IMG/VR virus record: IMGVR_UViG_3300028844_007948
Span: 99,425-163,424 of that record
Direction: 5' to 3' (one strand)
Origin: a virus
Length of the DNA stretch: 64,000 nucleotides
In this document: positions 1 through 64,000 of the stretch, piece by piece
How positions within the stretch are numbered: the stretch's first letter is position 1
Layout: each line of letters opens with the position of its first letter
Notes under the pieces: generated by a model
Told to the model about the DNA's origin: nothing
Database searches by the model: none
What the model saw: the letters and a program-made list of their open reading frames with translations, nothing else
Program-made: the position numbers and the translations under genes

Positions 1-51
1 GATTGCATTAATTCCTATTGAAAAATTTTCATAAAAATATATTATAAAACA

Positions 52-954
52 ATGGATACAACACTAGGAGTCATAGGAAATGGATTTGTGGGATCAGCGG
101 CTGTCCATGGATTTAATCATCATGTAAAAAGTGTGAAGGTTTTTGATAAGGATGAAAACAGAAGATCTCACACACTTGAAGAAACTTTAGATCAAGATGT
201 AGTATTCGTATGCCTTCCTACTCCAATGTCTCTATCTGAACAAGGCAAGTGTGATCTATCTATTATTGAATCTTTTTTTGCTGAAGCTTCCGAGCTTAAA
301 CCTGATTGCACTTTTGTTATAAAGTCTACCGTTCCAGTAGGAACAACCTCTAGACTTCAAAAACAGTATGATAAATTAAAAATTTTACATTCCCCTGAGT
401 TTCTTACCGCAAGGACTGCTCTTTTAGATTTTATAACCCCATCTAGAAACATAGTAGGATATCCAAAAGATTTTTATTCAAACCTTCATGCTGTCCCTAA
501 TAAAGTTGTAGAGCTTTTTGAAAAAAGATTTCCAGGAGTAAAAACATTTTTAATGGACAGCGATTCTACAGAGATGATTAAATATGTAGCCAATTGTTTT
601 TTTGCTACTAAAATCAGCTATTTTAATGAGGTAAAACTCTTTTGCGATAAGATTGGATTAGATTATAATAAAATTATGGAAGGTGTTTTGTCTGATGGCA
701 GGATAGGCATAAGTCATTATCAAGTCCCAGGCCATGATGGCAAGTTAGGTTTTGGAGGCACCTGCTTCCCAAAAGACATAAACTCTTTCATTAATCTAAT
801 GAAAGCTAATGGCGTAAACTCTAAAGTTTTACAAGCAGCATGGGATACAAATGTCTTGGTTAGACCAGAAAAAGATTGGGAAAATTTTTCCGCCGCAGTT
901 TCGACTGGAACACAAGATTTTGATACATCGGGATGCGGCCATGATCACATTTAA
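52..954 (+). CDS. ugd: UDP-glucose/GDP-mannose dehydrogenase family protein (short form)
   Basis: GxGFVG Rossmann motif, IKSTVPVGT, SPEFL and catalytic GGTCFPKD; about 300 aa, so the C-terminal UDP-binding domain appears absent. Confidence 0.85.
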   Translation: MDTTLGVIGNGFVGSAAVHGFNHHVKSVKVFDKDENRRSHTLEETLDQDVVFVCLPTPMSLSEQGKCDLSIIESFFAEASELKPDCTFVIKSTVPVGTTSRLQKQYDKLKILHSPEFLTARTALLDFITPSRNIVGYPKDFYSNLHAVPNKVVELFEKRFPGVKTFLMDSDSTEMIKYVANCFFATKISYFNEVKLFCDKIGLDYNKIMEGVLSDGRIGISHYQVPGHDGKLGFGGTCFPKDINSFINLMKANGVNSKVLQAAWDTNVLVRPEKDWENFSAAVSTGTQDFDTSGCGHDHI

Positions 955-969
955 AAATTATAGATAAAT

Positions 970-1902
970 ATGAAGTATACAGTTATAGGAGGAGCAGGTT
1001 TTATTGGAAGTCATTTAGTGGATGCACTAATAGATGAAGGTCATGAGGTTGTAGTTTTTGATAATTTCTCAACTGGCCAACCAGACAACATAAATGAAAA
1101 AGCTGAGCTATTTAGGATAAACCCTGCATATTTTAATACTATTGGCGAAAAGATGGATTCATACAGGCAAGCAATTAATGCATCTGTCGGCTCAGATGCT
1201 ATATTTCACCTTGCAGCTTTGCCAAGAGTACAGCCTTCATTATTGGATCCCGTAGGAACTAATAAGGCTAATGTGGATTCATTGGTTGGAGCTCTTGATT
1301 TTGCAAAAAATATTGGAGTTAAGAGATTTGTTTATAGTGCAAGTTCTTCTGCCTATGGAGACGCTTCAGTTTTCCCAACTCCAGAGGATCACCCCACTAA
1401 TCCGAAAAGCCCTTACGGACTCCAAAAACTTATAGGAGAACAGTATTGTAAAGTTTTTTCGGATTGTTATGGTTTAGATACTGTAAGTTTGAGATATTTT
1501 AATGTTTACGGTTCCAGAGCTAGTTCGGGTTCTGCATACAGCTTAGTTCTTGAGGTATTCTTCAAACAACGTCTTTATAAAAAACCTCTCACAATAACTG
1601 GAGACGGAGAACAAAAACGAGACTTTACTTTTGTTGGCGATGTAGTGAAGGCAAATATCCTTGCCGCTCAATCGGACCAAGAGTTTAAAGGTGATATTTT
1701 TAATATAGGAAATGGCGACAACAGAACAATAAATCAAGTGGCTGATTTAATAGGAGGAGAAAAAGAGTATATTGAGGCTAGGTTAGAGCCTAAAGAAACC
1801 CTAGCTGATATTTCAAAAGCGAAAGAGGTTTTAGGCTGGGAGCCTTCTATGACCTTAGAAGAATGGATTCCTCAAAGAAAAAAAGAATTACGCCTTGATT
1901 GA
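970..1902 (+). CDS. NAD-dependent nucleotide-sugar epimerase/dehydratase
   Basis: GGAGFIGSH, ASSSAYG, YxxxK (SPYGLQK), LRYFNVYG, RDFTFV. Confidence 0.9.
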   Translation: MKYTVIGGAGFIGSHLVDALIDEGHEVVVFDNFSTGQPDNINEKAELFRINPAYFNTIGEKMDSYRQAINASVGSDAIFHLAALPRVQPSLLDPVGTNKANVDSLVGALDFAKNIGVKRFVYSASSSAYGDASVFPTPEDHPTNPKSPYGLQKLIGEQYCKVFSDCYGLDTVSLRYFNVYGSRASSGSAYSLVLEVFFKQRLYKKPLTITGDGEQKRDFTFVGDVVKANILAAQSDQEFKGDIFNIGNGDNRTINQVADLIGGEKEYIEARLEPKETLADISKAKEVLGWEPSMTLEEWIPQRKKELRLD

Positions 1903-1907
1903 TTTTT

Positions 1908-2978
1908 ATGAAAAAAGTTATTGTTACAGGTATAACAGGTCAGGATGGAAGCCATATGTGCGACTATCTTATTAAAAAATTAAATAAAGAAAAATTAGAT
2001 ATTAAAATTTTTGGTTCAGTAAGACGTATTAGCGTCAAGAATCACGAAAATATTTTGCATTTAGAAGGTGATCCTAACTTCGAGCTTATCGATATGGATT
2101 TGAATGATGCTCATAGCATTAGAGATGCTATCATAGATATCAAGCCAGACTATTTTATAAATTTTGCCGCACAATCTTTTGTCGCTGGTAGCTGGAAATA
2201 TCCTATACAAACTTGGGGTACTGATGCTGATTCTGTTCTTCATATCCTTGAGTCAATAAGAAGATTCGCTCCGCTATGCAGGTTTTATAATGCAGGATCT
2301 TCTGAAGAATTTGGAGATGTTATATATTCCCCTCAAGATGCCGCTCACCCCTTAAGACCTCAGTCTCCTTATGGAGCTGCCAAGTGTGCTGCTAGACATC
2401 TAGTCAGGGTCTATCGAGAGTCTTATAATCTATATGCTATTCAAGGTTGGTTATTCAATCATGAAGGGGTAAGGAGAGGTCTTGATTTTGTTACTAGAAA
2501 AATAACATATAATGTAGCTAAATTTAAATTGGCTTTAGAAAAGTCTAATCTAAGTCATGTGGAGATTCCTAGCTTCTCTTTGGGCAACTTAGAAGCTAAG
2601 AGAGACTGGAGTGATGCGGAGGATTTTATGGATGGAGTGTGGCGTATGTTAAATCAAGATAAACCCAAAAATTATGTTTTAGCTAGTGGGGAGATGCATA
2701 CAATTAGATCTTTTCTTGAAGAGACCCTATCTTGCGCAAACATTGAATATTATAAAACAGGGGTGGAGGATAAAGAAAAATATTTTTCAAAAAAGGGTGA
2801 TCATCTGATAATGTCAGTAGATCCAAAATTCTACAGGCCTGCCGAGGTTCACGAGCTCTGCGGCGACCCTTCTTTGGCTGAAAAAGAATTAGGATGGGCC
2901 CGTAATACAGATTTTAAAGGGCTTGTTAAAAAGATGTATCAATCTGATTACGCAAAGTCATCATATGAACAAAGATGA
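1908..2978 (+). CDS. gmd: GDP-mannose 4,6-dehydratase
   Basis: TGITGQDGS, AAQSFV, SSEEFG, PQSPYGAAK, FVTRKIT, LGNLEAKRDW, RPAEV; ATG at 1908 preferred. Confidence 0.93.
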   Translation: MKKVIVTGITGQDGSHMCDYLIKKLNKEKLDIKIFGSVRRISVKNHENILHLEGDPNFELIDMDLNDAHSIRDAIIDIKPDYFINFAAQSFVAGSWKYPIQTWGTDADSVLHILESIRRFAPLCRFYNAGSSEEFGDVIYSPQDAAHPLRPQSPYGAAKCAARHLVRVYRESYNLYAIQGWLFNHEGVRRGLDFVTRKITYNVAKFKLALEKSNLSHVEIPSFSLGNLEAKRDWSDAEDFMDGVWRMLNQDKPKNYVLASGEMHTIRSFLEETLSCANIEYYKTGVEDKEKYFSKKGDHLIMSVDPKFYRPAEVHELCGDPSLAEKELGWARNTDFKGLVKKMYQSDYAKSSYEQR

Positions 2979-3915
2979 TGCTATTTATGTGGCGGGCCAC
3001 AGAGGAATGGTTGGCTCTGCTACTGTAAGAGCTTTAAAATCTAATGGTTACACTAATATTGTAACAGCAACAAGGGAAGAGGTAGATCTTAAAAACCAAA
3101 AAGATGTAAACCTTTTTTTTAAAAATTTAAACATCGATTATGTTGTTCTTGCTGCTGCAAAAGTGGGAGGTATACTAGCGAATAATGACCTTAAGGCTGA
3201 CTTTATATATGAAAATACTATTATTGGTGCTAACATCATAAAAGCTTGTCATGATAATAAAGTTAAAAAGTTGATAAATTTAGGCTCTTCTTGTATATAT
3301 CCAAAAGAGTCTCAAATCCCTATAAAAGAAGAGTATTTGTTAACAGGAAAGCTTGAGCCGACAAACGAACCGTATGCGATAGCAAAAATCGCCGCCTTAA
3401 AAATGTGTGAAAGTTTTTACCATCAATACGATGATAACTATTATTCCTTGATGCCCTGTAATCTTTACGGGATTAATGACAATTTTGATCTAAAAAGCTC
3501 TCATGTTCTACCAGCTTTAATTAACAAAGTTCATCATGCAAAAAGCTCTAACAGTCCTAGTATTACTCTTTGGGGTTCTGGAAAACCGCTTAGAGAGTTT
3601 CTTTTTTCTGAAGATGTTGCCTCTGCTATTTTATTTTGCCTAGAAAACGTTGATGCTAAAGATATTTATGAGCAAGGGATCTCTCATCTTAATTGCGGAT
3701 CTAATGAGGAACTCTCTATTTTAGATCTATTATTAAAAATAAAAAATATTATAAGTTACGAAGGCGAAATTTTATTTGATAGTTCTAAACCAGATGGGAC
3801 TTTTAGAAAAAAAATGGATAATAGCAGAATAAACCAGCTAGGCTTTATTCCGCAAGTATCAATTGATGAAGGTATTGCAAAAACATACTCTTGGTACTTA
3901 TCAAATTCAGAATAA
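2965..3915 (+). CDS. fcl: GDP-L-fucose synthase
   Basis: AGHRGMVGS, AAKVGGI, LGSSCIYP, LEPTNEPYAIAK, SHVLPAL, WGSGKPLREF; directly follows gmd. Confidence 0.93.
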   Translation: MNKDDAIYVAGHRGMVGSATVRALKSNGYTNIVTATREEVDLKNQKDVNLFFKNLNIDYVVLAAAKVGGILANNDLKADFIYENTIIGANIIKACHDNKVKKLINLGSSCIYPKESQIPIKEEYLLTGKLEPTNEPYAIAKIAALKMCESFYHQYDDNYYSLMPCNLYGINDNFDLKSSHVLPALINKVHHAKSSNSPSITLWGSGKPLREFLFSEDVASAILFCLENVDAKDIYEQGISHLNCGSNEELSILDLLLKIKNIISYEGEILFDSSKPDGTFRKKMDNSRINQLGFIPQVSIDEGIAKTYSWYLSNSE

Positions 3916-4042
3916 AAAAATAGTTGTTTTGTTTGAGTAACTGGGTTAATCCTCTTACTCTATTTTAGAAAATATTCATAAATATAAACTCTGAATATTT
4001 AGAATAGTCGTGTAATAAAAAGAATCCCCCCCTAATCATTTT

Positions 4043-6478
4043 ATGGAAATAAAAGTAAAGAAAAGAAACGGAAGGTTAGAAGACTTTAAAGTAGAAAAGA
4101 TAAATGCAATATCCGAAAGAGCGTGTGAAGACATTGATAATGTTTCTGCAAGTGAGGTCGTACTTGATGCCCAGTTACAACTTTACGATAAAATTACTAC
4201 TTCTGAAATAGACAAGGCTTTAATCCTTAGTTCTAGAGAAAAAATACAAAAAGAACCAAACTATAGTTTTGTAGCGTCTAGGCTTCTTTTAAATACGGCC
4301 TATAAAGAGGTGTTTAAAGAAGGGGTCGATTCTGATACTTTCAAATTACAATATAGGAAAAGTTTCATACAAAATATTAAAAAACTATCCAAGGTGGGTA
4401 GAGTTAATGCTAAGCTTTTGGATTTCGACTTAGTAAAACTTTCTGAATCCTTAAAAATAAGGAGAGATTTAAATTTTAAATATTTAGGCATACAAATTTT
4501 AACTGATAGATACTTCATTAGGCACGAAGATAAAATCATGGAAGCTCCTCAAAGTTTCTGGATGAGGGTCGCTATGGGTCTAGCAATAAATGAAGAAAAT
4601 AAAAATGAAAAAGCTATAGAGTTCTATAATCTTTTTAGTCAATTTTTATACACACCTTCCACTCCTACTCTTTTTAACAGTGGCACAGTTCGATCTCAGT
4701 TAAGCTCATGCTATTTAAATACTTTTGATGATAGTATAGATGGAATTTTTGATGGAGCTTGGCAAGAGGCAAGAAAGTCAAAATATGCTGGAGGGCTTGG
4801 GCTTGATGTTACGCCTTTTAGGTCTACAGGCTCCTTCATAGAAGGCACTAATGGTATCTCAAGTGGTCTTGTGCCTTGGTTGAAGATATATAATGATCTA
4901 TTAGTTGCAGTCAATCAAGGCGGAAAGCGTCCAGGTGCAGGATGTGCATATCTTGAGCCTTGGCACTTAGATTATGAAGATTTCCTAAACTTAAGAAGGA
5001 ATACAGGGGATGATCGTTTACGATGTCATGACATGAATACAGCTTCATGGATACCAGATGAGTTTATGCGTAGAGTTAAGAACGAAGAAGATTGGTATTT
5101 CTTTGATCCAGGCGAGATGGTTTATGAAGACGGAAAGACTCTTCACGATTATTTTGGTAAAGATTTTGATGATAGATATGAAGATGCATGTCGAGCTGCA
5201 GAATATGGCCACATCAAAAACTTCAGAAAAATCCCTGCCAAAGAGCTCTGGAAAAAAATGCTGAAAGTGCTTTTTGAGACTTCTCACCCATGGAATACTT
5301 TTAAAGATCCATGCAACATTCGTTACACAAATCAGCATGAAGGTACTGTCAGAAGCTCTAATCTTTGCACAGAAATTACTCTGCACACTAAAGCCTCAAA
5401 ATACAAAGAAGGGGAAAAGGTTGAGCATGGAGAAACCGCAGTCTGTAATTTAGGCTCTATTAATTTATTAAATCATTTAAAAGAAAACAACTCTATAGAT
5501 TTTCAGAAATTAAAATCAACTATACATACCGCTATACGTATATTAGATAATGTTATAGATTTAAATTTTTATCCAACTAAAGAGTCTAGTAATTCTAATT
5601 TAAGAAATAGGCCAATAGGCCTAGGAATGATGGCTATTCATGATGTTCTACACAAAATGAACATAAAAATAGATAGCGATGAAGCCGTAGCTTTTAACGA
5701 TAATTTGTTTGAATTTTATTCTTGCAATGCAATCCTTGCCAGCTCTATTCTTGCAAAAGAAAAAGGATCTTATGAAACTTACAGTGGCTCTCTTTGGAGC
5801 AAGGGGGTGTTCCCTTTAGATTCATATAATAACTTAATGCTGTATAGGGGTAATAACACAAAGTCAACAGAAAACCTTAAAGAATGGGGTCGAGTCAGAG
5901 ATCATGTTCGTCAATTTGGCATGAGGAACTCTAATGTTATGGCTATAGCTCCAACGGCTACTATAGGATACATAAACGGTGTAGAGCAAAGTATTGAACC
6001 AAATTTTTCAGTATTATTTGTTTACGAAAATAAGAGTGGTAATTTTTATATAACCAATCCTCATTTCATTAAAGATATGAAGGATAGGGGTTTATGGAAT
6101 GCAGAAATAGCTAATTTTATTAAAACTATAGATGGCGATTTATCCCTTGCAAATGGAGATATACCTCAAGATATAAAAGAAAAATATAAAACCGCTTTTG
6201 ACAGAGACATGATGAGTTTAATAGATTCTAATTCTGCACGTCAGAAATGGATCGATCAAGCTGTAAGTTTTAATCTTTACAACAAAGGGACTTCACTAAA
6301 ATACTTAAATGATATCTATATGAAATGTTGGGAGTGTGGTTTAAAAACCACCTATTATTTAAGAAATAGAGCTGCAAGTAAAATTGAAAAGTCTGCCAGT
6401 TCGGACACTTCATCTACTGAAACTTCGTGCAGTATTGAAGCCATGAAAAATGGAGAGGTTTGTGAATCCTGTCAGTAA
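4043..6478 (+). CDS. nrdA: Class I ribonucleotide reductase alpha subunit with ATP cone
   Basis: N-terminal VKKRNG ATP cone, TPTLFN, SSCY, SNLCTEI, VCNLGS, IAPTA, TTYY, C-terminal CESCQ. Confidence 0.95.
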   Translation: MEIKVKKRNGRLEDFKVEKINAISERACEDIDNVSASEVVLDAQLQLYDKITTSEIDKALILSSREKIQKEPNYSFVASRLLLNTAYKEVFKEGVDSDTFKLQYRKSFIQNIKKLSKVGRVNAKLLDFDLVKLSESLKIRRDLNFKYLGIQILTDRYFIRHEDKIMEAPQSFWMRVAMGLAINEENKNEKAIEFYNLFSQFLYTPSTPTLFNSGTVRSQLSSCYLNTFDDSIDGIFDGAWQEARKSKYAGGLGLDVTPFRSTGSFIEGTNGISSGLVPWLKIYNDLLVAVNQGGKRPGAGCAYLEPWHLDYEDFLNLRRNTGDDRLRCHDMNTASWIPDEFMRRVKNEEDWYFFDPGEMVYEDGKTLHDYFGKDFDDRYEDACRAAEYGHIKNFRKIPAKELWKKMLKVLFETSHPWNTFKDPCNIRYTNQHEGTVRSSNLCTEITLHTKASKYKEGEKVEHGETAVCNLGSINLLNHLKENNSIDFQKLKSTIHTAIRILDNVIDLNFYPTKESSNSNLRNRPIGLGMMAIHDVLHKMNIKIDSDEAVAFNDNLFEFYSCNAILASSILAKEKGSYETYSGSLWSKGVFPLDSYNNLMLYRGNNTKSTENLKEWGRVRDHVRQFGMRNSNVMAIAPTATIGYINGVEQSIEPNFSVLFVYENKSGNFYITNPHFIKDMKDRGLWNAEIANFIKTIDGDLSLANGDIPQDIKEKYKTAFDRDMMSLIDSNSARQKWIDQAVSFNLYNKGTSLKYLNDIYMKCWECGLKTTYYLRNRAASKIEKSASSDTSSTETSCSIEAMKNGEVCESCQ

Positions 6479-6917
6479 AGCTTCTGGAGTAACATTAGTA
6501 GTTGGTAATGAAATATTGCTAGCTAAAAGATGCGAATTATGGAATGGAGAACCAGTGCCTTTAGCTGGCTATTGGAGTATTTTTGGCGGAGCTATTGAAA
6601 AAGGGGAGAGTGCCATGTCCTGTAGCATTAGAGAGATGAAAGAAGAAACTGGAGTTGATATAGAAATATCTGACCTTTCTTACATACGAGATATCTTTAA
6701 TGATCATAGCGATGGTCATACAACTCAGTTTACTGTATATTTTTCTAAAAATAAAAGTAAACCTGTTATTGTTTTAAATGACGAGCATACTGAATTCAAA
6801 TGGTTTGACATTAATGATATAGAGAATTTTCCATATAAAATTATGGACGATTTAAAAGACTGTATAATTAGATATAGATGTTACCTAAAGGATCTTAAAA
6901 CTAAATATGGATTATAA
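6450..6917 (+). CDS. NUDIX hydrolase
   Basis: Nudix box GGAIEKGESAMSCSIREMKEETG; start may be GTG at 6462. Confidence 0.85.
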   Translation: MERFVNPVSKASGVTLVVGNEILLAKRCELWNGEPVPLAGYWSIFGGAIEKGESAMSCSIREMKEETGVDIEISDLSYIRDIFNDHSDGHTTQFTVYFSKNKSKPVIVLNDEHTEFKWFDINDIENFPYKIMDDLKDCIIRYRCYLKDLKTKYGL

Positions 6918-6976
6918 TTTTATTGAAAAAGCTTTTTTTAAATTTATTATAAATAAAAACTAACCCAAAAAATATC

Positions 6977-7168
6977 ATGATTCAATTCTATAATGTAAAA
7001 AAGAAGACAAAAGTCGAAATTTCAGAAGATAAAGTGGAAAAGAAAACCTACGAAAAAGTTTCCAAAGCTGGAAAGACTACAATTAGATATGCCCTCGCTG
7101 CAGTAGATGAAGATGGCACAAAATTAACTAAATTTTGCAGTAAAGATGTCTACGACAGCCTTGGCTAA
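6977..7168 (+). CDS. Small basic protein, possible nucleic-acid binding
   Basis: 63 aa, Lys-rich, FYNVKKK...RYALAAVDEDGTKLTKF; TAATG-coupled to the next gene. Confidence 0.6.
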   Translation: MIQFYNVKKKTKVEISEDKVEKKTYEKVSKAGKTTIRYALAAVDEDGTKLTKFCSKDVYDSLG

Positions 7169-7602
7169 TGGGCCCAATTTTAAATACTATATTGGGTGCG
7201 GGAATTAAACTCGCATGCAATTTAATAAACTCTTGGTTGGAGCAAAAAAGGCAAGACCAAATGATGCTTGCCGCAAGAGATAGTGCAACTCTTGAAGCTC
7301 TAATTAAAAATCAAGAAGTTCAAGCTAGTGATCCTTTTGTTAAAACCACAAGGAGAATATTGTTTATGTCTATCACATTTACAATGTGCTACCTTATGAT
7401 TTATTATGCTCACAATCCCACAATCACTTATGATATAATTGTTCCTAAAGGTGATGGAGCAAAGTGGGGATTTTTTAGCTGGATATTTGGAGGTAAGGAA
7501 TGGGAGGTTGTTACTCTCAGTGGTGGTTTAATGCTTAGCTCTTTTATAGATTTATGTTTTATGGTTGTCGGATTTTACGCTATTCCTAGCAAGAGGAGAT
7601 GA
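7168..7602 (+). CDS. Membrane protein, possibly holin-like
   Basis: Two to three hydrophobic segments and a short basic C-terminus (SKRR). Confidence 0.55.
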   Translation: MGPILNTILGAGIKLACNLINSWLEQKRQDQMMLAARDSATLEALIKNQEVQASDPFVKTTRRILFMSITFTMCYLMIYYAHNPTITYDIIVPKGDGAKWGFFSWIFGGKEWEVVTLSGGLMLSSFIDLCFMVVGFYAIPSKRR

Positions 7603-7620
7603 TTTTGTGTAATATTTTAC

Positions 7621-8664
7621 ATGAACTTTATTGATTTAAAAAACCAGATCCACCGTGCAAGTAAGTCTGAATTTATCAGTCAACGCTCTACTTGGGTATC
7701 TAATATCAAAACTTTACTCGCTAATGCATCAGAGGCAGACATTGAATACTTCAGGAATCATGTTGGCAGAGAGTTGTTTAGAAAAGCAAACTTATTTGAC
7801 GATGCATCTTTTATAAAAGATGATTTTGACTCTGGGTTTCGTCCTAGAATAGTCGATCCAACCACAGGATTAAATGGAAATATTATTTCGTGGTACGATG
7901 GGTCAGACCCTAGTTCTCACGAATTAGATTCGCAAAACAGAGTCATAAAAGCTTACGATAAAGCTGGATCTTTTGATTTGTCTAGTAATAAAGGGATAGA
8001 TAAAGCCCCGACAATTGGCCCCATAAAATTTGATGACGGAACATTTAGAAATACTTTCTTTTTTAGAGCAGGTCCCACAGCTGATAATTGCACGTTCAGA
8101 AGTTATAATTTTTCTCATGACTTTAGCTTAGATGGTGAATTAAATATGCTCATTGTCTTACATCATATGAAATCTAATTTAGGAGATAATGACACTCAAG
8201 ATTTTATTTTTGAAGCTGCTCAAAACAACAAACATGCATCAGGAACCCCTAGGGTTTTTCTTAGAAAAGGTGGAGAGGATACAACTGCCCCTACCTATAA
8301 TAACCAAGGGCTTGGGGATGCAATTGGATTCACTGAAGGCGAAGCTGTAATTCAGTTCGATAACCCAGTTAACTTATTACTAAATTTTCATATAAAAAAT
8401 AGCGAGCAAGAATCACGAATAAATGGAAAGCAAATTAAACAATCATCCAGAGTCAATGTTCAAAACATAACAAAAGAATCAGGAGGCGACGGAGGAATTT
8501 ATTGGGGAAGCAATATGCATGGAGGGCAAACTCTAGAGGGTGGATTTGGAGAAATTATATTGTATGATAACTTTGCAGAGGATGGAGAGTTCTTAGAGTC
8601 TTATCTTGCTAAAAAGTGGGGCTTCGACATCCCAACACCTAAACATTTTAAAACATTTGTGTAG
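7621..8664 (+). CDS. Putative virion-associated protein with LamG/concanavalin-like module
   Basis: SWYDGSD...YDKAG...GEIILYD...LESYLAKKWG; the same module type occurs in 37110..39815; GTGTA motif upstream. Confidence 0.55.
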   Translation: MNFIDLKNQIHRASKSEFISQRSTWVSNIKTLLANASEADIEYFRNHVGRELFRKANLFDDASFIKDDFDSGFRPRIVDPTTGLNGNIISWYDGSDPSSHELDSQNRVIKAYDKAGSFDLSSNKGIDKAPTIGPIKFDDGTFRNTFFFRAGPTADNCTFRSYNFSHDFSLDGELNMLIVLHHMKSNLGDNDTQDFIFEAAQNNKHASGTPRVFLRKGGEDTTAPTYNNQGLGDAIGFTEGEAVIQFDNPVNLLLNFHIKNSEQESRINGKQIKQSSRVNVQNITKESGGDGGIYWGSNMHGGQTLEGGFGEIILYDNFAEDGEFLESYLAKKWGFDIPTPKHFKTFV

Positions 8665-8666
8665 TT

Positions 8667-9257
8667 TTGGACTTTATACTTTTCAGCTTATTAATACTTT
8701 CCTCTTTAACATCGGTTGGCTTTTATTTAAAATTTAAAAAAACTTTTATATATTTAAAAGATATAGAAAATGATAATTTTTTAACCCAAGCTAGATTCAA
8801 AGATTTAGAAAAAAATTTAGAGCTAAAAGAAAATCAACATAGACTTAGCATGGAATCGTTAAAAGAATCTTTTGAGCATGAAAGAAAATCTATAGAAGAA
8901 AAAAAGGTAGAAATACAAACCAAGGAAAAAGGTTTCCAGATTGCTGTGGCAAAGCTCACCGAAGATCTTGAAGAGCAAAAAGAATTAAAATCTAAAGTTA
9001 CTTCTCAGAAAAAAAGTAGCGAAGTTAGGTTAGGACATATAGCAGAAACCCTTGCTCCTTTTCTAGATCAATTTGAATTTGAACCAGAAGAATGTTGCTT
9101 CTTGGGAAAGCCAATTGATTACGTGTCCTTTGGGGAAGAAGAAATTACATTTATAGAAGTTAAAAGCGGCCAAAGCCAACTAAGCACAAAGCAAAGAAAG
9201 ATTAGAGATCAAGTCAAAGCTGGAAAAGTTTCTTGGAAAGAAGTGAGAATAAAATAA
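8667..9257 (+). CDS. Holliday junction resolvase-like endonuclease with N-terminal TM and coiled coil
   Basis: GHIAETLAPF, FLGKPIDYVSF, IEVKSG, LSTKQRKIRD. Confidence 0.75.
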   Translation: MDFILFSLLILSSLTSVGFYLKFKKTFIYLKDIENDNFLTQARFKDLEKNLELKENQHRLSMESLKESFEHERKSIEEKKVEIQTKEKGFQIAVAKLTEDLEEQKELKSKVTSQKKSSEVRLGHIAETLAPFLDQFEFEPEECCFLGKPIDYVSFGEEEITFIEVKSGQSQLSTKQRKIRDQVKAGKVSWKEVRIK

Positions 9258-9264
9258 TTTCACC

Positions 9265-9292
9265 TTGAGTAGAACCTGAATGGTCGTATAAT
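9265..9292 (+). promoter_or_regulatory. sigma70-like promoter upstream of nrdB
   Basis: TTGAGT-N16-TATAAT in the intergenic gap. Confidence 0.5.
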
Positions 9293-9305
9293 CGTTATAT
9301 AGACT

Positions 9306-10322
9306 ATGAATAAAGAAAAAACTGGAGATATATTAGGGAAAGAACTTGCTGGAGTGAATCAAATTTTACCCCATAAACATAAATATGTTTGGGATTTATT
9401 CCTAAAAAGTTGTGCCAATAATTGGATGCCTACTGAAATATCAATGCAAAATGATATAAAACAATGGAAAAATGATGAAATCACAGAAGATGAAAAGTTA
9501 CTTGTTAAACGCTGTCTCGGATTTTTTGCTGGATCTGAGTCTTTGGTTGGTAACAATCTGTTTACTGTGGCCGCTAGATTTATTACGGATCCTGAGTGCG
9601 GTCAGTACATCATGCGTCAGGGCTTTGAAGAAAGTCTTCACAATCATACGATAGTCTATATTTGTGACAGTCTTGATTTAGATGTGAAAGAAGTTTATGA
9701 GGCTTATCAGAATATTCCTAGTATAAAAGCTAAAGATGACTTTCTGATGTCTATAACTAACGATGTTAATAGACAAGATTTTGTTCATCATACAAAAGAA
9801 GGAAAACAAGAGCTTCTTCGTAACTTTTTAACCTACTGGATAGTTTGCGAGGGAACTTTTTTCTTTAGTGGTTTTGCAATGCTTCTTGCTTTAGGTAGGC
9901 AAAACAAATTACAAGGAATCTCTGATCAAATTAAATATACATTAAGAGACGAAACCAATCATATAGCTTTTGGGACTTATGTTATAAATAAAATTATCGA
10001 ACAAAATCCGTCAATCTGGACTAAAAAAATGCAAGATGAATTTGTTGATCATATGAAGAAAGCGGTTGATCTTGAAATTGCCTATGCTCATGATGTGCTT
10101 CCTACTGGCATATTAGGTCTTAATGCAGATATGTTTGTTGACTACATGCATTATATTGGCAATCGTAGATTAGAGTCAATTGGTATAGATTTTCGCTTCC
10201 CTAGTGATAAAAATCCTTTTCCTTGGTTAGGTGAAGTTGTTGATGTTCAAGCCATGGGTAACTTCTTTGAAAGAAGGGTTAGGGAGTACCAACAAGTTGG
10301 TTCTCTTGACGATGACTTCTGA
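9306..10322 (+). CDS. nrdB: Ribonucleotide reductase beta subunit, class Ic (R2c)-like
   Basis: NNWMPTEI, FFAGSESLVGNN, EESLH, CEGTFFFSGF, RDETNH, NFFERRVREY; first ligand is Glu78 and the radical-Tyr position is Ile116. Confidence 0.93.
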   Translation: MNKEKTGDILGKELAGVNQILPHKHKYVWDLFLKSCANNWMPTEISMQNDIKQWKNDEITEDEKLLVKRCLGFFAGSESLVGNNLFTVAARFITDPECGQYIMRQGFEESLHNHTIVYICDSLDLDVKEVYEAYQNIPSIKAKDDFLMSITNDVNRQDFVHHTKEGKQELLRNFLTYWIVCEGTFFFSGFAMLLALGRQNKLQGISDQIKYTLRDETNHIAFGTYVINKIIEQNPSIWTKKMQDEFVDHMKKAVDLEIAYAHDVLPTGILGLNADMFVDYMHYIGNRRLESIGIDFRFPSDKNPFPWLGEVVDVQAMGNFFERRVREYQQVGSLDDDF

Positions 10323-11517
10323 TGTAACAATATTAATTGCATTTTTTAGTACATGTAAGTACAGAAAAAATTCTTTTCGTTTCGTAAGAGATTATATAAT
10401 TAATTGCCGCATACCTTTGGTTGTTTGCGAGCAGACCAATAAAGATAAAAAAAGCTTTCAAGAAGGTTCTTATAAGCATTTTTACTTAAATATTGATGGT
10501 CCATTCAATAAATCAAAACTTTATAATTTTGGAGTTAAAAACATCTTAACTAAACACATTTGGTTCTTAGATTCGGATGTCATTCTTGATTTTAGTAAAG
10601 TAATACCCAAGTTAAATGATCAAGAATTTGTTAGACCTTTTGGTCCAGTTTATATGCTATCAGAGAAGCAGTCTATTTCCTTTAAAAAAGGTTTCCCAAT
10701 TAACCTCAAAGAAGTAAACGCCGACTCTCATTTCTCAAAGCATTCTTTCATAATTAGATCTGATATCTTCCATCGATCAAAAGGTTTTGATGAAAAATTT
10801 TCTGGCTGGGGCTGGGAAGATATAGACTTCTCTTACAATAAAATGGATTTTTGTAAAAAAGAAGTTTTTGATAATGTTTTTGGCTTTCATTTTTTTCATC
10901 CTCCAGCTTCTAAATTTAACGAGAGGAATAATTTTTTAAATTATTTACAAAACTCTGGTAATCGGCCTAAACTTAGTATTTGTTCTTTTCTAGATTCGAA
11001 TTTTGATTTTGATAATTTTAAAAAAATGCTGTCTTCTAGTGGCGAAATTCATAAGTCGATAGATTTTTCTATTTTCACAAATTTGGAAAAAGAAAGGGTT
11101 CCGATCAAAGAACTTTCCTCTATCCAATCTAAATTTCCATCGGTTAGTCTTTTTTGGAATGCGTCTAAATTAGAGAGCCTAAAAGATAAAATGAATTCTA
11201 CTGTTTATATTTCTACAGGTTTATTAGTTTCATATTTTGATAATAGCTTTGTTCCAGATTATAATTTTTTTCAAAAAGCTCTTTCTTCTACTAGCTCTTT
11301 GTTTAATGCAGGCGGATCTCTTTTCATAAGCAGAGATCTTTTTGATTCCGTAAATGGTTATGTTGACTTTAAAACCGTTTCTGAATGCAATAAGGACCTT
11401 GAGAGCAGGTCATCCGAAATTCTCGAAAACAAATCTTATAATTTTTATTCTAGTTTTGGGGAAAGAGATGGTTTAGAAGTTTATAATTTTAAAACTAAAA
11501 GTTTTTCCCCTCTTTAA
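10312..11517 (+). CDS. Glycosyltransferase (GT2/GT7C-like)
   Basis: FNKSKLYN, FLDSDV (DxD), GFDEKFSGWGWEDIDF; ATG at 10312 overlaps the nrdB end. Confidence 0.75.
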   Translation: MTSDVTILIAFFSTCKYRKNSFRFVRDYIINCRIPLVVCEQTNKDKKSFQEGSYKHFYLNIDGPFNKSKLYNFGVKNILTKHIWFLDSDVILDFSKVIPKLNDQEFVRPFGPVYMLSEKQSISFKKGFPINLKEVNADSHFSKHSFIIRSDIFHRSKGFDEKFSGWGWEDIDFSYNKMDFCKKEVFDNVFGFHFFHPPASKFNERNNFLNYLQNSGNRPKLSICSFLDSNFDFDNFKKMLSSSGEIHKSIDFSIFTNLEKERVPIKELSSIQSKFPSVSLFWNASKLESLKDKMNSTVYISTGLLVSYFDNSFVPDYNFFQKALSSTSSLFNAGGSLFISRDLFDSVNGYVDFKTVSECNKDLESRSSEILENKSYNFYSSFGERDGLEVYNFKTKSFSPL

Positions 11518-11556
11518 TCTTGTTTTTATCTTTTTTTGGCTTAGGTTATTTTTGAA

Positions 11557-11904
11557 TTGAAGCTAAAACAAACAGAAAAGAAAAATATAATAGAATTCTT
11601 ACTCAATGTCCCGAAAGTCAATAAAAGAGGATTTTGGGCTAGAGAAATAAAACTTTTGAATGATCTTTTTTCTGAATATCCCAGTTTAGATTTTTGGAAA
11701 AAATTAAATTTCCCTGATAAGTACGACTCTTTAAGTTTTTTTAAATCACAATTTGGAATTAAAAAGTTAAAGAAGAAATTTTTAGAGTATAATTATGTTC
11801 CAAAGCAAAATTTAGAAATTAAAATTTATGATAATAAATTTGGAGAGCCTTACAAAAAAAATAAAAAACAAAAAACTATAAAATCCTTTCTTACAAATGA
11901 GTGA
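11557..11904 (+). CDS. Hypothetical protein
   Basis: ORF overlapping the recA start. Confidence 0.6.
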   Translation: MKLKQTEKKNIIEFLLNVPKVNKRGFWAREIKLLNDLFSEYPSLDFWKKLNFPDKYDSLSFFKSQFGIKKLKKKFLEYNYVPKQNLEIKIYDNKFGEPYKKNKKQKTIKSFLTNE

Positions 11905-12979
11905 TACATTAAAAATAATCGATGATTTTCTTACCGATAAAGAAAATAAAAAATACCATTATAATAATTACGAAGATGATAATTATAAAATTTCATCTGG
12001 TAGTATAAATCTAGATCTTGCTTTGGGCGGTGGACTTCCTTCTGGAGCTCATAGGTTTACAGGAGTTAACGAAGGTGGTAAAACTAGTTGTGCTTTAACG
12101 GTTGCAAAAAACTTCCAAAATTATTTTGGTAAAAAGGGTATGGTTGTTTATATTAGAAGTGAAGGTAGACTTAGCCCAGAGTTATTAAATAGATGCGGCA
12201 TAGATCGAGATCCAGAAAAGTTTTTCAAATTTGACTGTAATATTTTTGAAAAAGTTTTTCAACTCATAAGAACTCTTGTCGATGAAAACCCAGATGATAA
12301 AAAATATTTATTCATAATCGATAGTGTTGATGCTCTTTGTAGAATAGGTGATTATGATAAGCCTTTTGATGAGAGCGAGCAGGTTGCTGGAGGAGCTTTA
12401 GTAACATCTGTTTTTTTAAAGAAGATGGTTTTGCCTATAACTAAAATGGGTCACATGATGATATTGACATCTCAAGTTAGGGTTGAGGTTGCGACTAACC
12501 CTTATGCTAGTAGAGGTGGGCCCAAAGTTAAACAAGCGGGAGGAAATGCTGTTAAGCATTATGCTAATTTTATTTTAGAATTTCAAGAGAGATACACTAA
12601 TGATATTATATATCCAAATGCCTCTGCTTCAAAGATAGAGGATAAAGGAGATCCAATAGGTCATATTTGCAAAATAATTTTCAGAAAAAGTGTTAACGAA
12701 AAGACTGGGGGGGTAGTGAGATATCCTATAAGGTACGGTCAAAAAGACGGAAATAGTATATGGGTAGAGAGAGAAATTTTAGATATGATGAAATTATGGG
12801 GTTACATTGAACAAAAAGGAGCTTGGATTTCTTTTGATCAAGAGATTATTGATCTAGCTAAAGAGCAGGGGATTGAATGTCCAGAAAAAATACAAGGCGA
12901 AAATAAATTAGTTGATTTTATAGATCAGAACAAAGGGTTTACTAAATTTATGCTCTCTCAAATTCATTCAAATTTTTAA
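11897..12979 (+). CDS. recA: RecA/UvsX-like recombinase
   Basis: SSGSINLDLALGGGLP, Walker A GVNEGGKT, IIDSV, SQVR, GGNAVKHYA, QKGAW. Confidence 0.9.
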   Translation: MSDTLKIIDDFLTDKENKKYHYNNYEDDNYKISSGSINLDLALGGGLPSGAHRFTGVNEGGKTSCALTVAKNFQNYFGKKGMVVYIRSEGRLSPELLNRCGIDRDPEKFFKFDCNIFEKVFQLIRTLVDENPDDKKYLFIIDSVDALCRIGDYDKPFDESEQVAGGALVTSVFLKKMVLPITKMGHMMILTSQVRVEVATNPYASRGGPKVKQAGGNAVKHYANFILEFQERYTNDIIYPNASASKIEDKGDPIGHICKIIFRKSVNEKTGGVVRYPIRYGQKDGNSIWVEREILDMMKLWGYIEQKGAWISFDQEIIDLAKEQGIECPEKIQGENKLVDFIDQNKGFTKFMLSQIHSNF

Positions 12980-13389
12980 TGAAATTTAAAACAATCCAAG
13001 GCTCTCTTAAAAGAGTTCCAAAAGTTAGAAATTATTTGATAGATTGGGAAGGTAAAAGCAAAAGTAAAATACAGTTTAATACAAAAAAGTTCTTAAAAGA
13101 CTATTGGGAAAATCATGTTGTATTCGAGGAGTTTCCTGTAGCTGGAACGAGACTTTCTTTAGACTTTTATAATGCTACAAAAAAAATAGCCATTGAAGTT
13201 CAAGGAGCTCAGCATAGAAAATACGTTCCCTTTTTTCATGGAGGTCATAAATCAAATTATTTAGACCAATTAAGAAGAGATAAGCAAAAAATGGAATTTT
13301 GCTCTACAAATGAAATAAAGTTGATGGAAGTTTATGATGGAGATGTTATAGATAGATCTCTTTTTGAAAAGTTTGGAATAAATTTATAG
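12979..13389 (+). CDS. DUF559/Vsr-like endonuclease
   Basis: EEFPV...LDFY...IAIEVQGAQH...RDKQK. Confidence 0.75.
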   Translation: MKFKTIQGSLKRVPKVRNYLIDWEGKSKSKIQFNTKKFLKDYWENHVVFEEFPVAGTRLSLDFYNATKKIAIEVQGAQHRKYVPFFHGGHKSNYLDQLRRDKQKMEFCSTNEIKLMEVYDGDVIDRSLFEKFGINL

Positions 13390-13419
13390 TGTATATATAA
13401 TATGTAAGACACTATAAAT

Positions 13420-13668
13420 ATGGATGATTTTGACCCAAATATAACTCACAACTTCAGCATCCCTAAAGAGTTTTTAAATCAGCTTTATGATTTTACTGGA
13501 GGTAAAGACGGTAATTCTGGCTTTGTATTAAGCTATGTCAACGACCAAGGCAAAGCCTTAGTTTTTTCCAAAGCTAGTTCTGAAATAGTAGAGATGGGAC
13601 TGAGAAAGGCTCTTGAAAAATATCTAATGCAGATGGAAGAGGGCGAGATATCAATAGATTTATCTTAA
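13420..13668 (+). CDS. Hypothetical protein
   Basis: 82-aa ORF filling the gap; GTGTA motif upstream. Confidence 0.6.
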   Translation: MDDFDPNITHNFSIPKEFLNQLYDFTGGKDGNSGFVLSYVNDQGKALVFSKASSEIVEMGLRKALEKYLMQMEEGEISIDLS

Positions 13669-13675
13669 TTTAATA

Positions 13676-13704
13676 TTGTTTTTTTTGTAAGTTTTAGTTA
13701 GCAT
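13676..13704 (+). promoter_or_regulatory. sigma70-like promoter for dnaB (probably leaderless)
   Basis: TTGTTT-N17-TAGCAT with the ATG 5 nt downstream and no Shine-Dalgarno. Confidence 0.45.
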
Positions 13705-13709
13705 ATTGA

Positions 13710-15230
13710 ATGCGTCTATATAATTATGAATTAGAACAGCACTTGTTGGGGGGGTTAATACAGAAGCCAGAAGAGTATTATAAAATATCATCTTTTATAT
13801 CTGAGAAGGATTTTTATTCGGATTCTACATCCATCCACAAAGCTATATTTATTGTTTTAAGGTCATCTATAGAAAAGAATGAATCTATAGATGAATACCT
13901 TTTATCTGAAAAGATAAAGTCATTAGGCTTATCTTTTGAAGAGGGGATTGAGCCCTTAGAGTATTTGCAAAGCTTAACTCTTAGAAAGGTTTCGGCTAAA
14001 TCTATAATGGACTCTGCGAAAGAGATTAAGACACTAACTCTTAAAAGGGACATTTCAGAAATTGGGGTTAATCTTCAATCCAGCATGACTAAATCTAGTC
14101 TTTCTTCCTACCAGGATATAATTGATAAGGCTGATTCTATATACAATAGTAAAATAAATTTTTATGAATCTGGTTCAGACATACCAGAAAATATTTATGA
14201 AAATATGGAGGACATGATTGAAGATAGGGGCGAAAACCCTGTAGATGATCATGGCTTAGAGGGGCCCCATCAAAGACTTCATGAAATATATGGATCTCTT
14301 CTTAGGCCTGGTAACATAAGTGTTATTGTTGCTAGATCTGGAATAGGCAAAACACAATTTTGCATGGACTTCTGCACAAAAGTTTCTTCTTTGAATAATA
14401 ATGTTCCTATTTTACACTTTGATAATGGAGAAATGAGCATTGAAGAGCTGACGATGCGTCAGTGTGCGGCTCTATCTGGAGTTCCCTTGAATTTACTTGA
14501 AAGCGGTCGCTGGAGGAATGCAGGTGATGAAGTTGTCAATAAAGTTAGAAAAGTTTGGAAAAACTTAAAAGGAATGAAATTCTTTTATTATAATTGTGGC
14601 GGCATGTCTATAGATGAAATGGTAAATACTGTTAAAAGATTTTATTATTCAAATGTAGGAAGAGGGAATGAGATGATTTTTAGTTTTGATTATATAAAAA
14701 CTACATTTCAACCTTCTGGAAACAAAACAGAGTGGCAGGTTGTTGGTGAAATGGTGGATAGATTTAAGCGGCTTATAGCTAAAGATTTAGTTTTTGATAA
14801 AAAGCCAGTTGTATCTATGCTAACAAGTGTACAAATGAATAGAGTTGGAACCAGTCGAAATAGAAGTTCTGAAAATATTATTGAAGATGAAACTGTAGTT
14901 TCTTTGTCGGATAGAATCACTCAGTTTTGTTCTCATATGTTTTTGTTGAGAAATAAAGAGCCTTCAGAAATTACAGAGGATTCGAACTTTGGAACGCATA
15001 AACTTACTAATATTAAAGCTCGGCACTTAGGTCAAGATCCAATGGGTGAAATCGAGCCAGTCAGAATGCCAGATGGATCTTTAAAAAGAAATTATTTGAA
15101 CTTAGATTTTAATAATTTTAATATAACAGAAAGGGGAGACTTAAGAGATTTAGTGGAGCACCTCAGGGTCGAAGGAATGTCCCCCTCAGAAGATGGTGAT
15201 AGTTCTTTACCAGATCTTTTCAATGAGTAA
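13710..15230 (+). CDS. dnaB: Replicative DNA helicase
   Basis: N-terminal EQHLLGGLI/DFY..H..IF domain, Walker A ARSGIGKT, GEMS, FDYIK, VQMNR, KARH. Confidence 0.88.
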   Translation: MRLYNYELEQHLLGGLIQKPEEYYKISSFISEKDFYSDSTSIHKAIFIVLRSSIEKNESIDEYLLSEKIKSLGLSFEEGIEPLEYLQSLTLRKVSAKSIMDSAKEIKTLTLKRDISEIGVNLQSSMTKSSLSSYQDIIDKADSIYNSKINFYESGSDIPENIYENMEDMIEDRGENPVDDHGLEGPHQRLHEIYGSLLRPGNISVIVARSGIGKTQFCMDFCTKVSSLNNNVPILHFDNGEMSIEELTMRQCAALSGVPLNLLESGRWRNAGDEVVNKVRKVWKNLKGMKFFYYNCGGMSIDEMVNTVKRFYYSNVGRGNEMIFSFDYIKTTFQPSGNKTEWQVVGEMVDRFKRLIAKDLVFDKKPVVSMLTSVQMNRVGTSRNRSSENIIEDETVVSLSDRITQFCSHMFLLRNKEPSEITEDSNFGTHKLTNIKARHLGQDPMGEIEPVRMPDGSLKRNYLNLDFNNFNITERGDLRDLVEHLRVEGMSPSEDGDSSLPDLFNE

Positions 15231-16266
15231 TATTGATTATAAAAACACCTTAGAGTCTCTGGGGTATAAACTACTAGATAGGGGAGATTACTGGCAGACA
15301 AATGCTATATTCCGTGGAGGAGACAATAAAACCGCAATACAAATATATAAAGATTCTGGAGTATGGAAAGATTATGTAAATCAAACTCCATTTTTATCAT
15401 TTAAAAAATTAGTTCAAGCGACTATTGGATCTAATGATGATGAATTGGTGGATTCTTTATTGAAAAAAGATATTATCTTTAATAATCCTCATAGAAACAG
15501 CAACCAACCAAGAATTTCAATGGAAAAAACTTATAAAAAAGACTGCTTAGATAGACTGCTTCCCCATTATTCTTTTTACGAAGATAGGGGTATATCCGCT
15601 GATGCTCTTAAAAAATTTAAAGGAGGGCTCTGCACAGAAGGAAAAATGTACCAAAGGTTTGTATTTCCAATATTTAATTTAAATGGAAAAATACATGGCT
15701 TCTCTGGTAGAGATATGGCTTCGCTTGAAAACAGACCCAAATGGAAACATATTGGATTGAAAAGTAAATGGATTTTCCCCCATCATATATCTTCAAAATA
15801 TATAGAAGATTCTTCTGAGGTTATTTTAGTAGAAAGTATTGGTGACGTCTTAAGCTTGTATGAAAGAGGTTTTAAAAATATTCTATGTACTTTTGGTACC
15901 TTAATTTCCCCCACATTAATATCTTATATTGTTGGTATTAATCCTTCAAAAATAATATTAAGCCTTAATAATGATTTAAATTCTGAATTAAACGCTGGCC
16001 TAACTGGGTGTATAAAAAGTTTTTTTAAGTTAATTTCTTATGTAGATTATGAAAAAGTAATTATTTGCCTTCCTAATCAAAATGACTTTGGAGAAATGTC
16101 CGAAAAAGATTATAATAAATGGGAATCAAAAAAAGAAAAGTTAATCAAATCATTTAATTATCAAAATATCATCAATACTGCTGAAAATATTTGCTCCAAA
16201 TCAAAACAGCCTGATGTTTTTATAAAAAAAATTAAAAAATTTAAAAAAGAATTAAACAATGAGTGA
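15223..16266 (+). CDS. dnaG: DnaG-type primase (TOPRIM), without a Cys zinc finger
   Basis: RFVFPIFN.NGKIHGFSGR, PKWKH, ILVESIGDVLSL, FGT, NDFGEM; follows dnaB. Confidence 0.82.
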   Translation: MSNIDYKNTLESLGYKLLDRGDYWQTNAIFRGGDNKTAIQIYKDSGVWKDYVNQTPFLSFKKLVQATIGSNDDELVDSLLKKDIIFNNPHRNSNQPRISMEKTYKKDCLDRLLPHYSFYEDRGISADALKKFKGGLCTEGKMYQRFVFPIFNLNGKIHGFSGRDMASLENRPKWKHIGLKSKWIFPHHISSKYIEDSSEVILVESIGDVLSLYERGFKNILCTFGTLISPTLISYIVGINPSKIILSLNNDLNSELNAGLTGCIKSFFKLISYVDYEKVIICLPNQNDFGEMSEKDYNKWESKKEKLIKSFNYQNIINTAENICSKSKQPDVFIKKIKKFKKELNNE

Positions 16267-17323
16267 TGTCATATTATCTGCAAGTAAAATAAAGACAGCA
16301 CAAAGTTGTTCCTGGAAATATTGGACATCTTATGTTCTTAAATTGCCTCAATCTACAAACGATGGTGCTAGCAGGGGTTGGATATGCCATTTGGTTTGCG
16401 AGCTTCTTGGCTTTAAAAAGCATAAAAAGCATTACAATCTAATTATTAAATCTGGTTCGATTCATGCCTCTAAGGCTGTGTCTAAATTAGTCTCACATCA
16501 TGCTCGAAAGCTAGAAGTATCTGATGATGATAATATGGAATTGATTGATATGATGACCGTAAAAGCTCTCTTACATGATTTTTTTGGAAAAGAAAAGGGT
16601 AGAACTACAGATTCTATATCCGAACATGAATTTAATATTTCTGTGGATGAAGGTGGAAAGAATTATAAAATTAGAGGTTTTATAGATAAGCTTTTTTTAT
16701 ACGATAGAGGTAAAGATGCTTTAATTAGAGATTTTAAAACAAGTAAACAAGTTTTTAAAGGCAAAGAAATCACAGACAATCTCCAAAATTTGATGTATTG
16801 CCTAGCCGTCAAAAAAACATTTCCCAAAGTTAAAAATGTAGAGGTTGAATTTCTATTTTTAAAATTTGATTTAAGTTCTGATTTGCTTGGTCAAAAAGGA
16901 AGTGGAGTGCTGTCTATGGAGGTTATAAGCAAAGAAGAATTAGAGGGTTTTGAGTATCAACTTACATCCATACAAGAATATCTAGAAAATTTTGATGAAG
17001 AATGTGCAAAAAGTGATTTTGCTGCAAACAGAAACTATCCTTCTGATGGTACTTTTGGCGGACCATTAATGTGTGGCAAAGAGGGGTATAAAAAATCAAG
17101 AGGTGAATTAGTTTTAGACTCTCAAGGAAACAAGATAAAGAACTTTATATGTGAACATAGACTTCCCTTTGATTACTATGAACATAGAGATTGTGATGGT
17201 AAAATTATAAAATGCTATAAAGACAAACCCTCTTTTGTTTTAAATGATGGGGAAGAATTAACTCTTAAACATTACTCTGGTTGCCCTCATTTTGACAAAG
17301 GCAATTCTTCTTTTTTGGTGTAA
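16259..17323 (+). CDS. PD-(D/E)XK exonuclease (AddB/Cas4-like)
   Basis: LSASKIKTAQSCSWKY, RGFIDKL, IRDFKTSK, QNLMY, C-terminal cysteines. Confidence 0.8.
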   Translation: MSDVILSASKIKTAQSCSWKYWTSYVLKLPQSTNDGASRGWICHLVCELLGFKKHKKHYNLIIKSGSIHASKAVSKLVSHHARKLEVSDDDNMELIDMMTVKALLHDFFGKEKGRTTDSISEHEFNISVDEGGKNYKIRGFIDKLFLYDRGKDALIRDFKTSKQVFKGKEITDNLQNLMYCLAVKKTFPKVKNVEVEFLFLKFDLSSDLLGQKGSGVLSMEVISKEELEGFEYQLTSIQEYLENFDEECAKSDFAANRNYPSDGTFGGPLMCGKEGYKKSRGELVLDSQGNKIKNFICEHRLPFDYYEHRDCDGKIIKCYKDKPSFVLNDGEELTLKHYSGCPHFDKGNSSFLV

Positions 17324-17331
17324 ATTAAATT

Positions 17332-17466
17332 ATGGCGATCCTGAAAAATAAAAAAACAAACGAACTGGTATTTGTAAAAGGTCAATTATTGTTGAAAAAA
17401 AAGAATAGAAAAATAGATTTTTACGCAAAAGAAAAGGGAGCTAACCCACGCGAAACAGGAGGTTGA
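17332..17466 (+). CDS. Small basic protein (44 aa, not in ORF track)
   Basis: MAILKNKKTNELVFVKGQ...RETGG*; GTGTA motif 14 nt before the ATG; ends 1 nt before the next ATG. Confidence 0.6.
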   Translation: MAILKNKKTNELVFVKGQLLLKKKNRKIDFYAKEKGANPRETGG

Positions 17467-17467
17467 T

Positions 17468-19306
17468 ATGGGTAGACCTATTTGGCCAAAACAGTTCTCT
17501 CCGAGTAAAGCCAAGGTCTTTGGTGAAAGGCCTGGTCGTGCCATATGGCAAGGTAGAGCTCAAGTAATAGAGTCATCTTCTCCTTTCAGTAACTCTTACA
17601 CATCAAGAGTTTTTGTAAATAAATACGGTCAAAAAAGATATGAGAATTCAGATAGGTTAAGCTTTCCAGTAGATTCAAATATAATGACACCGACATTGGT
17701 TCGTTATCCAGCTAAAGACTTTAATGATTTTGGATTTTTCAATGGCTTCCCTTTTCTACTAAACGAAACCTGCGAGCACTTAAATTTTGGCAATAATTTT
17801 GTTATAGATGATAAAGGAGCCGTAACAGATTTAGGAAAGGGCTTTTCTGATAGATCCTTGACTGGCATACCAGTTGACGACTATTCTGCTGTAAGTGTAC
17901 TTGGAGGGGGTTATGATTTAAATAAGAATAAAGGATATTTTTCTCCTAATCTTAAAGGTGTGCATAGAAGGGCTGCAGCTGTAAATCATTATTGGAATTT
18001 AGCAGCTATAGAGACTGATTTCATCATACAAACTAGAAGAATTCCAGATGGCTATGTAACTGGTTACTCTAAAAACGTAGACTATGACAGTGATGAAGGG
18101 ATTCAATATGTTACAGAAGATTATGAAGTGGTAGAGTCTTATACTGATAAAGCCTATTTACCACAATTAAGACAATATATAGATCCAAGCGGCTCTTTTG
18201 ACCAAACAGATGGAGTCAATAATTGTACGATAGATCCTGAAACTAGATTATTTCAAGGTAGTGGAGAAAATTATTCTTCAATGTTTTTTCTTGGTCAAGA
18301 CACTGGGCATTATGCAGACTTTTTTATACCCTTTAGTATTCAGCCAAATAATACTGGAGCTTATACAATATGTTTTGACGAAGATGTCGCCACCCATCTC
18401 GAATCTCAACCCGAATGGGGTCCAGCAAAAGCATTTAATTGTAATGTTTCTCTAGATTTTAATACTAAAGATCGTGACCACGAAGGTTTTGCAGGATCGA
18501 ATGTAGAGTATCATTGTTTTCCTCATAGAGCTTATATCGTTCCAGCGAAAGATTGGGAATTCACCGTTCTTGGTTCAAAAGTCAAAGGGGTCTACTACAC
18601 ATATGCCCAATCTGAGCTTCTCAGATATCCTGGAGATCAATCTATAACACTAAATTATAGGCCTTGGTATCAAGACATTCATTTCACTTACTCAAACTAT
18701 GCTCCTGATAGGCTAGGGGGTGGACCTATTGAATATAACTTATTGCCCACCACTCATATTCCTTTTGATTCTGCTGCTGGAGGTCCAGAAGATAAAACCT
18801 ATTGCTATAAGTTTTCCTGTAATTCAAGGTTCAGCTTTTTAACTCCTACCATTAGTCAAGATGCAGGATTATCTGAGTTTAGGCAAACCTATAATGGAGC
18901 TGGAAAATATTCAATTTTTGGAACGGATCTTGAGTTTTATTGTGGTGGTCCGAGGCCAGAATTAGTTCTTGAAGACAGTTTAATATCAAGATTTTACGAT
19001 AGTAAATATGATAATTTAGTTTATAGACAAGAGAATAAATCTGTTTATCATTCATCAGAAATAGCAAAACTTTATTATAATTTAAGGAACACAGAAACAG
19101 CTGATAATAAAAATTTAAGAAAGTTAAAAAACCAATCAAACACACTCATCACAAAAGAAGTTGTTAGCAGAACTATAAAAAGAAAAACTAGAGATTATAC
19201 ATTTTTTAGTGATTCTTTAGCTAATAGTGCTACAACAAAACGCATTCCATTACAAGCTAGTTTTCTTGATTTCCCTGATGCAGATAGTGTTGTTTATGCG
19301 GATTAA
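17468..19306 (+). CDS. Hypothetical protein, possibly structural
   Basis: 612-aa ORF rich in aromatic residues and Gly; no recognisable motif. Confidence 0.6.
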   Translation: MGRPIWPKQFSPSKAKVFGERPGRAIWQGRAQVIESSSPFSNSYTSRVFVNKYGQKRYENSDRLSFPVDSNIMTPTLVRYPAKDFNDFGFFNGFPFLLNETCEHLNFGNNFVIDDKGAVTDLGKGFSDRSLTGIPVDDYSAVSVLGGGYDLNKNKGYFSPNLKGVHRRAAAVNHYWNLAAIETDFIIQTRRIPDGYVTGYSKNVDYDSDEGIQYVTEDYEVVESYTDKAYLPQLRQYIDPSGSFDQTDGVNNCTIDPETRLFQGSGENYSSMFFLGQDTGHYADFFIPFSIQPNNTGAYTICFDEDVATHLESQPEWGPAKAFNCNVSLDFNTKDRDHEGFAGSNVEYHCFPHRAYIVPAKDWEFTVLGSKVKGVYYTYAQSELLRYPGDQSITLNYRPWYQDIHFTYSNYAPDRLGGGPIEYNLLPTTHIPFDSAAGGPEDKTYCYKFSCNSRFSFLTPTISQDAGLSEFRQTYNGAGKYSIFGTDLEFYCGGPRPELVLEDSLISRFYDSKYDNLVYRQENKSVYHSSEIAKLYYNLRNTETADNKNLRKLKNQSNTLITKEVVSRTIKRKTRDYTFFSDSLANSATTKRIPLQASFLDFPDADSVVYAD

Positions 19307-19323
19307 AAGAAAGGCTTAAAAAA

Positions 19324-21288
19324 ATGGTTAGTAATATTTATCCTCCAAGTAGCGGTTATCCAAGGCCTAGCTTTAGCCCTAAATCTCCTTCTTCTCCAGG
19401 TAGTATCCCTTCTTCCTTTGGTGGAGCTGGAACTGGTTCTGGTGGAGTTTCTACTCCTAGTGGAGATACAGCTATTGGCGCTGGAGGCTCTGATATGTCT
19501 AGTGGGTCCCCTTCCAATATGGGCACTCCTCGCCCCCCATCCGTTGGCGGTGAGGGCTTTACATCTTTTGGTGGGGGTGGGTCTATAGGAAGTCCTGTCT
19601 CAGGAACAGAAAGTGGTTCTAGTTCTCCTATCAATCGTCCATCCACATCTCCTAGTTCTACCCAGAATTCTGGCGGGCCACCACCTTCTCAAAATAGTGA
19701 GCCGCCACCCAAGTTCCCTGGCTCAAGAGCTACCCCAGGGAAACCTAGTGGCACTTCTAAAGGTCCTGGTGCTACACCTTCTTCCAACGGATTAGGTCAA
19801 AACATGGGCTCTAATATAGGTGTTCCTCCACCACCCTCAGGTTCAACAAGCGGTACTGGTGTAGGTAATGGTAATAGCAGCTCAACAACTCCCACTCCAG
19901 GCTCAAACACTGGCACTGGAGGCGGTTTACAACAGAAACAAAGAACTGGAGCTGGTACAGGATCAGTCTACGTTCCCCCAAAAGAAACACAAGAAACTAG
20001 TTCAAAACAGGAACAGGAAAATTCGGGCAAAAAAAGTGCGGAAGAAATCCAAAAATCAGTTCCGTCACCTAATGGCAACTCAACTAATCCGCCAAAAATA
20101 ATTAAGCCCCCTAATAAGACGGGAAATACAAATACAGACGATCAAATCAATAATGCCACAAAGAATTCTAAAGGTTCTACAGAAGGTTCTGACGGCGCTG
20201 ATTCAGAACAAGGAAGATCGAGAGGTGATATAGAGAATATAAATAACGCTGCAAATGAAGCTCAAAAAGATGCTAAAAATAACCCAAAAACAGATTGCAA
20301 AGATTGTGGCACACCGAAAGGTCCTGGAGAGATAGATGAAGAAGTTGTAGATGGTGTCAATGATATTGCAGATGGAGATCAAGATATAAACACCGACTCT
20401 GAATCAGGAGAAATTATCGTTCCTGGAACAGATCAATTAGATGATGAAAATTCAGATGGAGTAACGACTCCAGAAGAAACTCCAGATTTTATTGAGCCAT
20501 GGGAGTCTTTGGAGTCTAACGAGGATCTTAAGAATTTAAGCTTTACTTATGGAAACAATTATAGTAAGAAAAAAAAGAATCCAGAGGATGTTTATGGGGG
20601 TTATTTTAGCGAATATGCCGATACAGTGGATTCTGTAGCAGATACTGCCCTTGGCGCAGGTAGTGATTTTAGACAAAATCCAAACGAATCTTTGGCAGAT
20701 TCTCTTTTTAGATGGCAGCAAGACCCTAACAGAGATTATGATCCAAGTGGGAAAGCCGATTGGGTCGTCACAGGAAGGGGTAGTATGCAGAGTTATTTGC
20801 ACACTAAAGGTTATAATACTTATGGCGCGCAGAATGATTTTGGAAATGATAGTGCTACTGGGCCAGCTTTCGGACTCAAAGATAGCAAAACAACTTCTAG
20901 TAACAATGTTAATCTGATAAATGCAGAGCTAGCGTTTGGTGCCAGAAATATGGGGGATAATGGGGACCTGCAAGGTATGAGTGCTAGTTTAGCATACGCA
21001 GGTCCTATTGGGGCAGGTTCCAGTGATTTTAGTGACTTTGCAGGAATTCAGCCTAGTTACAGTGCTTCTGTAGCATTCAGTGTTAGCTCGAAAGATCTCA
21101 GCCCCTTAAATGCACCAGGAAAGTTAATTGATGCTGCTGTTGATCTCACCACTCAATTGGGAAGTCAAGTATCCAGTAATTTTAGAAACAAAGGGGCTAT
21201 TGAAGCAGCGGGAGACTTAGCAAAAGGATCTCTTAAAGCCGCAGGGAAAATAGGTCTGGGTCTTTTGGCTGGAGGCTGGGAGTTTTAA
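19324..21288 (+). CDS. Pro/Ser/Gly-rich low-complexity protein
   Basis: About 330 aa of PSGT-rich disordered sequence, a CKDC motif, an acidic middle and a Gly/Ala-rich C-terminus. Confidence 0.7.
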   Translation: MVSNIYPPSSGYPRPSFSPKSPSSPGSIPSSFGGAGTGSGGVSTPSGDTAIGAGGSDMSSGSPSNMGTPRPPSVGGEGFTSFGGGGSIGSPVSGTESGSSSPINRPSTSPSSTQNSGGPPPSQNSEPPPKFPGSRATPGKPSGTSKGPGATPSSNGLGQNMGSNIGVPPPPSGSTSGTGVGNGNSSSTTPTPGSNTGTGGGLQQKQRTGAGTGSVYVPPKETQETSSKQEQENSGKKSAEEIQKSVPSPNGNSTNPPKIIKPPNKTGNTNTDDQINNATKNSKGSTEGSDGADSEQGRSRGDIENINNAANEAQKDAKNNPKTDCKDCGTPKGPGEIDEEVVDGVNDIADGDQDINTDSESGEIIVPGTDQLDDENSDGVTTPEETPDFIEPWESLESNEDLKNLSFTYGNNYSKKKKNPEDVYGGYFSEYADTVDSVADTALGAGSDFRQNPNESLADSLFRWQQDPNRDYDPSGKADWVVTGRGSMQSYLHTKGYNTYGAQNDFGNDSATGPAFGLKDSKTTSSNNVNLINAELAFGARNMGDNGDLQGMSASLAYAGPIGAGSSDFSDFAGIQPSYSASVAFSVSSKDLSPLNAPGKLIDAAVDLTTQLGSQVSSNFRNKGAIEAAGDLAKGSLKAAGKIGLGLLAGGWEF

Positions 21289-21298
21289 TCTAGCAAGT

Positions 21299-21562
21299 AT
21301 GCGCAAAAGGGTTAAAGCTTCTATTGATCTAAGGTTAAATTCAGATTCTATTAGCTCTGTAGATTTATTAGAAAAATTTCTTGATCCAGAAAATAGGTTT
21401 AATTCTTTTATACCTTTTAATTGTAATGGTAGGTCAAATCCCCCTCAGAAAATAGATGTTGGCTCAGAGCTTCCTATAGACACGGATGTAAATACTAATT
21501 TTGAAAATAGTTTTAGGATATTTGAAAGATATAAGATAAAGAAAAAGAAGAAAGAAGAATAA
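21299..21562 (+). CDS. Hypothetical protein
   Basis: 87-aa ORF at operon-like spacing. Confidence 0.55.
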   Translation: MRKRVKASIDLRLNSDSISSVDLLEKFLDPENRFNSFIPFNCNGRSNPPQKIDVGSELPIDTDVNTNFENSFRIFERYKIKKKKKEE

Positions 21563-21563
21563 A

Positions 21564-22790
21564 ATGAAATATTTTTTACTTAGCTCTGCATTGTCTCTTT
21601 CAGCGATAGCTGCTTATTTTAGCATAATTGGTTTGTCTACTATTTTTCCAGGTTCAATAGTTTCTATTGTGGTGATGGCTGTAGCATTAGAGGTTGCTAA
21701 AATAGTTGTCGCTGTCTGGGCTCACCAAAATTGGAAAAAGATATCAATCTTAACTAGGGCTTATTTGTCTTTTTCGGTCTTTATTCTTATGGCAATAACG
21801 AGTGCAGGAATCTTTGGTTTCTTAAGTAAATCTCACATTGAACATTCTTCAAGTGTTTCTTTTGCAGAGCAAAACATAAAAGAAATAGATAGAAAAATAT
21901 TACTAGAAGAAGAGTCTATAGATCGTCAAAAATCTTTTATAATAGAAAAAAAGTCAGTACAAAAATTTTCAGAAGATAAAAATTCAAAAATTATAGAACA
22001 GCTTTCGGCAAATATTGAGTTGATATATTCTAGGTTAGATGAAGATATAAAAGAATTAAATTCAAAAATTGATAAGCATCAGTCTAGATTAATTTTTATG
22101 GATGAGCAGCTTCAAGATCTAAGAAATCAAAAAACAGGCTTTTTCTCTAGTAACTCAAAAAAAATAAAAGACTTAGAGGTTTCTCAGTTAGAGGAAAGAG
22201 AATACATTAGCTCTCAACTAAAAATTTTAAATGATTCTATTATTGAATTAAGGAGATCTTCAACTATCAAAGTTGACGATATTAATAACGAAATAAGATC
22301 TTTACAAAACTCAAAAATAGAAATCGATCAAACAGATCTTGATTTAATATCGACGTATGAGTCTAAGATTAAAGATAGCCTGTCTAATATAGAAGTTTTA
22401 AATTTAGAAAAATTTAAATTAGAAAGTGACAACCTCAAAATAGAGAACGAACTTGGTCCAGTTAAATATATAGCTGAATTAATTAAAGACTTTGGTGGGC
22501 CAAATTTAAATACTGCTGGATCTATAAGGCTTGTTATAATCTTTATAGTTTGTGTTTTTGACCCTTTAGCTATTGTAATGGTTATATGTGCTTCTAATTC
22601 TTTTAAAAAGAAAAATAAAACCAAAGAGGTTGAGGTGAAAAAAGAAAGCCTTGAAGAAGAAATGTTAAGGCTTGTGCCTGAGACAGCAAAGGAACCTAAA
22701 GCCACAGAGAAACCTAAAGCCACAGAGAAACCTGATGATTTTATTGAGAAAAACGGCTTTATATACAAAGTCCCTAAAAATAAAAAATAA
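21564..22790 (+). CDS. Membrane protein with long coiled coil
   Basis: Three N-terminal TMs (AYFSIIGL, LEVAK, ITSAGIFGFLSK), coiled coil, GPVKYIA, VFDPLAI. Confidence 0.75.
   Translation: MKYFLLSSALSLSAIAAYFSIIGLSTIFPGSIVSIVVMAVALEVAKIVVAVWAHQNWKKISILTRAYLSFSVFILMAITSAGIFGFLSKSHIEHSSSVSFAEQNIKEIDRKILLEEESIDRQKSFIIEKKSVQKFSEDKNSKIIEQLSANIELIYSRLDEDIKELNSKIDKHQSRLIFMDEQLQDLRNQKTGFFSSNSKKIKDLEVSQLEEREYISSQLKILNDSIIELRRSSTIKVDDINNEIRSLQNSKIEIDQTDLDLISTYESKIKDSLSNIEVLNLEKFKLESDNLKIENELGPVKYIAELIKDFGGPNLNTAGSIRLVIIFIVCVFDPLAIVMVICASNSFKKKNKTKEVEVKKESLEEEMLRLVPETAKEPKATEKPKATEKPDDFIEKNGFIYKVPKNKK
22693..22733 (+). repeat. 18-bp in-frame tandem repeat (2.3 copies)
   Basis: aacctaaagccacagaga x2 + aacct, encoding PKATEK PKATEK P. 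Confidence 0.9.
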
Positions 22791-22828
22791 AACTTGTTTT
22801 TTCGGCCTACCGATGCATGCTATAATGC

Positions 22829-23569
22829 ATGATACCTTTATTTAAGTCTGATTTTTCAATAGGCAAAAGTATACTTAGGTTAGATAAAAGATCTTTCGAG
22901 GAGGAGTCTGATTCAAATATATTTAAAATTTTATCAGATAGTAAAGAGAAAAACCTTGTTTTAGTAGAGGATACTATGATAGGCTTTTTGGAAGCTTATA
23001 ATAATTCATTAGAACTTGGTTTTAATTTAATATTTGGAGTGAATATTCTTTGTAATTCTTCGATTAACCCTCAAGAAAAAGATAAATATATAATTTTTGC
23101 GAGAAATGAGCATGGATGTAAAATTTTAAATAAAATATATAGCTTTATACATTCAGAGAGGAATGGCTCTATAGATTTACCTGATTTAAAAAAGTTCTGG
23201 ACTGAAGATTTAGTTTTATATGTGCCTTTTTATGATTCGTTTATCTATAATAACTTCATGTATTTTTCTGAAAGTGCTCCAGATTTAAGCTTCTTTAATC
23301 CTTGTTTTTTTATACAAGATAACGGTTTACCTTTTGATTTAATGTTAAAAGAGATGGTGGAAAATTATATAAATTTTAATAATTACAAATCTATTTTGAG
23401 CAAAAGTATTTATTATAATAAAAAAAATGATTTTTCGGCATATCAAGTTTATAAATGTTTATGCTCTAGAAATTTCTCTCAAAATTCATCTTTAGAAAAG
23501 CCCAACCTAGATCATTGTTCTAGCGATGAATTCTCTTATGAAAGTTATTTGCAGTATGAAAGCTCTTAA
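22829..23569 (+). CDS. Stand-alone PHP domain of DNA polymerase III alpha (degenerate)
   Basis: KSDFSIGKS (cf. HTEYSLLDG), LVEDTMIGF, LIFGV, IFARNEHGCKILNKIYS; metal-binding His residues absent. Confidence 0.75.
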   Translation: MIPLFKSDFSIGKSILRLDKRSFEEESDSNIFKILSDSKEKNLVLVEDTMIGFLEAYNNSLELGFNLIFGVNILCNSSINPQEKDKYIIFARNEHGCKILNKIYSFIHSERNGSIDLPDLKKFWTEDLVLYVPFYDSFIYNNFMYFSESAPDLSFFNPCFFIQDNGLPFDLMLKEMVENYINFNNYKSILSKSIYYNKKNDFSAYQVYKCLCSRNFSQNSSLEKPNLDHCSSDEFSYESYLQYESS

Positions 23570-24515
23570 ATATTCAGATATTTGTTTAATACCAAATTAC
23601 AGTGAAGTACACAGCAGGGTTGACTGTGATGCTTCTGTAAATCTTTTTGGAAAAAAATTTCTATTACCGATTATTCCTGCGAATATGAAATCCGTAATAG
23701 ATATGCGTACATGTGAGTGGATGAGCTCACATGGCTTTTTCTACATTATGCATCGCTTTGATCGTGATTTAGCTGAAGATGTTGCCAATGCTCAAGAGTG
23801 GGATAACATTTCATTTAGTGTCGGAGTTAAGATGCAAGATAAGATGGCTATTCAAAAAATCAGCAAGAGAGGCCATCGAGTTGATTACTTAACTATCGAT
23901 ATTGCTCACGGTTATTGCCAGCGAATGAAGTCAACTATTGAATGTATAAAAAAACATCTCCCAGATACAAAAATTATTGCTGGGAATGTTGCTACTTCTG
24001 ATGCGGTAAGGCAATTATCTAATTGGGGAGCTGACATTGTAAAAGTTGGAATTGGTCAAGGCTCTCCATGTACCACTAAAGATAAGACGGGATTCACTAT
24101 GCCTATGTTCACTTGCGTTCAACAATGCTCTCAAATTTCCTCGAATCACATAGATAGTGTTCCAATCATTGCTGATGGTGGTATTCGCTGTAATGGTGAT
24201 GTAGCTAAAGCTTTAGTTGCTGGAGCTACCATGGCAATGGCTGGCAGCTTGTTTGCTGCTTGCACCGATAGTCCTGCTTCAGTTATTACTATTAACGGTC
24301 TTGAGCATAAAGCTTATTTTGGCTCTGCTAGTATTGAAAACAAAGGACACAACAACAATGTAGAGGGTAAATTAAATCAAATACCAAACAGTGGAATGAC
24401 TTATGGTGAAAAATTAAACGAAATCACCCAAGACCTCCAGAGTTCTATTAGTTATGCTGGTGGTCAAACACTATCTTGCTTGGCTCCACGTGAAGTTAAA
24501 TATTATGAAGTATGA
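23556..24515 (+). CDS. guaC: GMP reductase
   Basis: PANMKSVID, YIMHRF, IDIAHG, IAGNV, KVGIGQGSPCTT, IIADGGI, YFGSAS, DLQSSISYAGG. Confidence 0.9.
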   Translation: MKALKYSDICLIPNYSEVHSRVDCDASVNLFGKKFLLPIIPANMKSVIDMRTCEWMSSHGFFYIMHRFDRDLAEDVANAQEWDNISFSVGVKMQDKMAIQKISKRGHRVDYLTIDIAHGYCQRMKSTIECIKKHLPDTKIIAGNVATSDAVRQLSNWGADIVKVGIGQGSPCTTKDKTGFTMPMFTCVQQCSQISSNHIDSVPIIADGGIRCNGDVAKALVAGATMAMAGSLFAACTDSPASVITINGLEHKAYFGSASIENKGHNNNVEGKLNQIPNSGMTYGEKLNEITQDLQSSISYAGGQTLSCLAPREVKYYEV

Positions 24516-24682
24516 ATAAGAAAAAATTAAAATTAATTAAAAGTATAATCTCCTATGATGAGTCTATAGAAGAGCATAAGAGAGCACTTAGGGTGATTAA
24601 GAAGGCTTACGATAAAACCCCATCTAATCTAAAGTCTCAATTCATAGCAGAAGTTAAGGAAACTTTTAAAATCGATGAATGA
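24512..24682 (+). CDS. Small hypothetical protein (56 aa, not in ORF track)
   Basis: ATGA overlap with the guaC stop; MNKKKLKLIKSII...FKIDE* overlaps the next start. Confidence 0.6.
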   Translation: MNKKKLKLIKSIISYDESIEEHKRALRVIKKAYDKTPSNLKSQFIAEVKETFKIDE

Positions 24683-25316
24683 AAATTTACTTAGATTCAA
24701 AAAAGATCAAAAATTTCTTGTCTTTGATTATGAAACTTGCAACTTAAACTTAAGTAGTTTTGAAAATAAACCTTGGCAAATTGGTTTCATTTTGTTAAAA
24801 GGGTCGAATGTAATAAATAAATATAATTTACTTATTGGTTGGGATGATTTAAATATTTCTTCAGATGCTGCGAGAATAACTAATTTTTCCAAATCAAAAT
24901 ATGAAAAAGAAAAAAAGGATGCTTCTTATTGTTTAGATCTTTTCGATAAATATCTTTATGACGAAAGTTATCTTGTAGTGGGTCACAACATTCTCGGTTT
25001 TGACATTTTCATGCATAATATACATCGGAAACTTTGCGGTAAACCTACGGATTATTCTTATATTGATAGGGCCATTGATACTAACTGCCTAGCCCGTGCT
25101 GTCAAGAATGACATTCATTACAATGATTCAATTAATTTAATATCCTGGCAATACAAATTGCTTAATTACAGAAAAAGAGGTGTTAAAACTAATTTAAAAC
25201 AATTATGTAAGGATTATTCTATTGATTTTGATGACTCAATGTTGCATGATGCTCTTTATGATGTCGAAAAAACTTCAGAAGTTCTACAAAAAATGTTATG
25301 GCAGCTAGAAATATAG
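24675..25316 (+). CDS. dnaQ: DEDDh 3'-5' exonuclease (Pol III epsilon-like)
   Basis: VFDYET, VGHNILGFD, IDT, LHDALYDV. Confidence 0.85.
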   Translation: MNENLLRFKKDQKFLVFDYETCNLNLSSFENKPWQIGFILLKGSNVINKYNLLIGWDDLNISSDAARITNFSKSKYEKEKKDASYCLDLFDKYLYDESYLVVGHNILGFDIFMHNIHRKLCGKPTDYSYIDRAIDTNCLARAVKNDIHYNDSINLISWQYKLLNYRKRGVKTNLKQLCKDYSIDFDDSMLHDALYDVEKTSEVLQKMLWQLEI

Positions 25317-27865
25317 ATCTTAATTTCCTTAATCAATTTTCTTCTTACGAAGGTTGCATACCTCCAGGGGTTAGACTTCCAGAGATTAAAATTGAATCAA
25401 AATATTATAAGAAACTAAATTTAAAAAATACAATATCTAATTTTGATTTCCTTAAAAATATTTGTGAAGAATCTTTGTTAAAAAAGTCTATTCAAAAAAA
25501 TAAACTATCACAATACCAAGAAAGACTTGATTACGAGCTTAATACATTAAATGATTTAGGTTTCGTAGATTATATTTTGCTGAATTGGGATATAATTAAT
25601 TTTTGTTACGAAAATAATATCCCTACTGGTCCAGGCAGGGGTTCTGCCGCAGGAAGTCTAATTTTATATTTAATAGGGGTGACAAAGGTTGATCCTATTA
25701 AATATGATTTGTTTTTCGAGAGGTTTGTTTCGAAAAGTAGAGCTAGAAAGATAGAAAAAGATGGAGTAGTATATTTAGATGGAAGCCTTCTCGCTGATAT
25801 TGATAATGATATAGCTTATGAGCATAGGCAATCAGTAATATCTTATATAGAAAAAAAATACCCATCAAGAACTGCAAAAATCCTTACCCTTAATACTCTT
25901 AGTGGTAAATTATGTATTAAAGAATGTTCTAAAATAGTAGCTCAAGTATCAGAGCAGGATGCAAATTTCTTAAGTGACACTATACCAAAGCAATATGGAA
26001 ATGTCGCTAAACTTTCAGATGCATATAATGAAAGTGAAAAATTCAAAAGTTTTTGTGATAAAAATCCAAAAGTTTATGATATTTCCCTAAAACTAGAAGG
26101 TCTAAAGAAAAACACGGGCATTCATCCTTCTGGAATCGCCATTTGCTTTGAGGAGATATCAAACATATGTCCAGTTCAAAAATCTAACGATGGCTCCTTG
26201 GTTACTGGGTATGACATGAATTGGGTTTCAGAACTAATGGTTAAGTTTGATATACTCGGTTTAAGAACTTTGTCTGCTATTTATTCTTCTTGCGAAAGAC
26301 TTGGTATTGACCCTTCAGAAATAGATCTTGACTCTAAATATATTTATGAAAATCTAGATGACTTAAGAACTCCTCATGGCCTATTTCAAATCGAGGCTAG
26401 TGCTAATTATATGGTTTGCAAAAAAATTAGACCTACTAGTTTAGAACAGTTGAGTGCTGTTATAGCCATTGCTAGGCCTGGAGCTATGGACTTCGCAGAT
26501 TCATATAAAAATTATAGAGAATCTGGAGATCATCAAAGTGTTGATGAGTTTTTTGATGATGTCCTGTCTTATACTGGTGGCATACCTCTTTACCAAGAGC
26601 AATTAATGAAGATGGCAGTAAAAGTAGGCTTTAGTTTAGAAGAATCTGAACAACTAAGAAGGATTGTTGGCAAAAAGAAGGTTAAAGAAATGCCGAAGTG
26701 GAAAAAGAAAATAGAAAAAAAAGTTAAATCAAATAAACTTTCCGAAAAAGTTGGAGATGTTTTATGGAAAGTTGCAGAGGATAGTGCTAACTATTCTTTC
26801 AATAAGAGTCATTCTATTTCATATTCAATACTAGCAGCTTGGACGATATATCTAAAGTTCAAATATCCAAAAGAATTTTTTCTTAGTCTACTTAGGATGA
26901 CTAAATATGAACCTTCTCCGCAAGACGAGATTAATAAAGTTTCTCAAGAGTTACCCCATTTCGGAATAAAACTATTAGCTCCAGACTTAGCTGTATCTGA
27001 AATGGATTTTAGTACAGAAGGCGATGATATAAGATTTGGTCTTAATAGTATAAAAGGAATTAGCGAAAAATCTTTAGAGAGATTAAAAGAGTTTAGAAGC
27101 TCTTCTAAGCCGAATAAGTACGACACTTTTCTTGCTGCAAAAGAGTCTGGCCTAAATATAGGAGTTCTTTCTGCATTGATCCAAGCTGGAGCCTTATCAT
27201 CTTTTAAAACTAATCGACCACGGCTAGTTCTAGAGGCTCAAGTTTTTAATTTACTTACAGATAGAGAGAAAAGAATATTTATAAATTCCGCAAAGAAATA
27301 TAATTATGATATCCTCAACTCTATTCATGATGCGGTACAGAATAAACTAGTAGGAGACGATAACAAACCAATTATGAAGGATAGTAGGTTTGAAACTTTA
27401 AAATCTAAATATCGCTCATATAAATCTATATACGAAAAAAATAAAAAGTATGAAGATTTTGCGAATTGGTTTTTTGAAAAAACTTTATTAGGTTTTAGTT
27501 ACAGTAAGAATCTTTCAGATTGTTTCGGTCTTAATAGAAACTTTAAAAACTCCTTATTTTTTAATTCTTGTGAGCTTGGAGACAAAGGTAAATACATAGG
27601 TGTGGTTGAAGATGTCATATCCAGAAAGAGCAAGAAAAATAATCAATATGTAAAAATGACTATAGGGGATGAATACGGAAGATACGAAGCTCTTCTTTTA
27701 GACGGAAGGGAAAAATCTCTAACTAAGTTTTTGTCTAAAAATCAGACTCCAGAAAAAAATAATATAATTATATTGCTTGGCTCAAAAGGGGAAGATATAT
27801 TATTTGTCAATGAAGCATCTATTATTGATGAAAAAATTTATATGAAACTTTCTGATATAAAATAA
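25298..27865 (+). CDS. dnaE: DNA polymerase III alpha catalytic core (lacks PHP)
   Basis: GRGSAAGS, LFFERF, ADIDND, HPSG, KFDILGL, RPG, YQEQ, YSFNKSH, IRFGL, C-terminal OB fold. Confidence 0.93.
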   Translation: MAARNIDLNFLNQFSSYEGCIPPGVRLPEIKIESKYYKKLNLKNTISNFDFLKNICEESLLKKSIQKNKLSQYQERLDYELNTLNDLGFVDYILLNWDIINFCYENNIPTGPGRGSAAGSLILYLIGVTKVDPIKYDLFFERFVSKSRARKIEKDGVVYLDGSLLADIDNDIAYEHRQSVISYIEKKYPSRTAKILTLNTLSGKLCIKECSKIVAQVSEQDANFLSDTIPKQYGNVAKLSDAYNESEKFKSFCDKNPKVYDISLKLEGLKKNTGIHPSGIAICFEEISNICPVQKSNDGSLVTGYDMNWVSELMVKFDILGLRTLSAIYSSCERLGIDPSEIDLDSKYIYENLDDLRTPHGLFQIEASANYMVCKKIRPTSLEQLSAVIAIARPGAMDFADSYKNYRESGDHQSVDEFFDDVLSYTGGIPLYQEQLMKMAVKVGFSLEESEQLRRIVGKKKVKEMPKWKKKIEKKVKSNKLSEKVGDVLWKVAEDSANYSFNKSHSISYSILAAWTIYLKFKYPKEFFLSLLRMTKYEPSPQDEINKVSQELPHFGIKLLAPDLAVSEMDFSTEGDDIRFGLNSIKGISEKSLERLKEFRSSSKPNKYDTFLAAKESGLNIGVLSALIQAGALSSFKTNRPRLVLEAQVFNLLTDREKRIFINSAKKYNYDILNSIHDAVQNKLVGDDNKPIMKDSRFETLKSKYRSYKSIYEKNKKYEDFANWFFEKTLLGFSYSKNLSDCFGLNRNFKNSLFFNSCELGDKGKYIGVVEDVISRKSKKNNQYVKMTIGDEYGRYEALLLDGREKSLTKFLSKNQTPEKNNIIILLGSKGEDILFVNEASIIDEKIYMKLSDIK

Positions 27866-30283
27866 ATGGAAAAATATAATCTAACTCCTAGGGTTCAAAA
27901 AATAATATCTACAGCTAAAGAGACTTCAATTAATCTAAGATGCGAGTCTATAGATTTAGATCATTTACTCTTTGCTATATTAGACAGCGGCCAATCTACA
28001 ATAGTTAATTTCTTTGAAGATCTTAATGTGTCTATTGATGATTTTAAAACTTTTGTTTTCAACAATATTGAGAACGACTTTTTTTCAACTGATAAAGGGG
28101 AATGTCCACAGCCAGATTACTCGCAAGATTTTAAAAAAATATTTAAAGATTCAAAATCTTTATCTTCTAGCTTTAAACATTCATATATAGGCGTTGAGCA
28201 CGTTTTTTACACCTTAATGGTTCATCCTAACTCTCCTCTAAATGAATTTTTTGAAACATTCAAAGTAAGTCCAAAAAAATCTAGCGAAAAACTTAAAAAC
28301 TTTTTTAAAACTGGAGAGTGGGACAGATCTGGTAAAAGAAAGAATCTAGAGCCTCAAGTTAAAAGACAAAAATCTCCTGTCCCTCAGGATCCAAACAATG
28401 CGTCATCCTTGGATTTGTTTGCTAAAAATTACAATATATTAGCTCTCAAGGGTCAGTTTGATAAAGTCATTTGCAAAGAAGATCAGTTAAATAAAATTTC
28501 TGAAATTTTATGTAGAAGAAACAAAAACAATCCGATTTTAGTTGGGCCTCCTGGAACTGGGAAGACTACCTTGGTTGAAGGTTTAGCTCAGTCCATAGTT
28601 AATGGCACATGTACCAGCTTTTTGTCGAATAAAATTATTTATGAACTTGATCTAGCTGGAATGATAGCTGGAACTAAATACAGAGGTCAGTTTGAAGAAA
28701 GGCTTAAAAATTTACTTAAAGAAATATCTGGATCTAAAAATATAATTTTATTTATAGATGAGATTCATACTATTATAGGGGCTGGTTCGGCAGAAGGCAG
28801 TCTTGATGCTGCAAATATATTAAAACCAGCCTTAGCTAGGAATAAAATAAAATGCATCGGAGCTACAACTCCAAAAGAGTTCAAAAAATTCATCAATAAA
28901 GATGCTGCATTAGAGCGAAGGTTTGAAGAGGTTGATGTAGTTCAGCCAAGTGTTAAAGAGACTTATGAAATACTAAATGGTATTTGTCCTCAATATGAAA
29001 AATTTCACCACGTTGTTTACAGAAAAAACGCTTTAAAGTTAGCTGTTGATCTTTCTGTTAGGTACATTACGGACAGGCAACTTCCTGATAAAGCTATTGA
29101 TGTTATTGATCAAGCTGGGTCTAAGGTAAAAATGAGAAATTTTCACAAACCAAACAAAGCTTTTGATTTAGAAAAAAAAATAGAAAAACTTATGTCCTCC
29201 GATGGCCCTAACACCAGCAGTAAACTTCAAGATAAACTTATAGATGAGTATAAAAGAGTTCTAGACAGCTGGAGCTCTAATTATGAAAAAAAGAAATTCT
29301 TCGTAACAAAAGAGGATGTTTATGATGTTATTTCCTCTAGGACAGGGATTCCAGTCGGAGCTTTAACTGAGAAAGAGTCTGAAGTCTTATTAAATTTAAA
29401 TAAATCTTTAAACTCTGTCGTTTTTGGTCAGCCTGAGGCTTGCAAGCTAATATCGGACTGTATTCTTAGATCTAAAAGTGGGTTAAATGACCAAAATAAA
29501 CCGATTGGCTCTTTTCTTCTTTTGGGCAGGACTGGTGTTGGTAAAACTTTTGTGGCAAAAACTTTAGCTCAACATGTTTTTGGCAGTGATGACAACCTTA
29601 TTCACATCGACATGTCTGAGTATTCCGAAAAGATAAATATATCTAGGCTTATAGGCTCTTCGCCTGGTTATGTTGGTTATGAAGATGGGGGGCAATTAAC
29701 AGATAGGATAAAAGCTAAGCCTTATTCTGTTTTATTGTTTGATGAGATCGAAAAGGCTCACCCAGAAGTTCTAAATATTTTACTACAACTCCTTGAAGAA
29801 GGCAGGCTTACTGATAATTTTGGAAGGGTTTCTGATTTTTCTAATTGCATCGTTATTCTAACTGGAAATATTGGAGCGGATTTACTTAAGACCACAACAA
29901 CTCTGGGCTTTGGTCAGAATAATTCAAATGACATTTTAAAATCAGATGTAAGAAAACAGGCTGAAAAAACATTAACGCCAGAGTTAATAAATAGATTAGA
30001 TGAAATTGTAGTTTTCAATCCTTTTGACATTGACGATATAAAGTCCTTCTTTGACAAAGAAATAAAGGACCTCAAACTAAAATTAAAGAAAGAATATTCA
30101 ATTATTTTAGACATTGATCAAGAAACCCTTGATTATTTTGCAGAATTAGCTTATAATAAAAAACTAGGGGCTAGACCAGTCAAAAGAATTATACAAAAAA
30201 ATATTGAAAATGCAGCTTCTAAGTGGATTATAAACAAGAAAAAAGGAACCCTTAAAATAACAAAAGATAATATTAATGACTGA
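27866..30283 (+). CDS. clpC: Clp/Hsp100 ATPase (ClpC-like)
   Basis: Clp-N repeats, NNPILVGPPGTGKT, DEIH, DAANILKP, GRTGVGKT, PGYVGY, DEIEKAHP, LGF ClpP-docking loop, LGARP. Confidence 0.9.
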   Translation: MEKYNLTPRVQKIISTAKETSINLRCESIDLDHLLFAILDSGQSTIVNFFEDLNVSIDDFKTFVFNNIENDFFSTDKGECPQPDYSQDFKKIFKDSKSLSSSFKHSYIGVEHVFYTLMVHPNSPLNEFFETFKVSPKKSSEKLKNFFKTGEWDRSGKRKNLEPQVKRQKSPVPQDPNNASSLDLFAKNYNILALKGQFDKVICKEDQLNKISEILCRRNKNNPILVGPPGTGKTTLVEGLAQSIVNGTCTSFLSNKIIYELDLAGMIAGTKYRGQFEERLKNLLKEISGSKNIILFIDEIHTIIGAGSAEGSLDAANILKPALARNKIKCIGATTPKEFKKFINKDAALERRFEEVDVVQPSVKETYEILNGICPQYEKFHHVVYRKNALKLAVDLSVRYITDRQLPDKAIDVIDQAGSKVKMRNFHKPNKAFDLEKKIEKLMSSDGPNTSSKLQDKLIDEYKRVLDSWSSNYEKKKFFVTKEDVYDVISSRTGIPVGALTEKESEVLLNLNKSLNSVVFGQPEACKLISDCILRSKSGLNDQNKPIGSFLLLGRTGVGKTFVAKTLAQHVFGSDDNLIHIDMSEYSEKINISRLIGSSPGYVGYEDGGQLTDRIKAKPYSVLLFDEIEKAHPEVLNILLQLLEEGRLTDNFGRVSDFSNCIVILTGNIGADLLKTTTTLGFGQNNSNDILKSDVRKQAEKTLTPELINRLDEIVVFNPFDIDDIKSFFDKEIKDLKLKLKKEYSIILDIDQETLDYFAELAYNKKLGARPVKRIIQKNIENAASKWIINKKKGTLKITKDNIND

Positions 30284-30812
30284 AGAAATAAACAGAGATA
30301 GATTCCAAATAGTTTCAGCAGGTGGAAACGTAATGGAGTATAGTAAAGTCGATCAAGACTACCTGCCAAGAAATTGGCTTAGATTTAAAACTTTTGATGA
30401 ATTTAGAAAGTTTGTTAGGAGCAAAAAGTTTGAATCCATTTTTCTTTCTGATCAGCAAGAGGTTGTCTTAGTCACTCAAGATGAGACTGGCAATCTTTTA
30501 CATATGGGAATAGGTCCAGCATTTAAGGAAGAAGATGATATTCAAGAATTGATTTTTGAAACTCAAGCTGATGCAAGCAAATATGTCGCTGATAATAAGC
30601 TATTGCCATCCTCTTCGCTACTCGATGATCCATCTAAAGAGCAGTTACAGAGATTTTTCAATGGAGAAAAATGCTTTTTTGATAATTCTAGAGATCTTTA
30701 CGAGGAATATATTGAAAAAAAGAATTCAATAGAAGCTTCTGATCAATTAGCTCAACTTCTTCTCGGCAGAAAGTACGAACAAAAAGTCGTAGAAATTTTA
30801 ATGAAATACTGA
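30276..30812 (+). CDS. Hypothetical protein
   Basis: 178-aa ORF overlapping the clpC stop. Confidence 0.6.
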   Translation: MTEEINRDRFQIVSAGGNVMEYSKVDQDYLPRNWLRFKTFDEFRKFVRSKKFESIFLSDQQEVVLVTQDETGNLLHMGIGPAFKEEDDIQELIFETQADASKYVADNKLLPSSSLLDDPSKEQLQRFFNGEKCFFDNSRDLYEEYIEKKNSIEASDQLAQLLLGRKYEQKVVEILMKY

Positions 30813-30819
30813 AAAAATT

Positions 30820-31422
30820 ATGTCTATACAAATATATAAACCCAATAGTAAAAACACAGGTTCCGCTTTTACATTCTCAAAAAGCAAAGATAAAAAAACA
30901 GGCAAGCCTGTCTTTTATATTAGTGCAATAGCACAATATTCATGGAATGAGGACTCAAAGACTGGATCATTCTCTGGAAACTCTAAGAATCCAGAAAAAA
31001 CTATTAATGTAAAAATCAGTGAAATTGAGGCTGGATCTTTTTTAAGCTGCTTTAGTTCTAGGTATGAATATACTGCATTTCATTCTTATGATAATAGCAA
31101 TACTACTATTAAATTCACACCTTGGGATAAAAAGCAAAAGATTTCAAAGTACGATTCTAATTCAAAGGGTTTCGTGGATATGGATATCGAAGTCCCAGCT
31201 TTCGGAATCACCCTATCAAAGGGAAAGGGAAATTCAATAAAAATAGCTCTAGATCCAGGCGAGGTAGAAGTTGTTAAAAAACTATTTGAAATCTTCATAA
31301 ATGATTATTTGAATTATGAGATTCATAAGGCTGAATCATATAGTTCCGCTTCTAAAAGTAAACCTAATACTGCCTCACAAGAAGAAGAGCGGGTAGATGA
31401 TTTTGAAGATGCCCCTTTCTAA
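30820..31422 (+). CDS. Putative ssDNA-binding protein (Whirly/PC4-like) with SSB-type acidic tail
   Basis: Beta-rich with two L/IxxxE helices; ends DDFEDAPF, resembling the SSB DDDIPF tip. Confidence 0.5.
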   Translation: MSIQIYKPNSKNTGSAFTFSKSKDKKTGKPVFYISAIAQYSWNEDSKTGSFSGNSKNPEKTINVKISEIEAGSFLSCFSSRYEYTAFHSYDNSNTTIKFTPWDKKQKISKYDSNSKGFVDMDIEVPAFGITLSKGKGNSIKIALDPGEVEVVKKLFEIFINDYLNYEIHKAESYSSASKSKPNTASQEEERVDDFEDAPF

Positions 31423-31424
31423 AG

Positions 31425-33341
31425 ATGGTTAAAAAACGGAAAATACTTTTCCATAGCAATTACTCTAAGATATTAACTGGCTTTGGTAAAAATTCTAAAA
31501 ATATACTTAGATATTTAAGCCTTACAGGGAAATATGAAATTGTAGAGCTGAGTAATGGAGTAGCTAAAGATCAACCAGAACTTCAGAAACTTCCATGGAG
31601 GGCTATAGGAGGAATCCCCGCTGACCAATCTGTAATTGATAAGATCAACAAAGATCCTAACCTTTCAAGGCAAGCTCAATATGGAATGCTTGGCATAGAT
31701 GATGTAATTAAACAAGAAGAACCAGATGTCTATATTGGAGTAGAGGATATATGGGGCCTAGCTCCTTTTAGTAAAAAACCTTGGTGGAATAAAATCAACT
31801 GCATGATTTGGACGACTCTAGATAGTTTACCCTTACTCCCAGAGGCTGTTAAAGTAGCTCCTAAAATTAAAAATTATTTTGTTTGGGCTACATTTGCCGA
31901 AAAAGCAATGCATAAGTTAGGGCATTCTCATGTCAAAACTCTTCATGGAGCCATTAATTGCTCAAATTTCTTTAATGTTGGCCCTAATGGAAAATCAGCA
32001 TTAAGATCTGCGTTTAATATAGATCAGGATACTTTTATAATAGGTTTTGTATTTAGGAATCAACTCCGAAAAAGTGTTCCAAACTTATTAGAAGGCTTTA
32101 AATTGTTTCAATCTAAAAACCCTAATTCAAAATCGAAGCTTCTATTACATACCAATTTCTCAGAAGGTTGGAATATAAACTCCTTAATAGAAGAAAAAGG
32201 GCTTGACCCAAAAGATATACTTTGTACCTACTATTGTTCTGCATGCAAACGCTACGAAGTTAAACCTTTCTCTGGTCAAAAACAAAACTGTAGGTTCTGC
32301 GGCTCTAAGGAAACTGTTAACACTGTTTCTATACTTCATGGCGTAGATGAAAACCAGCTAAATGAAATTTATAATTTAATGGATGTATATTGCCACCCAT
32401 TTACTAGTGGAGGTCAAGAAATTCCGATACAAGAGGCTAAGCTTTGTGAACTTGTGACTCTCACCACGAATTATTCCTGTGGAGAAGACATGTGTGAAGA
32501 TAACACTGGTGGATTTCCATTAGATTGGTCTGAGTATAGGGAGCCTGGAACTCAGTTTATTAAAGCTAGTACAAATCCAAATAGCATTTGCAACAAACTC
32601 TCCAAGGTTTATAAAATGGATGCCCTTAAAAGATCTTCTTTGGGAAAAAAGTCTAGAGATTTTATTTTAAATAATTACTCAATTGAGGTTATAGGAAAAC
32701 AAATTGAAAACATTATAGATTCGATGCCAGATCATAATTATAATTTTTCATTTGAACCTGAAAAAAGAGATCCTAATTATGTTCCTCCAGATATAGAAGA
32801 TGATTCAGAGTGGTTGATTGATATATATAAAAACATACTCAAGGTTGATCTAGATCACAATGACGAAGGACACAAACACTGGATGCAATCATTTAAAAAT
32901 GGAGCAACAAGAGCTTCCGTTCTTGATTATTTTAGATCCGTTGCAGTGCAAGAGAATAGCAAAATCGGATCTAATAAATTGGTTGATTTAAATGATGTAA
33001 TAAAAAATTCTGGGAATAAAAAAGCTTTGTTTTGTTGCAGTACTAGTGAAGAGGATGTGCTATTAGTTTCATCTTTATTGAAATCTTTCAAATCTCAGCA
33101 TAAAAATTATGATATTTTCTTTGCTACTGAAGTTGAGTATTTTTCTATAGTAGATTGCAATCCTTATGTGTACAAATGCATTCCTTATCAAGATGGTCTT
33201 GAGGATGAAAGAGCTATGCTGGGCTGCAACCTTAAAGAAGATCAAAAATATTTTGATTGTTGCTATAATTTTAATTCAGCTTTATCTGAATCAAATTTAA
33301 AATCCTCAATCCAAAACAAGTTATACAATATACATGAATAA
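31425..33341 (+). CDS. Glycosyltransferase family 4-like, multidomain
   Basis: TGFG, FRNQLRK, LNEIYNLMDVY, GGQEIPIQEA; internal CxxC...CxxC insert. Confidence 0.75.
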   Translation: MVKKRKILFHSNYSKILTGFGKNSKNILRYLSLTGKYEIVELSNGVAKDQPELQKLPWRAIGGIPADQSVIDKINKDPNLSRQAQYGMLGIDDVIKQEEPDVYIGVEDIWGLAPFSKKPWWNKINCMIWTTLDSLPLLPEAVKVAPKIKNYFVWATFAEKAMHKLGHSHVKTLHGAINCSNFFNVGPNGKSALRSAFNIDQDTFIIGFVFRNQLRKSVPNLLEGFKLFQSKNPNSKSKLLLHTNFSEGWNINSLIEEKGLDPKDILCTYYCSACKRYEVKPFSGQKQNCRFCGSKETVNTVSILHGVDENQLNEIYNLMDVYCHPFTSGGQEIPIQEAKLCELVTLTTNYSCGEDMCEDNTGGFPLDWSEYREPGTQFIKASTNPNSICNKLSKVYKMDALKRSSLGKKSRDFILNNYSIEVIGKQIENIIDSMPDHNYNFSFEPEKRDPNYVPPDIEDDSEWLIDIYKNILKVDLDHNDEGHKHWMQSFKNGATRASVLDYFRSVAVQENSKIGSNKLVDLNDVIKNSGNKKALFCCSTSEEDVLLVSSLLKSFKSQHKNYDIFFATEVEYFSIVDCNPYVYKCIPYQDGLEDERAMLGCNLKEDQKYFDCCYNFNSALSESNLKSSIQNKLYNIHE

Positions 33342-34494
33342 GCTTGAAAAAATAAGTTTGCATTCTGCTTTAAAATCTTCAGATTTTATTGTTAATAAAT
33401 GTTTTTACCCTTTGCTTTTTGACAGATTTATTACGATTGACTTTTCTAAATCTGTTCAATCTTTGTATTATGAATACTGGCAAGAGGTTATAGATATGAT
33501 AAAGCCTTATCTCGATAAGGAGAATATTAAAATATTAAGAGTTGGATCTAGCAAAGGTTATGAGTTGGATGGAACCCATAATTACACCAATAAAACCTTC
33601 AATCAAAATGCATACATATTGAGCAACTCAATGCTCCATGTCAGTTCTAGCGGTGTCTTGTCTTTCCTTGCTTATCAGTTTAATACTCCGATAGTTTGTT
33701 TATTTTCAGGTAAAGATTCTTCTTTATTTCCTTTTGACAGAAGAGAGAATACAGTTTTAATAGATTCTCCTAAGTCTGGCAAAAATAAAAGCCTTTCTGA
33801 TTTCGAGAATCCTAAAACCATAAATTTAATAGATCCATGTATAGTTGCTAAATCTATACTTTCCAACCTTAATATAAATCATAATTTAGATAATAGAAAA
33901 AGAGTTTTTAATGGGGACATGTCTTTTATAAAAACAATAGAAATTGTCCCAGATTTTCCTGCCCCCAAATCTCTTCTTCCAAATGCATTAATTAATATTC
34001 GGGCAGATCTTCATTTTAATGAAGCGAACATAGCTTCTCTTTGTTCTAACAATAGAAGAGCTGGAATAATAACCAACAAACCTTTGTCTGAACCCCTTTT
34101 ACTTGCTATCAGAAATAGCATTCAAAGAATATCTATCAATGCAGACGATGGTCTTGATGAGAATTTTTTAAAATTATTAAAAAAATTAAATATCACATAT
34201 GAAATTTTTATTTCTGACAAATCAAAACTCTATGAGCTTAGATTAGCTTATATAGACGAGCCAATTGATTACTTAGAAAAAAAATCGAAACCTCTTGATT
34301 TCAATTATGATTCTAGTCATAGTATAAGTATGACTTCGTCAAAAATTTTAATTTCCAAAAATGGATCTTTTCCCACTAAAGCTCACTGGATCATTGGAGA
34401 GAATTGTAAAGAAGGATTTCAGTCCTACATAGACACCGATGATTTTTGGGAGGATTTAGATTTTATTAACATATACAAAATAATACAGTTTTAA
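33334..34494 (+). CDS. GT9 (heptosyltransferase)-like protein
   Basis: YEYWQEVI, NQNAYILSNS, HVSSSG, LAYQFNTPIVCLF. Confidence 0.5.
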   Translation: MNKLEKISLHSALKSSDFIVNKCFYPLLFDRFITIDFSKSVQSLYYEYWQEVIDMIKPYLDKENIKILRVGSSKGYELDGTHNYTNKTFNQNAYILSNSMLHVSSSGVLSFLAYQFNTPIVCLFSGKDSSLFPFDRRENTVLIDSPKSGKNKSLSDFENPKTINLIDPCIVAKSILSNLNINHNLDNRKRVFNGDMSFIKTIEIVPDFPAPKSLLPNALINIRADLHFNEANIASLCSNNRRAGIITNKPLSEPLLLAIRNSIQRISINADDGLDENFLKLLKKLNITYEIFISDKSKLYELRLAYIDEPIDYLEKKSKPLDFNYDSSHSISMTSSKILISKNGSFPTKAHWIIGENCKEGFQSYIDTDDFWEDLDFINIYKIIQF

Positions 34495-34496
34495 AG

Positions 34497-35246
34497 ATGG
34501 AAAAAAATACAAAAGGACCTCTTCTATATAAAAGAGATGAGAATGGCTTACTTGAAAATGTGAGCTATATTTTTAATGAAGACGGCTCTATAGATTGGAG
34601 ATTAATGATAAAAGAAGAGCATCTTTTTCCTAATAAACTCTGGTTTGAGTCTAGAAAAAAGCCAGTTCCAAAAACCATCGAAGGATTAAAAGACCACCAA
34701 CTTCTTATAAAACTTAGCGGAATTAAAGAGCTGGCAAAACTAAGAGGATTCTCTGACTTATCGTATAACATACTTAAGTGTGAGCAAGACCATGTTGCAG
34801 TCACTTGCTCTATAAAATTTATACCTAATTATGAAACAGATGGTTCTCCAGTTCATTTTGAGGACATGGCAAATGCCACATTAAATAACACAAGTAGTTT
34901 CGCTACAAAATTTCTTGAAACAATTGCCTGTAATAGAGCTTTCGTCAGGGCTGTTAGAAATTTTCTTAATATCCACATCGTTGGTGATGATGAGATAGAT
35001 AAGTCTGAAAATTCTACTCCATCAACTATTTCTAAATCGAGTTCACTTTCGCCTCAAGGTATTTTAAAAAATACATGTATTGATTCTGGGCATAAATCAT
35101 TCGATGAGTTCATGGATGTTTTGAGAACATGGCACACTACTGGAGTTTATAAAGTTCCAAAAGAATTAGATCCAAAGTCATGGTCAGGTTTTGAAGATGT
35201 TCCAGCTAAGCAGGCTAGAGAATTCTTAAAATTAATAAAGAACTAA
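34497..35246 (+). CDS. Putative ssDNA annealing/recombination protein (Rad52/Sak-like)
   Basis: GIKELAKLRG...ETIACNRAFVRAVRNFLNI..GDDEI pattern. Confidence 0.45.
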   Translation: MEKNTKGPLLYKRDENGLLENVSYIFNEDGSIDWRLMIKEEHLFPNKLWFESRKKPVPKTIEGLKDHQLLIKLSGIKELAKLRGFSDLSYNILKCEQDHVAVTCSIKFIPNYETDGSPVHFEDMANATLNNTSSFATKFLETIACNRAFVRAVRNFLNIHIVGDDEIDKSENSTPSTISKSSSLSPQGILKNTCIDSGHKSFDEFMDVLRTWHTTGVYKVPKELDPKSWSGFEDVPAKQAREFLKLIKN

Positions 35247-35252
35247 ATAAAA

Positions 35253-36056
35253 ATGAAAAGGAAAATTCTAATCATGGGCCTTCCAGGTTCTGGTAAGACG
35301 ACTTTAGCTGAAAATTTAGTTCCTAGACTTAATGCAGCTTGGTTTAATGCTGATGCCGTAAGGCAGGATATTTATTCAGAACTTGGATTTTCTCCAGAAG
35401 ATAGGTTGGCACATGCCACTCGCATGGGTAAACTTTGCGACTGGGCTAAACTCGGAGGATGTTATGTTATTGCTGATTTTGTTTGCCCCACCGAAGATAC
35501 TAGAGAAGCATTTGGTCCAGACTTTACTATATGGGTAAACAGAATTGAAGAAGGTAGATTTGCAGACACAAATAAACTTTTTCAAAAACCTAAAAATTAT
35601 GATATTGAATTAAACGAAGGCGATCCTGAGGAATGGTGCGAAATGGTTGTCTCGAAATTAAATGAAACAGAAGCGTGGGACAATCAAGCTCCGACCTCTT
35701 TATTAATTGGTAGATACCAACCATTTCATATCGGTCATAAAAATTTAGTAGCAGAATCCATAAGGAGAACTGGCCAATGTTGCATTGCTATAAGAGATGT
35801 TGGAGGTTCTGGAGATAAAAACCCATATGATTTTGAAAAAGTCAAAGAAGAAATTCATTCAGCATGTGTTGAATTCGGGAATAAAATTAAAGTTGTAGAG
35901 CTTCCTAATATTACTGATATCTTCTATGGAAGGGGTGTGGGGTACAATATAGAAGAGCTTGAACTTAGTAAAGAATTGCAATCTGTTTCTGCGACTAAAA
36001 TCAGAGAAGGTCATATAGATCAGGAAGGTAATTTACTTGGCAAAAGGCCAGAGTAA
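35253..36056 (+). CDS. Adenylylsulfate kinase-like domain fused to cytidylyltransferase-like domain
   Basis: MGLPGSGKTT, NADAVR, FSPEDR, ADFVCP; then GRYQPFHIGH, YGRGVGY, SATKIR. Confidence 0.8.
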   Translation: MKRKILIMGLPGSGKTTLAENLVPRLNAAWFNADAVRQDIYSELGFSPEDRLAHATRMGKLCDWAKLGGCYVIADFVCPTEDTREAFGPDFTIWVNRIEEGRFADTNKLFQKPKNYDIELNEGDPEEWCEMVVSKLNETEAWDNQAPTSLLIGRYQPFHIGHKNLVAESIRRTGQCCIAIRDVGGSGDKNPYDFEKVKEEIHSACVEFGNKIKVVELPNITDIFYGRGVGYNIEELELSKELQSVSATKIREGHIDQEGNLLGKRPE

Positions 36057-36069
36057 AGATCTCTCATAA

Positions 36070-36606
36070 GTGAATATATTAAATAAAACCAAAACATATT
36101 TGGTTGGCCATATGCAGTATTTAAGTGGTCGAAATTGGCGCCAAGAAGTTTCGCTAAAATTAAAGCCTTTGGGTATAACTTGTTTTGATCCTTATAAAAA
36201 GCCTTTTGTAAAAGATATAAGTGAGGATGAAAATGCAAGGCAATTGATGGATAAGTGGTTAAAAAATGGAGATTATGATAAACTTTCAGACAAAATGAAG
36301 ACAATAAGATCCTACGATCTTAATTTAGTTGATAGGAGTGACTTCATTATAGCGCATCTGGTTCCTGAGGTCGCTTCTTGGGGCAGTGCTGAAGAAATAG
36401 TTACTGCGGTTAGGATGAAAAAACCTATTTTCATAAGTATGGAGGGAGGGAAATCAAAAACTCCCCTTTGGATGTTCGGCATGTTGCCCCATAAATACAT
36501 TTATAATAGTGTGGAAGAGATTATAGATATGATAAAATCTATAGATTCTGGAAAAAAACCCATAGATTCTGAAAGATGGAGGCTTCTTCGGGAAAAATTT
36601 AGATAG
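36070..36606 (+). CDS. Nucleoside 2-deoxyribosyltransferase-like protein
   Basis: YLVGHM, WR, FDP, DLNLVDRSD, GSAEEI, KP. Confidence 0.7.
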   Translation: MNILNKTKTYLVGHMQYLSGRNWRQEVSLKLKPLGITCFDPYKKPFVKDISEDENARQLMDKWLKNGDYDKLSDKMKTIRSYDLNLVDRSDFIIAHLVPEVASWGSAEEIVTAVRMKKPIFISMEGGKSKTPLWMFGMLPHKYIYNSVEEIIDMIKSIDSGKKPIDSERWRLLREKFR

Positions 36607-36655
36607 ATTTTAATAAGATTTTTGGCAGGCTGCTTAAAATTTGTGTAACTTTCCT

Positions 36656-37069
36656 ATGAAAGAACATTCAAATAAAAATCTCATGCCATTACTATTAATA
36701 CCACCTTTAGTCGCTGCAGCAAAATTTGTTGCAGCTAGATTAGCCACGAGCGCAGCTGTAAGTGCTCTCAAATTTGCTATTTCACCTCCAGGGAGGAACT
36801 TAATTAAACATGCAGGGGGAGCGGCACTGGGAGTTCAGCTATCAACCAGTAGAAGTAAAGCTGGTCGGTTGATTGAAAACGGATGGAACTTAGGAGAAAA
36901 AGCTTACAGTAAAGCTGATCAACTTGGCCTTATACCAGAATTTGGATCAGGTGGGGGTAAGAGCGTCAGTAGTGGAAGACAAGGCAGGGGTAATAATCAA
37001 GGAACTAAGACACCGCAAGGAAAGAAAGCACCAACTCCTCAAACGAGACCGAACAGAAGAACGGGTTAG
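36656..37069 (+). CDS. Ala/Gly-rich basic protein (possible virion/ejection protein)
   Basis: Amphipathic N-terminal helix and G/R/K-rich tail; GTGTA motif 13 nt before the ATG at 36656. Confidence 0.55.
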   Translation: MKEHSNKNLMPLLLIPPLVAAAKFVAARLATSAAVSALKFAISPPGRNLIKHAGGAALGVQLSTSRSKAGRLIENGWNLGEKAYSKADQLGLIPEFGSGGGKSVSSGRQGRGNNQGTKTPQGKKAPTPQTRPNRRTG

Positions 37070-37109
37070 TATAAAATTTAACATTAACTAAAATTATTAG
37101 TAAAATAAA

Positions 37110-39815
37110 ATGAGCGCAGACGATCAATATATAGCATGGACGGCACAGCCACCTTTAGACACAGACATAACACTTTTTGACACGCCTCCTTATGAAGTAA
37201 TGTTAAATAAAAACGGTGAAATAACACAAGGTCAATTTGAAAATTTCACACCAGACCAGAAGATGGATTCAATTTATTTAACAATGGCTGCTAATAAAGC
37301 CAGAAAGACATTGGGCCTTCCTTCGCTAAGAGAGCTGAGGTTTTCAAAAAATCAAGAAGCATATGATCTTGCTGGTTCAAACTCTAGTGGATATACTACT
37401 GACGGAGGAACTACTCGTAAGCCAAACATAGAACTTTTACAAGGAAAATCTTATAAATTTACCTTTCCTCAATTTCATCCTATTAAATTTTCCGAAACTG
37501 AAGATGGAACTCATCAAGAAGGAACAGAATACACAGATTTTATTGTCGAATCTACTTCTACATCCGTCACAATAAATGTAAAGAAAAAAATCCCTTATAC
37601 ATTATATTATTATTGTGGAGCCCATTCTGGAATGGGCGCAAAATTAAGATTAATGCAGCCATATAGACAAGAGGAGGTGGAAACGTTTCATGCATCTACG
37701 AAAGAAAAGATTACTGAAAAAATCTTAAAATTTCAAACAAATCTTTTTCAAAAATTAACTGTTGATGAAGTTGCTATAGATCTTGGTGCAATCCCAGGTA
37801 AGGATACTGAAGCAGTTCAGAATAAAATAAATTCTCTTTATTATATTCCTGAAAAAGATGAACAAACCAACAGGTTAACATCAGACCTTACTCTATTTAA
37901 AGAAAAAGCTAGACAAGGACTTGTGTTTATTGATGAAGAGGATGCTATTGATGCTTATGGAAATATACTTGATGAAGACGAGTCTAATGACTTTCCAGAG
38001 CTTTGGCCTTCTTTTTATGCTCATGCATTTGGAGCTAATGCATGTCCAGTTAATCTTGATAAAGAGTTAAGACCTCTTGTAAATCAGTCAAGAAGATGGT
38101 TTTGGTTAAAAACTACAAGGAAAAAAATTGATAGTAGAATTTTGTTTCAACCTCCTACGGTAAAAGATATTGCTCTACATCTGGATGGTCATGAAGAAAG
38201 TATTGATGTTGTTAGTCAGAAAGCAATCAAAACCGTTCAACCCATGCTTGCTATCGCCGATCTTACAGATCTTGACGACCCTAAAGAAGAAACACAGAAT
38301 GGAATCTTTTTTGATGACATGTATTGTCTAATGAATATTAAAGATCCAGGAATGGGAATTAATTCAAATGGCGGTGGTGGTCAAGACTTGAGCAGGCTAC
38401 AAAGAGTAAGAAAAGCTTTTATCGTAGATGATGATGGTCTAATGTCAGAAATTAACAGTGCTGAATTTGCCGCTACTGATCAACCAAGGGGGGGAGTATA
38501 TATAGGTGGATGTGTTATCGCCCCACCTAATCAATACCTTCTCCCGATTTATGATGATATTCCTAGGCTTGATTTCTTTACTTTTGGCGCTGAAAATCAA
38601 TCATTATCAACCAATAAAAATCTCTTCTGGAGAATCTTCAATGATTTTGCTCGCCCCACATATGCCGACGATGAAACTTTTGATCTTGATAGTAGTGTTG
38701 TTACTACTCCCTTAACAAGTGTTACTCCAGAGGATGTATTAGGCTTAAACCTTGTATGGAGTGAGCCTCAAAACTTTCCACCTTATATTTCAGATGACCA
38801 CTTCCTTCTTCGTGGTGCTGACGGAAAAACAAAAGGAGCCGCATTCCAAAATGTAGACATAGAAGTTTGGACGCCAAGTTTAATATCAACAGAACTTTGG
38901 CTTGATTCCGATGACCTAAGCACAATCACGAAAGACTCTTCTACGAATCTAGTCAGCACTTGGTCAGATAAAAGTGGGAACGAAAATAACGCAACGCAGT
39001 CGAGCAACGCTCTTCAACCTTCTGATGTCAACCTTGGAGATGGCATTGAATTTGACGGTACAAATGAAGGATTTATTTTAACCAATAATATTAGCGAAAA
39101 CGACATAAGCGTTTTTGTCGTGATGAAAGGTGATGGTTATATATTTGCAAATAACCATACTGACCGACTTTTATTTCATAAAATGCCCGCCGACGAAGAT
39201 TATCGTATGTGGTGGAGACTTGAAGACACACACGAGTTCGAAAGAGTGTCTGTTCCAAATCTAAACACTTCGAATGTTCAGATTTTTGAATTTAGCAATC
39301 ACGGAACAAGTGTAGATGCTCGAATAAATGGAGCGAGTGGGGTCAATGATAGTAGTGATAAAAAAATAAACATTGATCGCATAGGGATGAAGTGGGACGC
39401 AAATACCAATGTCCCATCGTGGGGCGGAAATATTTTAGAAATTATTGCAGTAACATCCACGACAGACCGAGAAAAAATCGAAGGATATCTCGCTCACAAA
39501 TGGGGACTTGAAGGAGACCTCCCGTTAAATCATAATTTTAAATCATCTGCTCCTTACACTTCTACCTCAACACCTAGTCCGACACCTAAGCCAAAATTTT
39601 TAGAAACTACCGTTACTAGTACTGATTTAGGTCTTGAAGGTGATGTTATAACTAGAAAATATAGGGTGCTAGAGTCGAATGCTCTATTGAATATAAATCA
39701 ATTCAATTTGGTTAGAAATAGATGGTTCATCTTAGATGAATATGGTTATGATCTTAATTTTACTGCATTTACTGGGCCTAGAGCATATTCAAATGTATTT
39801 CTTTACAACGAATAA
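37110..39815 (+). CDS. Large putative virion protein with cupredoxin-like and LamG-like inserts
   Basis: HPIKF...LYYYCGAHSGMG; WLDSDD...WSDKSGN...IEGYLAHKWG; backbone paralogous to 39923..41929. Confidence 0.7.
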   Translation: MSADDQYIAWTAQPPLDTDITLFDTPPYEVMLNKNGEITQGQFENFTPDQKMDSIYLTMAANKARKTLGLPSLRELRFSKNQEAYDLAGSNSSGYTTDGGTTRKPNIELLQGKSYKFTFPQFHPIKFSETEDGTHQEGTEYTDFIVESTSTSVTINVKKKIPYTLYYYCGAHSGMGAKLRLMQPYRQEEVETFHASTKEKITEKILKFQTNLFQKLTVDEVAIDLGAIPGKDTEAVQNKINSLYYIPEKDEQTNRLTSDLTLFKEKARQGLVFIDEEDAIDAYGNILDEDESNDFPELWPSFYAHAFGANACPVNLDKELRPLVNQSRRWFWLKTTRKKIDSRILFQPPTVKDIALHLDGHEESIDVVSQKAIKTVQPMLAIADLTDLDDPKEETQNGIFFDDMYCLMNIKDPGMGINSNGGGGQDLSRLQRVRKAFIVDDDGLMSEINSAEFAATDQPRGGVYIGGCVIAPPNQYLLPIYDDIPRLDFFTFGAENQSLSTNKNLFWRIFNDFARPTYADDETFDLDSSVVTTPLTSVTPEDVLGLNLVWSEPQNFPPYISDDHFLLRGADGKTKGAAFQNVDIEVWTPSLISTELWLDSDDLSTITKDSSTNLVSTWSDKSGNENNATQSSNALQPSDVNLGDGIEFDGTNEGFILTNNISENDISVFVVMKGDGYIFANNHTDRLLFHKMPADEDYRMWWRLEDTHEFERVSVPNLNTSNVQIFEFSNHGTSVDARINGASGVNDSSDKKINIDRIGMKWDANTNVPSWGGNILEIIAVTSTTDREKIEGYLAHKWGLEGDLPLNHNFKSSAPYTSTSTPSPTPKPKFLETTVTSTDLGLEGDVITRKYRVLESNALLNINQFNLVRNRWFILDEYGYDLNFTAFTGPRAYSNVFLYNE

Positions 39816-39922
39816 TATAAAAACTATTTCACAAATTTTAAAATCCAGGTGTATATATAATGTATACGAGTTATTAATTATAATTTATTTTAAAAAAAAC
39901 ACAATAAAATAGGAGAAATAAT

Positions 39923-41929
39923 ATGGCAAAACAAAACGCAATATTTGGGGTCAATGCAGGGGTTCAAAACAACGTTGAAAAAGTGGCCGTAGCGGCTCAA
40001 CCCTCAAAGGAAGAATCTATAGCAAACGCAAAAAAACTTTTAAACCATGCTAAGAATATTCTTAAGCAACTTCAGGATGGGAATACAAAAGCCCCTTCTA
40101 GTGGTAGCGCTGCTGCTGTTAAAGGAATGTTTCATGCTCCTTTAACTGGGCCTTCAAATAAAATTCATGGTGTAATGATGAATAATGAGCCCTTCAAAAG
40201 AGAAGATATGAAGCATTTCAATAAGCCACCCATAGATCCTATGGTGGATAGGAGAGGTAAAAAAATTACCCAAACCCGATGGGACCAAATGAGTGATTGG
40301 GATAAGCATGATGCTTATACACATACTAAAGGTGCTAATGAGACTCTTGCACAGCAAGGTAAGCCACCTATCAATGATGCCATGATAGCTGATGCTAATA
40401 CTCCTAATGACAATGCAGCCGCAGGGCGAATGCAAGATTTAATCGAAGGCAAACAGAAAGATGGAGCCGCTATTCCAGTTGGTGATCCTAAAGCTCCTGT
40501 GAATGCTAATAATAAGCCGCTTACTGCATTACAGCACGCAGCAAAGCTTGAAGCTCTTAAGGCAGAGGGTATTGTTCCTACTTTTAACAATAACGATGTG
40601 CCGCAAAATGATAATGATGTTGATAGAAATAATTTAGCCAATGCATTGAACAAAAAGGCTATCAGGGGAGAATCTGTTGAGGGACCTGATGCTATTGATT
40701 GGAGTGGATTTGAGCCTAATGGAGATGTTCGTAAAAGCATGGACAAAGGTATTTCATCTAAAACCTTTGCGGGTATGGACAATGATATCAAAAATGCTTT
40801 AAGGAATGGTAATTGTGGCATAGTTATGCCAGATAACTTTGATGTAGACACTAAAAATCGACTGAATCAAGAGGCGGTAGCAGGTAGAAAATTATACAGA
40901 AAGCTTGTGACTCAAGGTCATATTCCCGAAGAAATAGGTTTCGATCCTAAAAAGTCTAATAACGGCAAAGGTGTAGACGCAAGAGCTATTAATACTGCAT
41001 CGAAAGTTCCCATGGTTTTAAATGTTGGCCCTCAAGATCATAATGATCTTTCAGCTGGAGCAGCAAAGGAAGGGCTTATGTTTGATGATGTTAATAAATT
41101 AATAAACATTAAAGATCCTTTTAGCGACGTTGATAGAGCAAGCGGTCTAGGGGGACAGCAATTTGATAAACCGCAAAAGATCAGATTTGGTAAAGTTGTC
41201 AAACACGTAGGGGAAAACAAAGAAGTTCCTATGCTTAAAAACGCCAAAGACATCAGTCTCGGTATAAATGATCAACCTACAGGAGCTGTTTTCCTTGGAA
41301 AACAAAAAGGCCCAAATCAGGGAGGTATAACTGATCGTTCTGTAATTATGGCTCCTCCTCAAATGACACTGCCAGAGGGTCAAAAGGATACTCCTAGAGT
41401 TAGTCTTCAAACTGGGGCAGGAAGAGATGATCCAAAAGTTAACAAAGGCTTATTTCAAAGAATTAAAACTGACTTTAACAATGTTTCAGAAAATGGTAAG
41501 AAAATGAGTACCGCTAAGATCGAAAGTTCTATTAAGGCTGGGGATTGGACATCATTAGAACTTCCAACGACTGATGTTCATCCTGATGCATTTAAACTCA
41601 GAAAAAGTAATTATAACACTGAAACTGCTGTGGATGAAAAAATTCCTGTTTTCAGAGACACCAATGGTCCAATACAGGATAATCCTCCAATGAAAAAGCA
41701 AACCGTCACATTTGGGGGTCAAAGTAGAACCTATGCGGTCCTTGATGATGATGTATCGTATATTCCTGAAGTGGTACAATCAACAGAAAAACCTGGCAAA
41801 AAAGCAGTTAAACCTGTTATCTCTCATGGCGAGGTTATTAGCGACAATCAAGTAACAAGATCTGCTAGTAGTTCACATATGCGAACACCCTCTAACTTTG
41901 ACATATCGAACCTTCAGCAAAGTGCTTGA
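39923..41929 (+). CDS. Putative abundant late/virion protein, paralog of the upstream gene
   Basis: AGGAG RBS, upstream GTGTA motif, downstream terminator; shared FDD..L.NIKDP and DQP.G motifs. Confidence 0.7.
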   Translation: MAKQNAIFGVNAGVQNNVEKVAVAAQPSKEESIANAKKLLNHAKNILKQLQDGNTKAPSSGSAAAVKGMFHAPLTGPSNKIHGVMMNNEPFKREDMKHFNKPPIDPMVDRRGKKITQTRWDQMSDWDKHDAYTHTKGANETLAQQGKPPINDAMIADANTPNDNAAAGRMQDLIEGKQKDGAAIPVGDPKAPVNANNKPLTALQHAAKLEALKAEGIVPTFNNNDVPQNDNDVDRNNLANALNKKAIRGESVEGPDAIDWSGFEPNGDVRKSMDKGISSKTFAGMDNDIKNALRNGNCGIVMPDNFDVDTKNRLNQEAVAGRKLYRKLVTQGHIPEEIGFDPKKSNNGKGVDARAINTASKVPMVLNVGPQDHNDLSAGAAKEGLMFDDVNKLINIKDPFSDVDRASGLGGQQFDKPQKIRFGKVVKHVGENKEVPMLKNAKDISLGINDQPTGAVFLGKQKGPNQGGITDRSVIMAPPQMTLPEGQKDTPRVSLQTGAGRDDPKVNKGLFQRIKTDFNNVSENGKKMSTAKIESSIKAGDWTSLELPTTDVHPDAFKLRKSNYNTETAVDEKIPVFRDTNGPIQDNPPMKKQTVTFGGQSRTYAVLDDDVSYIPEVVQSTEKPGKKAVKPVISHGEVISDNQVTRSASSSHMRTPSNFDISNLQQSA

Positions 41930-41950
41930 TAAATAACAATTAACATTTAA

Positions 41951-41982
41951 AAAAGGCGAGGTAAAACCCTCGCCTTTTTTTT
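41951..41982 (+). terminator. Rho-independent terminator
   Basis: aaaaGGCGAGG-taaaac-CCTCGCC followed by T8. Confidence 0.88.
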
Positions 41983-42107
41983 GCTTTGCTTTGCTTTGTT
42001 TTTTTGTTATAATACTATTATTATTTTTTTTGTATTCTTAAAATTTTTTTTTGAAAGATTTCCTATAAAGTTCGAATACCAACACTAAACCATTTTTTAG
42101 AACCTTT

Positions 42108-42977
42108 ATGTCGGCTCTTACAATATCCATATGCACTAATAATAGTTTTTCCTATTTGAGGAAGTGTTTAATTAGTTTAGTAAAACAAACTAATAAAGAG
42201 TTTAATTTAATAATTCAAGATAATTATTCTAATAATCTCAATAAAAAAAAGGTGAAAGAAGTTTTAGGTGAGATCCTTGATTATAAATATATTTATAAAC
42301 AATGTTCTGGGTTGTCAGAATCTAGAAATATTTGTATTAAAAATTGCGAAACAGAATATATACATTTTTTAGACGACGATGTTTTTTGCCCAAATAATTT
42401 TGTTGACAATTTAAAAGTCTTTTTGTCAGAAAATAAACCTGTCTGTGTTGGTGGTAAAGTTTTGCCTGATTGGGGGGGGATAGTTAAACCAGACTGGCTT
42501 ACTAATAATTGTTTACCATTTCTGTCTATTGTAGATTTTGGTTACACTAACCTAGTTGACCCCCCTTTCCTTGCTGGAGCAAATTTGTGCTTTAAATTGG
42601 AGGTCTTAAAAGATCTCGGCGGGTTTTCTCAAAACTTAGGAAGAATCCAAGATAAAAATTGTTTACTTAGCGGAGAAGAAACTAAAGTTATTAGTTTGCT
42701 AAAAGAGCAAGGTTTAAATCATTTCTATTGTCCAAGTTTTCCTGTTTTTCATGCTATGAAAAAAGATAGACTAACAAAAAAATGGCTAATTAAACGTGCC
42801 GCCTGGCAAGCTGTCTCGGATTTTATTTCAAACAATTACGAGGCATATGAATTTAAAAACGAATCGATTAAAAATCATATCTACAGAATTTTTTCCGCTA
42901 ATTCCTCAAATATGGATGAGGTTCTTTTTTCTGTGAGAATTATTGTTTACAAACTTTTATTTGGTCTTTATGAATAA
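42108..42977 (+). CDS. Glycosyltransferase family 2
   Basis: ICTNN, DNYS, GLSESRN, FLDDD, AGANL, SGEET. Confidence 0.88.
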   Translation: MSALTISICTNNSFSYLRKCLISLVKQTNKEFNLIIQDNYSNNLNKKKVKEVLGEILDYKYIYKQCSGLSESRNICIKNCETEYIHFLDDDVFCPNNFVDNLKVFLSENKPVCVGGKVLPDWGGIVKPDWLTNNCLPFLSIVDFGYTNLVDPPFLAGANLCFKLEVLKDLGGFSQNLGRIQDKNCLLSGEETKVISLLKEQGLNHFYCPSFPVFHAMKKDRLTKKWLIKRAAWQAVSDFISNNYEAYEFKNESIKNHIYRIFSANSSNMDEVLFSVRIIVYKLLFGLYE

Positions 42978-43884
42978 TAAAAATATAATTTTGTGCTTTA
43001 GGCATCAAGCATTATTTCAAGGCAGGACAATGTCAACATTTTGTGGGTTAGGAGATATATTAAAAAGCTTTGTTAATGTTTATATATTTTGCAAGCAAAA
43101 TGGAATTGGATTTTATTTAAATTTTGACCATCATTGCATTAAGAAATTTTTAAATTTTAAAAAATTTGATTTTACTAAAACTTTTAAAGACATAGAGGTT
43201 CCAAAGGTAGTAGATTTCGTTAGTGGTTCTAATTTTTATTCTTATTTATGTGAATCTAATGAAGAGAACATTTTTTTAATGACAGATGGTAACAATATAT
43301 CTAATTTCTCTTATGTAGAAAACCTTGAAGCTGATTTTAAAGAAGTTTTTTTAAGCAATGAAAAAATAGCCGACAATATTAAGAATCAATATTCGGAACC
43401 TTATAATGTTTTTCATGCTAGACTGGGAGACGGAAATATGGTATCAAAGGATTTCCTAGATGATTATTATCTAAGAGACTTCTCTCATCAATATTCTGCA
43501 TATGATTGGTACAATTCTATCGATTTTAACTTTTCTTACGATTTTTTGTATAAGAATTTTAGCGAAGAAATAGCTTCTTCTGATTTCATATGTTCAGACC
43601 ACCTTTCTTTTAAAAAATTTATTTCAGAAAGAAGCGAAGTCAGATATGTAGATTTTGAAACAGTGCATTTAGGGCTTAAAAATTCCATGAAAAATATAGA
43701 GAAAACTCTTTATGATTTTTACATTTTATATTATTGCGACAATGCTTTTTCTGTATCCCATTATCCTTTTGGAAAAAGAGCTAGTGGTTTTGCATACTGG
43801 ATAGATAAAATTTTTATAAAAGATTTTAAATATTTTTCTTTTGATTGGCTTTATCAAAATATAAAACCATTAAAAGTCTATTAA
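42970..43884 (+). CDS. Putative fucosyltransferase (NodZ/GT23-like)
   Basis: CGLGD, FHARLGD, CSD, DFYIL, SGF motifs. Confidence 0.55.
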   Translation: MNNKNIILCFRHQALFQGRTMSTFCGLGDILKSFVNVYIFCKQNGIGFYLNFDHHCIKKFLNFKKFDFTKTFKDIEVPKVVDFVSGSNFYSYLCESNEENIFLMTDGNNISNFSYVENLEADFKEVFLSNEKIADNIKNQYSEPYNVFHARLGDGNMVSKDFLDDYYLRDFSHQYSAYDWYNSIDFNFSYDFLYKNFSEEIASSDFICSDHLSFKKFISERSEVRYVDFETVHLGLKNSMKNIEKTLYDFYILYYCDNAFSVSHYPFGKRASGFAYWIDKIFIKDFKYFSFDWLYQNIKPLKVY

Positions 43885-45015
43885 ATTTTTTCTTTTTAAG
43901 TGTCCTATTCTAGCCCTTAAAGAGTTTATTGATATGCCCATCATTTTAGATATTTCTTTTTGAGGTGTTTTATTTTTTAGCATTTTAGCTAATTTTTGGC
44001 TATCAATTTTAATTTGATTTCTAATCTTTTTTAATAAAGGATACCAACCTTGTTTCACACAAAGAGAAACTATTTGCTTATAGTTATATTTATTTCCAAA
44101 GAAATGTTCGCATAAATCTTTTGATGTGTATTTTTTAGGATTTAAAATTAGGATTTTTCCTATTTTATCTCTGTCTTTTTTTTCTATTGAGCATCTTGGG
44201 GTATTAAAAAAATCCTCGATTGCATTATTACCCTTCGTTACTTTATCGTAAGATTCATCTTTGAGGCTAAATCCATTAAAATGAGCTCTTACTTTATTTT
44301 TTATTTCTATAAAAGATGCGGATACTGCTTGTCTTGTTATGTTCAATTTAATTGCAATTTCATCGTGAGAAAATCCAGACTCTAAATATGCAAAAACTTT
44401 TCTTTGCTCATTCGTCAGTATAGATGAATAATCTTTTATTATTTTTAATATTTTTTTTTGTTTTTCTTTTTCGTCAAAATTATATCCAGCATCTTCAACA
44501 CCCTCTTTTTCCATTATAGCCTCATAAGTACTCTTAAGACCATTTTCTTCATCATAAACGGTTCCATCAACTCTTCTCTTAATATAAGATTTATTAATTA
44601 ATGTCCCTTGGCTCCATTTTATTAGATTTCTAGCATATATAAAAGCACAATGCTTAAAACTCTTTTGATTAAAAATTTTATTATTTTTGATGTATAAAAT
44701 TAAGTTATTTCTTTTTTTTAATAAAGATAAATTAATTTCGCTTGCCAATTCTTCTGCTGACAACAAATGAGTATTATATCTATATTTTGCTATTATCCTT
44801 TCGATGTCTTCCTGAAAATCTTCCAACCATATATTATATTTTTTTATTTGCAATTTCGTAGCCTTGAACTCCTTTTTTTCTAGCCTTTTTTGTGGAATTT
44901 TATATGAGCTTTTATCTACAGCTTCTGTTTTAAAAGTTTCTTTGCTTTTTGGTTTTCCATCTACATCAAAATAATCGTATAAAGTGCCTGGAATGTATGA
45001 TTTTTCTCTTTTCAT
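43870..45015 (-). CDS. Atypical sigma70-family factor with additional C-terminal HTH domains
   Basis: Region-4 HTH LTNEQRKVF...SHDEIAIKLNITRQAVS; extra HTH QKEISKMMGISINSL; paralog of 46029..46703. Confidence 0.65.
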   Translation of the reverse strand: MKREKSYIPGTLYDYFDVDGKPKSKETFKTEAVDKSSYKIPQKRLEKKEFKATKLQIKKYNIWLEDFQEDIERIIAKYRYNTHLLSAEELASEINLSLLKKRNNLILYIKNNKIFNQKSFKHCAFIYARNLIKWSQGTLINKSYIKRRVDGTVYDEENGLKSTYEAIMEKEGVEDAGYNFDEKEKQKKILKIIKDYSSILTNEQRKVFAYLESGFSHDEIAIKLNITRQAVSASFIEIKNKVRAHFNGFSLKDESYDKVTKGNNAIEDFFNTPRCSIEKKDRDKIGKILILNPKKYTSKDLCEHFFGNKYNYKQIVSLCVKQGWYPLLKKIRNQIKIDSQKLAKMLKNKTPQKEISKMMGISINSLRARIGHLKRKNLIDF

Positions 45016-46042
45016 GGGTTAAACGGGGTTTTGAAAGGACTTGGGTATTCTTTTCTCCAATCCACTTCTCCTTTAGTTTCTCTCATCATTTTTTTAAGGT
45101 GAGAATATTTAATATTTAAAATCTTAGCGGCATCAGATCTTACATTGTTAGATTTGGCTAAAGCTTCTTTTATTCTTGGCTTCCAGTATTCTAACCTTTT
45201 ATTCCTTCTGGATAGCCCTGTGTTTTTTATATTTTCGTTTTTTTTTTAATTTGTTCTTTTGTTAGATTGAAAGGTACAAATCCATTATCCATCATTCTTT
45301 TTATTACAACTTTTTGGGTCGCAGATCTCTCTTCTTTGGAAACTCTGGGCGGCGGATGTTTTTCATAAGGGTATTCTTTATTCCACCAATCAAGCCCGTT
45401 GATTCTTTTCATCAACTTGTATAATTGGGTTCTACCCATGTTTAGGTATTCAGCTGTCTTTTTTCTATTATTGCCTGATTTTATAAACCCCTCTATTATT
45501 CTTGATTTCGTTTGTGCCATTTCTTTTTTATCCCATTCAACCCATTCTGTACCATTCCATTTCTTACCAATCCTTTTTTCTATTGGTAAATGCTTTCCTT
45601 TTCTATGTAAAGTTGAATAGCTATTTGGACCAGACTTAAATCCAATAGTTTTTAAATGATTATAATTTGTTTTATTGAATCTATTGGTGTATCCATCAGG
45701 TCTTTTTATTTCGAATTTAAATATGTGGTCATTCTCATTTGGATATGCTGCTAATTTTATTTGATCCCAATTTGCAAAAGTTAATTTTTTATTTTCTATT
45801 TTATATCCAGAGTGAAACATAAACCCTTGAATTGATTTTATTTTTATTTTATCTTCTTGTAATCTGAGCTTTAATATTTTTTTTGCATTTTTATATGAAT
45901 TTGATTTTAAAAATGTTTTAAAATCTTTTTCTGATCCATCTTCATATACCTCTGTATACGCAATATTCCAATATTGGTCGAAAGGATAATCAGTTTTCCT
46001 AAAAACCTTTTGGCAGCATGTTTTTTTCCTACCCCTTTTCAC
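45012..46042 (-). CDS. X-domain protein with two Fis-like HTHs (-1 frameshift at A10, 45238-45247)
   Basis: Frame 0 stops at 45227; the -1 frame continues with a second HTH (RIKEALAKSNNVRSDAAKILNIKYSHL...WRKEYP) to a TGA at 45012 overlapping the next ATG. Confidence 0.7.
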
Positions 46043-46703
46043 TTTGAAATAATCTCTCCATAGATTTATAACCTTCTGAAATTTTCTCCCAACATTCGTC
46101 GTTTAAGAAATTATTCTTAATTCTACATTTTAATTTTTCCTCTAACCTTATGACGTTAAAACTTATCGCCTGATGAGTTACTCCCATTTCTTTAGCCATA
46201 TCTTTTTGCTTTTTTCCTTGTAGTAGCATGTCAATTAACTGAACTTCATTTTTAGTCAAATGGTCCGAGTAATTTTTAATTAATTTTAAAAAATATTTAT
46301 GTTTTTGGTTTTTGTCAAAATCGAAGTCATGATTAACCCCCTCAGTATATTCCATCATTTCAAATGAACTTTTCTCCCCCTCTCTTGTTTTGATGACACA
46401 ATCCAATCTCCTTGAATTATATTTATCCTCAACTTTTCTGCACTGATACCAGACAACAGCATTTTTTATAAAACTACAAATTTGGAACCTAAAACATTCA
46501 AAATTGAACTCATCAAACATATCGTTTCTAAAGTTTATAATCTTATCTTTTCTCTTTAAAATGTTGAAGTTTAAATCACTAGCGATTTCTTCAACACTCA
46601 TTAAGTGGTTATCTCTTCTCTTTGACCCTATTATTCTCATTATATCAGGTTGAAATTCTGATAAATATTTGTAAAACTTTTCTTCTTCTTCTTCTTTATT
46701 CAT
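46029..46703 (-). CDS. Atypical sigma70-family factor
   Basis: VEEIASDLN region-2-like helix; LTKNEVQLI...QKDMAKEMGVTHQAIS region-4 HTH. Confidence 0.65.
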   Translation of the reverse strand: MNKEEEEEKFYKYLSEFQPDIMRIIGSKRRDNHLMSVEEIASDLNFNILKRKDKIINFRNDMFDEFNFECFRFQICSFIKNAVVWYQCRKVEDKYNSRRLDCVIKTREGEKSSFEMMEYTEGVNHDFDFDKNQKHKYFLKLIKNYSDHLTKNEVQLIDMLLQGKKQKDMAKEMGVTHQAISFNVIRLEEKLKCRIKNNFLNDECWEKISEGYKSMERLFQSEKG

Positions 46704-47311
46704 ACTAAATTTTTTAATTTTTCTTGGTTTTTCTTGAATGCTTGTTCTGCTAATAGATGGTTAATTTTATACTTGAATAAGTAATTATTTTCATTAGGAA
46801 AGCTGCAGTTTCTAATATTGTACCAATCTTCTATGGACAATCTAGCTCCATCTTTTTGCAAAAAACTAGAATGAAACATGAACCCTTGAATTGATTTTAT
46901 TTGAGAACAATCAGAGTCTTCGTTGAATTTTTCTTCCAATATTCTTTTTGCGAACATTAAAGATCTCGCCTTAATCACTGAAATGTATTTAGTTTCAGAT
47001 TTATCTAAATTTACCACTTCGTAGTACATCTTCCAATATTGGTCGTAACCAAATTTTTTATTTTTAAATTTATTTTGCATATTTATTTTTTTCTTTTTGG
47101 TAAAGCATTTCCTGCATCCCTTCGTTGCCTCTGGCGTGTTTTTGCATGTTCTTAAGTGTTCTCTGGGTAATATAAAGAAATCCCCATGAGTTTTGCATTT
47201 TAATTTTACTTTTGTTTGATTGTTAATATAGACTATGTCATCATAATTGTATCTATCTCCATGAATACTTATAGCTTGTTTAATAAATTCTTCTCTAGTT
47301 TTTTTTTTCAT
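46700..47311 (-). CDS. Zinc-ribbon (homing endonuclease-type) + X-domain protein
   Basis: EEFIKQA...HGDRYNY...CKTHG...GCRKC followed by DQYW...KSIQGFMFH...FPNEN. Confidence 0.7.
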   Translation of the reverse strand: MKKKTREEFIKQAISIHGDRYNYDDIVYINNQTKVKLKCKTHGDFFILPREHLRTCKNTPEATKGCRKCFTKKKKINMQNKFKNKKFGYDQYWKMYYEVVNLDKSETKYISVIKARSLMFAKRILEEKFNEDSDCSQIKSIQGFMFHSSFLQKDGARLSIEDWYNIRNCSFPNENNYLFKYKINHLLAEQAFKKNQEKLKNLV

Positions 47312-47544
47312 TCTTTTTTGTCAACTTTTTTATCGACTCTTTTTCTGAATAAAATATTATTCTCATATTCGCCCACAGACCTTCCAATCTTAAAAGAAAA
47401 CTTGTCTATGAATATTATTAATCCCACTATAACATATAGAAAATAATTTGTCAACTCTATATTTAATACTAAAAGATATATTAATAATCCATAAGGTAAA
47501 AATTTATTTACTAAATATTCTAACATTGCTTGATTATTACTCAT
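47308..47544 (-). CDS. Small two-TM membrane protein
   Basis: Two hydrophobic stretches; overlaps the ECF sigma stop; ATGA-coupled to the next gene. Confidence 0.6.
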   Translation of the reverse strand: MSNNQAMLEYLVNKFLPYGLLIYLLVLNIELTNYFLYVIVGLIIFIDKFSFKIGRSVGEYENNILFRKRVDKKVDKKE

Positions 47545-48115
47545 TTTCGAACCTCCCATAAACTTCATATTGGTTAATTTTTCTTTTTGCACATTTTGTT
47601 AAGGCTTGTCTCATCCTGTGCATTGTGGATGAAACAGCTCCGATACTTCTTCCTGTTATTTTTGATATTTCTTTCATTGTTTTCTCTTCTTTATACCACA
47701 ATTTTGCTATTATAGCCATTTGTTCTGGTAATGTTTCATAGCATAAGCTTAAAGCTTTAGATTCTAAATCAAGGTCTTGTTTAGACATGTTTTTGGATTG
47801 ATCCATCATATCCTCTAAAAATTCACTATTAAATGACAATTTATTCCTTTTTGATTTTTGCAAAAATGCCATTATTTGAAATCTCGCTATTCTAAAAGCC
47901 CATGTTTTTAATCCTCCTTTTTTGGGGTCAAACTCTTTTTTCTTCTTGCAAACAATTAAATTTGTTTCTTGTAAAACGTCTAAAGCATTTGGTTTTGATA
48001 TTAAAATAGAAAAAATAAATGAAAATAAATTCTTTTGTATTCTTTCTAATTCGAAATCGAAATCAAAATTATCATCAACCTTTTTCTGTTTATTCTTTTT
48101 TAAAGCTTTTATCAT
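47537..48115 (-). CDS. ECF sigma factor (Rhodopirellula/Verrucomicrobium type)
   Basis: DVLQETNL...EFDP...KTWAFRIARFQ; LPEQ...MKEISKITGRSIGAVSSTMHRMRQAL. Confidence 0.85.
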   Translation of the reverse strand: MIKALKKNKQKKVDDNFDFDFELERIQKNLFSFIFSILISKPNALDVLQETNLIVCKKKKEFDPKKGGLKTWAFRIARFQIMAFLQKSKRNKLSFNSEFLEDMMDQSKNMSKQDLDLESKALSLCYETLPEQMAIIAKLWYKEEKTMKEISKITGRSIGAVSSTMHRMRQALTKCAKRKINQYEVYGRFENE

Positions 48116-48347
48116 TTATGAATAGTCTATCCTCCCATTTCTGGGAGTAAGGGTTAAATTTTTCTATAGAAATGTCTTGAGCACACAACCTGCGCCTTAA
48201 AAGCATTGATTTGTGGGCTCTTAGAGCTTCGCTTGCACTTTTAGCCATAAAATAATGGTAACTATCTTGGGCAATATGATCTTGGCCAGCGTTGTATCTT
48301 ACCCTATATTCAAATAACTTGTATTCTTTATACTTTTTATTCTTCAT
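48090..48347 (-). CDS. Hypothetical protein
   Basis: ATG at 48347; YRVRY...YFMAKSASEAL. Confidence 0.6.
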   Translation of the reverse strand: MKNKKYKEYKLFEYRVRYNAGQDHIAQDSYHYFMAKSASEALRAHKSMLLRRRLCAQDISIEKFNPYSQKWEDRLFINDKSFKKE

Positions 48348-48516
48348 TCCCTTTCCAATATATATCATCAAATAAAATAAATTTAATTTCATCTTCAAAT
48401 TCTACATCAACCCCTACAGGGTCACCTTCTACGACAGGCATATCAGAATCTTTGTAAAAAAATTCTTCTTCTTCTGAAGCTTTTACTAATTGACAGGACA
48501 TTGATTCTATATTCAT
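48337..48516 (-). CDS. Small acidic protein (59 aa, not in ORF track)
   Basis: MNIESMSCQL...WKGNEE*; ATGA overlap with the upstream gene. Confidence 0.6.
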   Translation of the reverse strand: MNIESMSCQLVKASEEEEFFYKDSDMPVVEGDPVGVDVEFEDEIKFILFDDIYWKGNEE

Positions 48517-48773
48517 ATTTTTATTTCTAATTGTTTCTGATTGTTTTTTGATGATAACACTTTTTTTTGGATATTGTCAATGTTTTTTTTATTTTTTTTG
48601 AAATTCTTTTGTGCTATCCTCACCATGAACCTCATCAAGGAGAAAGAATAAGCTTTGCTGAAACTTATGGTTTGAGCTTCTTCTGTTTCTTTATTTTTGA
48701 TAGTTACTTGAAATTGTTTTAATTCAGAATCGTACTCAAATTCTCCAAATTTTAGTTCTTTTATTATTTTCAT
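48513..48773 (-). CDS. Hypothetical protein
   Basis: 86-aa ORF within the operon. Confidence 0.6.
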   Translation of the reverse strand: MKIIKELKFGEFEYDSELKQFQVTIKNKETEEAQTISFSKAYSFSLMRFMVRIAQKNFKKNKKNIDNIQKKVLSSKNNQKQLEIKI

Positions 48774-48774
48774 G

Positions 48775-49824
48775 TCAATCGTTCGGAATTGTTTTAATTA
48801 TTTCTCTTGCCATTGTTGGTGGAAAACATTCTCCTAGGACTTTTCTAATAAATCCTTCTGAATATTTATTTTTAAATTTATTTAACAAATCACATGGAAT
48901 CCCACATAAAATAGCCAACTCCATGACCGATAAAACCCTGGCATCAGAATAAGTTCCATCTAACAATAGTCTTCCAGGGTGAACATTGTTTTGGCTTGAT
49001 ATTGCCCCATTGCACATGGTTACAGTAGGTGATGGCTTATCCCAATCTATCCTCTTGTATGTTGTCATAAAGCCTTTAATCCTTCTTCCATCTTTTTTTG
49101 GATAATGAATTTTATTATTAAATGCTGTTTGCCCTGTTGGGGTATTCTTCATCCAAGTTACGTGATTGGAGTTATGTTTTTTTGCATAATGCCAAGGCAT
49201 GTTAGTTTTACCCCCAGATTCCAAGGAAGGCAAATGTCCTATTGCATCTCTTACGGTTACTAATTTTTTACTAGGAGCAGGATGTTCCCATTTCCCATCT
49301 TTAGAAATCAAACCTATAAATCTTTTTCTTGATTGCGGGGTGTTATAGTTTTCAGCGTTTAGTGCTTTGTAATTCATTAACCAAGGCTTTGAAAGCCTTG
49401 ATTCTATATATTTAATTATATTTATAACTTCACCATCTACCTTAATCCATGTGTTTGCCATCCCTGCTACATTTTCTATCAACATGTAATCAGGCTTTAT
49501 TTCATTAAATACATCCATAGCATGTACTATTAAAGAATTTCTAGGGTCGCTACCCGACCTTTTTGCATTAGCCACACTCATTCCTTGGCAGGGGGGCGTT
49601 GCTATTATCAAATTGATATTTTTACTTAACGATTTTTGGCAAATTTCTTTTTTTATATCTTTTTTTGTTACATCTCCAACTATAACATCGGTTTCTGGAT
49701 GAAGTTTTTTGTAAAACATGCACCTACTCTCTTCAATTTCATTTGCTAGGACTATATTAATCCCCGCAGGCTTTAAAAGTACTTCGCCGAACCCAACATT
49801 TGCAAAAAGAGATAATCCGTTCAT
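48775..49824 (-). CDS. C5-cytosine DNA methyltransferase (orphan)
   Basis: SLFANVG, GDV, TPPCQGMS, IENV, PQSRKR, GECFPP; no obvious cognate restriction enzyme adjacent. Confidence 0.9.
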   Translation of the reverse strand: MNGLSLFANVGFGEVLLKPAGINIVLANEIEESRCMFYKKLHPETDVIVGDVTKKDIKKEICQKSLSKNINLIIATPPCQGMSVANAKRSGSDPRNSLIVHAMDVFNEIKPDYMLIENVAGMANTWIKVDGEVINIIKYIESRLSKPWLMNYKALNAENYNTPQSRKRFIGLISKDGKWEHPAPSKKLVTVRDAIGHLPSLESGGKTNMPWHYAKKHNSNHVTWMKNTPTGQTAFNNKIHYPKKDGRRIKGFMTTYKRIDWDKPSPTVTMCNGAISSQNNVHPGRLLLDGTYSDARVLSVMELAILCGIPCDLLNKFKNKYSEGFIRKVLGECFPPTMAREIIKTIPND

Positions 49825-49855
49825 TTAGCAAAATATACTTTAATTTTCAAACTTA

Positions 49856-50248
49856 TCAAGAAAAAGTTTCCCAATATTTTAGAACATTAGCTTTACTAGA
49901 ATTAACGGAAAATAGATTGAACAAGAATTTGCCCTCCCCTATGTGGTATTTTGAAACAAAAAATACATCATCAAATATTTGCTTCATGGAATTTTCAAAA
50001 ATTTTTTCATTTTTTTCCAAATATAGGATTTTCATAAACGAATCTTCGTCCATTAAATCTTCTATAAAGTCTTCCTGGAGAAGTAGTAATAAAATATCTT
50101 GACATTTCTTGACTGAGATTTTCTTCCCGTCAAAACCGCCAGACAATAAAAGTTTTAATTTAAATTTTTTAAAAAAAAATTCTATTTTTTTGTCAAAAAA
50201 GTCTCTACAATCTTTAAAGATGTAATTCTCGACTTTACTTTTTGACAT
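49856..50248 (-). CDS. Hypothetical protein
   Basis: ATG at 50248 avoids overlap with the upstream gene. Confidence 0.5.
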   Translation of the reverse strand: MSKSKVENYIFKDCRDFFDKKIEFFFKKFKLKLLLSGGFDGKKISVKKCQDILLLLLQEDFIEDLMDEDSFMKILYLEKNEKIFENSMKQIFDDVFFVSKYHIGEGKFLFNLFSVNSSKANVLKYWETFS

Positions 50249-50252
50249 TTGC

Positions 50253-50450
50253 TTACAGCTTTTCGTCACCCTGCTTCCATTTTGAACACCATCTGTAGCT
50301 TTGCACATTGACTACTTTTCCTTTGTCTTCCTCGGATAGATAGTTTACTGCGCTTCTGAGGTTCACTTGCAATGTGTCTATTAAAGCATAAAGATCGGCT
50401 ATTTGCTTTTCTTGATTATGTATTTGTAGTTTTAATTGTCTTTCGTTCAT
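50253..50450 (-). CDS. Small coiled-coil hypothetical protein
   Basis: 65-aa ORF at operon-like spacing. Confidence 0.55.
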   Translation of the reverse strand: MNERQLKLQIHNQEKQIADLYALIDTLQVNLRSAVNYLSEEDKGKVVNVQSYRWCSKWKQGDEKL

Positions 50451-50455
50451 TTTTT

Positions 50456-51133
50456 TTATCCAAAAGGAAATTTAATTTTGTTAAAATAAGAAATTTGATC
50501 TTCAGAAAAGAATTCCCAACCATTGATTTCGCATATTATTTTTACGACCTCAAGAAAATAGAGATAATTCGGATGGTTTGTTTGGTCTAGGCTTTTTATT
50601 TCGCTATTTCTTTTTAATATGTAGTCTCCAGTCACCCTAACTCCAAGGTCTTTATCGTGTTTATCCATTTCCCTTTTAAATCTTTTGGCTTTGTCATGAT
50701 GGTGAAATGATGGGATAGATATTAATTGAGCAGAATCTTTTGCTAACCATTTTACTCTACCAAAGTTTAAAATACTAGAGGTTTCGGGTTTAATTTTTTG
50801 AAATATTATCACATCCGATAGTTGTATCATCTTTTTTATCTTGACAGCTTCATGAATGTTGTATTTCACATCTCTTTTATTATTCTCAACTAGTCTATGT
50901 CTATTTTTTCTGTTGGCGTGAAGAAACATTTTGCTTTTAAATTCATCTTTATATAACTCTTTCATATGGTTAGAAAATCTTTCTGCTACCAAAAAGTTAC
51001 AAACTGCCTCTCTGTTTTTTGATGCCGAACTTACTTGTGGAAGCCTTCTTAGATACCATGCTATAGCTTCAGCTTGGCAATTTCCGATGACTGAAATCCT
51101 CGCATTAAATGAGCTTTTTTCTTCTTTCTCCAT
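50456..51133 (-). CDS. WcbI-like polysaccharide-modifying protein
   Basis: VIGNCQA, DVIIFQ, TNHP. Confidence 0.55.
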   Translation of the reverse strand: MEKEEKSSFNARISVIGNCQAEAIAWYLRRLPQVSSASKNREAVCNFLVAERFSNHMKELYKDEFKSKMFLHANRKNRHRLVENNKRDVKYNIHEAVKIKKMIQLSDVIIFQKIKPETSSILNFGRVKWLAKDSAQLISIPSFHHHDKAKRFKREMDKHDKDLGVRVTGDYILKRNSEIKSLDQTNHPNYLYFLEVVKIICEINGWEFFSEDQISYFNKIKFPFG

Positions 51134-51202
51134 AAATATATTTTATTTTTGTTTTGATTTTTTTAAACTTTAATTTATGTTTACTTAAACAAAATCAAAA
51201 AT

Positions 51203-51490
51203 ATGTCAGATAATACACATAGCACAGAAAACGAAAGCACTTCAGAGTGGCGTAAAAGAGAGCTTGGCGCTCTTTGGAAAAAAGAGGGTAAATCCCAGAG
51301 GTTTTATTCTGGGTTTGTCAAAATGAACAAAGGTAGCCCAGAAGAAAAAGAAGTCAGATTAGTGATTTTCGTCAATAAAGTAAAATCAAACGAGCGAGCG
51401 CCAGACTTAGTTATTTATGAGTCAACAGATTCAAACTCTACGACCCAAGATAAGAATCATGACGACATCCCAGACAGCTTCATAGATTAA
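51203..51490 (+). CDS. DUF736-like putative ssDNA-binding protein
   Basis: LGALWKK...FYSG...APD; acidic tail DDIPDSFID. Confidence 0.6.
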   Translation: MSDNTHSTENESTSEWRKRELGALWKKEGKSQRFYSGFVKMNKGSPEEKEVRLVIFVNKVKSNERAPDLVIYESTDSNSTTQDKNHDDIPDSFID

Positions 51491-51524
51491 TTTTTTTTAA
51501 ATTTTTTATTTTTTTTAAAAAAAC

Positions 51525-51553
51525 TTGACTAAGTTGTTTTTCTATGTCATAGT
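51525..51553 (+). promoter_or_regulatory. sigma70-like promoter (extended -10, probably leaderless)
   Basis: A-tract, then TTGACT-N17-CATAGT with TGn; ATG 6 nt downstream. Confidence 0.6.
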
Positions 51554-51559
51554 TATGGC

Positions 51560-51835
51560 ATGATTAATAAAAAAGTAACATACAATAAAGATGGTACTCC
51601 ACGAAAAAGTGGGAGCGGAAGAAAAGCTGGATCAAATTCTTTTGTAAGAGTAACCTTTTCGGATTTGTCTAATTATATTGGAGAAAACACTCCGATTTTA
51701 GTTAGTAGGGTTTGGTTAGAGAATCTAGGCATTTCCCTTGCTTCTAATAAAGCTGAAAAACCAAAAATAGAGTTGACAGACTCGCAAGAGTCTGATACAG
51801 TTCTATATAAAATTAAAAAATTCGACAAGGAGTAA
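51560..51835 (+). CDS. Small basic putative DNA-binding protein
   Basis: AT-hook-like KDGTPRKSGSGRKAGS. Confidence 0.55.
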   Translation: MINKKVTYNKDGTPRKSGSGRKAGSNSFVRVTFSDLSNYIGENTPILVSRVWLENLGISLASNKAEKPKIELTDSQESDTVLYKIKKFDKE

Positions 51836-51837
51836 TT

Positions 51838-52764
51838 ATGAAGGATATATTTTCACATCTAGTAGGGCAAAAAAACGTAAAGAAAAAGCTTAGTTTTTAT
51901 TTAAAGGCTTTTAATAAAACAGGAATCAGTCCTTTTTTAGGTTTTTTTGGAGCTAAGGGTTTAGGTAAAACAGAGTTTGCTAATGCTTATGCTAGAAATT
52001 TGCAAAATGCAGATGGGTCAAAAAGACCATTGTTAGAATTAAATTGTTCAACGATCAAGAATAACGATAGTTTTTTCGAGCAAATCTTTATCCCTCTTAT
52101 TCTTGATAACGAAATCACAGTTTTATTTGATGAAGCTCATGAGTTACCAAATGACTTGACTATGGCTTTATTATCAATTTTGGACACAAGAACCTCTCAT
52201 GTTAGAGAGTTTACTTGGAAAGAAACTCGTTTTCCATTTAATTTTAAAAAGCAAACTTTCTTATTTGCAACAACTGAAAGTGACAAACTCTTTCCACCTT
52301 TAAAAGATAGATTAACCTCTGTTGACTTCGATCCCTATTCTGAGGAAGAATTGGGCAAGATATTATCTTTTGCCATCGAGTGTCCTGTGCATAAAAATGT
52401 ACTTTCTCAACTAAGCTCTGTTGTTAGGGGTAATGCAAGGAATGCAATAATGAGAGCTAAAGATATAAATCTTTATATTGCCTCTGAAGATTTAGACTCT
52501 TTTTCTTTAGCGGATTATCATAGTTTTTGTGACATTTTAGGTATATTGCCTTTTGGAATTACATGCACGGAGAGGCAAATCTTAGAGGTATTGCAAGAGA
52601 AAGGGTCTTGTACCCTCGGAATGTTGGCTGCGAAAACAGGTTTAAGCTCAACTTCATTAAGGGGAGATCATGAAAAATACCTTCTTAAGAAGAATCTAAT
52701 GGAGATTGATGTCAAAAGAAAAATCACTCCACTTGGTAGGAAAGTTGTTAAATCTTTAATTTGA
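51838..52764 (+). CDS. ruvB: Holliday junction branch migration ATPase
   Basis: LVGQ..VK, GAKGLGKT, LFDEAHEL, FATTE, PLKDR, RGNARNA, EKYL, RKIT. Confidence 0.85.
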   Translation: MKDIFSHLVGQKNVKKKLSFYLKAFNKTGISPFLGFFGAKGLGKTEFANAYARNLQNADGSKRPLLELNCSTIKNNDSFFEQIFIPLILDNEITVLFDEAHELPNDLTMALLSILDTRTSHVREFTWKETRFPFNFKKQTFLFATTESDKLFPPLKDRLTSVDFDPYSEEELGKILSFAIECPVHKNVLSQLSSVVRGNARNAIMRAKDINLYIASEDLDSFSLADYHSFCDILGILPFGITCTERQILEVLQEKGSCTLGMLAAKTGLSSTSLRGDHEKYLLKKNLMEIDVKRKITPLGRKVVKSLI

Positions 52765-52765
52765 T

Positions 52766-53275
52766 ATGTTCGTCCATAAGTACGACAAAAGAAACGCTGC
52801 CTCTATAGGGAATAGGGCAGAAAGGATTTTTGTATCTATTGCGGGTAGAAGGGGTTACAAGATAAAGCCATCTACAAATCAAGAAAACAAGGTAAAAAGA
52901 GTTGATTTTTATTTAGAGAAAAATTCTCAAATTAAAGGTTTTGATGTAAAATCAAGGAAGAAAATATGTTATTACGATGAAGATTATAATGATGATTGGA
53001 CTTGGGTTGAATTTAAAAATGCAGATGGATTTGATGGATGGATGTATGGAGAAGCAGACTACATCGCATTCGAAAAGTTGAAATATTTTATTGTTGTGGA
53101 TAGAATATCATTAAAAAATCTAGCAGAAAAAATAATAGATAGAGATAAAGAATTTGTAAAAGATTGTCACAATGCAAAATACAGAATATATCAAAGGAGA
53201 GATCAAGAACAAATATCTCTAATTAAAAACTCGGATATAAAAACTATAAAAAGAAAAGCTATTTGGGAAAAATGA
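52766..53275 (+). CDS. PD-(D/E)XK-like nuclease
   Basis: G..AE, VDF...FDVKSR, WVEF, GWMYGEADY. Confidence 0.6.
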   Translation: MFVHKYDKRNAASIGNRAERIFVSIAGRRGYKIKPSTNQENKVKRVDFYLEKNSQIKGFDVKSRKKICYYDEDYNDDWTWVEFKNADGFDGWMYGEADYIAFEKLKYFIVVDRISLKNLAEKIIDRDKEFVKDCHNAKYRIYQRRDQEQISLIKNSDIKTIKRKAIWEK

Positions 53276-53490
53276 AATTTGACGAGCAAACAGACGCTTT
53301 TAGATTCGACCTAGACGACCTTTGCGAAAGGTATTTAGAAGAATTTGATATTAACGTTTTTACAGAAGTTGGAGCTTTGGAAGAAAAAAAACTTGAACTC
53401 TGTAGGATAATAGATATTATAGAGGAAAAAAAGATAGAACTCTTAGGGGAAGATATAGAATTTGAAGTAGATGAAGACTTCTTTGATTAA
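53272..53490 (+). CDS. Small acidic protein
   Basis: Overlaps the upstream stop; strongly D/E-rich. Confidence 0.55.
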   Translation: MKFDEQTDAFRFDLDDLCERYLEEFDINVFTEVGALEEKKLELCRIIDIIEEKKIELLGEDIEFEVDEDFFD

Positions 53491-53521
53491 TATAATTTTC
53501 TTAGTAACAAACAAACTAAAA

Positions 53522-54163
53522 ATGAAAACAAAAACATATATTACGGCACTTTTGTGTCTTATTTCTAACGTCGCTATTGCTGGTTCAGCAAGCATTGGAT
53601 ATACTTCTGATTATTTTCGCAGAGGTGCATTGCTTTCTGAAGAAGCATTGCAAACCTCCGTAAGTTTAGAAAAAGAAGTTGCAGGATTTTCTCTTTCCGC
53701 AGGGGCTTCAACAAATCAAGCCGTTTCTGTTGGTGAAGATTCTTACATCATTGAAGGTGGAGCATCAGCTCAAGTAGGAGAATTGCTTGATCTTTATGTT
53801 GGTCTTCAGCATTTTGAACAGCGCTCTGATGATGCGACTCTTGAAGTTAATCTAGTCGCTTCATTGAATTCTGTCTTGAGCCCTAGTCTTTCTATATTTA
53901 GAGATACAGATGATGAGCTTTACACTTATGAATTAGGTGTTTCTCATTCTTTTGATGCTAAATTAGCTGATTTAGAACTTTCCGCATTGTATGGAAATAC
54001 TGATCTTACGGAGTCAACAGATGAAGATTATTATGTCCTTGGAGCTAAAGCCTCTAAGAGTTTATCTGAAAGTGCTTCCCTTGAATTGGGGTACAATTAT
54101 GTAGACTCGGACTTGATTAACGATGAATCTATTGTATCTGCATCAGTAGTGTTCTCTTTCTAA
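53522..54163 (+). CDS. Outer-membrane beta-barrel (TorF-like putative porin)
   Basis: Signal peptide ending VAIA/G, SDYFRRG, alternating amphipathic strands, C-terminal Phe (VVFSF). Confidence 0.75.
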   Translation: MKTKTYITALLCLISNVAIAGSASIGYTSDYFRRGALLSEEALQTSVSLEKEVAGFSLSAGASTNQAVSVGEDSYIIEGGASAQVGELLDLYVGLQHFEQRSDDATLEVNLVASLNSVLSPSLSIFRDTDDELYTYELGVSHSFDAKLADLELSALYGNTDLTESTDEDYYVLGAKASKSLSESASLELGYNYVDSDLINDESIVSASVVFSF

Positions 54164-54189
54164 CGAAAACAATTAACCATAATAATAAC

Positions 54190-54444
54190 ATGAGTGAAGT
54201 AGTAAATAAAATCAAATGTGCCGTTTGTGGCATTAGCGCCGTACTATTGTCCGTAATTGGACTTCTAGTGCTTTCCCAAGTAGTTTTTGGGGCAAATGCT
54301 GGCATCGATGTCATCGGTAACCTTCAGGGCATTGTTAATGGCTTTGTCGGTCCAGGAGCTAGTCTTGCGGGTGTTATCACGCTTGTATTGATTGTCGCTA
54401 TTCTTGGCAAGCAAACTGATAGTGCTTGTGTAAATAAGAAGTAA
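54190..54444 (+). CDS. Small two-TM membrane protein
   Basis: Hydrophobic hairpin with a DVIGNL loop. Confidence 0.7.
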   Translation: MSEVVNKIKCAVCGISAVLLSVIGLLVLSQVVFGANAGIDVIGNLQGIVNGFVGPGASLAGVITLVLIVAILGKQTDSACVNKK

Positions 54445-54469
54445 TATTCTCTTACATCGCATTAGACTT

Positions 54470-54497
54470 AACCCCCCTCAATAGAGGGGGGTTTTTT
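54470..54497 (+). terminator. Rho-independent terminator
   Basis: AACCCCCCTC-aata-GAGGGGGGTT followed by a T-run. Confidence 0.88.
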
Positions 54498-54532
54498 ATT
54501 GTTTTTTTTGTTTTTCTTGTTAAAATAATTTT

Positions 54533-55045
54533 ATGGATTATTCAGAAAAATATCTATTTATAGTGTATTATACAATATATGTAGATAAGTCCAGAGACTA
54601 CAAAACTTTTATAAAATCTAAAGATAGGGATTCAGCTAAAGATGTTTTTACAAAAAAAATCAAAAAAGATTGCAAGGGGCTTTTAATTAAAAATTTGAGG
54701 ATTGTAAAAGTCAACAGAAGTAAATACAGAGGAGTTTCAATATCAGATAAGCAATGGGAGTCCTTAAAAAAAATATCTTACCCTAATTCAAAACATGTAT
54801 TATCAAAATTACCTAAAGATTGTTGGTTCAGAAGACCTGTTTCTAAAAACAGAAATGCAGATGGAACATTTAAGATGGGTAATACTCCTTGGAATAAAAA
54901 TTTTAAAATTAAATTTATTAAAAAAAATAAAAAAGGATGTTTTTCAAGACCTAGAGATGGTATGGGCAGGTTCAGAAAAGGCTGTAAGTGTTTAATGGTT
55001 GGTGTTAAAGATGAAACCTTTAAAAAATTACATTCAAAAAAATAG
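54533..55045 (+). CDS. X-domain protein with NUMOD-like C-terminal repeats
   Basis: YKTFIKSK...AK, W....ISYPN; RNADGTFKMG, PWNK, RDGMGRFRKG. Confidence 0.65.
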   Translation: MDYSEKYLFIVYYTIYVDKSRDYKTFIKSKDRDSAKDVFTKKIKKDCKGLLIKNLRIVKVNRSKYRGVSISDKQWESLKKISYPNSKHVLSKLPKDCWFRRPVSKNRNADGTFKMGNTPWNKNFKIKFIKKNKKGCFSRPRDGMGRFRKGCKCLMVGVKDETFKKLHSKK

Positions 55046-55400
55046 CTATAAATCTATATTCAATAAAATATATTCAAATTTTTTAAGCCAAGACTACAAA
55101 GAAGATGAAGTTATTAAATTTTCTTTATCTTTTAGAATTTTTTATGAAAAATATAAAAATTTCGAAAAAAAAGTTCAAACTTCTATTTGGGTTGAAAAAA
55201 ACGAGCATAATTTAATTGAAATTTCTTATGGCAAAAAGTATAATATGTTCAAGGTTCGTAAACCTCTGGAAGGAAAATTTTCAGAAGACTATGTATTCTC
55301 AGAAATAATAAATAAAGACAAATTATCTCAAGATATTATTTATTGCTTAATAATCATTAAAATTATTAGTTTATTAGATGAGAAAAAAAAACAACACTAG
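55011..55400 (+). CDS. Hypothetical protein
   Basis: ORF bridging its two neighbours. Confidence 0.5.
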   Translation: MKPLKNYIQKNSYKSIFNKIYSNFLSQDYKEDEVIKFSLSFRIFYEKYKNFEKKVQTSIWVEKNEHNLIEISYGKKYNMFKVRKPLEGKFSEDYVFSEIINKDKLSQDIIYCLIIIKIISLLDEKKKQH

Positions 55401-55938
55401 AAGGAAAGAAAAAATTTTACTTTTAAGGTCTGAAGGTAAAAGCTATAATGAAATACGAGATATTCTAGGTTGTTCAAAATCTGTTATTTCTTATCATTGC
55501 GGAGAGTATCAAACGGAAAAAAAACGAGTACTAAATCGGAACAAAAGCAAAGACCACAAGTTATCCAGAAAAATAGGAGCATTTAAAAGCAGGATAGCTA
55601 AGGATGGATTCAGAGCGAAATTAAAAACATTTAAGCGTAGAAATCCCAAAAACAGAACTCATACTATTGTTAATAATATTTCTAAAAACTTTACAACAAA
55701 GGATGTTATTGATAAATTAGGTGATGAGCCTAAATGCTATCTTACTGGAACTCCGATAAATCTTCACAATACCGAAACTTATCATTTTGACCATATAATA
55801 CCTACTTCAAAAGGTGGAACTAATGATCTTTCCAATCTTGGTATATGTATCAAAGAAGCTAACAGAGCTAAAGACGATCTTTCCATAAAAGAGCTTATAT
55901 TTCTTTGTCAAAAAATTTTAAATCATTTAACTAAATAA
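55378..55938 (+). CDS. HNH endonuclease with N-terminal HTH
   Basis: GKSYNEI...GCSKSVISYH; CYLTG...HFDHIIPTSKGGTNDLSNL...ANRAK. Confidence 0.85.
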   Translation: MRKKNNTRRKEKILLLRSEGKSYNEIRDILGCSKSVISYHCGEYQTEKKRVLNRNKSKDHKLSRKIGAFKSRIAKDGFRAKLKTFKRRNPKNRTHTIVNNISKNFTTKDVIDKLGDEPKCYLTGTPINLHNTETYHFDHIIPTSKGGTNDLSNLGICIKEANRAKDDLSIKELIFLCQKILNHLTK

Positions 55939-55942
55939 TAAA

Positions 55943-56680
55943 ATGACCAAACAAGAATCTAAACCTGTATTGTATTGCGAAATACATTTTAATAAAGTAA
56001 TAGATATAATTGAAAAACATTATATAAATCAGAAATGTTCCGATGGTATTTTTATGGAATCTGGAGCTTTTGATGGGGTGAGCCAAAGTTTAAGCTTGTT
56101 TCTTGAAGAAAAATATGACTTTAATGGCGTCTTAGTGGAGCCAATGGTAAGGGAGTACAGAAAACTTCCAATAAATAGACCTAAATGTTTTAATTTCAAC
56201 CTTTGCCTTTCAAATGAAAATGGCAAAAAAGAGTTTTTAGAAATGGGAATGCGTTCGTCAATTAAAGACACCGAATTTAATGTTTCAACATTGCAGTATC
56301 TGAAATCAGGCAGACGCGCTAAATCTACTAAAATTGTCACTCAAAAAGCTTCAACTCTTTTTGATAGCTTAAATCTTAATTATTTAGATATTTGGATTTT
56401 AGATGTTGAGGGTCACGAACTGCAAGCCTTGCAAGGTTACAATTTTAAAGATCATCCAGTTTATTTGATCATAGTAGAGGTTCAGAGACGTAGGCAATTC
56501 CCAAAAGAATACGAAAAAATTGAAACATTATTGAAAAGTAAAGGATTTTCCCTAAAGCATCATCCAGATATAACAGAAGATGAATTTTGGGTTAATGAAA
56601 ATTACTTTAGAAAAGATAAGCTTTATAAAAAAAATAATTTACTTACAAAAGTAAAAACTTTTTTAAAAAAAAATGACTAA
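55943..56680 (+). CDS. FkbM family methyltransferase
   Basis: ESGAFDG, GVLVEP, LDVEGHELQALQG, IIVE. Confidence 0.85.
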   Translation: MTKQESKPVLYCEIHFNKVIDIIEKHYINQKCSDGIFMESGAFDGVSQSLSLFLEEKYDFNGVLVEPMVREYRKLPINRPKCFNFNLCLSNENGKKEFLEMGMRSSIKDTEFNVSTLQYLKSGRRAKSTKIVTQKASTLFDSLNLNYLDIWILDVEGHELQALQGYNFKDHPVYLIIVEVQRRRQFPKEYEKIETLLKSKGFSLKHHPDITEDEFWVNENYFRKDKLYKKNNLLTKVKTFLKKND

Positions 56681-57047
56681 AGAGCATAAAATCCGACCTA
56701 ATTTTGTAAAAAAAAGATGGGGGCATGAAATATGGTTCGCCAATAACGAATCTGAAAATTATTGCGGTAAAGAGTTGTTGATTAATGAGGGTAAGCATAC
56801 TTCAATGCACTTTCATTTAGTCAAGCATGAAGTTTTTTATATACTAGATGGCGTCTTATTACTAAGACTAATAAATACTAAAAGCGGAGACACTAGCGAT
56901 ATTCTTTTAAAAAGTGGTTCTAAATTTGAAGTTGTCCAAGGTCAACCGCATCAATTAATAGCTTATGAAGGCTCTGTTAAATTAATTGAAGCAAGTACCT
57001 TTCATAGGAATTCTGATTCTTACAGAGTATATGACGAAATAAGATGA
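56673..57047 (+). CDS. Cupin (sugar isomerase-like)
   Basis: KRWGHEIW, YCGK, SMHFH..KHEVF, PH, EAST...DSYR. Confidence 0.8.
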   Translation: MTKEHKIRPNFVKKRWGHEIWFANNESENYCGKELLINEGKHTSMHFHLVKHEVFYILDGVLLLRLINTKSGDTSDILLKSGSKFEVVQGQPHQLIAYEGSVKLIEASTFHRNSDSYRVYDEIR

Positions 57048-57235
57048 AGAAGTTATGGTTAATTTGGTCTAGAACGCTAGATCATCGAGTTGGCAGAACA
57101 GACGATGATCAGCCAGATATACCTATCTTGTCATTGAAGGATGCTCAATTTAGTTTAATCCTACGAACTATCATAGTCGTCCTAAATATGATAACTTGTG
57201 GTTTTATTATAGCAAACGTTATAAAACATTGGTAA
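57044..57235 (+). CDS. Small membrane protein
   Basis: C-terminal hydrophobic helix; overlaps both neighbours. Confidence 0.6.
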   Translation: MKKLWLIWSRTLDHRVGRTDDDQPDIPILSLKDAQFSLILRTIIVVLNMITCGFIIANVIKHW

Positions 57236-57660
57236 TGAAAAAATACGATCAAATTAATAAAGGAATATTAAAACCTTTGCCTAACCCAAGCAAGGATGCT
57301 TACGAAATTAAAGTAAAAATCCCAGAATTTACTTTTTTGGGGGTAAAGAATCAGCCTGATTTTGCTAATGCTTATCTTAGTTTTTATCCAAAAAACAAGA
57401 TCATAGAGCTTAAAAGCCTTAAAGAATATGTTTTTCATTTAAGAGATATAGTCGTATCTTATGAAAGATTAATTAACATTTTTTATGAAGATTTAATGGA
57501 TGTTTATGAACCCGAAAGACTTCGTTTGGTTATGATATTTAACCCTAGAGGAGGCATATCGTCTAAATTAACTATTGATTCGGATTGGTCTGCGAGAGGA
57601 GGTTATGAGAAATTTAAAGATTGGGTCGAAAAAGAAGAGGAGTGGAACATCACGATGTGA
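57235..57660 (+). CDS. queF: QueF-like T-fold protein lacking the catalytic Cys
   Basis: PEFT, QPDFA, ELKSLK, SYE, FNPRGGI; the EFTSLCP motif is replaced by EFTFLGV. Confidence 0.75.
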   Translation: MKKYDQINKGILKPLPNPSKDAYEIKVKIPEFTFLGVKNQPDFANAYLSFYPKNKIIELKSLKEYVFHLRDIVVSYERLINIFYEDLMDVYEPERLRLVMIFNPRGGISSKLTIDSDWSARGGYEKFKDWVEKEEEWNITM

Positions 57661-58067
57661 TGGATGAAAAAGATTTGCCAGACAACGTTGCTCTAAACCC
57701 TCACTCTTTGCCTTATGGTAGCAATTTGGGGGCTCCTGTTATTAAGCCCAACTATAGTTTAGGTAGTTGGAAAACTAGTGCGGTTCATAGAGCGAACCAG
57801 CACTATGATGAAAGATTTAATAAATTAAAAAAAGATTTAGAAAATCTTTATAATGAATTTCGTTGGAATGAAATATTATACAATGCTGAAATGAAATTCA
57901 AACCAGTTGTAGGAAAAGAATATTACCTTTACGAAAAAGATGATAAAAAATTCTTTCTAAGTTTGTTTGCTCCAAATGAATGCAGTTGGGGGGAGAAATA
58001 TAAAGGAACTTTTAGGTTGAATTATGACAATAGATGGGATATTATAAACTTAAATGTGGAATTATAG
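57660..58067 (+). CDS. DUF2452-like protein
   Basis: LPYGSNLGAP, FKPVVGKEYYLY, FLSLFAPNE. Confidence 0.6.
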   Translation: MDEKDLPDNVALNPHSLPYGSNLGAPVIKPNYSLGSWKTSAVHRANQHYDERFNKLKKDLENLYNEFRWNEILYNAEMKFKPVVGKEYYLYEKDDKKFFLSLFAPNECSWGEKYKGTFRLNYDNRWDIINLNVEL

Positions 58068-58440
58068 AATAATTCATTACGATTCCGAACACGGAATGGG
58101 AGCTAAAAATTTTTATGGTCTTTACGAAGTTATTTATAATGATAAGGGTGAAATATCAGCCCATACAGAAAATCCTGAATTTATAGAGGATACTCCTGAA
58201 AGGCTAATTGCCAAAATCAATTCTATGCTTGTAGAAGCCGAAAAAGGTAATGTAAATAATTACGAACATTTATCTGAAAGTTCAGAAGAACTAGTCGAAA
58301 CTTTCAAGATCATGATAAATGATGCGGAAAAATGCAAAGATAATATACTTACTTATGGAAAAATAGAATTTTCGGATTTGACCGATGATAATGAAGAAGA
58401 TTATACAGATTATACTTTTGATATTTTTGAAGATGAGTGA
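58054..58440 (+). CDS. Phage-type hypothetical protein
   Basis: MWNYRII...YEVIYNDKG; internal duplicated helix (PERLI..MLVEAEK / SEELV..MINDAEK). Confidence 0.6.
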   Translation: MWNYRIIHYDSEHGMGAKNFYGLYEVIYNDKGEISAHTENPEFIEDTPERLIAKINSMLVEAEKGNVNNYEHLSESSEELVETFKIMINDAEKCKDNILTYGKIEFSDLTDDNEEDYTDYTFDIFEDE

Positions 58441-58579
58441 AAAAAATAAAAAAAATAATACCAAACAAAGCAATATAAAAAAAAACAAAAATCAAAATGG
58501 AAAAGGGGACGCTCCTAGAAATATATCAGCTCAATTTAAAAAAAACTATGATCAAATAAATTGGGGTAAAAATAAATAA
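58433..58579 (+). CDS. Small phage-type protein
   Basis: NGKGDAPRN...FKKNYDQINWG. Confidence 0.55.
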   Translation: MSEKNKKNNTKQSNIKKNKNQNGKGDAPRNISAQFKKNYDQINWGKNK

Positions 58580-58824
58580 TGAACCATGATGGGTTAAATA
58601 ATGATTTTGAGTATGCGCATCAGAGAGGCTTAACAAGAGGGTTTGATTTAGGTTGGAGCTACAAGGGGAGGTTTGATAGACAAATAATTTTAGATATAAT
58701 AAAAGAATTAGAGCTTTCTAAAAAAATCGGAAGCAAGTCTCAAATTTTAATTTTAAAAAAAGTTCTTGAAAAATTAAAGAATCATCCGCATAATAGAGAA
58801 AATATAACTTTAAATTTTTGGTAA
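58579..58824 (+). CDS. Hypothetical protein
   Basis: TAATG-coupled ORF. Confidence 0.55.
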   Translation: MNHDGLNNDFEYAHQRGLTRGFDLGWSYKGRFDRQIILDIIKELELSKKIGSKSQILILKKVLEKLKNHPHNRENITLNFW

Positions 58825-58825
58825 A

Positions 58826-59047
58826 ATGAAATTATCTCTTACATTACATAATAAAACTTATAGCGTCGAATCAGACGAATCTTTTGATGGTTCAAATGTC
58901 TACGATCTCGCAGAACAATTTAAAGGATTGCTCGTTTGTGCGGGATTTCATCCATCTAATGTTGATAGTATCTTTGATTTAGACTATCAATGGTTTACTG
59001 ACGAGGAAAATGAAGGTAATATGCAAGGGCATATCAGAGAACACTGA
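58826..59047 (+). CDS. Hypothetical protein (frame continues past TGA to 59167)
   Basis: 73-aa ORF; the same frame stays open to TAA at 59165-59167. Confidence 0.6.
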   Translation: MKLSLTLHNKTYSVESDESFDGSNVYDLAEQFKGLLVCAGFHPSNVDSIFDLDYQWFTDEENEGNMQGHIREH

Positions 59048-59166
59048 AGAGCATATGAATATCACGAACAACTAGAAAAAGACAAAAAGATACAAGAATT
59101 TCAAGATAATTTATATAAGTCCGATCACATTGATATGGAAAACAACAAAATAGAAGATTCTGAATA

Positions 59167-59355
59167 ATGATACAAATAGAAGATGCTAATAATGAAAAAT
59201 ATTTCATTAACCCTAAAAACGTCGTTTATGTAAAAGAGAGGCTTGACCCTGTAAAAGGAGGTAAATGGTGGAAAATTACATTTGTAAACGGAGAGCAGTT
59301 ACACACAAAGAATGAACAAGGGGTTTGTTCTATAATTAATGCAATTAGAAAGTAA
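59167..59355 (+). CDS. Small hypothetical protein
   Basis: YFINPKNVVYV...ITFVNG. Confidence 0.6.
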   Translation: MIQIEDANNEKYFINPKNVVYVKERLDPVKGGKWWKITFVNGEQLHTKNEQGVCSIINAIRK

Positions 59356-59359
59356 TTTT

Positions 59360-59436
59360 GCAGGAGTAGCTCAGTTGGATAGAGCATCTGCCTTCTAAGC
59401 AGAATGTCGTGAGTTCAAGTCTCACCTCCTGTGCCA
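59360..59436 (+). tRNA. tRNA-Arg (anticodon UCU)
   Basis: GCAGGAG/CTCCTGT acceptor stem, D arm AGCTCAGTTGGATAGAGC, TCTGC-cttctaa-GCAGA anticodon arm, GTTCAAG T loop, encoded CCA. Confidence 0.95.
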
Positions 59437-59438
59437 TT

Positions 59439-60041
59439 TTATAATATAATAAATTTAATATACTCTTGGTTTGGGTAATTTTCTAACTCTATATATTCAC
59501 CTGTTTGCGGTTCAAATATATACCAAGCTTTAGTTGAGAAAACCAAATTAAGCATATGTAATCCGCCTGATGGAATACCCCCAAATGGATTTTCTTGCAT
59601 CACGACTACTGAAGCTACTGCAAATTCTTGAGAATTATTAGAGGCATATGCTCCGACGCTAAATAAAGACTTGTATAACATTGCAAAGTTATCACAATCA
59701 ATTATTTCGTTTTGGTTTATGGGCATAATTCCATTTTGAAAAACTATTTTTTTAAACCATTTATTAAATTTTTTAAAATAAAAGTAATCAACAGATTGGT
59801 ACTTGCTATCAAGTATTAACATTCCAACATCTTTTGGTACTTTTATTTGAACAGAATTATGACCTTTTTGATAGTTAAAATGATAGCCCAATCTTTTTCT
59901 ATCAAATATTGTATAAGATTGTTCGTCCCCTATTTTTGGTATATCATTTATCTCGTCAAAATCTCTATTCAAACAAGAGGGTGTTAAAAATAATGTTAAA
60001 ATTAATAAAAAACGAAAGCAAATAAAAAGACCATCCCACAT
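59439..60041 (-). CDS. Lipoprotein with transglutaminase/papain-like domain
   Basis: Lipobox LTPSC; DCDNFA...HMLN...FEPQ. Confidence 0.6.
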   Translation of the reverse strand: MWDGLFICFRFLLILTLFLTPSCLNRDFDEINDIPKIGDEQSYTIFDRKRLGYHFNYQKGHNSVQIKVPKDVGMLILDSKYQSVDYFYFKKFNKWFKKIVFQNGIMPINQNEIIDCDNFAMLYKSLFSVGAYASNNSQEFAVASVVVMQENPFGGIPSGGLHMLNLVFSTKAWYIFEPQTGEYIELENYPNQEYIKFIIL

Positions 60042-60062
60042 TTGTATTTTTTGGTTATAATT

Positions 60063-60911
60063 TTAAATTAAAGCTTTTTCTCTTATGAAACGATCTATTT
60101 GCTCAAGAGAAAGGTCTGCATTTTCCACACATGAATAATTTACAATATCGGGGAAGGCTTTATTGAAAAAGTCATATTCTTTTGCTTTCCCAAAGTAAGC
60201 TGGTTGCTCAAATCCGCAAATTGTATTTTCGTCAAATTTTAAATTAAATTTATTTAAAATTCTAGTAGTAAATTCTGCGAAATAATGTTCAGTTGGATGA
60301 AGGTGATTATGGCTTAATATCTTTTTATTGTATTTTTCTGCAATAAAGTCATTCATGGAAATATAATCATCGTACGTACTATTCGCCCTATCTTTCCATT
60401 TTTTATTCTGAATTCTTGATTTCTTAAAAGAATCATTCATGTATTCTGCAAAATAAGAATCATTACTTTCACGTAGGAAGGAGTCAATTTCTTTTGATTT
60501 GGTAATTCCTTTTGAAATTGCATATTTTATCATCCAAACTGGTTCGGGATAAATATCTGTTTCATTATAATTGTGTACTGCTATACATCTAGTATTATTT
60601 TTTTTTGCTATTTCATCTTGGAGATACTTAGTCATTAGACTATTTTCTGTATTATTCCCGCCATGATCATGAAATACAAAAACATCTGCTTCTTTAATTT
60701 TTCTGTGAATACGATTAGCATATTCGAGTTGCGAGTTCCTGTTATGTCCACGCTTCCAAACACAAAAAGTCTTAGACCTTCTCGTAAAATATTCCAAACC
60801 ACAACTTTTGCACGATATTACATCAAATTGGTCGGGGAAAAATTTTTCAATATAATTACTAACAACACAAAGTTGGCAATTTCCATAAAAAATAATTTTA
60901 ATTTTATTCAC
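60063..60911 (-). CDS. WcbI-like polysaccharide-modifying protein
   Basis: FYGNCQL, ADVFVF, HNHLHPT. Confidence 0.6.
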   Translation of the reverse strand: MNKIKIIFYGNCQLCVVSNYIEKFFPDQFDVISCKSCGLEYFTRRSKTFCVWKRGHNRNSQLEYANRIHRKIKEADVFVFHDHGGNNTENSLMTKYLQDEIAKKNNTRCIAVHNYNETDIYPEPVWMIKYAISKGITKSKEIDSFLRESNDSYFAEYMNDSFKKSRIQNKKWKDRANSTYDDYISMNDFIAEKYNKKILSHNHLHPTEHYFAEFTTRILNKFNLKFDENTICGFEQPAYFGKAKEYDFFNKAFPDIVNYSCVENADLSLEQIDRFIREKALI

Positions 60912-60923
60912 GCTTTTTGATCT

Positions 60924-61052
60924 TTATTCAAATAAAGGCTTTAGATGTTCAAATTTTAAACCTCCCAAAGTATTTATTGTGTTTATATTTAGAGATTTTG
61001 CTTCATTTAAGGAGTTGTCTAACAATACAATTTTCTGCTTTTCATCCCTCAT
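60924..61052 (-). CDS. Small hypothetical protein (42 aa, not in ORF track)
   Basis: MRDEKQKIVLLDNSL...LFE*; GTGTA motif 16 nt upstream on the minus strand. Confidence 0.45.
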   Translation of the reverse strand: MRDEKQKIVLLDNSLNEAKSLNINTINTLGGLKFEHLKPLFE

Positions 61053-61075
61053 ATACTATATATTACACAAAAAAC

Positions 61076-61104
61076 TTGACAAGTTTTATCGATTCTGTTA
61101 GCCT
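61076..61104 (+). promoter_or_regulatory. sigma70-like promoter for uvsE (probably leaderless)
   Basis: TTGACA-N17-TAGCCT with TGn; ATG 6 nt downstream. Confidence 0.65.
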
Positions 61105-61110
61105 ACACTC

Positions 61111-62139
61111 ATGACAGATAAAATATTAGGGCTTACTTGTATTAGCGAAGAACTCAAGGAGAAAGATAAGAAAAAGTATTCTTTCAGAACTATGACTCGC
61201 AAAAGATTTAATGATTTGTGTAATACAGAAGGTAGAGATGAAGCAATTAAAGAGTTATCTAATAGAATTTTGCATAATGTTAGTGTTAGTGAACACATTA
61301 TCCATCATTGTGCTAAGTCAAACATTGGGCATTATCGTGTTAGTAGCTCTCTTTTTCCTCTTGTTACCGATGAAACTTTGGAAATTTCTCTTGACGAATT
61401 GCCCGATATTGAGGAAATCAACCAAGGATTGCGACAAGTAGGTATCGTTGCCAAGACTCTTGGCATAAGCATGGGTTCGCATCCCGATCAATTCAATGTT
61501 CTCGCATCAACAAATACTGATGCGGTTCGTAGAACTATTGGAGAATTAAATATGCAAGCTAGTGTGCTTGATAAAATGGGATTACCTCAAGATCATACTG
61601 CCCCAATGAACATTCATGTTAATTACACTCCAAAGATGGATGAAAGTTTAGAAATTGTTGCGACTAGATTCTTTCGTAATCTAGCTACGTGCAATAGTGG
61701 TGTTTATAATCGCCTTACTATCGAGAACGAAGATAAAGGTTTCTTTAATGTAGATAATTGCATTAAGTTTAGTGACTATTTATTTGAAACACATAAAGTA
61801 AATATTCCTGTTTGCTACGACAACCTTCATGATTTTTGCAATCCATCAGAAGGCAATCCAAGTGTTACATTTAATGCTGAAAGATGTGCATATACATGGG
61901 TGAAACAAACAGAAAAATTACATCTTAATGAAGATAATTTCATTGCCCCTGTCTTTCATTGGTCAGAAGGTAAACCCGAAAACCCTCGCGCTCATGCCGA
62001 CTATTTTGCTCTCGGAAATTTTCCACCCCATATTGCTATTGAAACAGATAAACCTGCTAAGTGGGAATGTGAAGTTAAAGGCAAAGACAAAGCTATTGCA
62101 TTGTTAATTCAGAATCATCTTAAAACAGCTTATGCTTGA
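61111..62139 (+). CDS. uvsE: UV DNA damage endonuclease
   Basis: YRVSSSLFP, HPDQFNVLAS, NIHV, RLTIENEDK, YDNLHD, FHWSE, RAHAD, EVKGKD. Confidence 0.9.
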   Translation: MTDKILGLTCISEELKEKDKKKYSFRTMTRKRFNDLCNTEGRDEAIKELSNRILHNVSVSEHIIHHCAKSNIGHYRVSSSLFPLVTDETLEISLDELPDIEEINQGLRQVGIVAKTLGISMGSHPDQFNVLASTNTDAVRRTIGELNMQASVLDKMGLPQDHTAPMNIHVNYTPKMDESLEIVATRFFRNLATCNSGVYNRLTIENEDKGFFNVDNCIKFSDYLFETHKVNIPVCYDNLHDFCNPSEGNPSVTFNAERCAYTWVKQTEKLHLNEDNFIAPVFHWSEGKPENPRAHADYFALGNFPPHIAIETDKPAKWECEVKGKDKAIALLIQNHLKTAYA

Positions 62140-63003
62140 GTTATGAACCCAAGAGTTCATTGCATTTCTTATTTTAATGATAGGTTTGAAAAATCTAGTG
62201 CAAGACTTCGTTCTGAAGCTAGTGAATTTAAAGAATTTTTAAATTTCAAGTTATTACAAAGTAAAAATTTACCCGAAAGTTTCCGAAAAGAATTTAAAAA
62301 AATTTTAAATAAAAAAAAGGGAGCGGGATTTTGGATATGGAAACCTTTCATAATAAAATATCAGCTAGATTTAATAAAAAATGGTGAATACTTATTATAT
62401 TTAGACGCAGGTTGTACTATAAACAAAAGAGGCAAAGGCAGATATTTTGAATATTTGAATATGTTAAATAGTTCAGATATTGGTTGTATATCTTTTAAGT
62501 TCAATAACTCTTGGCGTCCCGAAAAACATTGGACTACAAATGAAATATTTAAATATTTTGGAGTCAAAGATGCTTCTATAAAAAATACAGGTCAGTTTAT
62601 AAGTGGAATCCACATTCTTCAAAAAAAAGAGCATAGTGTTTTTTTAGTTGACAAATGGATTCAGAGCCTCTACGATGATAGAGAATTATTTACAGATCAT
62701 TATGCAAACAACCAAAAACTATTTTTTAAAAAAAATAGACATGACCAAAGTGTTTTTTCCGTTTTACGAAAAATACATGGCTCTTTGGTTTTATCTGATG
62801 AATCTAAATTTTTAAACAATACTGAATCTATGTTAGATGATGGCAAAAAATACAAATACCCATTTTGGGCTACTAAAATAAAAGATTATTAAAATGGATA
62901 CTATAACAAAAAATATTGAAATAATTGATGGCAACTTGTTAAAGATGCACCCTGCCAAGTGGGAATGTGAAGTAAAAGGTAAAGACAAAGCTATTGAATT
63001 GTT
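62053..63003 (+). repeat. 53-bp direct repeat (62053-62105 and 62951-63003) of the uvsE 3' end
   Basis: cctgc(t/c)aagtgggaatgtgaagt(t/a)aaagg(c/t)aaagacaaagctattg(c/a)attgtt; 49/53 identical. Confidence 0.9.
62143..62892 (+). CDS. Putative glycosyltransferase
   Basis: GFWIWKP, LYLDAG, NRHDQSVFS. Confidence 0.65.
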   Translation: MNPRVHCISYFNDRFEKSSARLRSEASEFKEFLNFKLLQSKNLPESFRKEFKKILNKKKGAGFWIWKPFIIKYQLDLIKNGEYLLYLDAGCTINKRGKGRYFEYLNMLNSSDIGCISFKFNNSWRPEKHWTTNEIFKYFGVKDASIKNTGQFISGIHILQKKEHSVFLVDKWIQSLYDDRELFTDHYANNQKLFFKKNRHDQSVFSVLRKIHGSLVLSDESKFLNNTESMLDDGKKYKYPFWATKIKDY

Positions 63004-63028
63004 GAGTAAAAATGAAGCATTTGTTTAA
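62894..63028 (+). pseudogene. Chimeric 44-codon remnant carrying a copy of the UvsE C-terminus
   Basis: MDTITKNIEIIDGNLLKMHPAKWECEVKGKDKAIELLSKNEAFV*. Confidence 0.55.
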
Positions 63029-63527
63029 AATTGGAGATCATATCAAAGAAAAATCACTTCGCCTTAAAAAGCGAATTGGTGAGATTCTAAATATTAGAGG
63101 GGATAGTAAAACTAATCCTACATTTGAATGTATGCTTGTTCACTATAAGACACTAGAACCTATTGAAGATGCTTTCGGTGGACATAAAATTTTCAATGTG
63201 AAAAAAGATAAGTGCAAATACTACATTCCTCGCAATAAATTATTCGCAAAGAAACCTTTTGATATTAGTTCTTACATTTCTTACAAAAATAAATACGGCA
63301 GAATTATTTGCTATTTAAATAGAGAAGATGGATTGTATCCACATTCTTATGATATGCGCCGACATAATGGAAAAGATTTACTAGAATGTATTGAGGTTAA
63401 TCCTATTGGTTTAGCTAGAGTCACATATGATTCGGGTGATCCAAAAATTTTCATTGCTGATCCAAATAATAGCAAGGTGCTAGATGTTATCATTGACGAA
63501 GAAGATGGAAAAACTAAATTAAAATAG
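63012..63527 (+). CDS. Hypothetical protein, possibly two SH3/KOW-like repeats
   Basis: FKIGDHI...GEI...FECM / FDISSYI...GRI...LECI. Confidence 0.55.
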   Translation: MKHLFKIGDHIKEKSLRLKKRIGEILNIRGDSKTNPTFECMLVHYKTLEPIEDAFGGHKIFNVKKDKCKYYIPRNKLFAKKPFDISSYISYKNKYGRIICYLNREDGLYPHSYDMRRHNGKDLLECIEVNPIGLARVTYDSGDPKIFIADPNNSKVLDVIIDEEDGKTKLK

Positions 63528-63569
63528 AATTGTCTTAGCAGGGAACTAGATAGTATAATAATAGCTATT

Positions 63570-64000
63570 ATGGATATAAATAAATTAATACAAAAACGAA
63601 TCAAAATTAGTGTCGATGAATATCTTGAACGCAATGGCTTTGAACATCATCCAATTATGAATGAAGAAAATGGTTGGATGCACGATTGGAGTGAAGTCTC
63701 CAAACTTATGGGTGAAGAAATTGTTGGTGAATATATTGATTCATATAATATTACTTTAGAGCATTATGAATCTTATATGGCTGATCTTATAAATGCTAGA
63801 CATGAAGATGAAAAAATGAAACTTGATTCTACAATTAAAAAATTAATAGATAAAATTTACAAACAAGGCTTGACAAAAGAGAGTATGCAAGACATTATGC
63901 TAATCATGTACAATGCAAAACTTGTTGATAAAATTGGAACAATTAATTATTGCTTAGACAAGCATGGTGTTTGGCTAGAAGATCAAAAAAATGAACACAT
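63570..64000 (+). CDS. Hypothetical protein (runs off the window end)
   Basis: ATG at 63570 after TTGTCT-N18-TATAAT; open to the window end. Confidence 0.6.
   Translation, partial: MDINKLIQKRIKISVDEYLERNGFEHHPIMNEENGWMHDWSEVSKLMGEEIVGEYIDSYNITLEHYESYMADLINARHEDEKMKLDSTIKKLIDKIYKQGLTKESMQDIMLIMYNAKLVDKIGTINYCLDKHGVWLEDQKNEH

What the first reader, a model, noticed from the sequence alone, without database searches (positions are those of the whole stretch)
43870..48115. Tandem [X-domain protein + atypical sigma factor] cassette behind an ECF sigma
Seen in sequence: an inverted block of six overlapping genes, three of the five junctions being ATGA overlaps. The order is ECF sigma, 2-TM protein, X1 (46700-47311), sigma A (46029-46703), X2 (45012-46042), sigma B (43870-45015). 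Sigma A and B are clear paralogs (FQ.DI.RII, HL.S.EE.AS, RR.D, IK.YS..LT, T.QA.S). X1 and X2 share DQYW...KSIQGFMFHS...W..I....PNEN. The duplicated unit is therefore a two-gene module. Inference: each sigma-like protein has a dedicated, translationally coupled DNA-binding partner (co-activator, anti-sigma or targeting subunit). This would be a phage transcriptional cascade that I cannot match to a described system.
Basis: partly seen in the sequence, partly recalled or inferred. Interest (0 to 1): 0.85.

Follow-up and report, generated by a model that had tools for sequence, protein, structure and literature searches.

The report
Phage sigma factors with paired partners
An uncultured 163-kb marine phage has an operon with one ordinary ECF-type sigma factor and two very divergent ones, each preceded by a gene for an undescribed ~110-residue domain; the pair stays together in every related phage contig examined, so the domain is probably a dedicated sigma partner, but its role is untested.

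Summary
On the minus strand lie an ECF sigma, a small 2-TM protein, X1, sigma A, X2 and sigma B. The sigmas are paralogs (32% identity) and so are the X domains (38%).

Sigma A and B are true but very divergent sigma-70-family proteins. They match the phages' own ECF sigmas profile-to-profile at 96% probability, and the AlphaFold model has sigma-2 and sigma-4 folds.

X is an undescribed alpha/beta domain with no Pfam, PHROG or convincing PDB match. It was found only in viral and metagenome contigs. An X2-type gene is followed at once by a sigma of this family in 38 of 38 distinct contigs, and X1 by sigma A in all 13.

Corrections:
- X2 is not one ORF. A -1 break at an A10 tract splits off a second Fis-type HTH. 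The break recurs in independent assemblies and in a second lineage, and one assembly is in frame.
- X1 orthologs are bare X domains. The DNA-binding head of this X1 is a strain-level insertion.
- A third X paralog pairs with an HTH-HNH endonuclease, not a sigma.

Best reading: X is a sigma-specific docking co-factor. This is a new variant of known phage sigma-plus-partner systems (phiEco32 gp79/gp36, SPO1 gp33/gp34). This scan noted the same cassette before on other DNA.

The parts
47537..48115 (-). ECF-type (group 4) sigma factor, 192 aa
   Evidence: Pfam Sigma70_r2 E 1.8e-10 (40.9 bits, cutoff 24). Sigma70_r4 and r4_2 at 23.3 bits, just under their cutoffs. phrog_1740 E 4.8e-17. Orthologs in L001, L002, L004, L006, L010, L013, L016 and L019.
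47308..47544 (-). Small 2-TM protein, 78 aa from ATG 47544. Its start overlaps the ECF stop by 8 nt, behind GGGAGG
   Evidence: Sequence. Orthologs align from residue ~17-22 of the longest ORF. In single-module phages the homolog lies 2.5-4 kb away with no ECF sigma beside it, so an anti-sigma role is not supported.
46700..47311 (-). X1, 203 aa: a homing-endonuclease-associated DNA-binding head (aa ~1-70) plus the X domain (aa ~85-190). ATGA overlaps at both ends
   Evidence: phrog_681 E 4.5e-9 on aa 2-90. tblastn of aa 1-62 hits 375 phage records. The X domain aligns with stand-alone 126-147 aa orthologs. P0166, a 137-aa relative at least 90% identical, lacks the head.
46029..46703 (-). Sigma A, 224 aa: divergent sigma-70-family protein (sigma-2, linker with a beta-hairpin, sigma-4, extra C-terminal helix)
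   Evidence: hhalign against the phage ECF family: 96% probability, E 4.4e-9, 162 columns. AF2 model pLDDT 76.7. Foldseek top hits are almost all sigma factors. VIA: sigma-2 vs sigmaE region 2 (4lup_A) Z 8.0, rmsd 3.2 A, 81 residues; sigma-4 vs 3vfz_A Z 8.1, rmsd 2.0 A, 61 residues.
45227..46042 (-). X2 short ORF, 271 aa, GTG start: X domain (aa ~15-112), conserved basic GFK.G region, then a Fis/NtrC-type HTH (aa 172-216)
   Evidence: Pfam HTH_8 at 25.3 bits against a cutoff of 22. AF2 model pLDDT 86.3. NtrC1 DNA-binding domain (4l5e_A) Z 7.0, rmsd 2.3 A, 46 of 46 residues.
45238..45247 (-). A10 tract (contains an in-frame A_AAA_AAA heptamer): the site of the -1 frame break in X2
   Evidence: One of only three A/T runs of 10 or more in the 163-kb genome. 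L002 has the same break at an A10 tract. A11 would be in frame.
45012..45240 (-). X2 tail in the -1 frame (~72 codons): a second Fis-like HTH. Its TGA overlaps the sigma B ATG
   Evidence: Translation. 43% identical to the first HTH. 35-59% identical to the in-frame C-termini of orthologs. P0164 (343 aa) equals the short ORF plus this tail.
43870..45015 (-). Sigma B, 381 aa: ~55-aa N-terminal extension, sigma-2/sigma-4 core paralogous to sigma A, then a C-terminal winged-HTH domain
   Evidence: Pfam Sigma70_r4_2 at 32.7 bits against a cutoff of 25.7; HTH_24 and Crp-like hits at aa 340-380. phrog_1740 and phrog_1190 sigma-factor hits. BLASTP against sigma A.
48090..51133 (-). Upstream genes of the same minus-strand block: three small conserved ORFs, a C5 cytosine methyltransferase (48775-49824) and three further ORFs
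   Evidence: Pfam DNA_methylase E 6e-46. Block structure. Orthologs in relatives in the same order.
54533..55045 (+). X3, 170 aa: third, divergent X-domain paralog with NUMOD-like basic motifs, not next to a sigma
   Evidence: hhalign against the X family: 96.3% probability, E 1.9e-9, 113 columns. X-family HMM E 4.6e-29. Orthologs at 41-49% identity in L001, L003, L004, L013, L016 and L019.
55378..55938 (+). HTH-HNH endonuclease, 186 aa: the conserved downstream neighbour of X3
   Evidence: Pfam HNH_4 E 1.5e-7 plus an N-terminal HTH. phrog_6050 E 1.5e-31. Orthologs at 51-73% identity, directly after X3 in L003, L004 and L013.

Best explanation
Each divergent sigma factor (sigma A, sigma B) works with the X-domain protein encoded just upstream. 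The two are made in fixed proportion by stop/start coupling.

The X domain docks on its cognate sigma or on the sigma-RNA polymerase holoenzyme. It acts as a positive co-factor, stabilising or targeting the phage holoenzyme. X2 adds one or two Fis/NtrC-type HTH domains that would hold the complex on DNA upstream of the promoter.

The ECF sigma at the head of the cassette, and a fourth ECF-like sigma elsewhere in the genome, work without X.

In this phage, full-length X2 requires slippage at an A10 tract, most likely by RNA polymerase. Sigma B's start overlaps the stop of that shifted frame and has no Shine-Dalgarno sequence, so sigma B synthesis may depend on slippage too. The tract could therefore set how much of the X2-long/sigma B pair is made.

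Shown here: gene order, paralogy, sigma folds, universal pairing, the frame break and its recurrence.

Inferred: physical X-sigma contact, a positive sign of action, the recoding mechanism and the coupling to sigma B.
For: - An X2-type gene is followed directly by a sigma of this family in 38 of 38 distinct contigs with downstream DNA. This includes a remote X2-like subfamily. X1 is followed by sigA in all 13 distinct contigs (16 of 16 loci).
- Stops and starts overlap by 1 or 4 nt in 7 of 11 X1-sigA pairs and 14 of 24 X2-sigB pairs, against 24 of 140 same-strand junctions genome-wide.
- X1/X2 and sigA/sigB each split on one branch (100% support) with mirrored subclades. This fits one duplication of the pair followed by joint inheritance.
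- X pairs only with the divergent sigma family, not with the two ECF-type sigmas.
- Sigma A and B are sigma-70-family proteins. They carry a conserved extra helix after sigma-4 (D202, G211 and F219 invariant or nearly so), which is a candidate docking site.
- Most X1 orthologs are bare X domains, so the core role of X does not need a fused DNA-binding module. X2 has genuine Fis/NtrC HTHs, which fits an activator better than an inhibitor.
- Precedents: phiEco32 gp79 binds and stabilises the phage sigma gp36 in the open complex (PMC12276001). SPO1 sigmas bind promoters weakly and need the DNA-binding helper gp27 (PMC13401047).
- Recoding: the A10 break occurs in 5 of 6 sequence variants of this phage's X2 cluster and in all 4 of the L002 lineage, from independent assemblies. 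One 343-aa variant is in frame. The tail is as conserved as the body (59% vs 61% identity against L002) and keeps its stop/start overlap with sigB.
Against: - No direct evidence of X-sigma contact.
- Co-inheritance in one conserved operon would mirror the trees without any interaction.
- Tight gene packing is common in this genome.
- The third X paralog pairs with an HTH-HNH endonuclease, not a sigma. X may therefore be a more general module.
- X carries or neighbours DNA-binding pieces typical of homing endonucleases: a phrog_681 head on X1 and NUMOD-like GFK.G..W motifs in X2 and X3.
- The sign of action (activator or inhibitor) is not determined.
- For the recoding part, homopolymer length errors do occur in these data sets: L034 has A7 where the near-identical L029 and L030 have A8. 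One assembly of this same phage is in frame. No stimulatory RNA structure follows the tract.
Confidence: 0.45

Rival explanations
1. X is an anti-sigma or timer. It binds its cognate phage sigma one-to-one and keeps it inactive until a cue releases it, such as DNA replication, titration by DNA through X2's HTHs, or proteolysis.
For: Sigma and anti-sigma genes are typically adjacent and translationally coupled (established for ECF and sigma-28 systems). The strict 1:1 pairing and co-duplication fit an inhibitor as well as an activator. All three sigmas lie in one co-directional block, so some post-translational ordering would be useful.
Against: No anti-sigma domain is detectable in X. The partner gene precedes the sigma, whereas anti-sigmas usually follow it. 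X2 has two sequence-specific-type HTH domains, which are unusual for an anti-sigma. Described phage sigma partners act positively on the phage sigma (PMC12276001).
Confidence: 0.2
2. X acts on the host transcription machinery rather than on the phage sigma. It would bind host RNA polymerase or the host primary sigma and shut off host or early promoters, and it is encoded next to the phage sigma only so that both arrive together.
For: SPO1 gp33 is encoded beside the late sigma gp34 and traps the sigmaA holoenzyme (PMC13401047). The phiEco32 gp79 N-terminus displaces sigma-70 region 4 (PMC12276001).
Against: Two diverged X paralogs are each kept with their own sigma paralog. That is hard to explain if both target the same host protein. 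X shows no similarity to gp33 or gp79 in the PHROG and PDB searches.
Confidence: 0.15
3. X is a general DNA-binding or targeting module, or a degenerate nuclease-associated domain, unrelated to sigma function. Its adjacency to sigma genes reflects a frozen operon order only.
For: X3 sits next to an HTH-HNH endonuclease in this genome and in six relatives. X1 here carries a homing-endonuclease-associated head. X2 and X3 have NUMOD-like basic motifs.
Against: X genes are not sporadic like homing endonuclease genes. They are present in every relative and co-diverge with their neighbours. The pairing survives rearrangements: an ECF sigma inserted between sigA and X2 in L004, L013, L016 and L019; single-module genomes with a different upstream context; and the remote subfamily. 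The HMMER scan of 1.84 billion proteins lists no protein with a matched X-domain region longer than 422 aa, so no fused catalytic partner is seen.
Confidence: 0.1
4. On the frame break only: the A10 tract is a homopolymer sequencing or assembly error, or a neutral polymorphism, and the phage really encodes an in-frame 343-aa X2.
For: P0164 from an independent 161.7-kb assembly is in frame. L034 differs from L029 and L030 by one A in another tract. A10/A11 tracts are the longest homopolymers in the genome.
Against: The truncated form recurs in five sequence variants from several independent assemblies of this lineage. It also occurs in all four variants of the L002 lineage (at least 9 contigs; JGI, ENA and Logan sources). 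The break is at the same codon in lineages only ~62% identical in X2.
Confidence: 0.25

Closest known systems
phiEco32 gp36 (ECF-like phage sigma) with gp79 (PMC12276001)
   Same: A phage-encoded group-4-like sigma depends on a small dedicated phage protein that binds it and stabilises the open complex. gp36 (9m7y_F) is among the top Foldseek hits of the sigma A model. The genome also has a single-element promoter-like motif, GTGTA, 17 times within 40 nt of gene starts against 2.3 expected. From memory, this resembles the single-element gp36 promoter.
   Different: X has no detectable sequence or fold similarity to gp79. X is encoded directly upstream of its sigma and has duplicated with it. 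X2 carries its own HTH domains.
SPO1 late sigma gp34 with gp33, plus the DNA-binding helper gp27 (PMC13401047)
   Same: A small partner gene sits beside a phage sigma gene within a multi-sigma phage programme. The phage sigmas bind promoters weakly and need a DNA-binding helper, which could parallel X2's HTH domains.
   Different: gp33 is now described as an inhibitor of host sigmaA holoenzyme, not a gp34 subunit. PHROG scans show no homology to X. The host is a Firmicute and the phage is a cultured myovirus.
T4 gp55/gp33 late system and MotA/AsiA sigma appropriation (from memory)
   Same: Promoter recognition is split between a sigma or sigma fragment and separate phage proteins, one of which (MotA) binds DNA.
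   Different: The T4 genes are not adjacent paired modules. gp55 lacks sigma-4, whereas sigma A and B keep it. PHROG scans show no similarity of X to gp33, AsiA or MotA.
Two-subunit sigma SigO-RsoA of Bacillus subtilis (from memory)
   Same: Two co-transcribed genes jointly provide sigma function.
   Different: There the sigma-2 and sigma-4 functions are split between the two proteins. Here sigma A and B each contain both domains, and X is not sigma-like.
ECF sigma/anti-sigma pairs
   Same: Adjacent, translationally coupled, co-evolving gene pairs.
   Different: No anti-sigma domain is present in X. The gene order is reversed. X2 has DNA-binding domains.
Transcriptional slippage or -1 frameshifting at poly(A) tracts (dnaX, IS elements, endosymbiont poly(A) rescue; from memory)
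   Same: An A10 tract containing A_AAA_AAA separates a conserved downstream ORF in the -1 frame.
   Different: No stimulatory structure is present. Tract length varies between assemblies. Expression was not measured.

Membership tests
Sigma-70 family, group 4-like (sigma A, sigma B) | Sigma-2 domain fold | tested here: met
   Residues 2-96 of the sigma A model align to E. coli sigmaE region 2 (4lup_A): Z 8.0, rmsd 3.2 A, 81 residues. pLDDT is about 90 over residues 1-90.
Sigma-70 family, group 4-like (sigma A, sigma B) | Sigma-4 HTH domain | tested here: met
   Sigma B: Pfam Sigma70_r4_2 at 32.7 bits against a cutoff of 25.7. Sigma A: only GerE is above its cutoff (25.8 vs 23.5), but the model aligns to SigD sigma-4 (3vfz_A) at Z 8.1, rmsd 2.0 A, 61 residues, and to SigF sigma-4 (8jzt_C) at Z 8.2.
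Sigma-70 family, group 4-like (sigma A, sigma B) | Pfam Sigma70_r2 match at the gathering threshold | tested here: not met
   No Sigma70_r2 hit for either protein at E up to 1. Region 2 is recognised only profile-to-profile and by fold.
Sigma-70 family, group 4-like (sigma A, sigma B) | Full-length homology to bona fide ECF sigmas | tested here: met
   hhalign of the 45-sequence family against the phages' own ECF sigmas: 96% probability, E 4.4e-9, 162 columns spanning regions 2 and 4. phrog_1740 gives full-length weak hits.
Sigma-70 family, group 4-like (sigma A, sigma B) | Binds core RNA polymerase and directs promoter-specific initiation | not testable with these tools
   Needs biochemistry.
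ECF sigma (47537-48115) | Regions 2 and 4 only, about 190 aa | tested here: met
   Sigma70_r2 at 40.9 bits (cutoff 24). r4 and r4_2 at 23.3 bits, just under cutoffs of 24.1 and 25.7. Length 192 aa.
Anti-sigma factors (for X or the 2-TM protein) | Recognisable anti-sigma domain, or conserved adjacency of the membrane protein to the ECF sigma | tested here: not met
   No Pfam hit for X1, the X domain or the 2-TM protein. The 2-TM homolog occurs without an adjacent ECF sigma in single-module phages.
Known phage sigma partners (T4 gp33, SPO1 gp33, phiEco32 gp79, AsiA, MotA) | Sequence or fold similarity of X to any of them | tested here: inconclusive
   No PHROG family matches the X domain at E up to 0.1. 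None appears among the Foldseek or VIA matches of the X2 model. Absence from such lists does not exclude a relationship.
Fis/NtrC-type HTH (X2 C-terminal part) | HTH_8 profile match and fold | tested here: met
   Pfam HTH_8 at 25.3 bits against a cutoff of 22. NtrC1 DNA-binding domain 4l5e_A: Z 7.0, rmsd 2.3 A, 46 of 46 residues; Fis: Z 5.7-6.2.
Programmed -1 frameshift / transcriptional slippage (X2) | Slippery tract, with a conserved ORF continuing in the -1 frame | tested here: met
   A10 with an in-frame A_AAA_AAA heptamer. The 72-codon tail is open and homologous to the in-frame C-termini of orthologs.
Programmed -1 frameshift / transcriptional slippage (X2) | The break is conserved across lineages and reproducible across assemblies | tested here: met
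   Same site in L002. 5 of 6 variants in this lineage's X2 cluster and 4 of 4 in the L002 lineage's cluster are truncated. One assembly is in frame.
Programmed -1 frameshift / transcriptional slippage (X2) | Downstream stimulatory RNA structure (classical ribosomal frameshifting) | tested here: not met
   Window: z -1.26. L002: no structure, z +1.02. Transcriptional slippage needs no such structure.
Programmed -1 frameshift / transcriptional slippage (X2) | Both protein isoforms, or heterogeneous mRNA, observed | not testable with these tools
   Needs reads, cDNA or proteomics.

The most novel reading that the evidence does not exclude
X is a new class of sigma-docking subunit. With its cognate divergent sigma it forms a two-part promoter-recognition factor, and X2 contributes upstream DNA contacts through Fis-type HTHs. 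In this phage lineage, slippage at a poly(A) tract in X2 sets the dose of the X2-long/sigma B pair. That would be a recoding-controlled sigma switch.
Probability: 0.25. Interest if true: 0.8.

Novelty: new variant of a known kind. Interest (0 to 1): 0.62.

Why it matters
Phage sigma factors and their helpers have shaped our understanding of transcription initiation: T4, SPO1 and, recently, phiEco32. All characterised examples come from a few cultured phages.

Here a whole clade of abundant, uncultured marine phages keeps a very divergent sigma family locked to an undescribed protein domain. The clade has no cultured relative: its DNA polymerase is under 30% identical to any GenBank phage.

If X docks on sigma, it is a new way to build or control a holoenzyme. 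It could also supply orthogonal sigma/partner pairs for synthetic circuits. The two diverged pairs in one genome offer a built-in specificity test.

The A10 break in X2 may be a natural case of homopolymer slippage setting the dose of a transcription factor. The claim is directly testable with a handful of expressed proteins.

Tried and rejected
Searches that found nothing:
- GenBank phages: megablast of the cassette and tblastn of sigma A gave no match.
- IMG/VR scan with sigma A alone gave nothing. Alignments of X worked instead.
- 185,579 prokaryote genomes contained no X relative.
- ESM Atlas gave no usable hit for the X domain.
- Pfam on 42 X-family members gave only scattered sub-threshold hits: DUF5745 in 6 members, best E 0.0047.

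Fold of X:
- Foldseek against PDB gave nothing at E up to 0.001.
- BFVD gave only short ~60-aa phage proteins, all at E 0.03 or weaker.
- VIA-wide gave a best Z of 6.2 to ribosomal protein eL20/LX, which is at background level.
- No GIY-YIG or other nuclease fold appeared. This does not exclude one.

Readings rejected:
- The 2-TM protein as anti-sigma. Its homolog is uncoupled from any ECF sigma in single-module phages.
- X as a mobile homing-endonuclease gene. It is universally present and co-diverges with its neighbours.
- The 133-aa ORF after X3 as a sigma. hhalign probability is 0.2%.
- The N-terminal HTH of the HNH protein as sigma-4-related. hhalign probability is only 5.9%.
- L034's frame break as support for frameshifting. 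It is A7 against A8 in near-identical contigs.

Promoters:
- Sigma-70-type promoter scans were not above shuffles.
- A TTGACA-N16/17-TATnnT match inside the 2-TM gene is shared by the window and L002 but absent in L006. It may be constrained by the coding sequence.
- No -35-like element accompanies GTGTA.

Full report
CONTEXT

The window is the last 64 kb of a single 163,424-bp contig. GC content is 33.6%. The contig encodes a ribonucleotide reductase, a DnaB-type helicase, a DnaE-type polymerase, a Clp-type ATPase and virion proteins. It is therefore a large tailed phage. No GenBank phage is close: the polymerase is under 30% identical to any record, and neither the cassette nor sigma A finds a match. 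Relatives come from marine and other environmental metagenomes.

THE OBSERVATION

The six ORFs exist in the stated order on the minus strand. They are the distal part of a 13-gene minus-strand block, 43870-51133, set between plus-strand blocks.

- The first gene is a regular ECF-type sigma. Sigma70_r2 scores 40.9 bits against a cutoff of 24, and region 4 scores just under its cutoff.
- The 2-TM gene really starts at ATG 47544 behind GGGAGG, overlapping the ECF stop by 8 nt.
- Sigma A and B are paralogs: 32% identity over 222 aa, E 3e-29.
- X1 and X2 share a ~110-residue domain: 38% identity, E 4e-21.
- TM/X1, X1/sigA and X2-tail/sigB are ATGA overlaps.

CORRECTION TO X2

The X2 frame stops at 45227. 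The last 72 codons, down to 45012, are open only in the -1 frame. That frame is entered at an A10 tract, seen as T10 at 45238-45247 on the plus strand. The tail encodes a second copy of the Fis-like HTH, 43% identical to the first. It aligns with the in-frame C-termini of orthologs.

ARE SIGMA A AND B SIGMA FACTORS?

By single-sequence Pfam scan, only the C-terminal HTH is recognised. Sigma B hits Sigma70_r4_2 above its cutoff, and sigma A hits GerE above its cutoff. No region 2 hit appears.

A 45-sequence family alignment was compared with an alignment of the phages' own ECF sigmas. The match has 96% probability and E 4.4e-9 over 162 columns covering regions 2 and 4.

The AlphaFold2 model of sigma A has mean pLDDT 76.7, and about 90 over the first 90 residues. 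Foldseek against PDB returns almost only sigma factors:
- B. subtilis SigH
- M. tuberculosis SigL and SigH
- E. coli sigmaE
- phiEco32 gp36
- sigma-28
- WhiG

Domain by domain:
- Sigma-2 aligns to sigmaE region 2 (4lup_A) at Z 8.0, rmsd 3.2 A, 81 residues.
- Sigma-4 aligns to SigD sigma-4 (3vfz_A) at Z 8.1, rmsd 2.0 A, 61 residues.

So they are sigma-70-family proteins by descent and fold, and very divergent in sequence. Both carry a conserved extra helix after sigma-4, with D202, G211 and F219 invariant or nearly so. Sigma B adds an N-terminal extension and a C-terminal winged HTH. Core binding is untested.

WHAT IS X?

The AlphaFold2 model of X2 is confident, with mean pLDDT 86.3. It has three parts:
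- an N-terminal alpha/beta domain (strands 23-32, 38-47 and 67-75; helices 50-62 and 89-98);
- a conserved basic stretch with a GFK.G motif;
- a Fis/NtrC-type HTH, which matches the NtrC1 DNA-binding domain at Z 7.0, rmsd 2.3 A, 46 of 46 residues.

The X domain itself has no match:
- no Pfam or PHROG hit;
- nothing from Foldseek against PDB at E up to 0.001;
- only background-level VIA hits, best Z 6.2 to ribosomal protein eL20/LX.

A profile search of 1.84 billion representative proteins found only 136 proteins at E up to 0.001. Among those whose matched region covers the X domain, none is longer than 422 aa. The family is therefore small and no fusion to a sigma is seen. No relative was found in 185,579 prokaryote genomes.

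DOES THE PAIR RECUR?

Scans of IMG/VR and metagenome contigs with X alignments returned 47 loci.

- An X2-type gene is followed at once by a sigma of the A/B family in every locus that has downstream DNA. That is 33 of 33 loci in the first set (30 distinct contigs). It is also 8 of 8 contigs in a remote X2-like subfamily, where the sigma HMM scores E 1e-51 to 1e-82.
- X1 is followed by sigma A in 16 of 16 loci, or 13 distinct contigs.

Two architectures exist:
- a double module: ECF, TM, X1, sigA, X2, sigB, with an ECF sigma between sigA and X2 in L004, L013, L016 and L019 instead of at the head;
- a single X2-sigB module in a different upstream context.

Trees show one branch separating X1 from X2 (100% support) and the sigB clade from sigA (100% support). 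The subclades mirror each other. This fits one old duplication of the two-gene unit.

X-to-sigma junctions overlap by 1 or 4 nt in 7 of 11 and 14 of 24 non-redundant pairs. Genome-wide the figure is 24 of 140 same-strand junctions. Shine-Dalgarno motifs are not enriched before genes in this genome: 21 of 163 against an 11.7% background. Coupling is therefore a plausible way to start translation of the sigma genes.

CAVEATS TO 'DEDICATED DNA-BINDING PARTNER'

(a) X1 orthologs elsewhere are bare 126-147 aa X domains. The N-terminal head of this X1 is a homing-endonuclease-associated module: phrog_681 E 4.5e-9, and 375 phage records hit by aa 1-62. It is absent from P0166, a relative at least 90% identical.

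(b) The genome has a third, divergent X paralog at 54533-55045 (hhalign 96.3%). Here and in six relatives it is followed by a conserved HTH-HNH endonuclease, not a sigma. In the relatives this X3-HNH pair lies in the same operon, upstream of the methyltransferase.

(c) Two ECF-type sigmas have no X: the one in the cassette and a second at genome 13842-14564.

(d) The 2-TM protein is not tied to an ECF sigma in single-module phages.

THE FRAME BREAK

An A11 tract would put the tail in frame. The closest relative, L002, is about 62% identical in X2 and has the same break at an A10 tract at the same codon. Other relatives are in frame.

The exact-sequence look-up shows the following:
- In this phage's 90% cluster, five sequence variants are 271 aa, from several independent assemblies.
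- One variant, P0164 from a 161.7-kb ENA contig, is 343 aa. It equals the short ORF plus the -1 tail.
- In the L002 lineage, all four variants are truncated.

Tail conservation equals body conservation: 59% against 61% identity versus L002. The tail's stop keeps its overlap with the sigB start in both lineages.

Only three A/T runs of 10 or more exist in the whole genome. Two are in X genes.

No RNA structure follows the tract. If the break is real, RNA polymerase slippage is more likely than classical ribosomal frameshifting.

Homopolymer errors do occur in these data. L034 differs from the near-identical L029 and L030 by one A. I put an artefact or neutral polymorphism at about 25%.

PROMOTERS

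GTGTA occurs within 40 nt upstream of 17 gene starts against 2.3 expected. Most of these are structural genes, including the tape measure protein. No -35-like partner accompanies it. Which sigma reads it is unknown.

MECHANISM

The best-supported reading is that X docks on its cognate sigma or holoenzyme as a positive co-factor, and that X2 adds upstream DNA contacts (confidence 0.45).

Rivals:
- X is an anti-sigma or timer (0.2).
- X acts on the host polymerase, as SPO1 gp33 does (0.15).
- X is a general DNA-targeting module with no sigma-specific role (0.1).

Precedents read here:
- phiEco32 gp79 displaces host sigma region 4 and then binds and stabilises the phage sigma gp36 (PMC12276001).
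- SPO1 gp33 traps the sigmaA holoenzyme. The phage sigmas gp28 and gp34 bind promoters weakly and need the DNA-binding protein gp27 (PMC13401047).

NOVELTY

The kind, a phage sigma plus a dedicated partner, is known. The partner family, its strict genomic coupling, its co-duplication and the possible recoding control are new. I file it as a new variant of a known kind.

The scan noted the same cassette before on other DNA (e1-5344676, e1-5965990). One of those reports claims that X clamps a helix behind sigma-4. I could confirm only that such a conserved helix exists. I could not test the contact.

LIMITS

- No multimer prediction was possible.
- The host is unknown.
- No expression data were available.

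Noticed in passing
window 54533-55938: The third X paralog (X3) is followed by a conserved HTH-HNH endonuclease. In L003, L004 and L013 the two genes abut. In relatives this pair sits in the same operon as the sigma cassette, upstream of the C5 methyltransferase. So all three X paralogs precede a gene for an HTH-bearing protein.
   Followed up: partly
window 47299-47308: A second A10 tract (minus strand) forms codons 2-4 of X1, directly after the ATGA overlap with the 2-TM gene. Together with the X2 tract, these are two of only three A/T runs of 10 or more in the 163-kb genome.
   Followed up: no
window 47100-47311 (X1 aa 1-70): The homing-endonuclease-associated head of X1 is an in-frame indel polymorphism. 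P0166 (137 aa), a relative at least 90% identical, lacks it, and every more distant ortholog lacks it too.
   Followed up: partly
G000:C1:13842-14564 (minus strand; outside the window): A fourth sigma-like gene in the genome matches the phage ECF profile at E 5.5e-8. No X gene is nearby.
   Followed up: no
whole genome; e.g. window 4043, 7621, 8667, 13420: GTGTA lies within 40 nt upstream of 17 gene starts against 2.3 expected, mostly before structural genes. No -35-like element accompanies it. It is a candidate phage-specific single-element promoter.
   Followed up: partly
whole genome: Shine-Dalgarno-like motifs are not enriched upstream of genes: 21 of 163 against an 11.7% background. This hints at a host that does not use Shine-Dalgarno sequences, such as marine Bacteroidota.
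   Followed up: no
L021:4484-5938: A 484-aa protein with a Cas12f1-like TNB domain (TnpB-like; Pfam PF07282, E 8.1e-12) sits directly upstream of the X2-sigB pair in this single-module phage contig. It is probably an IS element insertion.
   Followed up: no
window 47308-47544: The 78-aa protein has two TM helices and a highly charged C-terminal tail. It is conserved across the clade and is holin-like in layout. Its function is unknown, and it does not behave as an anti-sigma by synteny.
   Followed up: partly
window 48775-49824: The C5 cytosine DNA methyltransferase in the same operon is the best-conserved gene of the block, at 72-81% identity across relatives.
   Followed up: no

What the first reader, a model, noticed from the sequence alone, without database searches (positions are those of the whole stretch)
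45227..55045. Unrecognised ~90-aa X domain in three copies, each fused to a different DNA-binding module
Seen in sequence: X1 carries an N-terminal CxxH/CxxC zinc ribbon of the kind found in phage homing endonucleases. X2 carries two Fis-like HTHs. X3 (54533-55045, plus strand, more diverged: YKTFIKSK...AK...W....ISYPN) carries RNADGTFK/PWNK/RDGMGRFR NUMOD-like repeats. Established: a constant core with swappable DNA-binding modules is typical of homing endonucleases and modular regulators. Inference: X is a new catalytic or interaction domain. The small ORF 48090-48347 (YFMAKSASEAL) may share the beta-beta-alpha-beta pattern, but that is weak.
Basis: partly seen in the sequence, partly recalled or inferred. 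Interest (0 to 1): 0.75.

Follow-up and report, generated by a model that had tools for sequence, protein, structure and literature searches.

The report
Phage sigma-factor docking domain family
A large marine phage carries three copies of an undescribed small protein domain that is probably not a DNA-cutting enzyme but a clamp that grips the tail of the phage's own transcription-initiation (sigma) factor, in one copy tying it to a DNA-binding arm whose length is switched by a slippery run of A's.

Summary
The three copies are real homologues (z 6-24) of a ~105-aa domain with no Pfam match and 81 clusters in 1.8 billion proteins. Two corrections. The zinc ribbon on X1 is a sporadic add-on; X1 is normally stand-alone. 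The X2 reading frame holds one Fis-like HTH; the second lies in the -1 frame behind an A10 run that is kept in two lineages (62% identical) with purifying selection downstream, i.e. probable programmed slippage. A nuclease role is unlikely: no conserved catalytic residue. X folds like eL20/LX, T7 Gp2 and RNA-polymerase epsilon (Z 4-7, weak), plus an added helix. X1/X2-type genes sit directly upstream of a divergent ECF-like sigma gene (88/88 hits with room; 20/20 in a sigma-first search), and the pair duplicates as a unit. A complex model docks X on a conserved helix after sigma region 4 (0.65, best control 0.00; mark reached by 58/80 solved, 2/110 mismatched pairs). Best reading: a sigma-docking cofactor, with Fis-like HTHs adding promoter specificity; binding is predicted, not shown. 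X3 is an orphan without a sigma. The scan noted the X-sigma pair before in another genome (e1-5344676).

The parts
46700..47311 (-). X1 gene (203 aa): DUF723-like zinc-ribbon N-terminus (res 1-70, lineage-specific) + X domain (46763-47092); its stop overlaps the sigma2 start (ATGA)
   Evidence: stand-alone in orthologues
46029..46703 (-). sigma2: divergent ECF-like sigma factor (224 aa), cognate partner of X1
   Evidence: TIGR02937 E 4e-5, below cut-off; phrog_1740 E 9e-6; fold hits nearly all sigma factors, best E 1e-3
46038..46094 (-). post-region-4 docking helix of sigma2 (res 204-222; G211 97%, F219 95% conserved); predicted X-binding site
45227..46042 (-). X2 short form (271 aa): X domain 45698-46015, GFKxG..W linker, Fis-like HTH repeat 1 (45368-45499)
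45238..45247 (-). A10 run; one extra A (or a -1 shift) joins X2 to the second HTH and gives a 343-aa long form
45012..45237 (-). -1 frame extension of X2 with Fis-like HTH repeat 2 (45042-45176); its stop overlaps the sigma3 start (ATGA)
   Evidence: open for 73 codons in 4 genomes; pN 0.087 vs pS 0.43 against L022
43870..45015 (-). sigma3: divergent ECF-like sigma (381 aa) with docking helix (44197-44253) and extra C-terminal HTHs; cognate partner of X2
54533..55045 (+). X3: diverged X domain (54533-54820) + RNxxGxF / PWNK / RDxxGxF tail (54851-54976); no sigma gene behind it
47537..48115 (-). sigma1: conventional ECF sigma (best match TIGR02989, Rhodopirellula/Verrucomicrobium type, 104.9 bits, under the cut-off 124.55); lacks the docking helix; context only
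48090..48347 (-). small ORF 'X0': conserved neighbour, not an X homologue by any test run

Best explanation
X is a non-catalytic docking domain that binds the phage's own divergent ECF-like sigma factor through an amphipathic helix appended after sigma region 4. The two genes are co-transcribed and translationally coupled (ATGA overlaps), so the subunits are made together. In the common X2 form, X is tied to one to four Fis-like HTH repeats, which would bind upstream promoter DNA and bring the sigma-host RNA polymerase complex to phage promoters: a two-part promoter-recognition factor. The stand-alone X1 form would stabilise or license sigma2 without a DNA arm. In this lineage an A10 slip site makes both a one-HTH and a two-HTH X2 from one gene. 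X3 is an orphaned copy that may act in trans. Shown: homology, gene pairing, frames, selection on the -1 frame. Predicted: fold and interface. Inferred: activation, DNA binding by the HTHs, slippage in vivo.
For: X1/X2-type genes with downstream room are followed directly by the sigma gene in 88 of 88 hits (69 distinct pairs; some contigs redundant). A sigma-first search found X directly upstream in 20 of 20 loci, 5 on new contigs. The pairing holds for distant stand-alone members P0115 and P0130. The pair duplicated as a unit: stand-alone X1 rows and their sigmas each form one side of a branch (98/98 and 100/98). Complex model sigma2 + X1 domain: score 0.65 against best control 0.00; the mark was reached by 58 of 80 solved complexes and 2 of 110 mismatched pairs (counts hold only roughly with my own alignments); runs share at least 45% of contacts; partner pLDDT at least 75. 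The contacted sigma helix lies outside the ECF core, carries G211 (97%), I215 (76%), F219 (95%), and in this genome occurs only in the two X-coupled sigmas. X contact residues I93, N100, F106 are 89, 100, 84% conserved. PF02954 HTH_8 on X2. The core fold resembles two RNA-polymerase binders, Gp2 (Z 4.6, 1.9 A over 51 aa) and epsilon/YkzG (Z 4.5, 2.7 A over 58 aa).
Against: No experiment. The X interface as a whole is not more conserved than the rest of X (entropy 2.12 vs 1.58), and inter-protein covariation is not enriched at the interface (1 of the top 50 pairs, about 0.7 expected). Tree congruence is expected of any linked genes. Fold Z-scores of 4-7 are in the range of a common arrangement, and eL20/LX scores higher than Gp2 or epsilon. 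X3-type genes (6 distinct relatives plus the window) and P0146 (L109) have no sigma behind them. The sigmas score below curated cut-offs. The model cannot tell activation from inhibition.
Confidence: 0.55

Rival explanations
1. X binds the same sigma helix but as a soluble anti-sigma or timing inhibitor; the HTH arm would then make X2 a repressor or park the sigma on DNA.
For: The same pairing and complex evidence; ECF sigmas are usually co-encoded with an anti-sigma (own knowledge); stand-alone X1 has no DNA arm.
Against: The predicted contact is confined to residues 204-222, outside regions 2 and 4, which known anti-sigmas cover (own knowledge). Most members carry HTH repeats (36 of 65 full-length representatives), which an anti-sigma would not need.
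Confidence: 0.2
2. X mainly binds host core RNA polymerase or nucleic acid through its Gp2/epsilon/eL20-like core; the sigma contact is secondary or an artefact of the model.
For: Fold hits to eL20/LX (Z up to 7.2), Gp2 (4.6) and epsilon (4.5). Highly conserved residues Q6, Q18, Y19, W20, Y24, T25, S44, K66, H74 are not among the confidently placed sigma contacts. X3 persists without a sigma neighbour.
Against: Z under 8 shows no function; strict two-way pairing with a sigma that has a dedicated tail helix is better explained by direct binding. Not exclusive of the best explanation.
Confidence: 0.15
3. X is a new nuclease or other catalytic core with swappable DNA-binding modules, as in homing endonucleases.
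For: DUF723-like and NUMOD3-like appendages are typical of phage endonucleases; an HNH gene lies near X3.
Against: No conserved His/Asp/Glu across the family; many stand-alone members; fixed position in front of a sigma gene in every X1/X2 locus examined; the zinc ribbon is present in only two lineages.
Confidence: 0.04
4. On the A10 site only: it is a degenerative frameshift or a phase-variable replication slip, not programmed decoding.
For: Most relatives are in frame, one of them with A10 in the same linker; no stimulatory hairpin behind the run (z -1.3 to 0.9); a natural one-HTH class exists.
Against: Same A10 and same shift in four genomes of two lineages 62% identical; the -1 frame stays open for 73 codons with pN far below pS; its stop overlaps the sigma3 start; a contig of another study bridges the run with no indel (run X5).
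Confidence: 0.2

Closest known systems
T4 gp55 + gp33 (split sigma; PMC2988020)
   Same: A phage sigma-family protein that works with a separate small phage cofactor on host RNA polymerase.
   Different: gp33 binds the beta flap as a sigma-4 mimic and reads no DNA; here the sigma keeps its own region 4, and the cofactor is predicted to bind the sigma's tail and usually carries HTHs. No sequence or fold link found.
ECF sigma / anti-sigma pairs (SigE-RseA, RpoE-NepR, SigW-RsiW)
   Same: Two-gene cassette with an ECF-type sigma and a dedicated binding partner; the sigma model's fold hits include these complexes.
   Different: Partner gene lies upstream, is soluble, alpha/beta, often DNA-binding, and is predicted to bind outside regions 2 and 4.
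T7 Gp2 and Bacillus RNA polymerase epsilon (RpoY/YkzG) (10.1101/2021.06.06.447298)
   Same: Beta-beta-alpha-beta core aligns at Z 4.5-4.6 over 51-58 residues; both are RNA-polymerase binders.
   Different: X has about 45 more residues (helix, PN loop, strand) that form most of the predicted sigma interface; 8-14% identity; homology not shown.
Ribosomal protein eL20/LX (PF01775)
   Same: Best structural neighbour (Z 5.5-7.2, rmsd 2-3.5 A over 64-76 residues; atlas TM 0.51).
   Different: No Pfam hit, 4-15% identity, phage transcription context; fold only.
Transcriptional-slippage genes (T. thermophilus dnaX A9, Shigella mxiE; PMC1088944)
   Same: A run of 9 or more A/T yields two products; as in mxiE, the slip makes the longer one.
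   Different: Here it would set the number of HTH repeats on a phage sigma cofactor; not shown at RNA or protein level.

Membership tests
Homing endonucleases (HNH, GIY-YIG, PD-(D/E)xK, LAGLIDADG) | Conserved catalytic His/Asp/Glu motif in the core domain | tested here: not met
   only N invariant; S, A, W, P, L at 90% or more
Homing endonucleases (HNH, GIY-YIG, PD-(D/E)xK, LAGLIDADG) | Profile match to a nuclease family | tested here: not met
   no match over the X domain; phrog_681 covers X1 residues 2-90 only
Homing endonucleases (HNH, GIY-YIG, PD-(D/E)xK, LAGLIDADG) | Nuclease fold | tested here: inconclusive
   top rows are eL20/LX-like; an unlisted family is not excluded
Homing endonucleases (HNH, GIY-YIG, PD-(D/E)xK, LAGLIDADG) | Sporadic presence/absence at an insertion site | tested here: not met
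   X is present before the sigma in every sigma-first locus (20/20)
eL20/LX (PF01775) | Beta-beta-alpha-beta fold | tested here: met
   (Z 5.5-7.2; below the level that shows kinship)
eL20/LX (PF01775) | Sequence profile match | tested here: not met
   none of 38 members hits PF01775 at E 0.1
T7 Gp2 / RNAP epsilon | Shared core fold | tested here: inconclusive
   Z 4.6 (1.9 A, 51 aa) and 4.5 (2.7 A, 58 aa)
T7 Gp2 / RNAP epsilon | Binding to core RNA polymerase | not tested
ECF-type sigma-70 (partner genes) | Region 2 + region 4 architecture | tested here: met
   TIGR02937 spans both proteins (E 2e-8, 4e-5; under cut-off), PF08281 on sigma3; fold hits are sigmas
ECF-type sigma-70 (partner genes) | Directs promoter-specific initiation | not testable with these tools
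   needs in vitro transcription
Anti-sigma factors | Binds the cognate sigma | tested here: inconclusive
   model supports binding, 0.65 vs best control 0.00 (58/80 solved, 2/110 mismatched reach the mark); not a measurement
Anti-sigma factors | Blocks regions 2/4 and inhibits holoenzyme formation | tested here: inconclusive
   confident contacts only at residues 204-222; unnamed residues are uncertain
Fis-type HTH_8 (PF02954) | Profile match above gathering score | tested here: met
   25.3 bits vs 22 on X2; two stretches, 39.3 bits, on in-frame orthologue P0010
NUMOD3 (PF07460), X3 tail | Profile match | tested here: not met
   no Pfam hit; atlas feature score 0.79 is a lead only
Programmed transcriptional slippage | Run of 9+ A/T with a conserved, selected alternative frame | tested here: met
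Programmed transcriptional slippage | Extra A in RNA but not DNA | not testable with these tools
   only assembled contigs available, none shown to be RNA

The most novel reading that the evidence does not exclude
An undescribed class of phage two-component sigma factor: a Gp2/epsilon-fold adaptor clamps the sigma's tail helix and supplies interchangeable DNA-reading arms (0-4 Fis-like repeats), with arm length switched by transcriptional slippage, so that duplicated X-sigma pairs run successive stages of phage transcription on host polymerase.
Probability: 0.3. Interest if true: 0.8.

Novelty: new variant of a known kind. Interest (0 to 1): 0.6.

Why it matters
Known phage sigma cofactors (T4 gp33, AsiA/MotA) act on host polymerase or host sigma, and known ECF partners inhibit. 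A DNA-binding adaptor that docks on a dedicated sigma tail would be a different way to set promoter specificity and a small portable module for orthogonal transcription. It also gives a first testable model of gene control in a widespread group of uncultured 160-200 kb marine phages, probably of Verrucomicrobia/Planctomycetes hosts (inferred), and a clean candidate for slippage-controlled domain number in a phage regulator.

Tried and rejected
Pfam, PHROG, NCBIfam and PDB sequence searches for X: nothing. Foldseek against PDB and BFVD: no match at E 0.001; many 56-66-aa uncharacterised phage proteins share the core; no nuclease among the top rows. ESM atlas feature hits all under 0.9. X0 (48090-48347) as a fourth copy: rejected. 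Interface conservation and MI covariation gave no support. Mantel r 0.74 between X and sigma distances is not counted as co-evolution, since linked genes share history. A second A10 run at the X1 start (47299) is interrupted in the 93%-identical relative L022, so incidental. No stimulatory RNA structure after the X2 A10. No RNA holder listed. X3 single-protein scan of viral contigs found nothing. Paper searches found no description of this domain, which is weak evidence.
Full report
Setting. The window is the last 64 kb of a 163,424-bp virus record, with ribonucleotide reductase, DNA polymerase, DnaB helicase and virion genes; runs that hold the DNA are marine or viral metagenomes. Close relatives are uncultured 160-205 kb phages. 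A conventional ECF sigma in the same operon matches best the Rhodopirellula/Verrucomicrobium family, which hints at a PVC-superphylum host (inference).

The observation. X1 (46700-47311, -), X2 (45227-46042, -) and X3 (54533-55045, +) share a domain of about 105 residues. Shuffle z-scores are 23.9, 8.4 and 6.0, and a family profile finds exactly these three in the genome. No Pfam family explains it. An exhaustive profile search of 1.84 billion representatives gives 81 clusters: a small, closed family. The small ORF 48090-48347 is not a member by pairwise or profile test.

Architectures. Among the 81 representatives, 16 are fragments; of the rest 35 are X followed by detectable Fis-like HTH repeats, 18 X alone, 7 X3-type, 1 DUF723-like + X, 1 HTH + X, 3 other (sequences show up to four repeats).

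Not a nuclease core. In 91 diverse members only the Asn of 'PN' is invariant; Ser, Ala, Trp, Pro and Leu follow. No His, Asp or Glu survives across X1, X2 and X3 types. The AlphaFold2 model (pLDDT 93.7) is helix, two strands, helix, strand, then a second helix and strand. Its best neighbours are eL20/LX (Z up to 7.2), then T7 Gp2 (Z 4.6, 1.9 A over 51 residues) and RNA polymerase epsilon/YkzG (Z 4.5). Gp2 and epsilon are known to resemble each other (10.1101/2021.06.06.447298). These Z values show a common arrangement, not a function.

The partner. In the window the order is sigma1, membrane protein, X1, sigma2, X2, sigma3. Sigma2 and sigma3 are paralogous, divergent ECF-like sigmas. In fetched loci, every X1/X2-type gene with room downstream is followed directly by this sigma: 88 of 88 hits, 69 distinct pairs. 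Searching from the sigma side, 20 of 20 loci have X directly upstream, 5 of them on contigs not found by the X search. Distant stand-alone members keep the pairing; one locus has X-X-sigma and one divergent X+HTH has no sigma. Stops and starts overlap as ATGA at X1/sigma2 and at long X2/sigma3. The stand-alone X1 group and its sigmas each form one side of a well-supported branch: the pair duplicated as a unit.

Predicted contact. Sigma2 with the X1 domain scored 0.65 in three runs against a best control of 0.00; the mark was reached by 58 of 80 solved complexes and 2 of 110 mismatched pairs, counts that hold only roughly for my alignments; runs agree in at least 45% of contacts and the partner's pLDDT is at least 75. 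No like solved complex turned up in my searches. The contact is sigma residues 204-222, a helix after region 4, lying on X's added helix, PN loop and last strand and on strand 2. That helix carries G211 (97%) and F219 (95%), is found by profile in 46 of 51 sigma homologues (two of the five misses are truncated), and in this genome occurs only in sigma2 and sigma3, not sigma1. Against this: the X interface is not more conserved than the rest of X and covariation adds nothing. Binding is predicted, not shown.

The A10 site. Most X2 homologues are about 345 aa with two HTH repeats; the window's stops at 271 aa. An A10 run at 45238-45247 is followed, in the -1 frame, by 73 open codons that encode the second repeat and end on the sigma3 start. 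The same run and shift stand in L022 (94% identical upstream) and in L003/L023 (62%). Behind the run, window against L022 gives pN 0.087 and pS 0.43; against L003 pN 0.29 and pS 0.67, close to the values before the run. A contig from another study bridges the run without an indel. A or T runs of 10 or more occur only three times in the genome. Runs of nine or more A are slippage-prone, and mxiE uses such a slip to make its longer product (PMC1088944). With no hairpin downstream, transcriptional slippage is the likelier route. I put programmed two-product decoding at about 0.75.

X3. Six distinct relatives have an X3 and none has a sigma behind it. It occupies the slot, after genes 53471 and 54190 and before the 54999 family or the HNH gene, where single-copy phages have their X2-sigma pair (L006, L013, L017). 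It is best read as a copy left behind when the pair moved. It stays conserved and keeps PN and the neighbouring hydrophobic residues, so it may act in trans; untested.

Mechanism and verdict. Most likely X docks on the tail of its cognate phage sigma, and the HTH arm of X2 adds upstream DNA recognition to make a two-part specificity factor for host RNA polymerase (0.55). An anti-sigma role (0.2) or a main contact with core polymerase or nucleic acid (0.15) remain open; a nuclease role is unlikely (0.04). It works like T4 gp55/gp33 in being a sigma plus cofactor (PMC2988020) but is not a member of that family, nor shown to be an anti-sigma or a Gp2/epsilon homologue. Three sigmas in one phage are rare (0.7% of phage genomes, 10.1101/2021.11.12.468384). 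Class: new variant of a known kind. Interest 0.6.

Noticed in passing
L078:4195-4210: A second X2 orthologue is split between HTH1 and HTH2 at a different place, an A-run reading A_AAA_AAG in frame (the classic bacterial -1 site); single contig, could be an assembly error.
   Followed up: partly
window 47299-47308: Second A10 run right after the X1 start codon; interrupted by a G in the close relative L022, so probably incidental.
   Followed up: yes
window 47308-47544: Small membrane protein (about 78 aa) conserved in 21 of 22 loci; directly upstream of X1 wherever X1 is present, elsewhere in single-copy phages; no Pfam.
   Followed up: no
window 51838-53275: RuvB-like AAA ATPase with the C-terminal winged helix, followed by a conserved 169-aa ORF that looks by eye like a PD-(D/E)xK nuclease; no family hit.
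   Followed up: no
window 53471-54444: A 230-aa protein that looks like an exported beta-barrel plus an 84-aa membrane protein, conserved together in 14-15 loci; no NCBIfam hit for the larger one.
   Followed up: no
window 43870-51133: The sigma/X operon is an inverted block: GC skew flips between about 44 and 51 kb; in L001 the same genes are co-oriented with X3.
   Followed up: partly
L010:7998-9494, L015:7980-9626: Sigma3 orthologues grow to 500-550 aa by adding further C-terminal HTH repeats, mirroring the variable repeat number on X2.
   Followed up: no
L004:3765-5045: A 426-aa protein with a twin-arginine-like start in 4-5 related phage loci, recalling PVC-type DUF1501 proteins (from memory, not tested); a possible host clue.
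   Followed up: no
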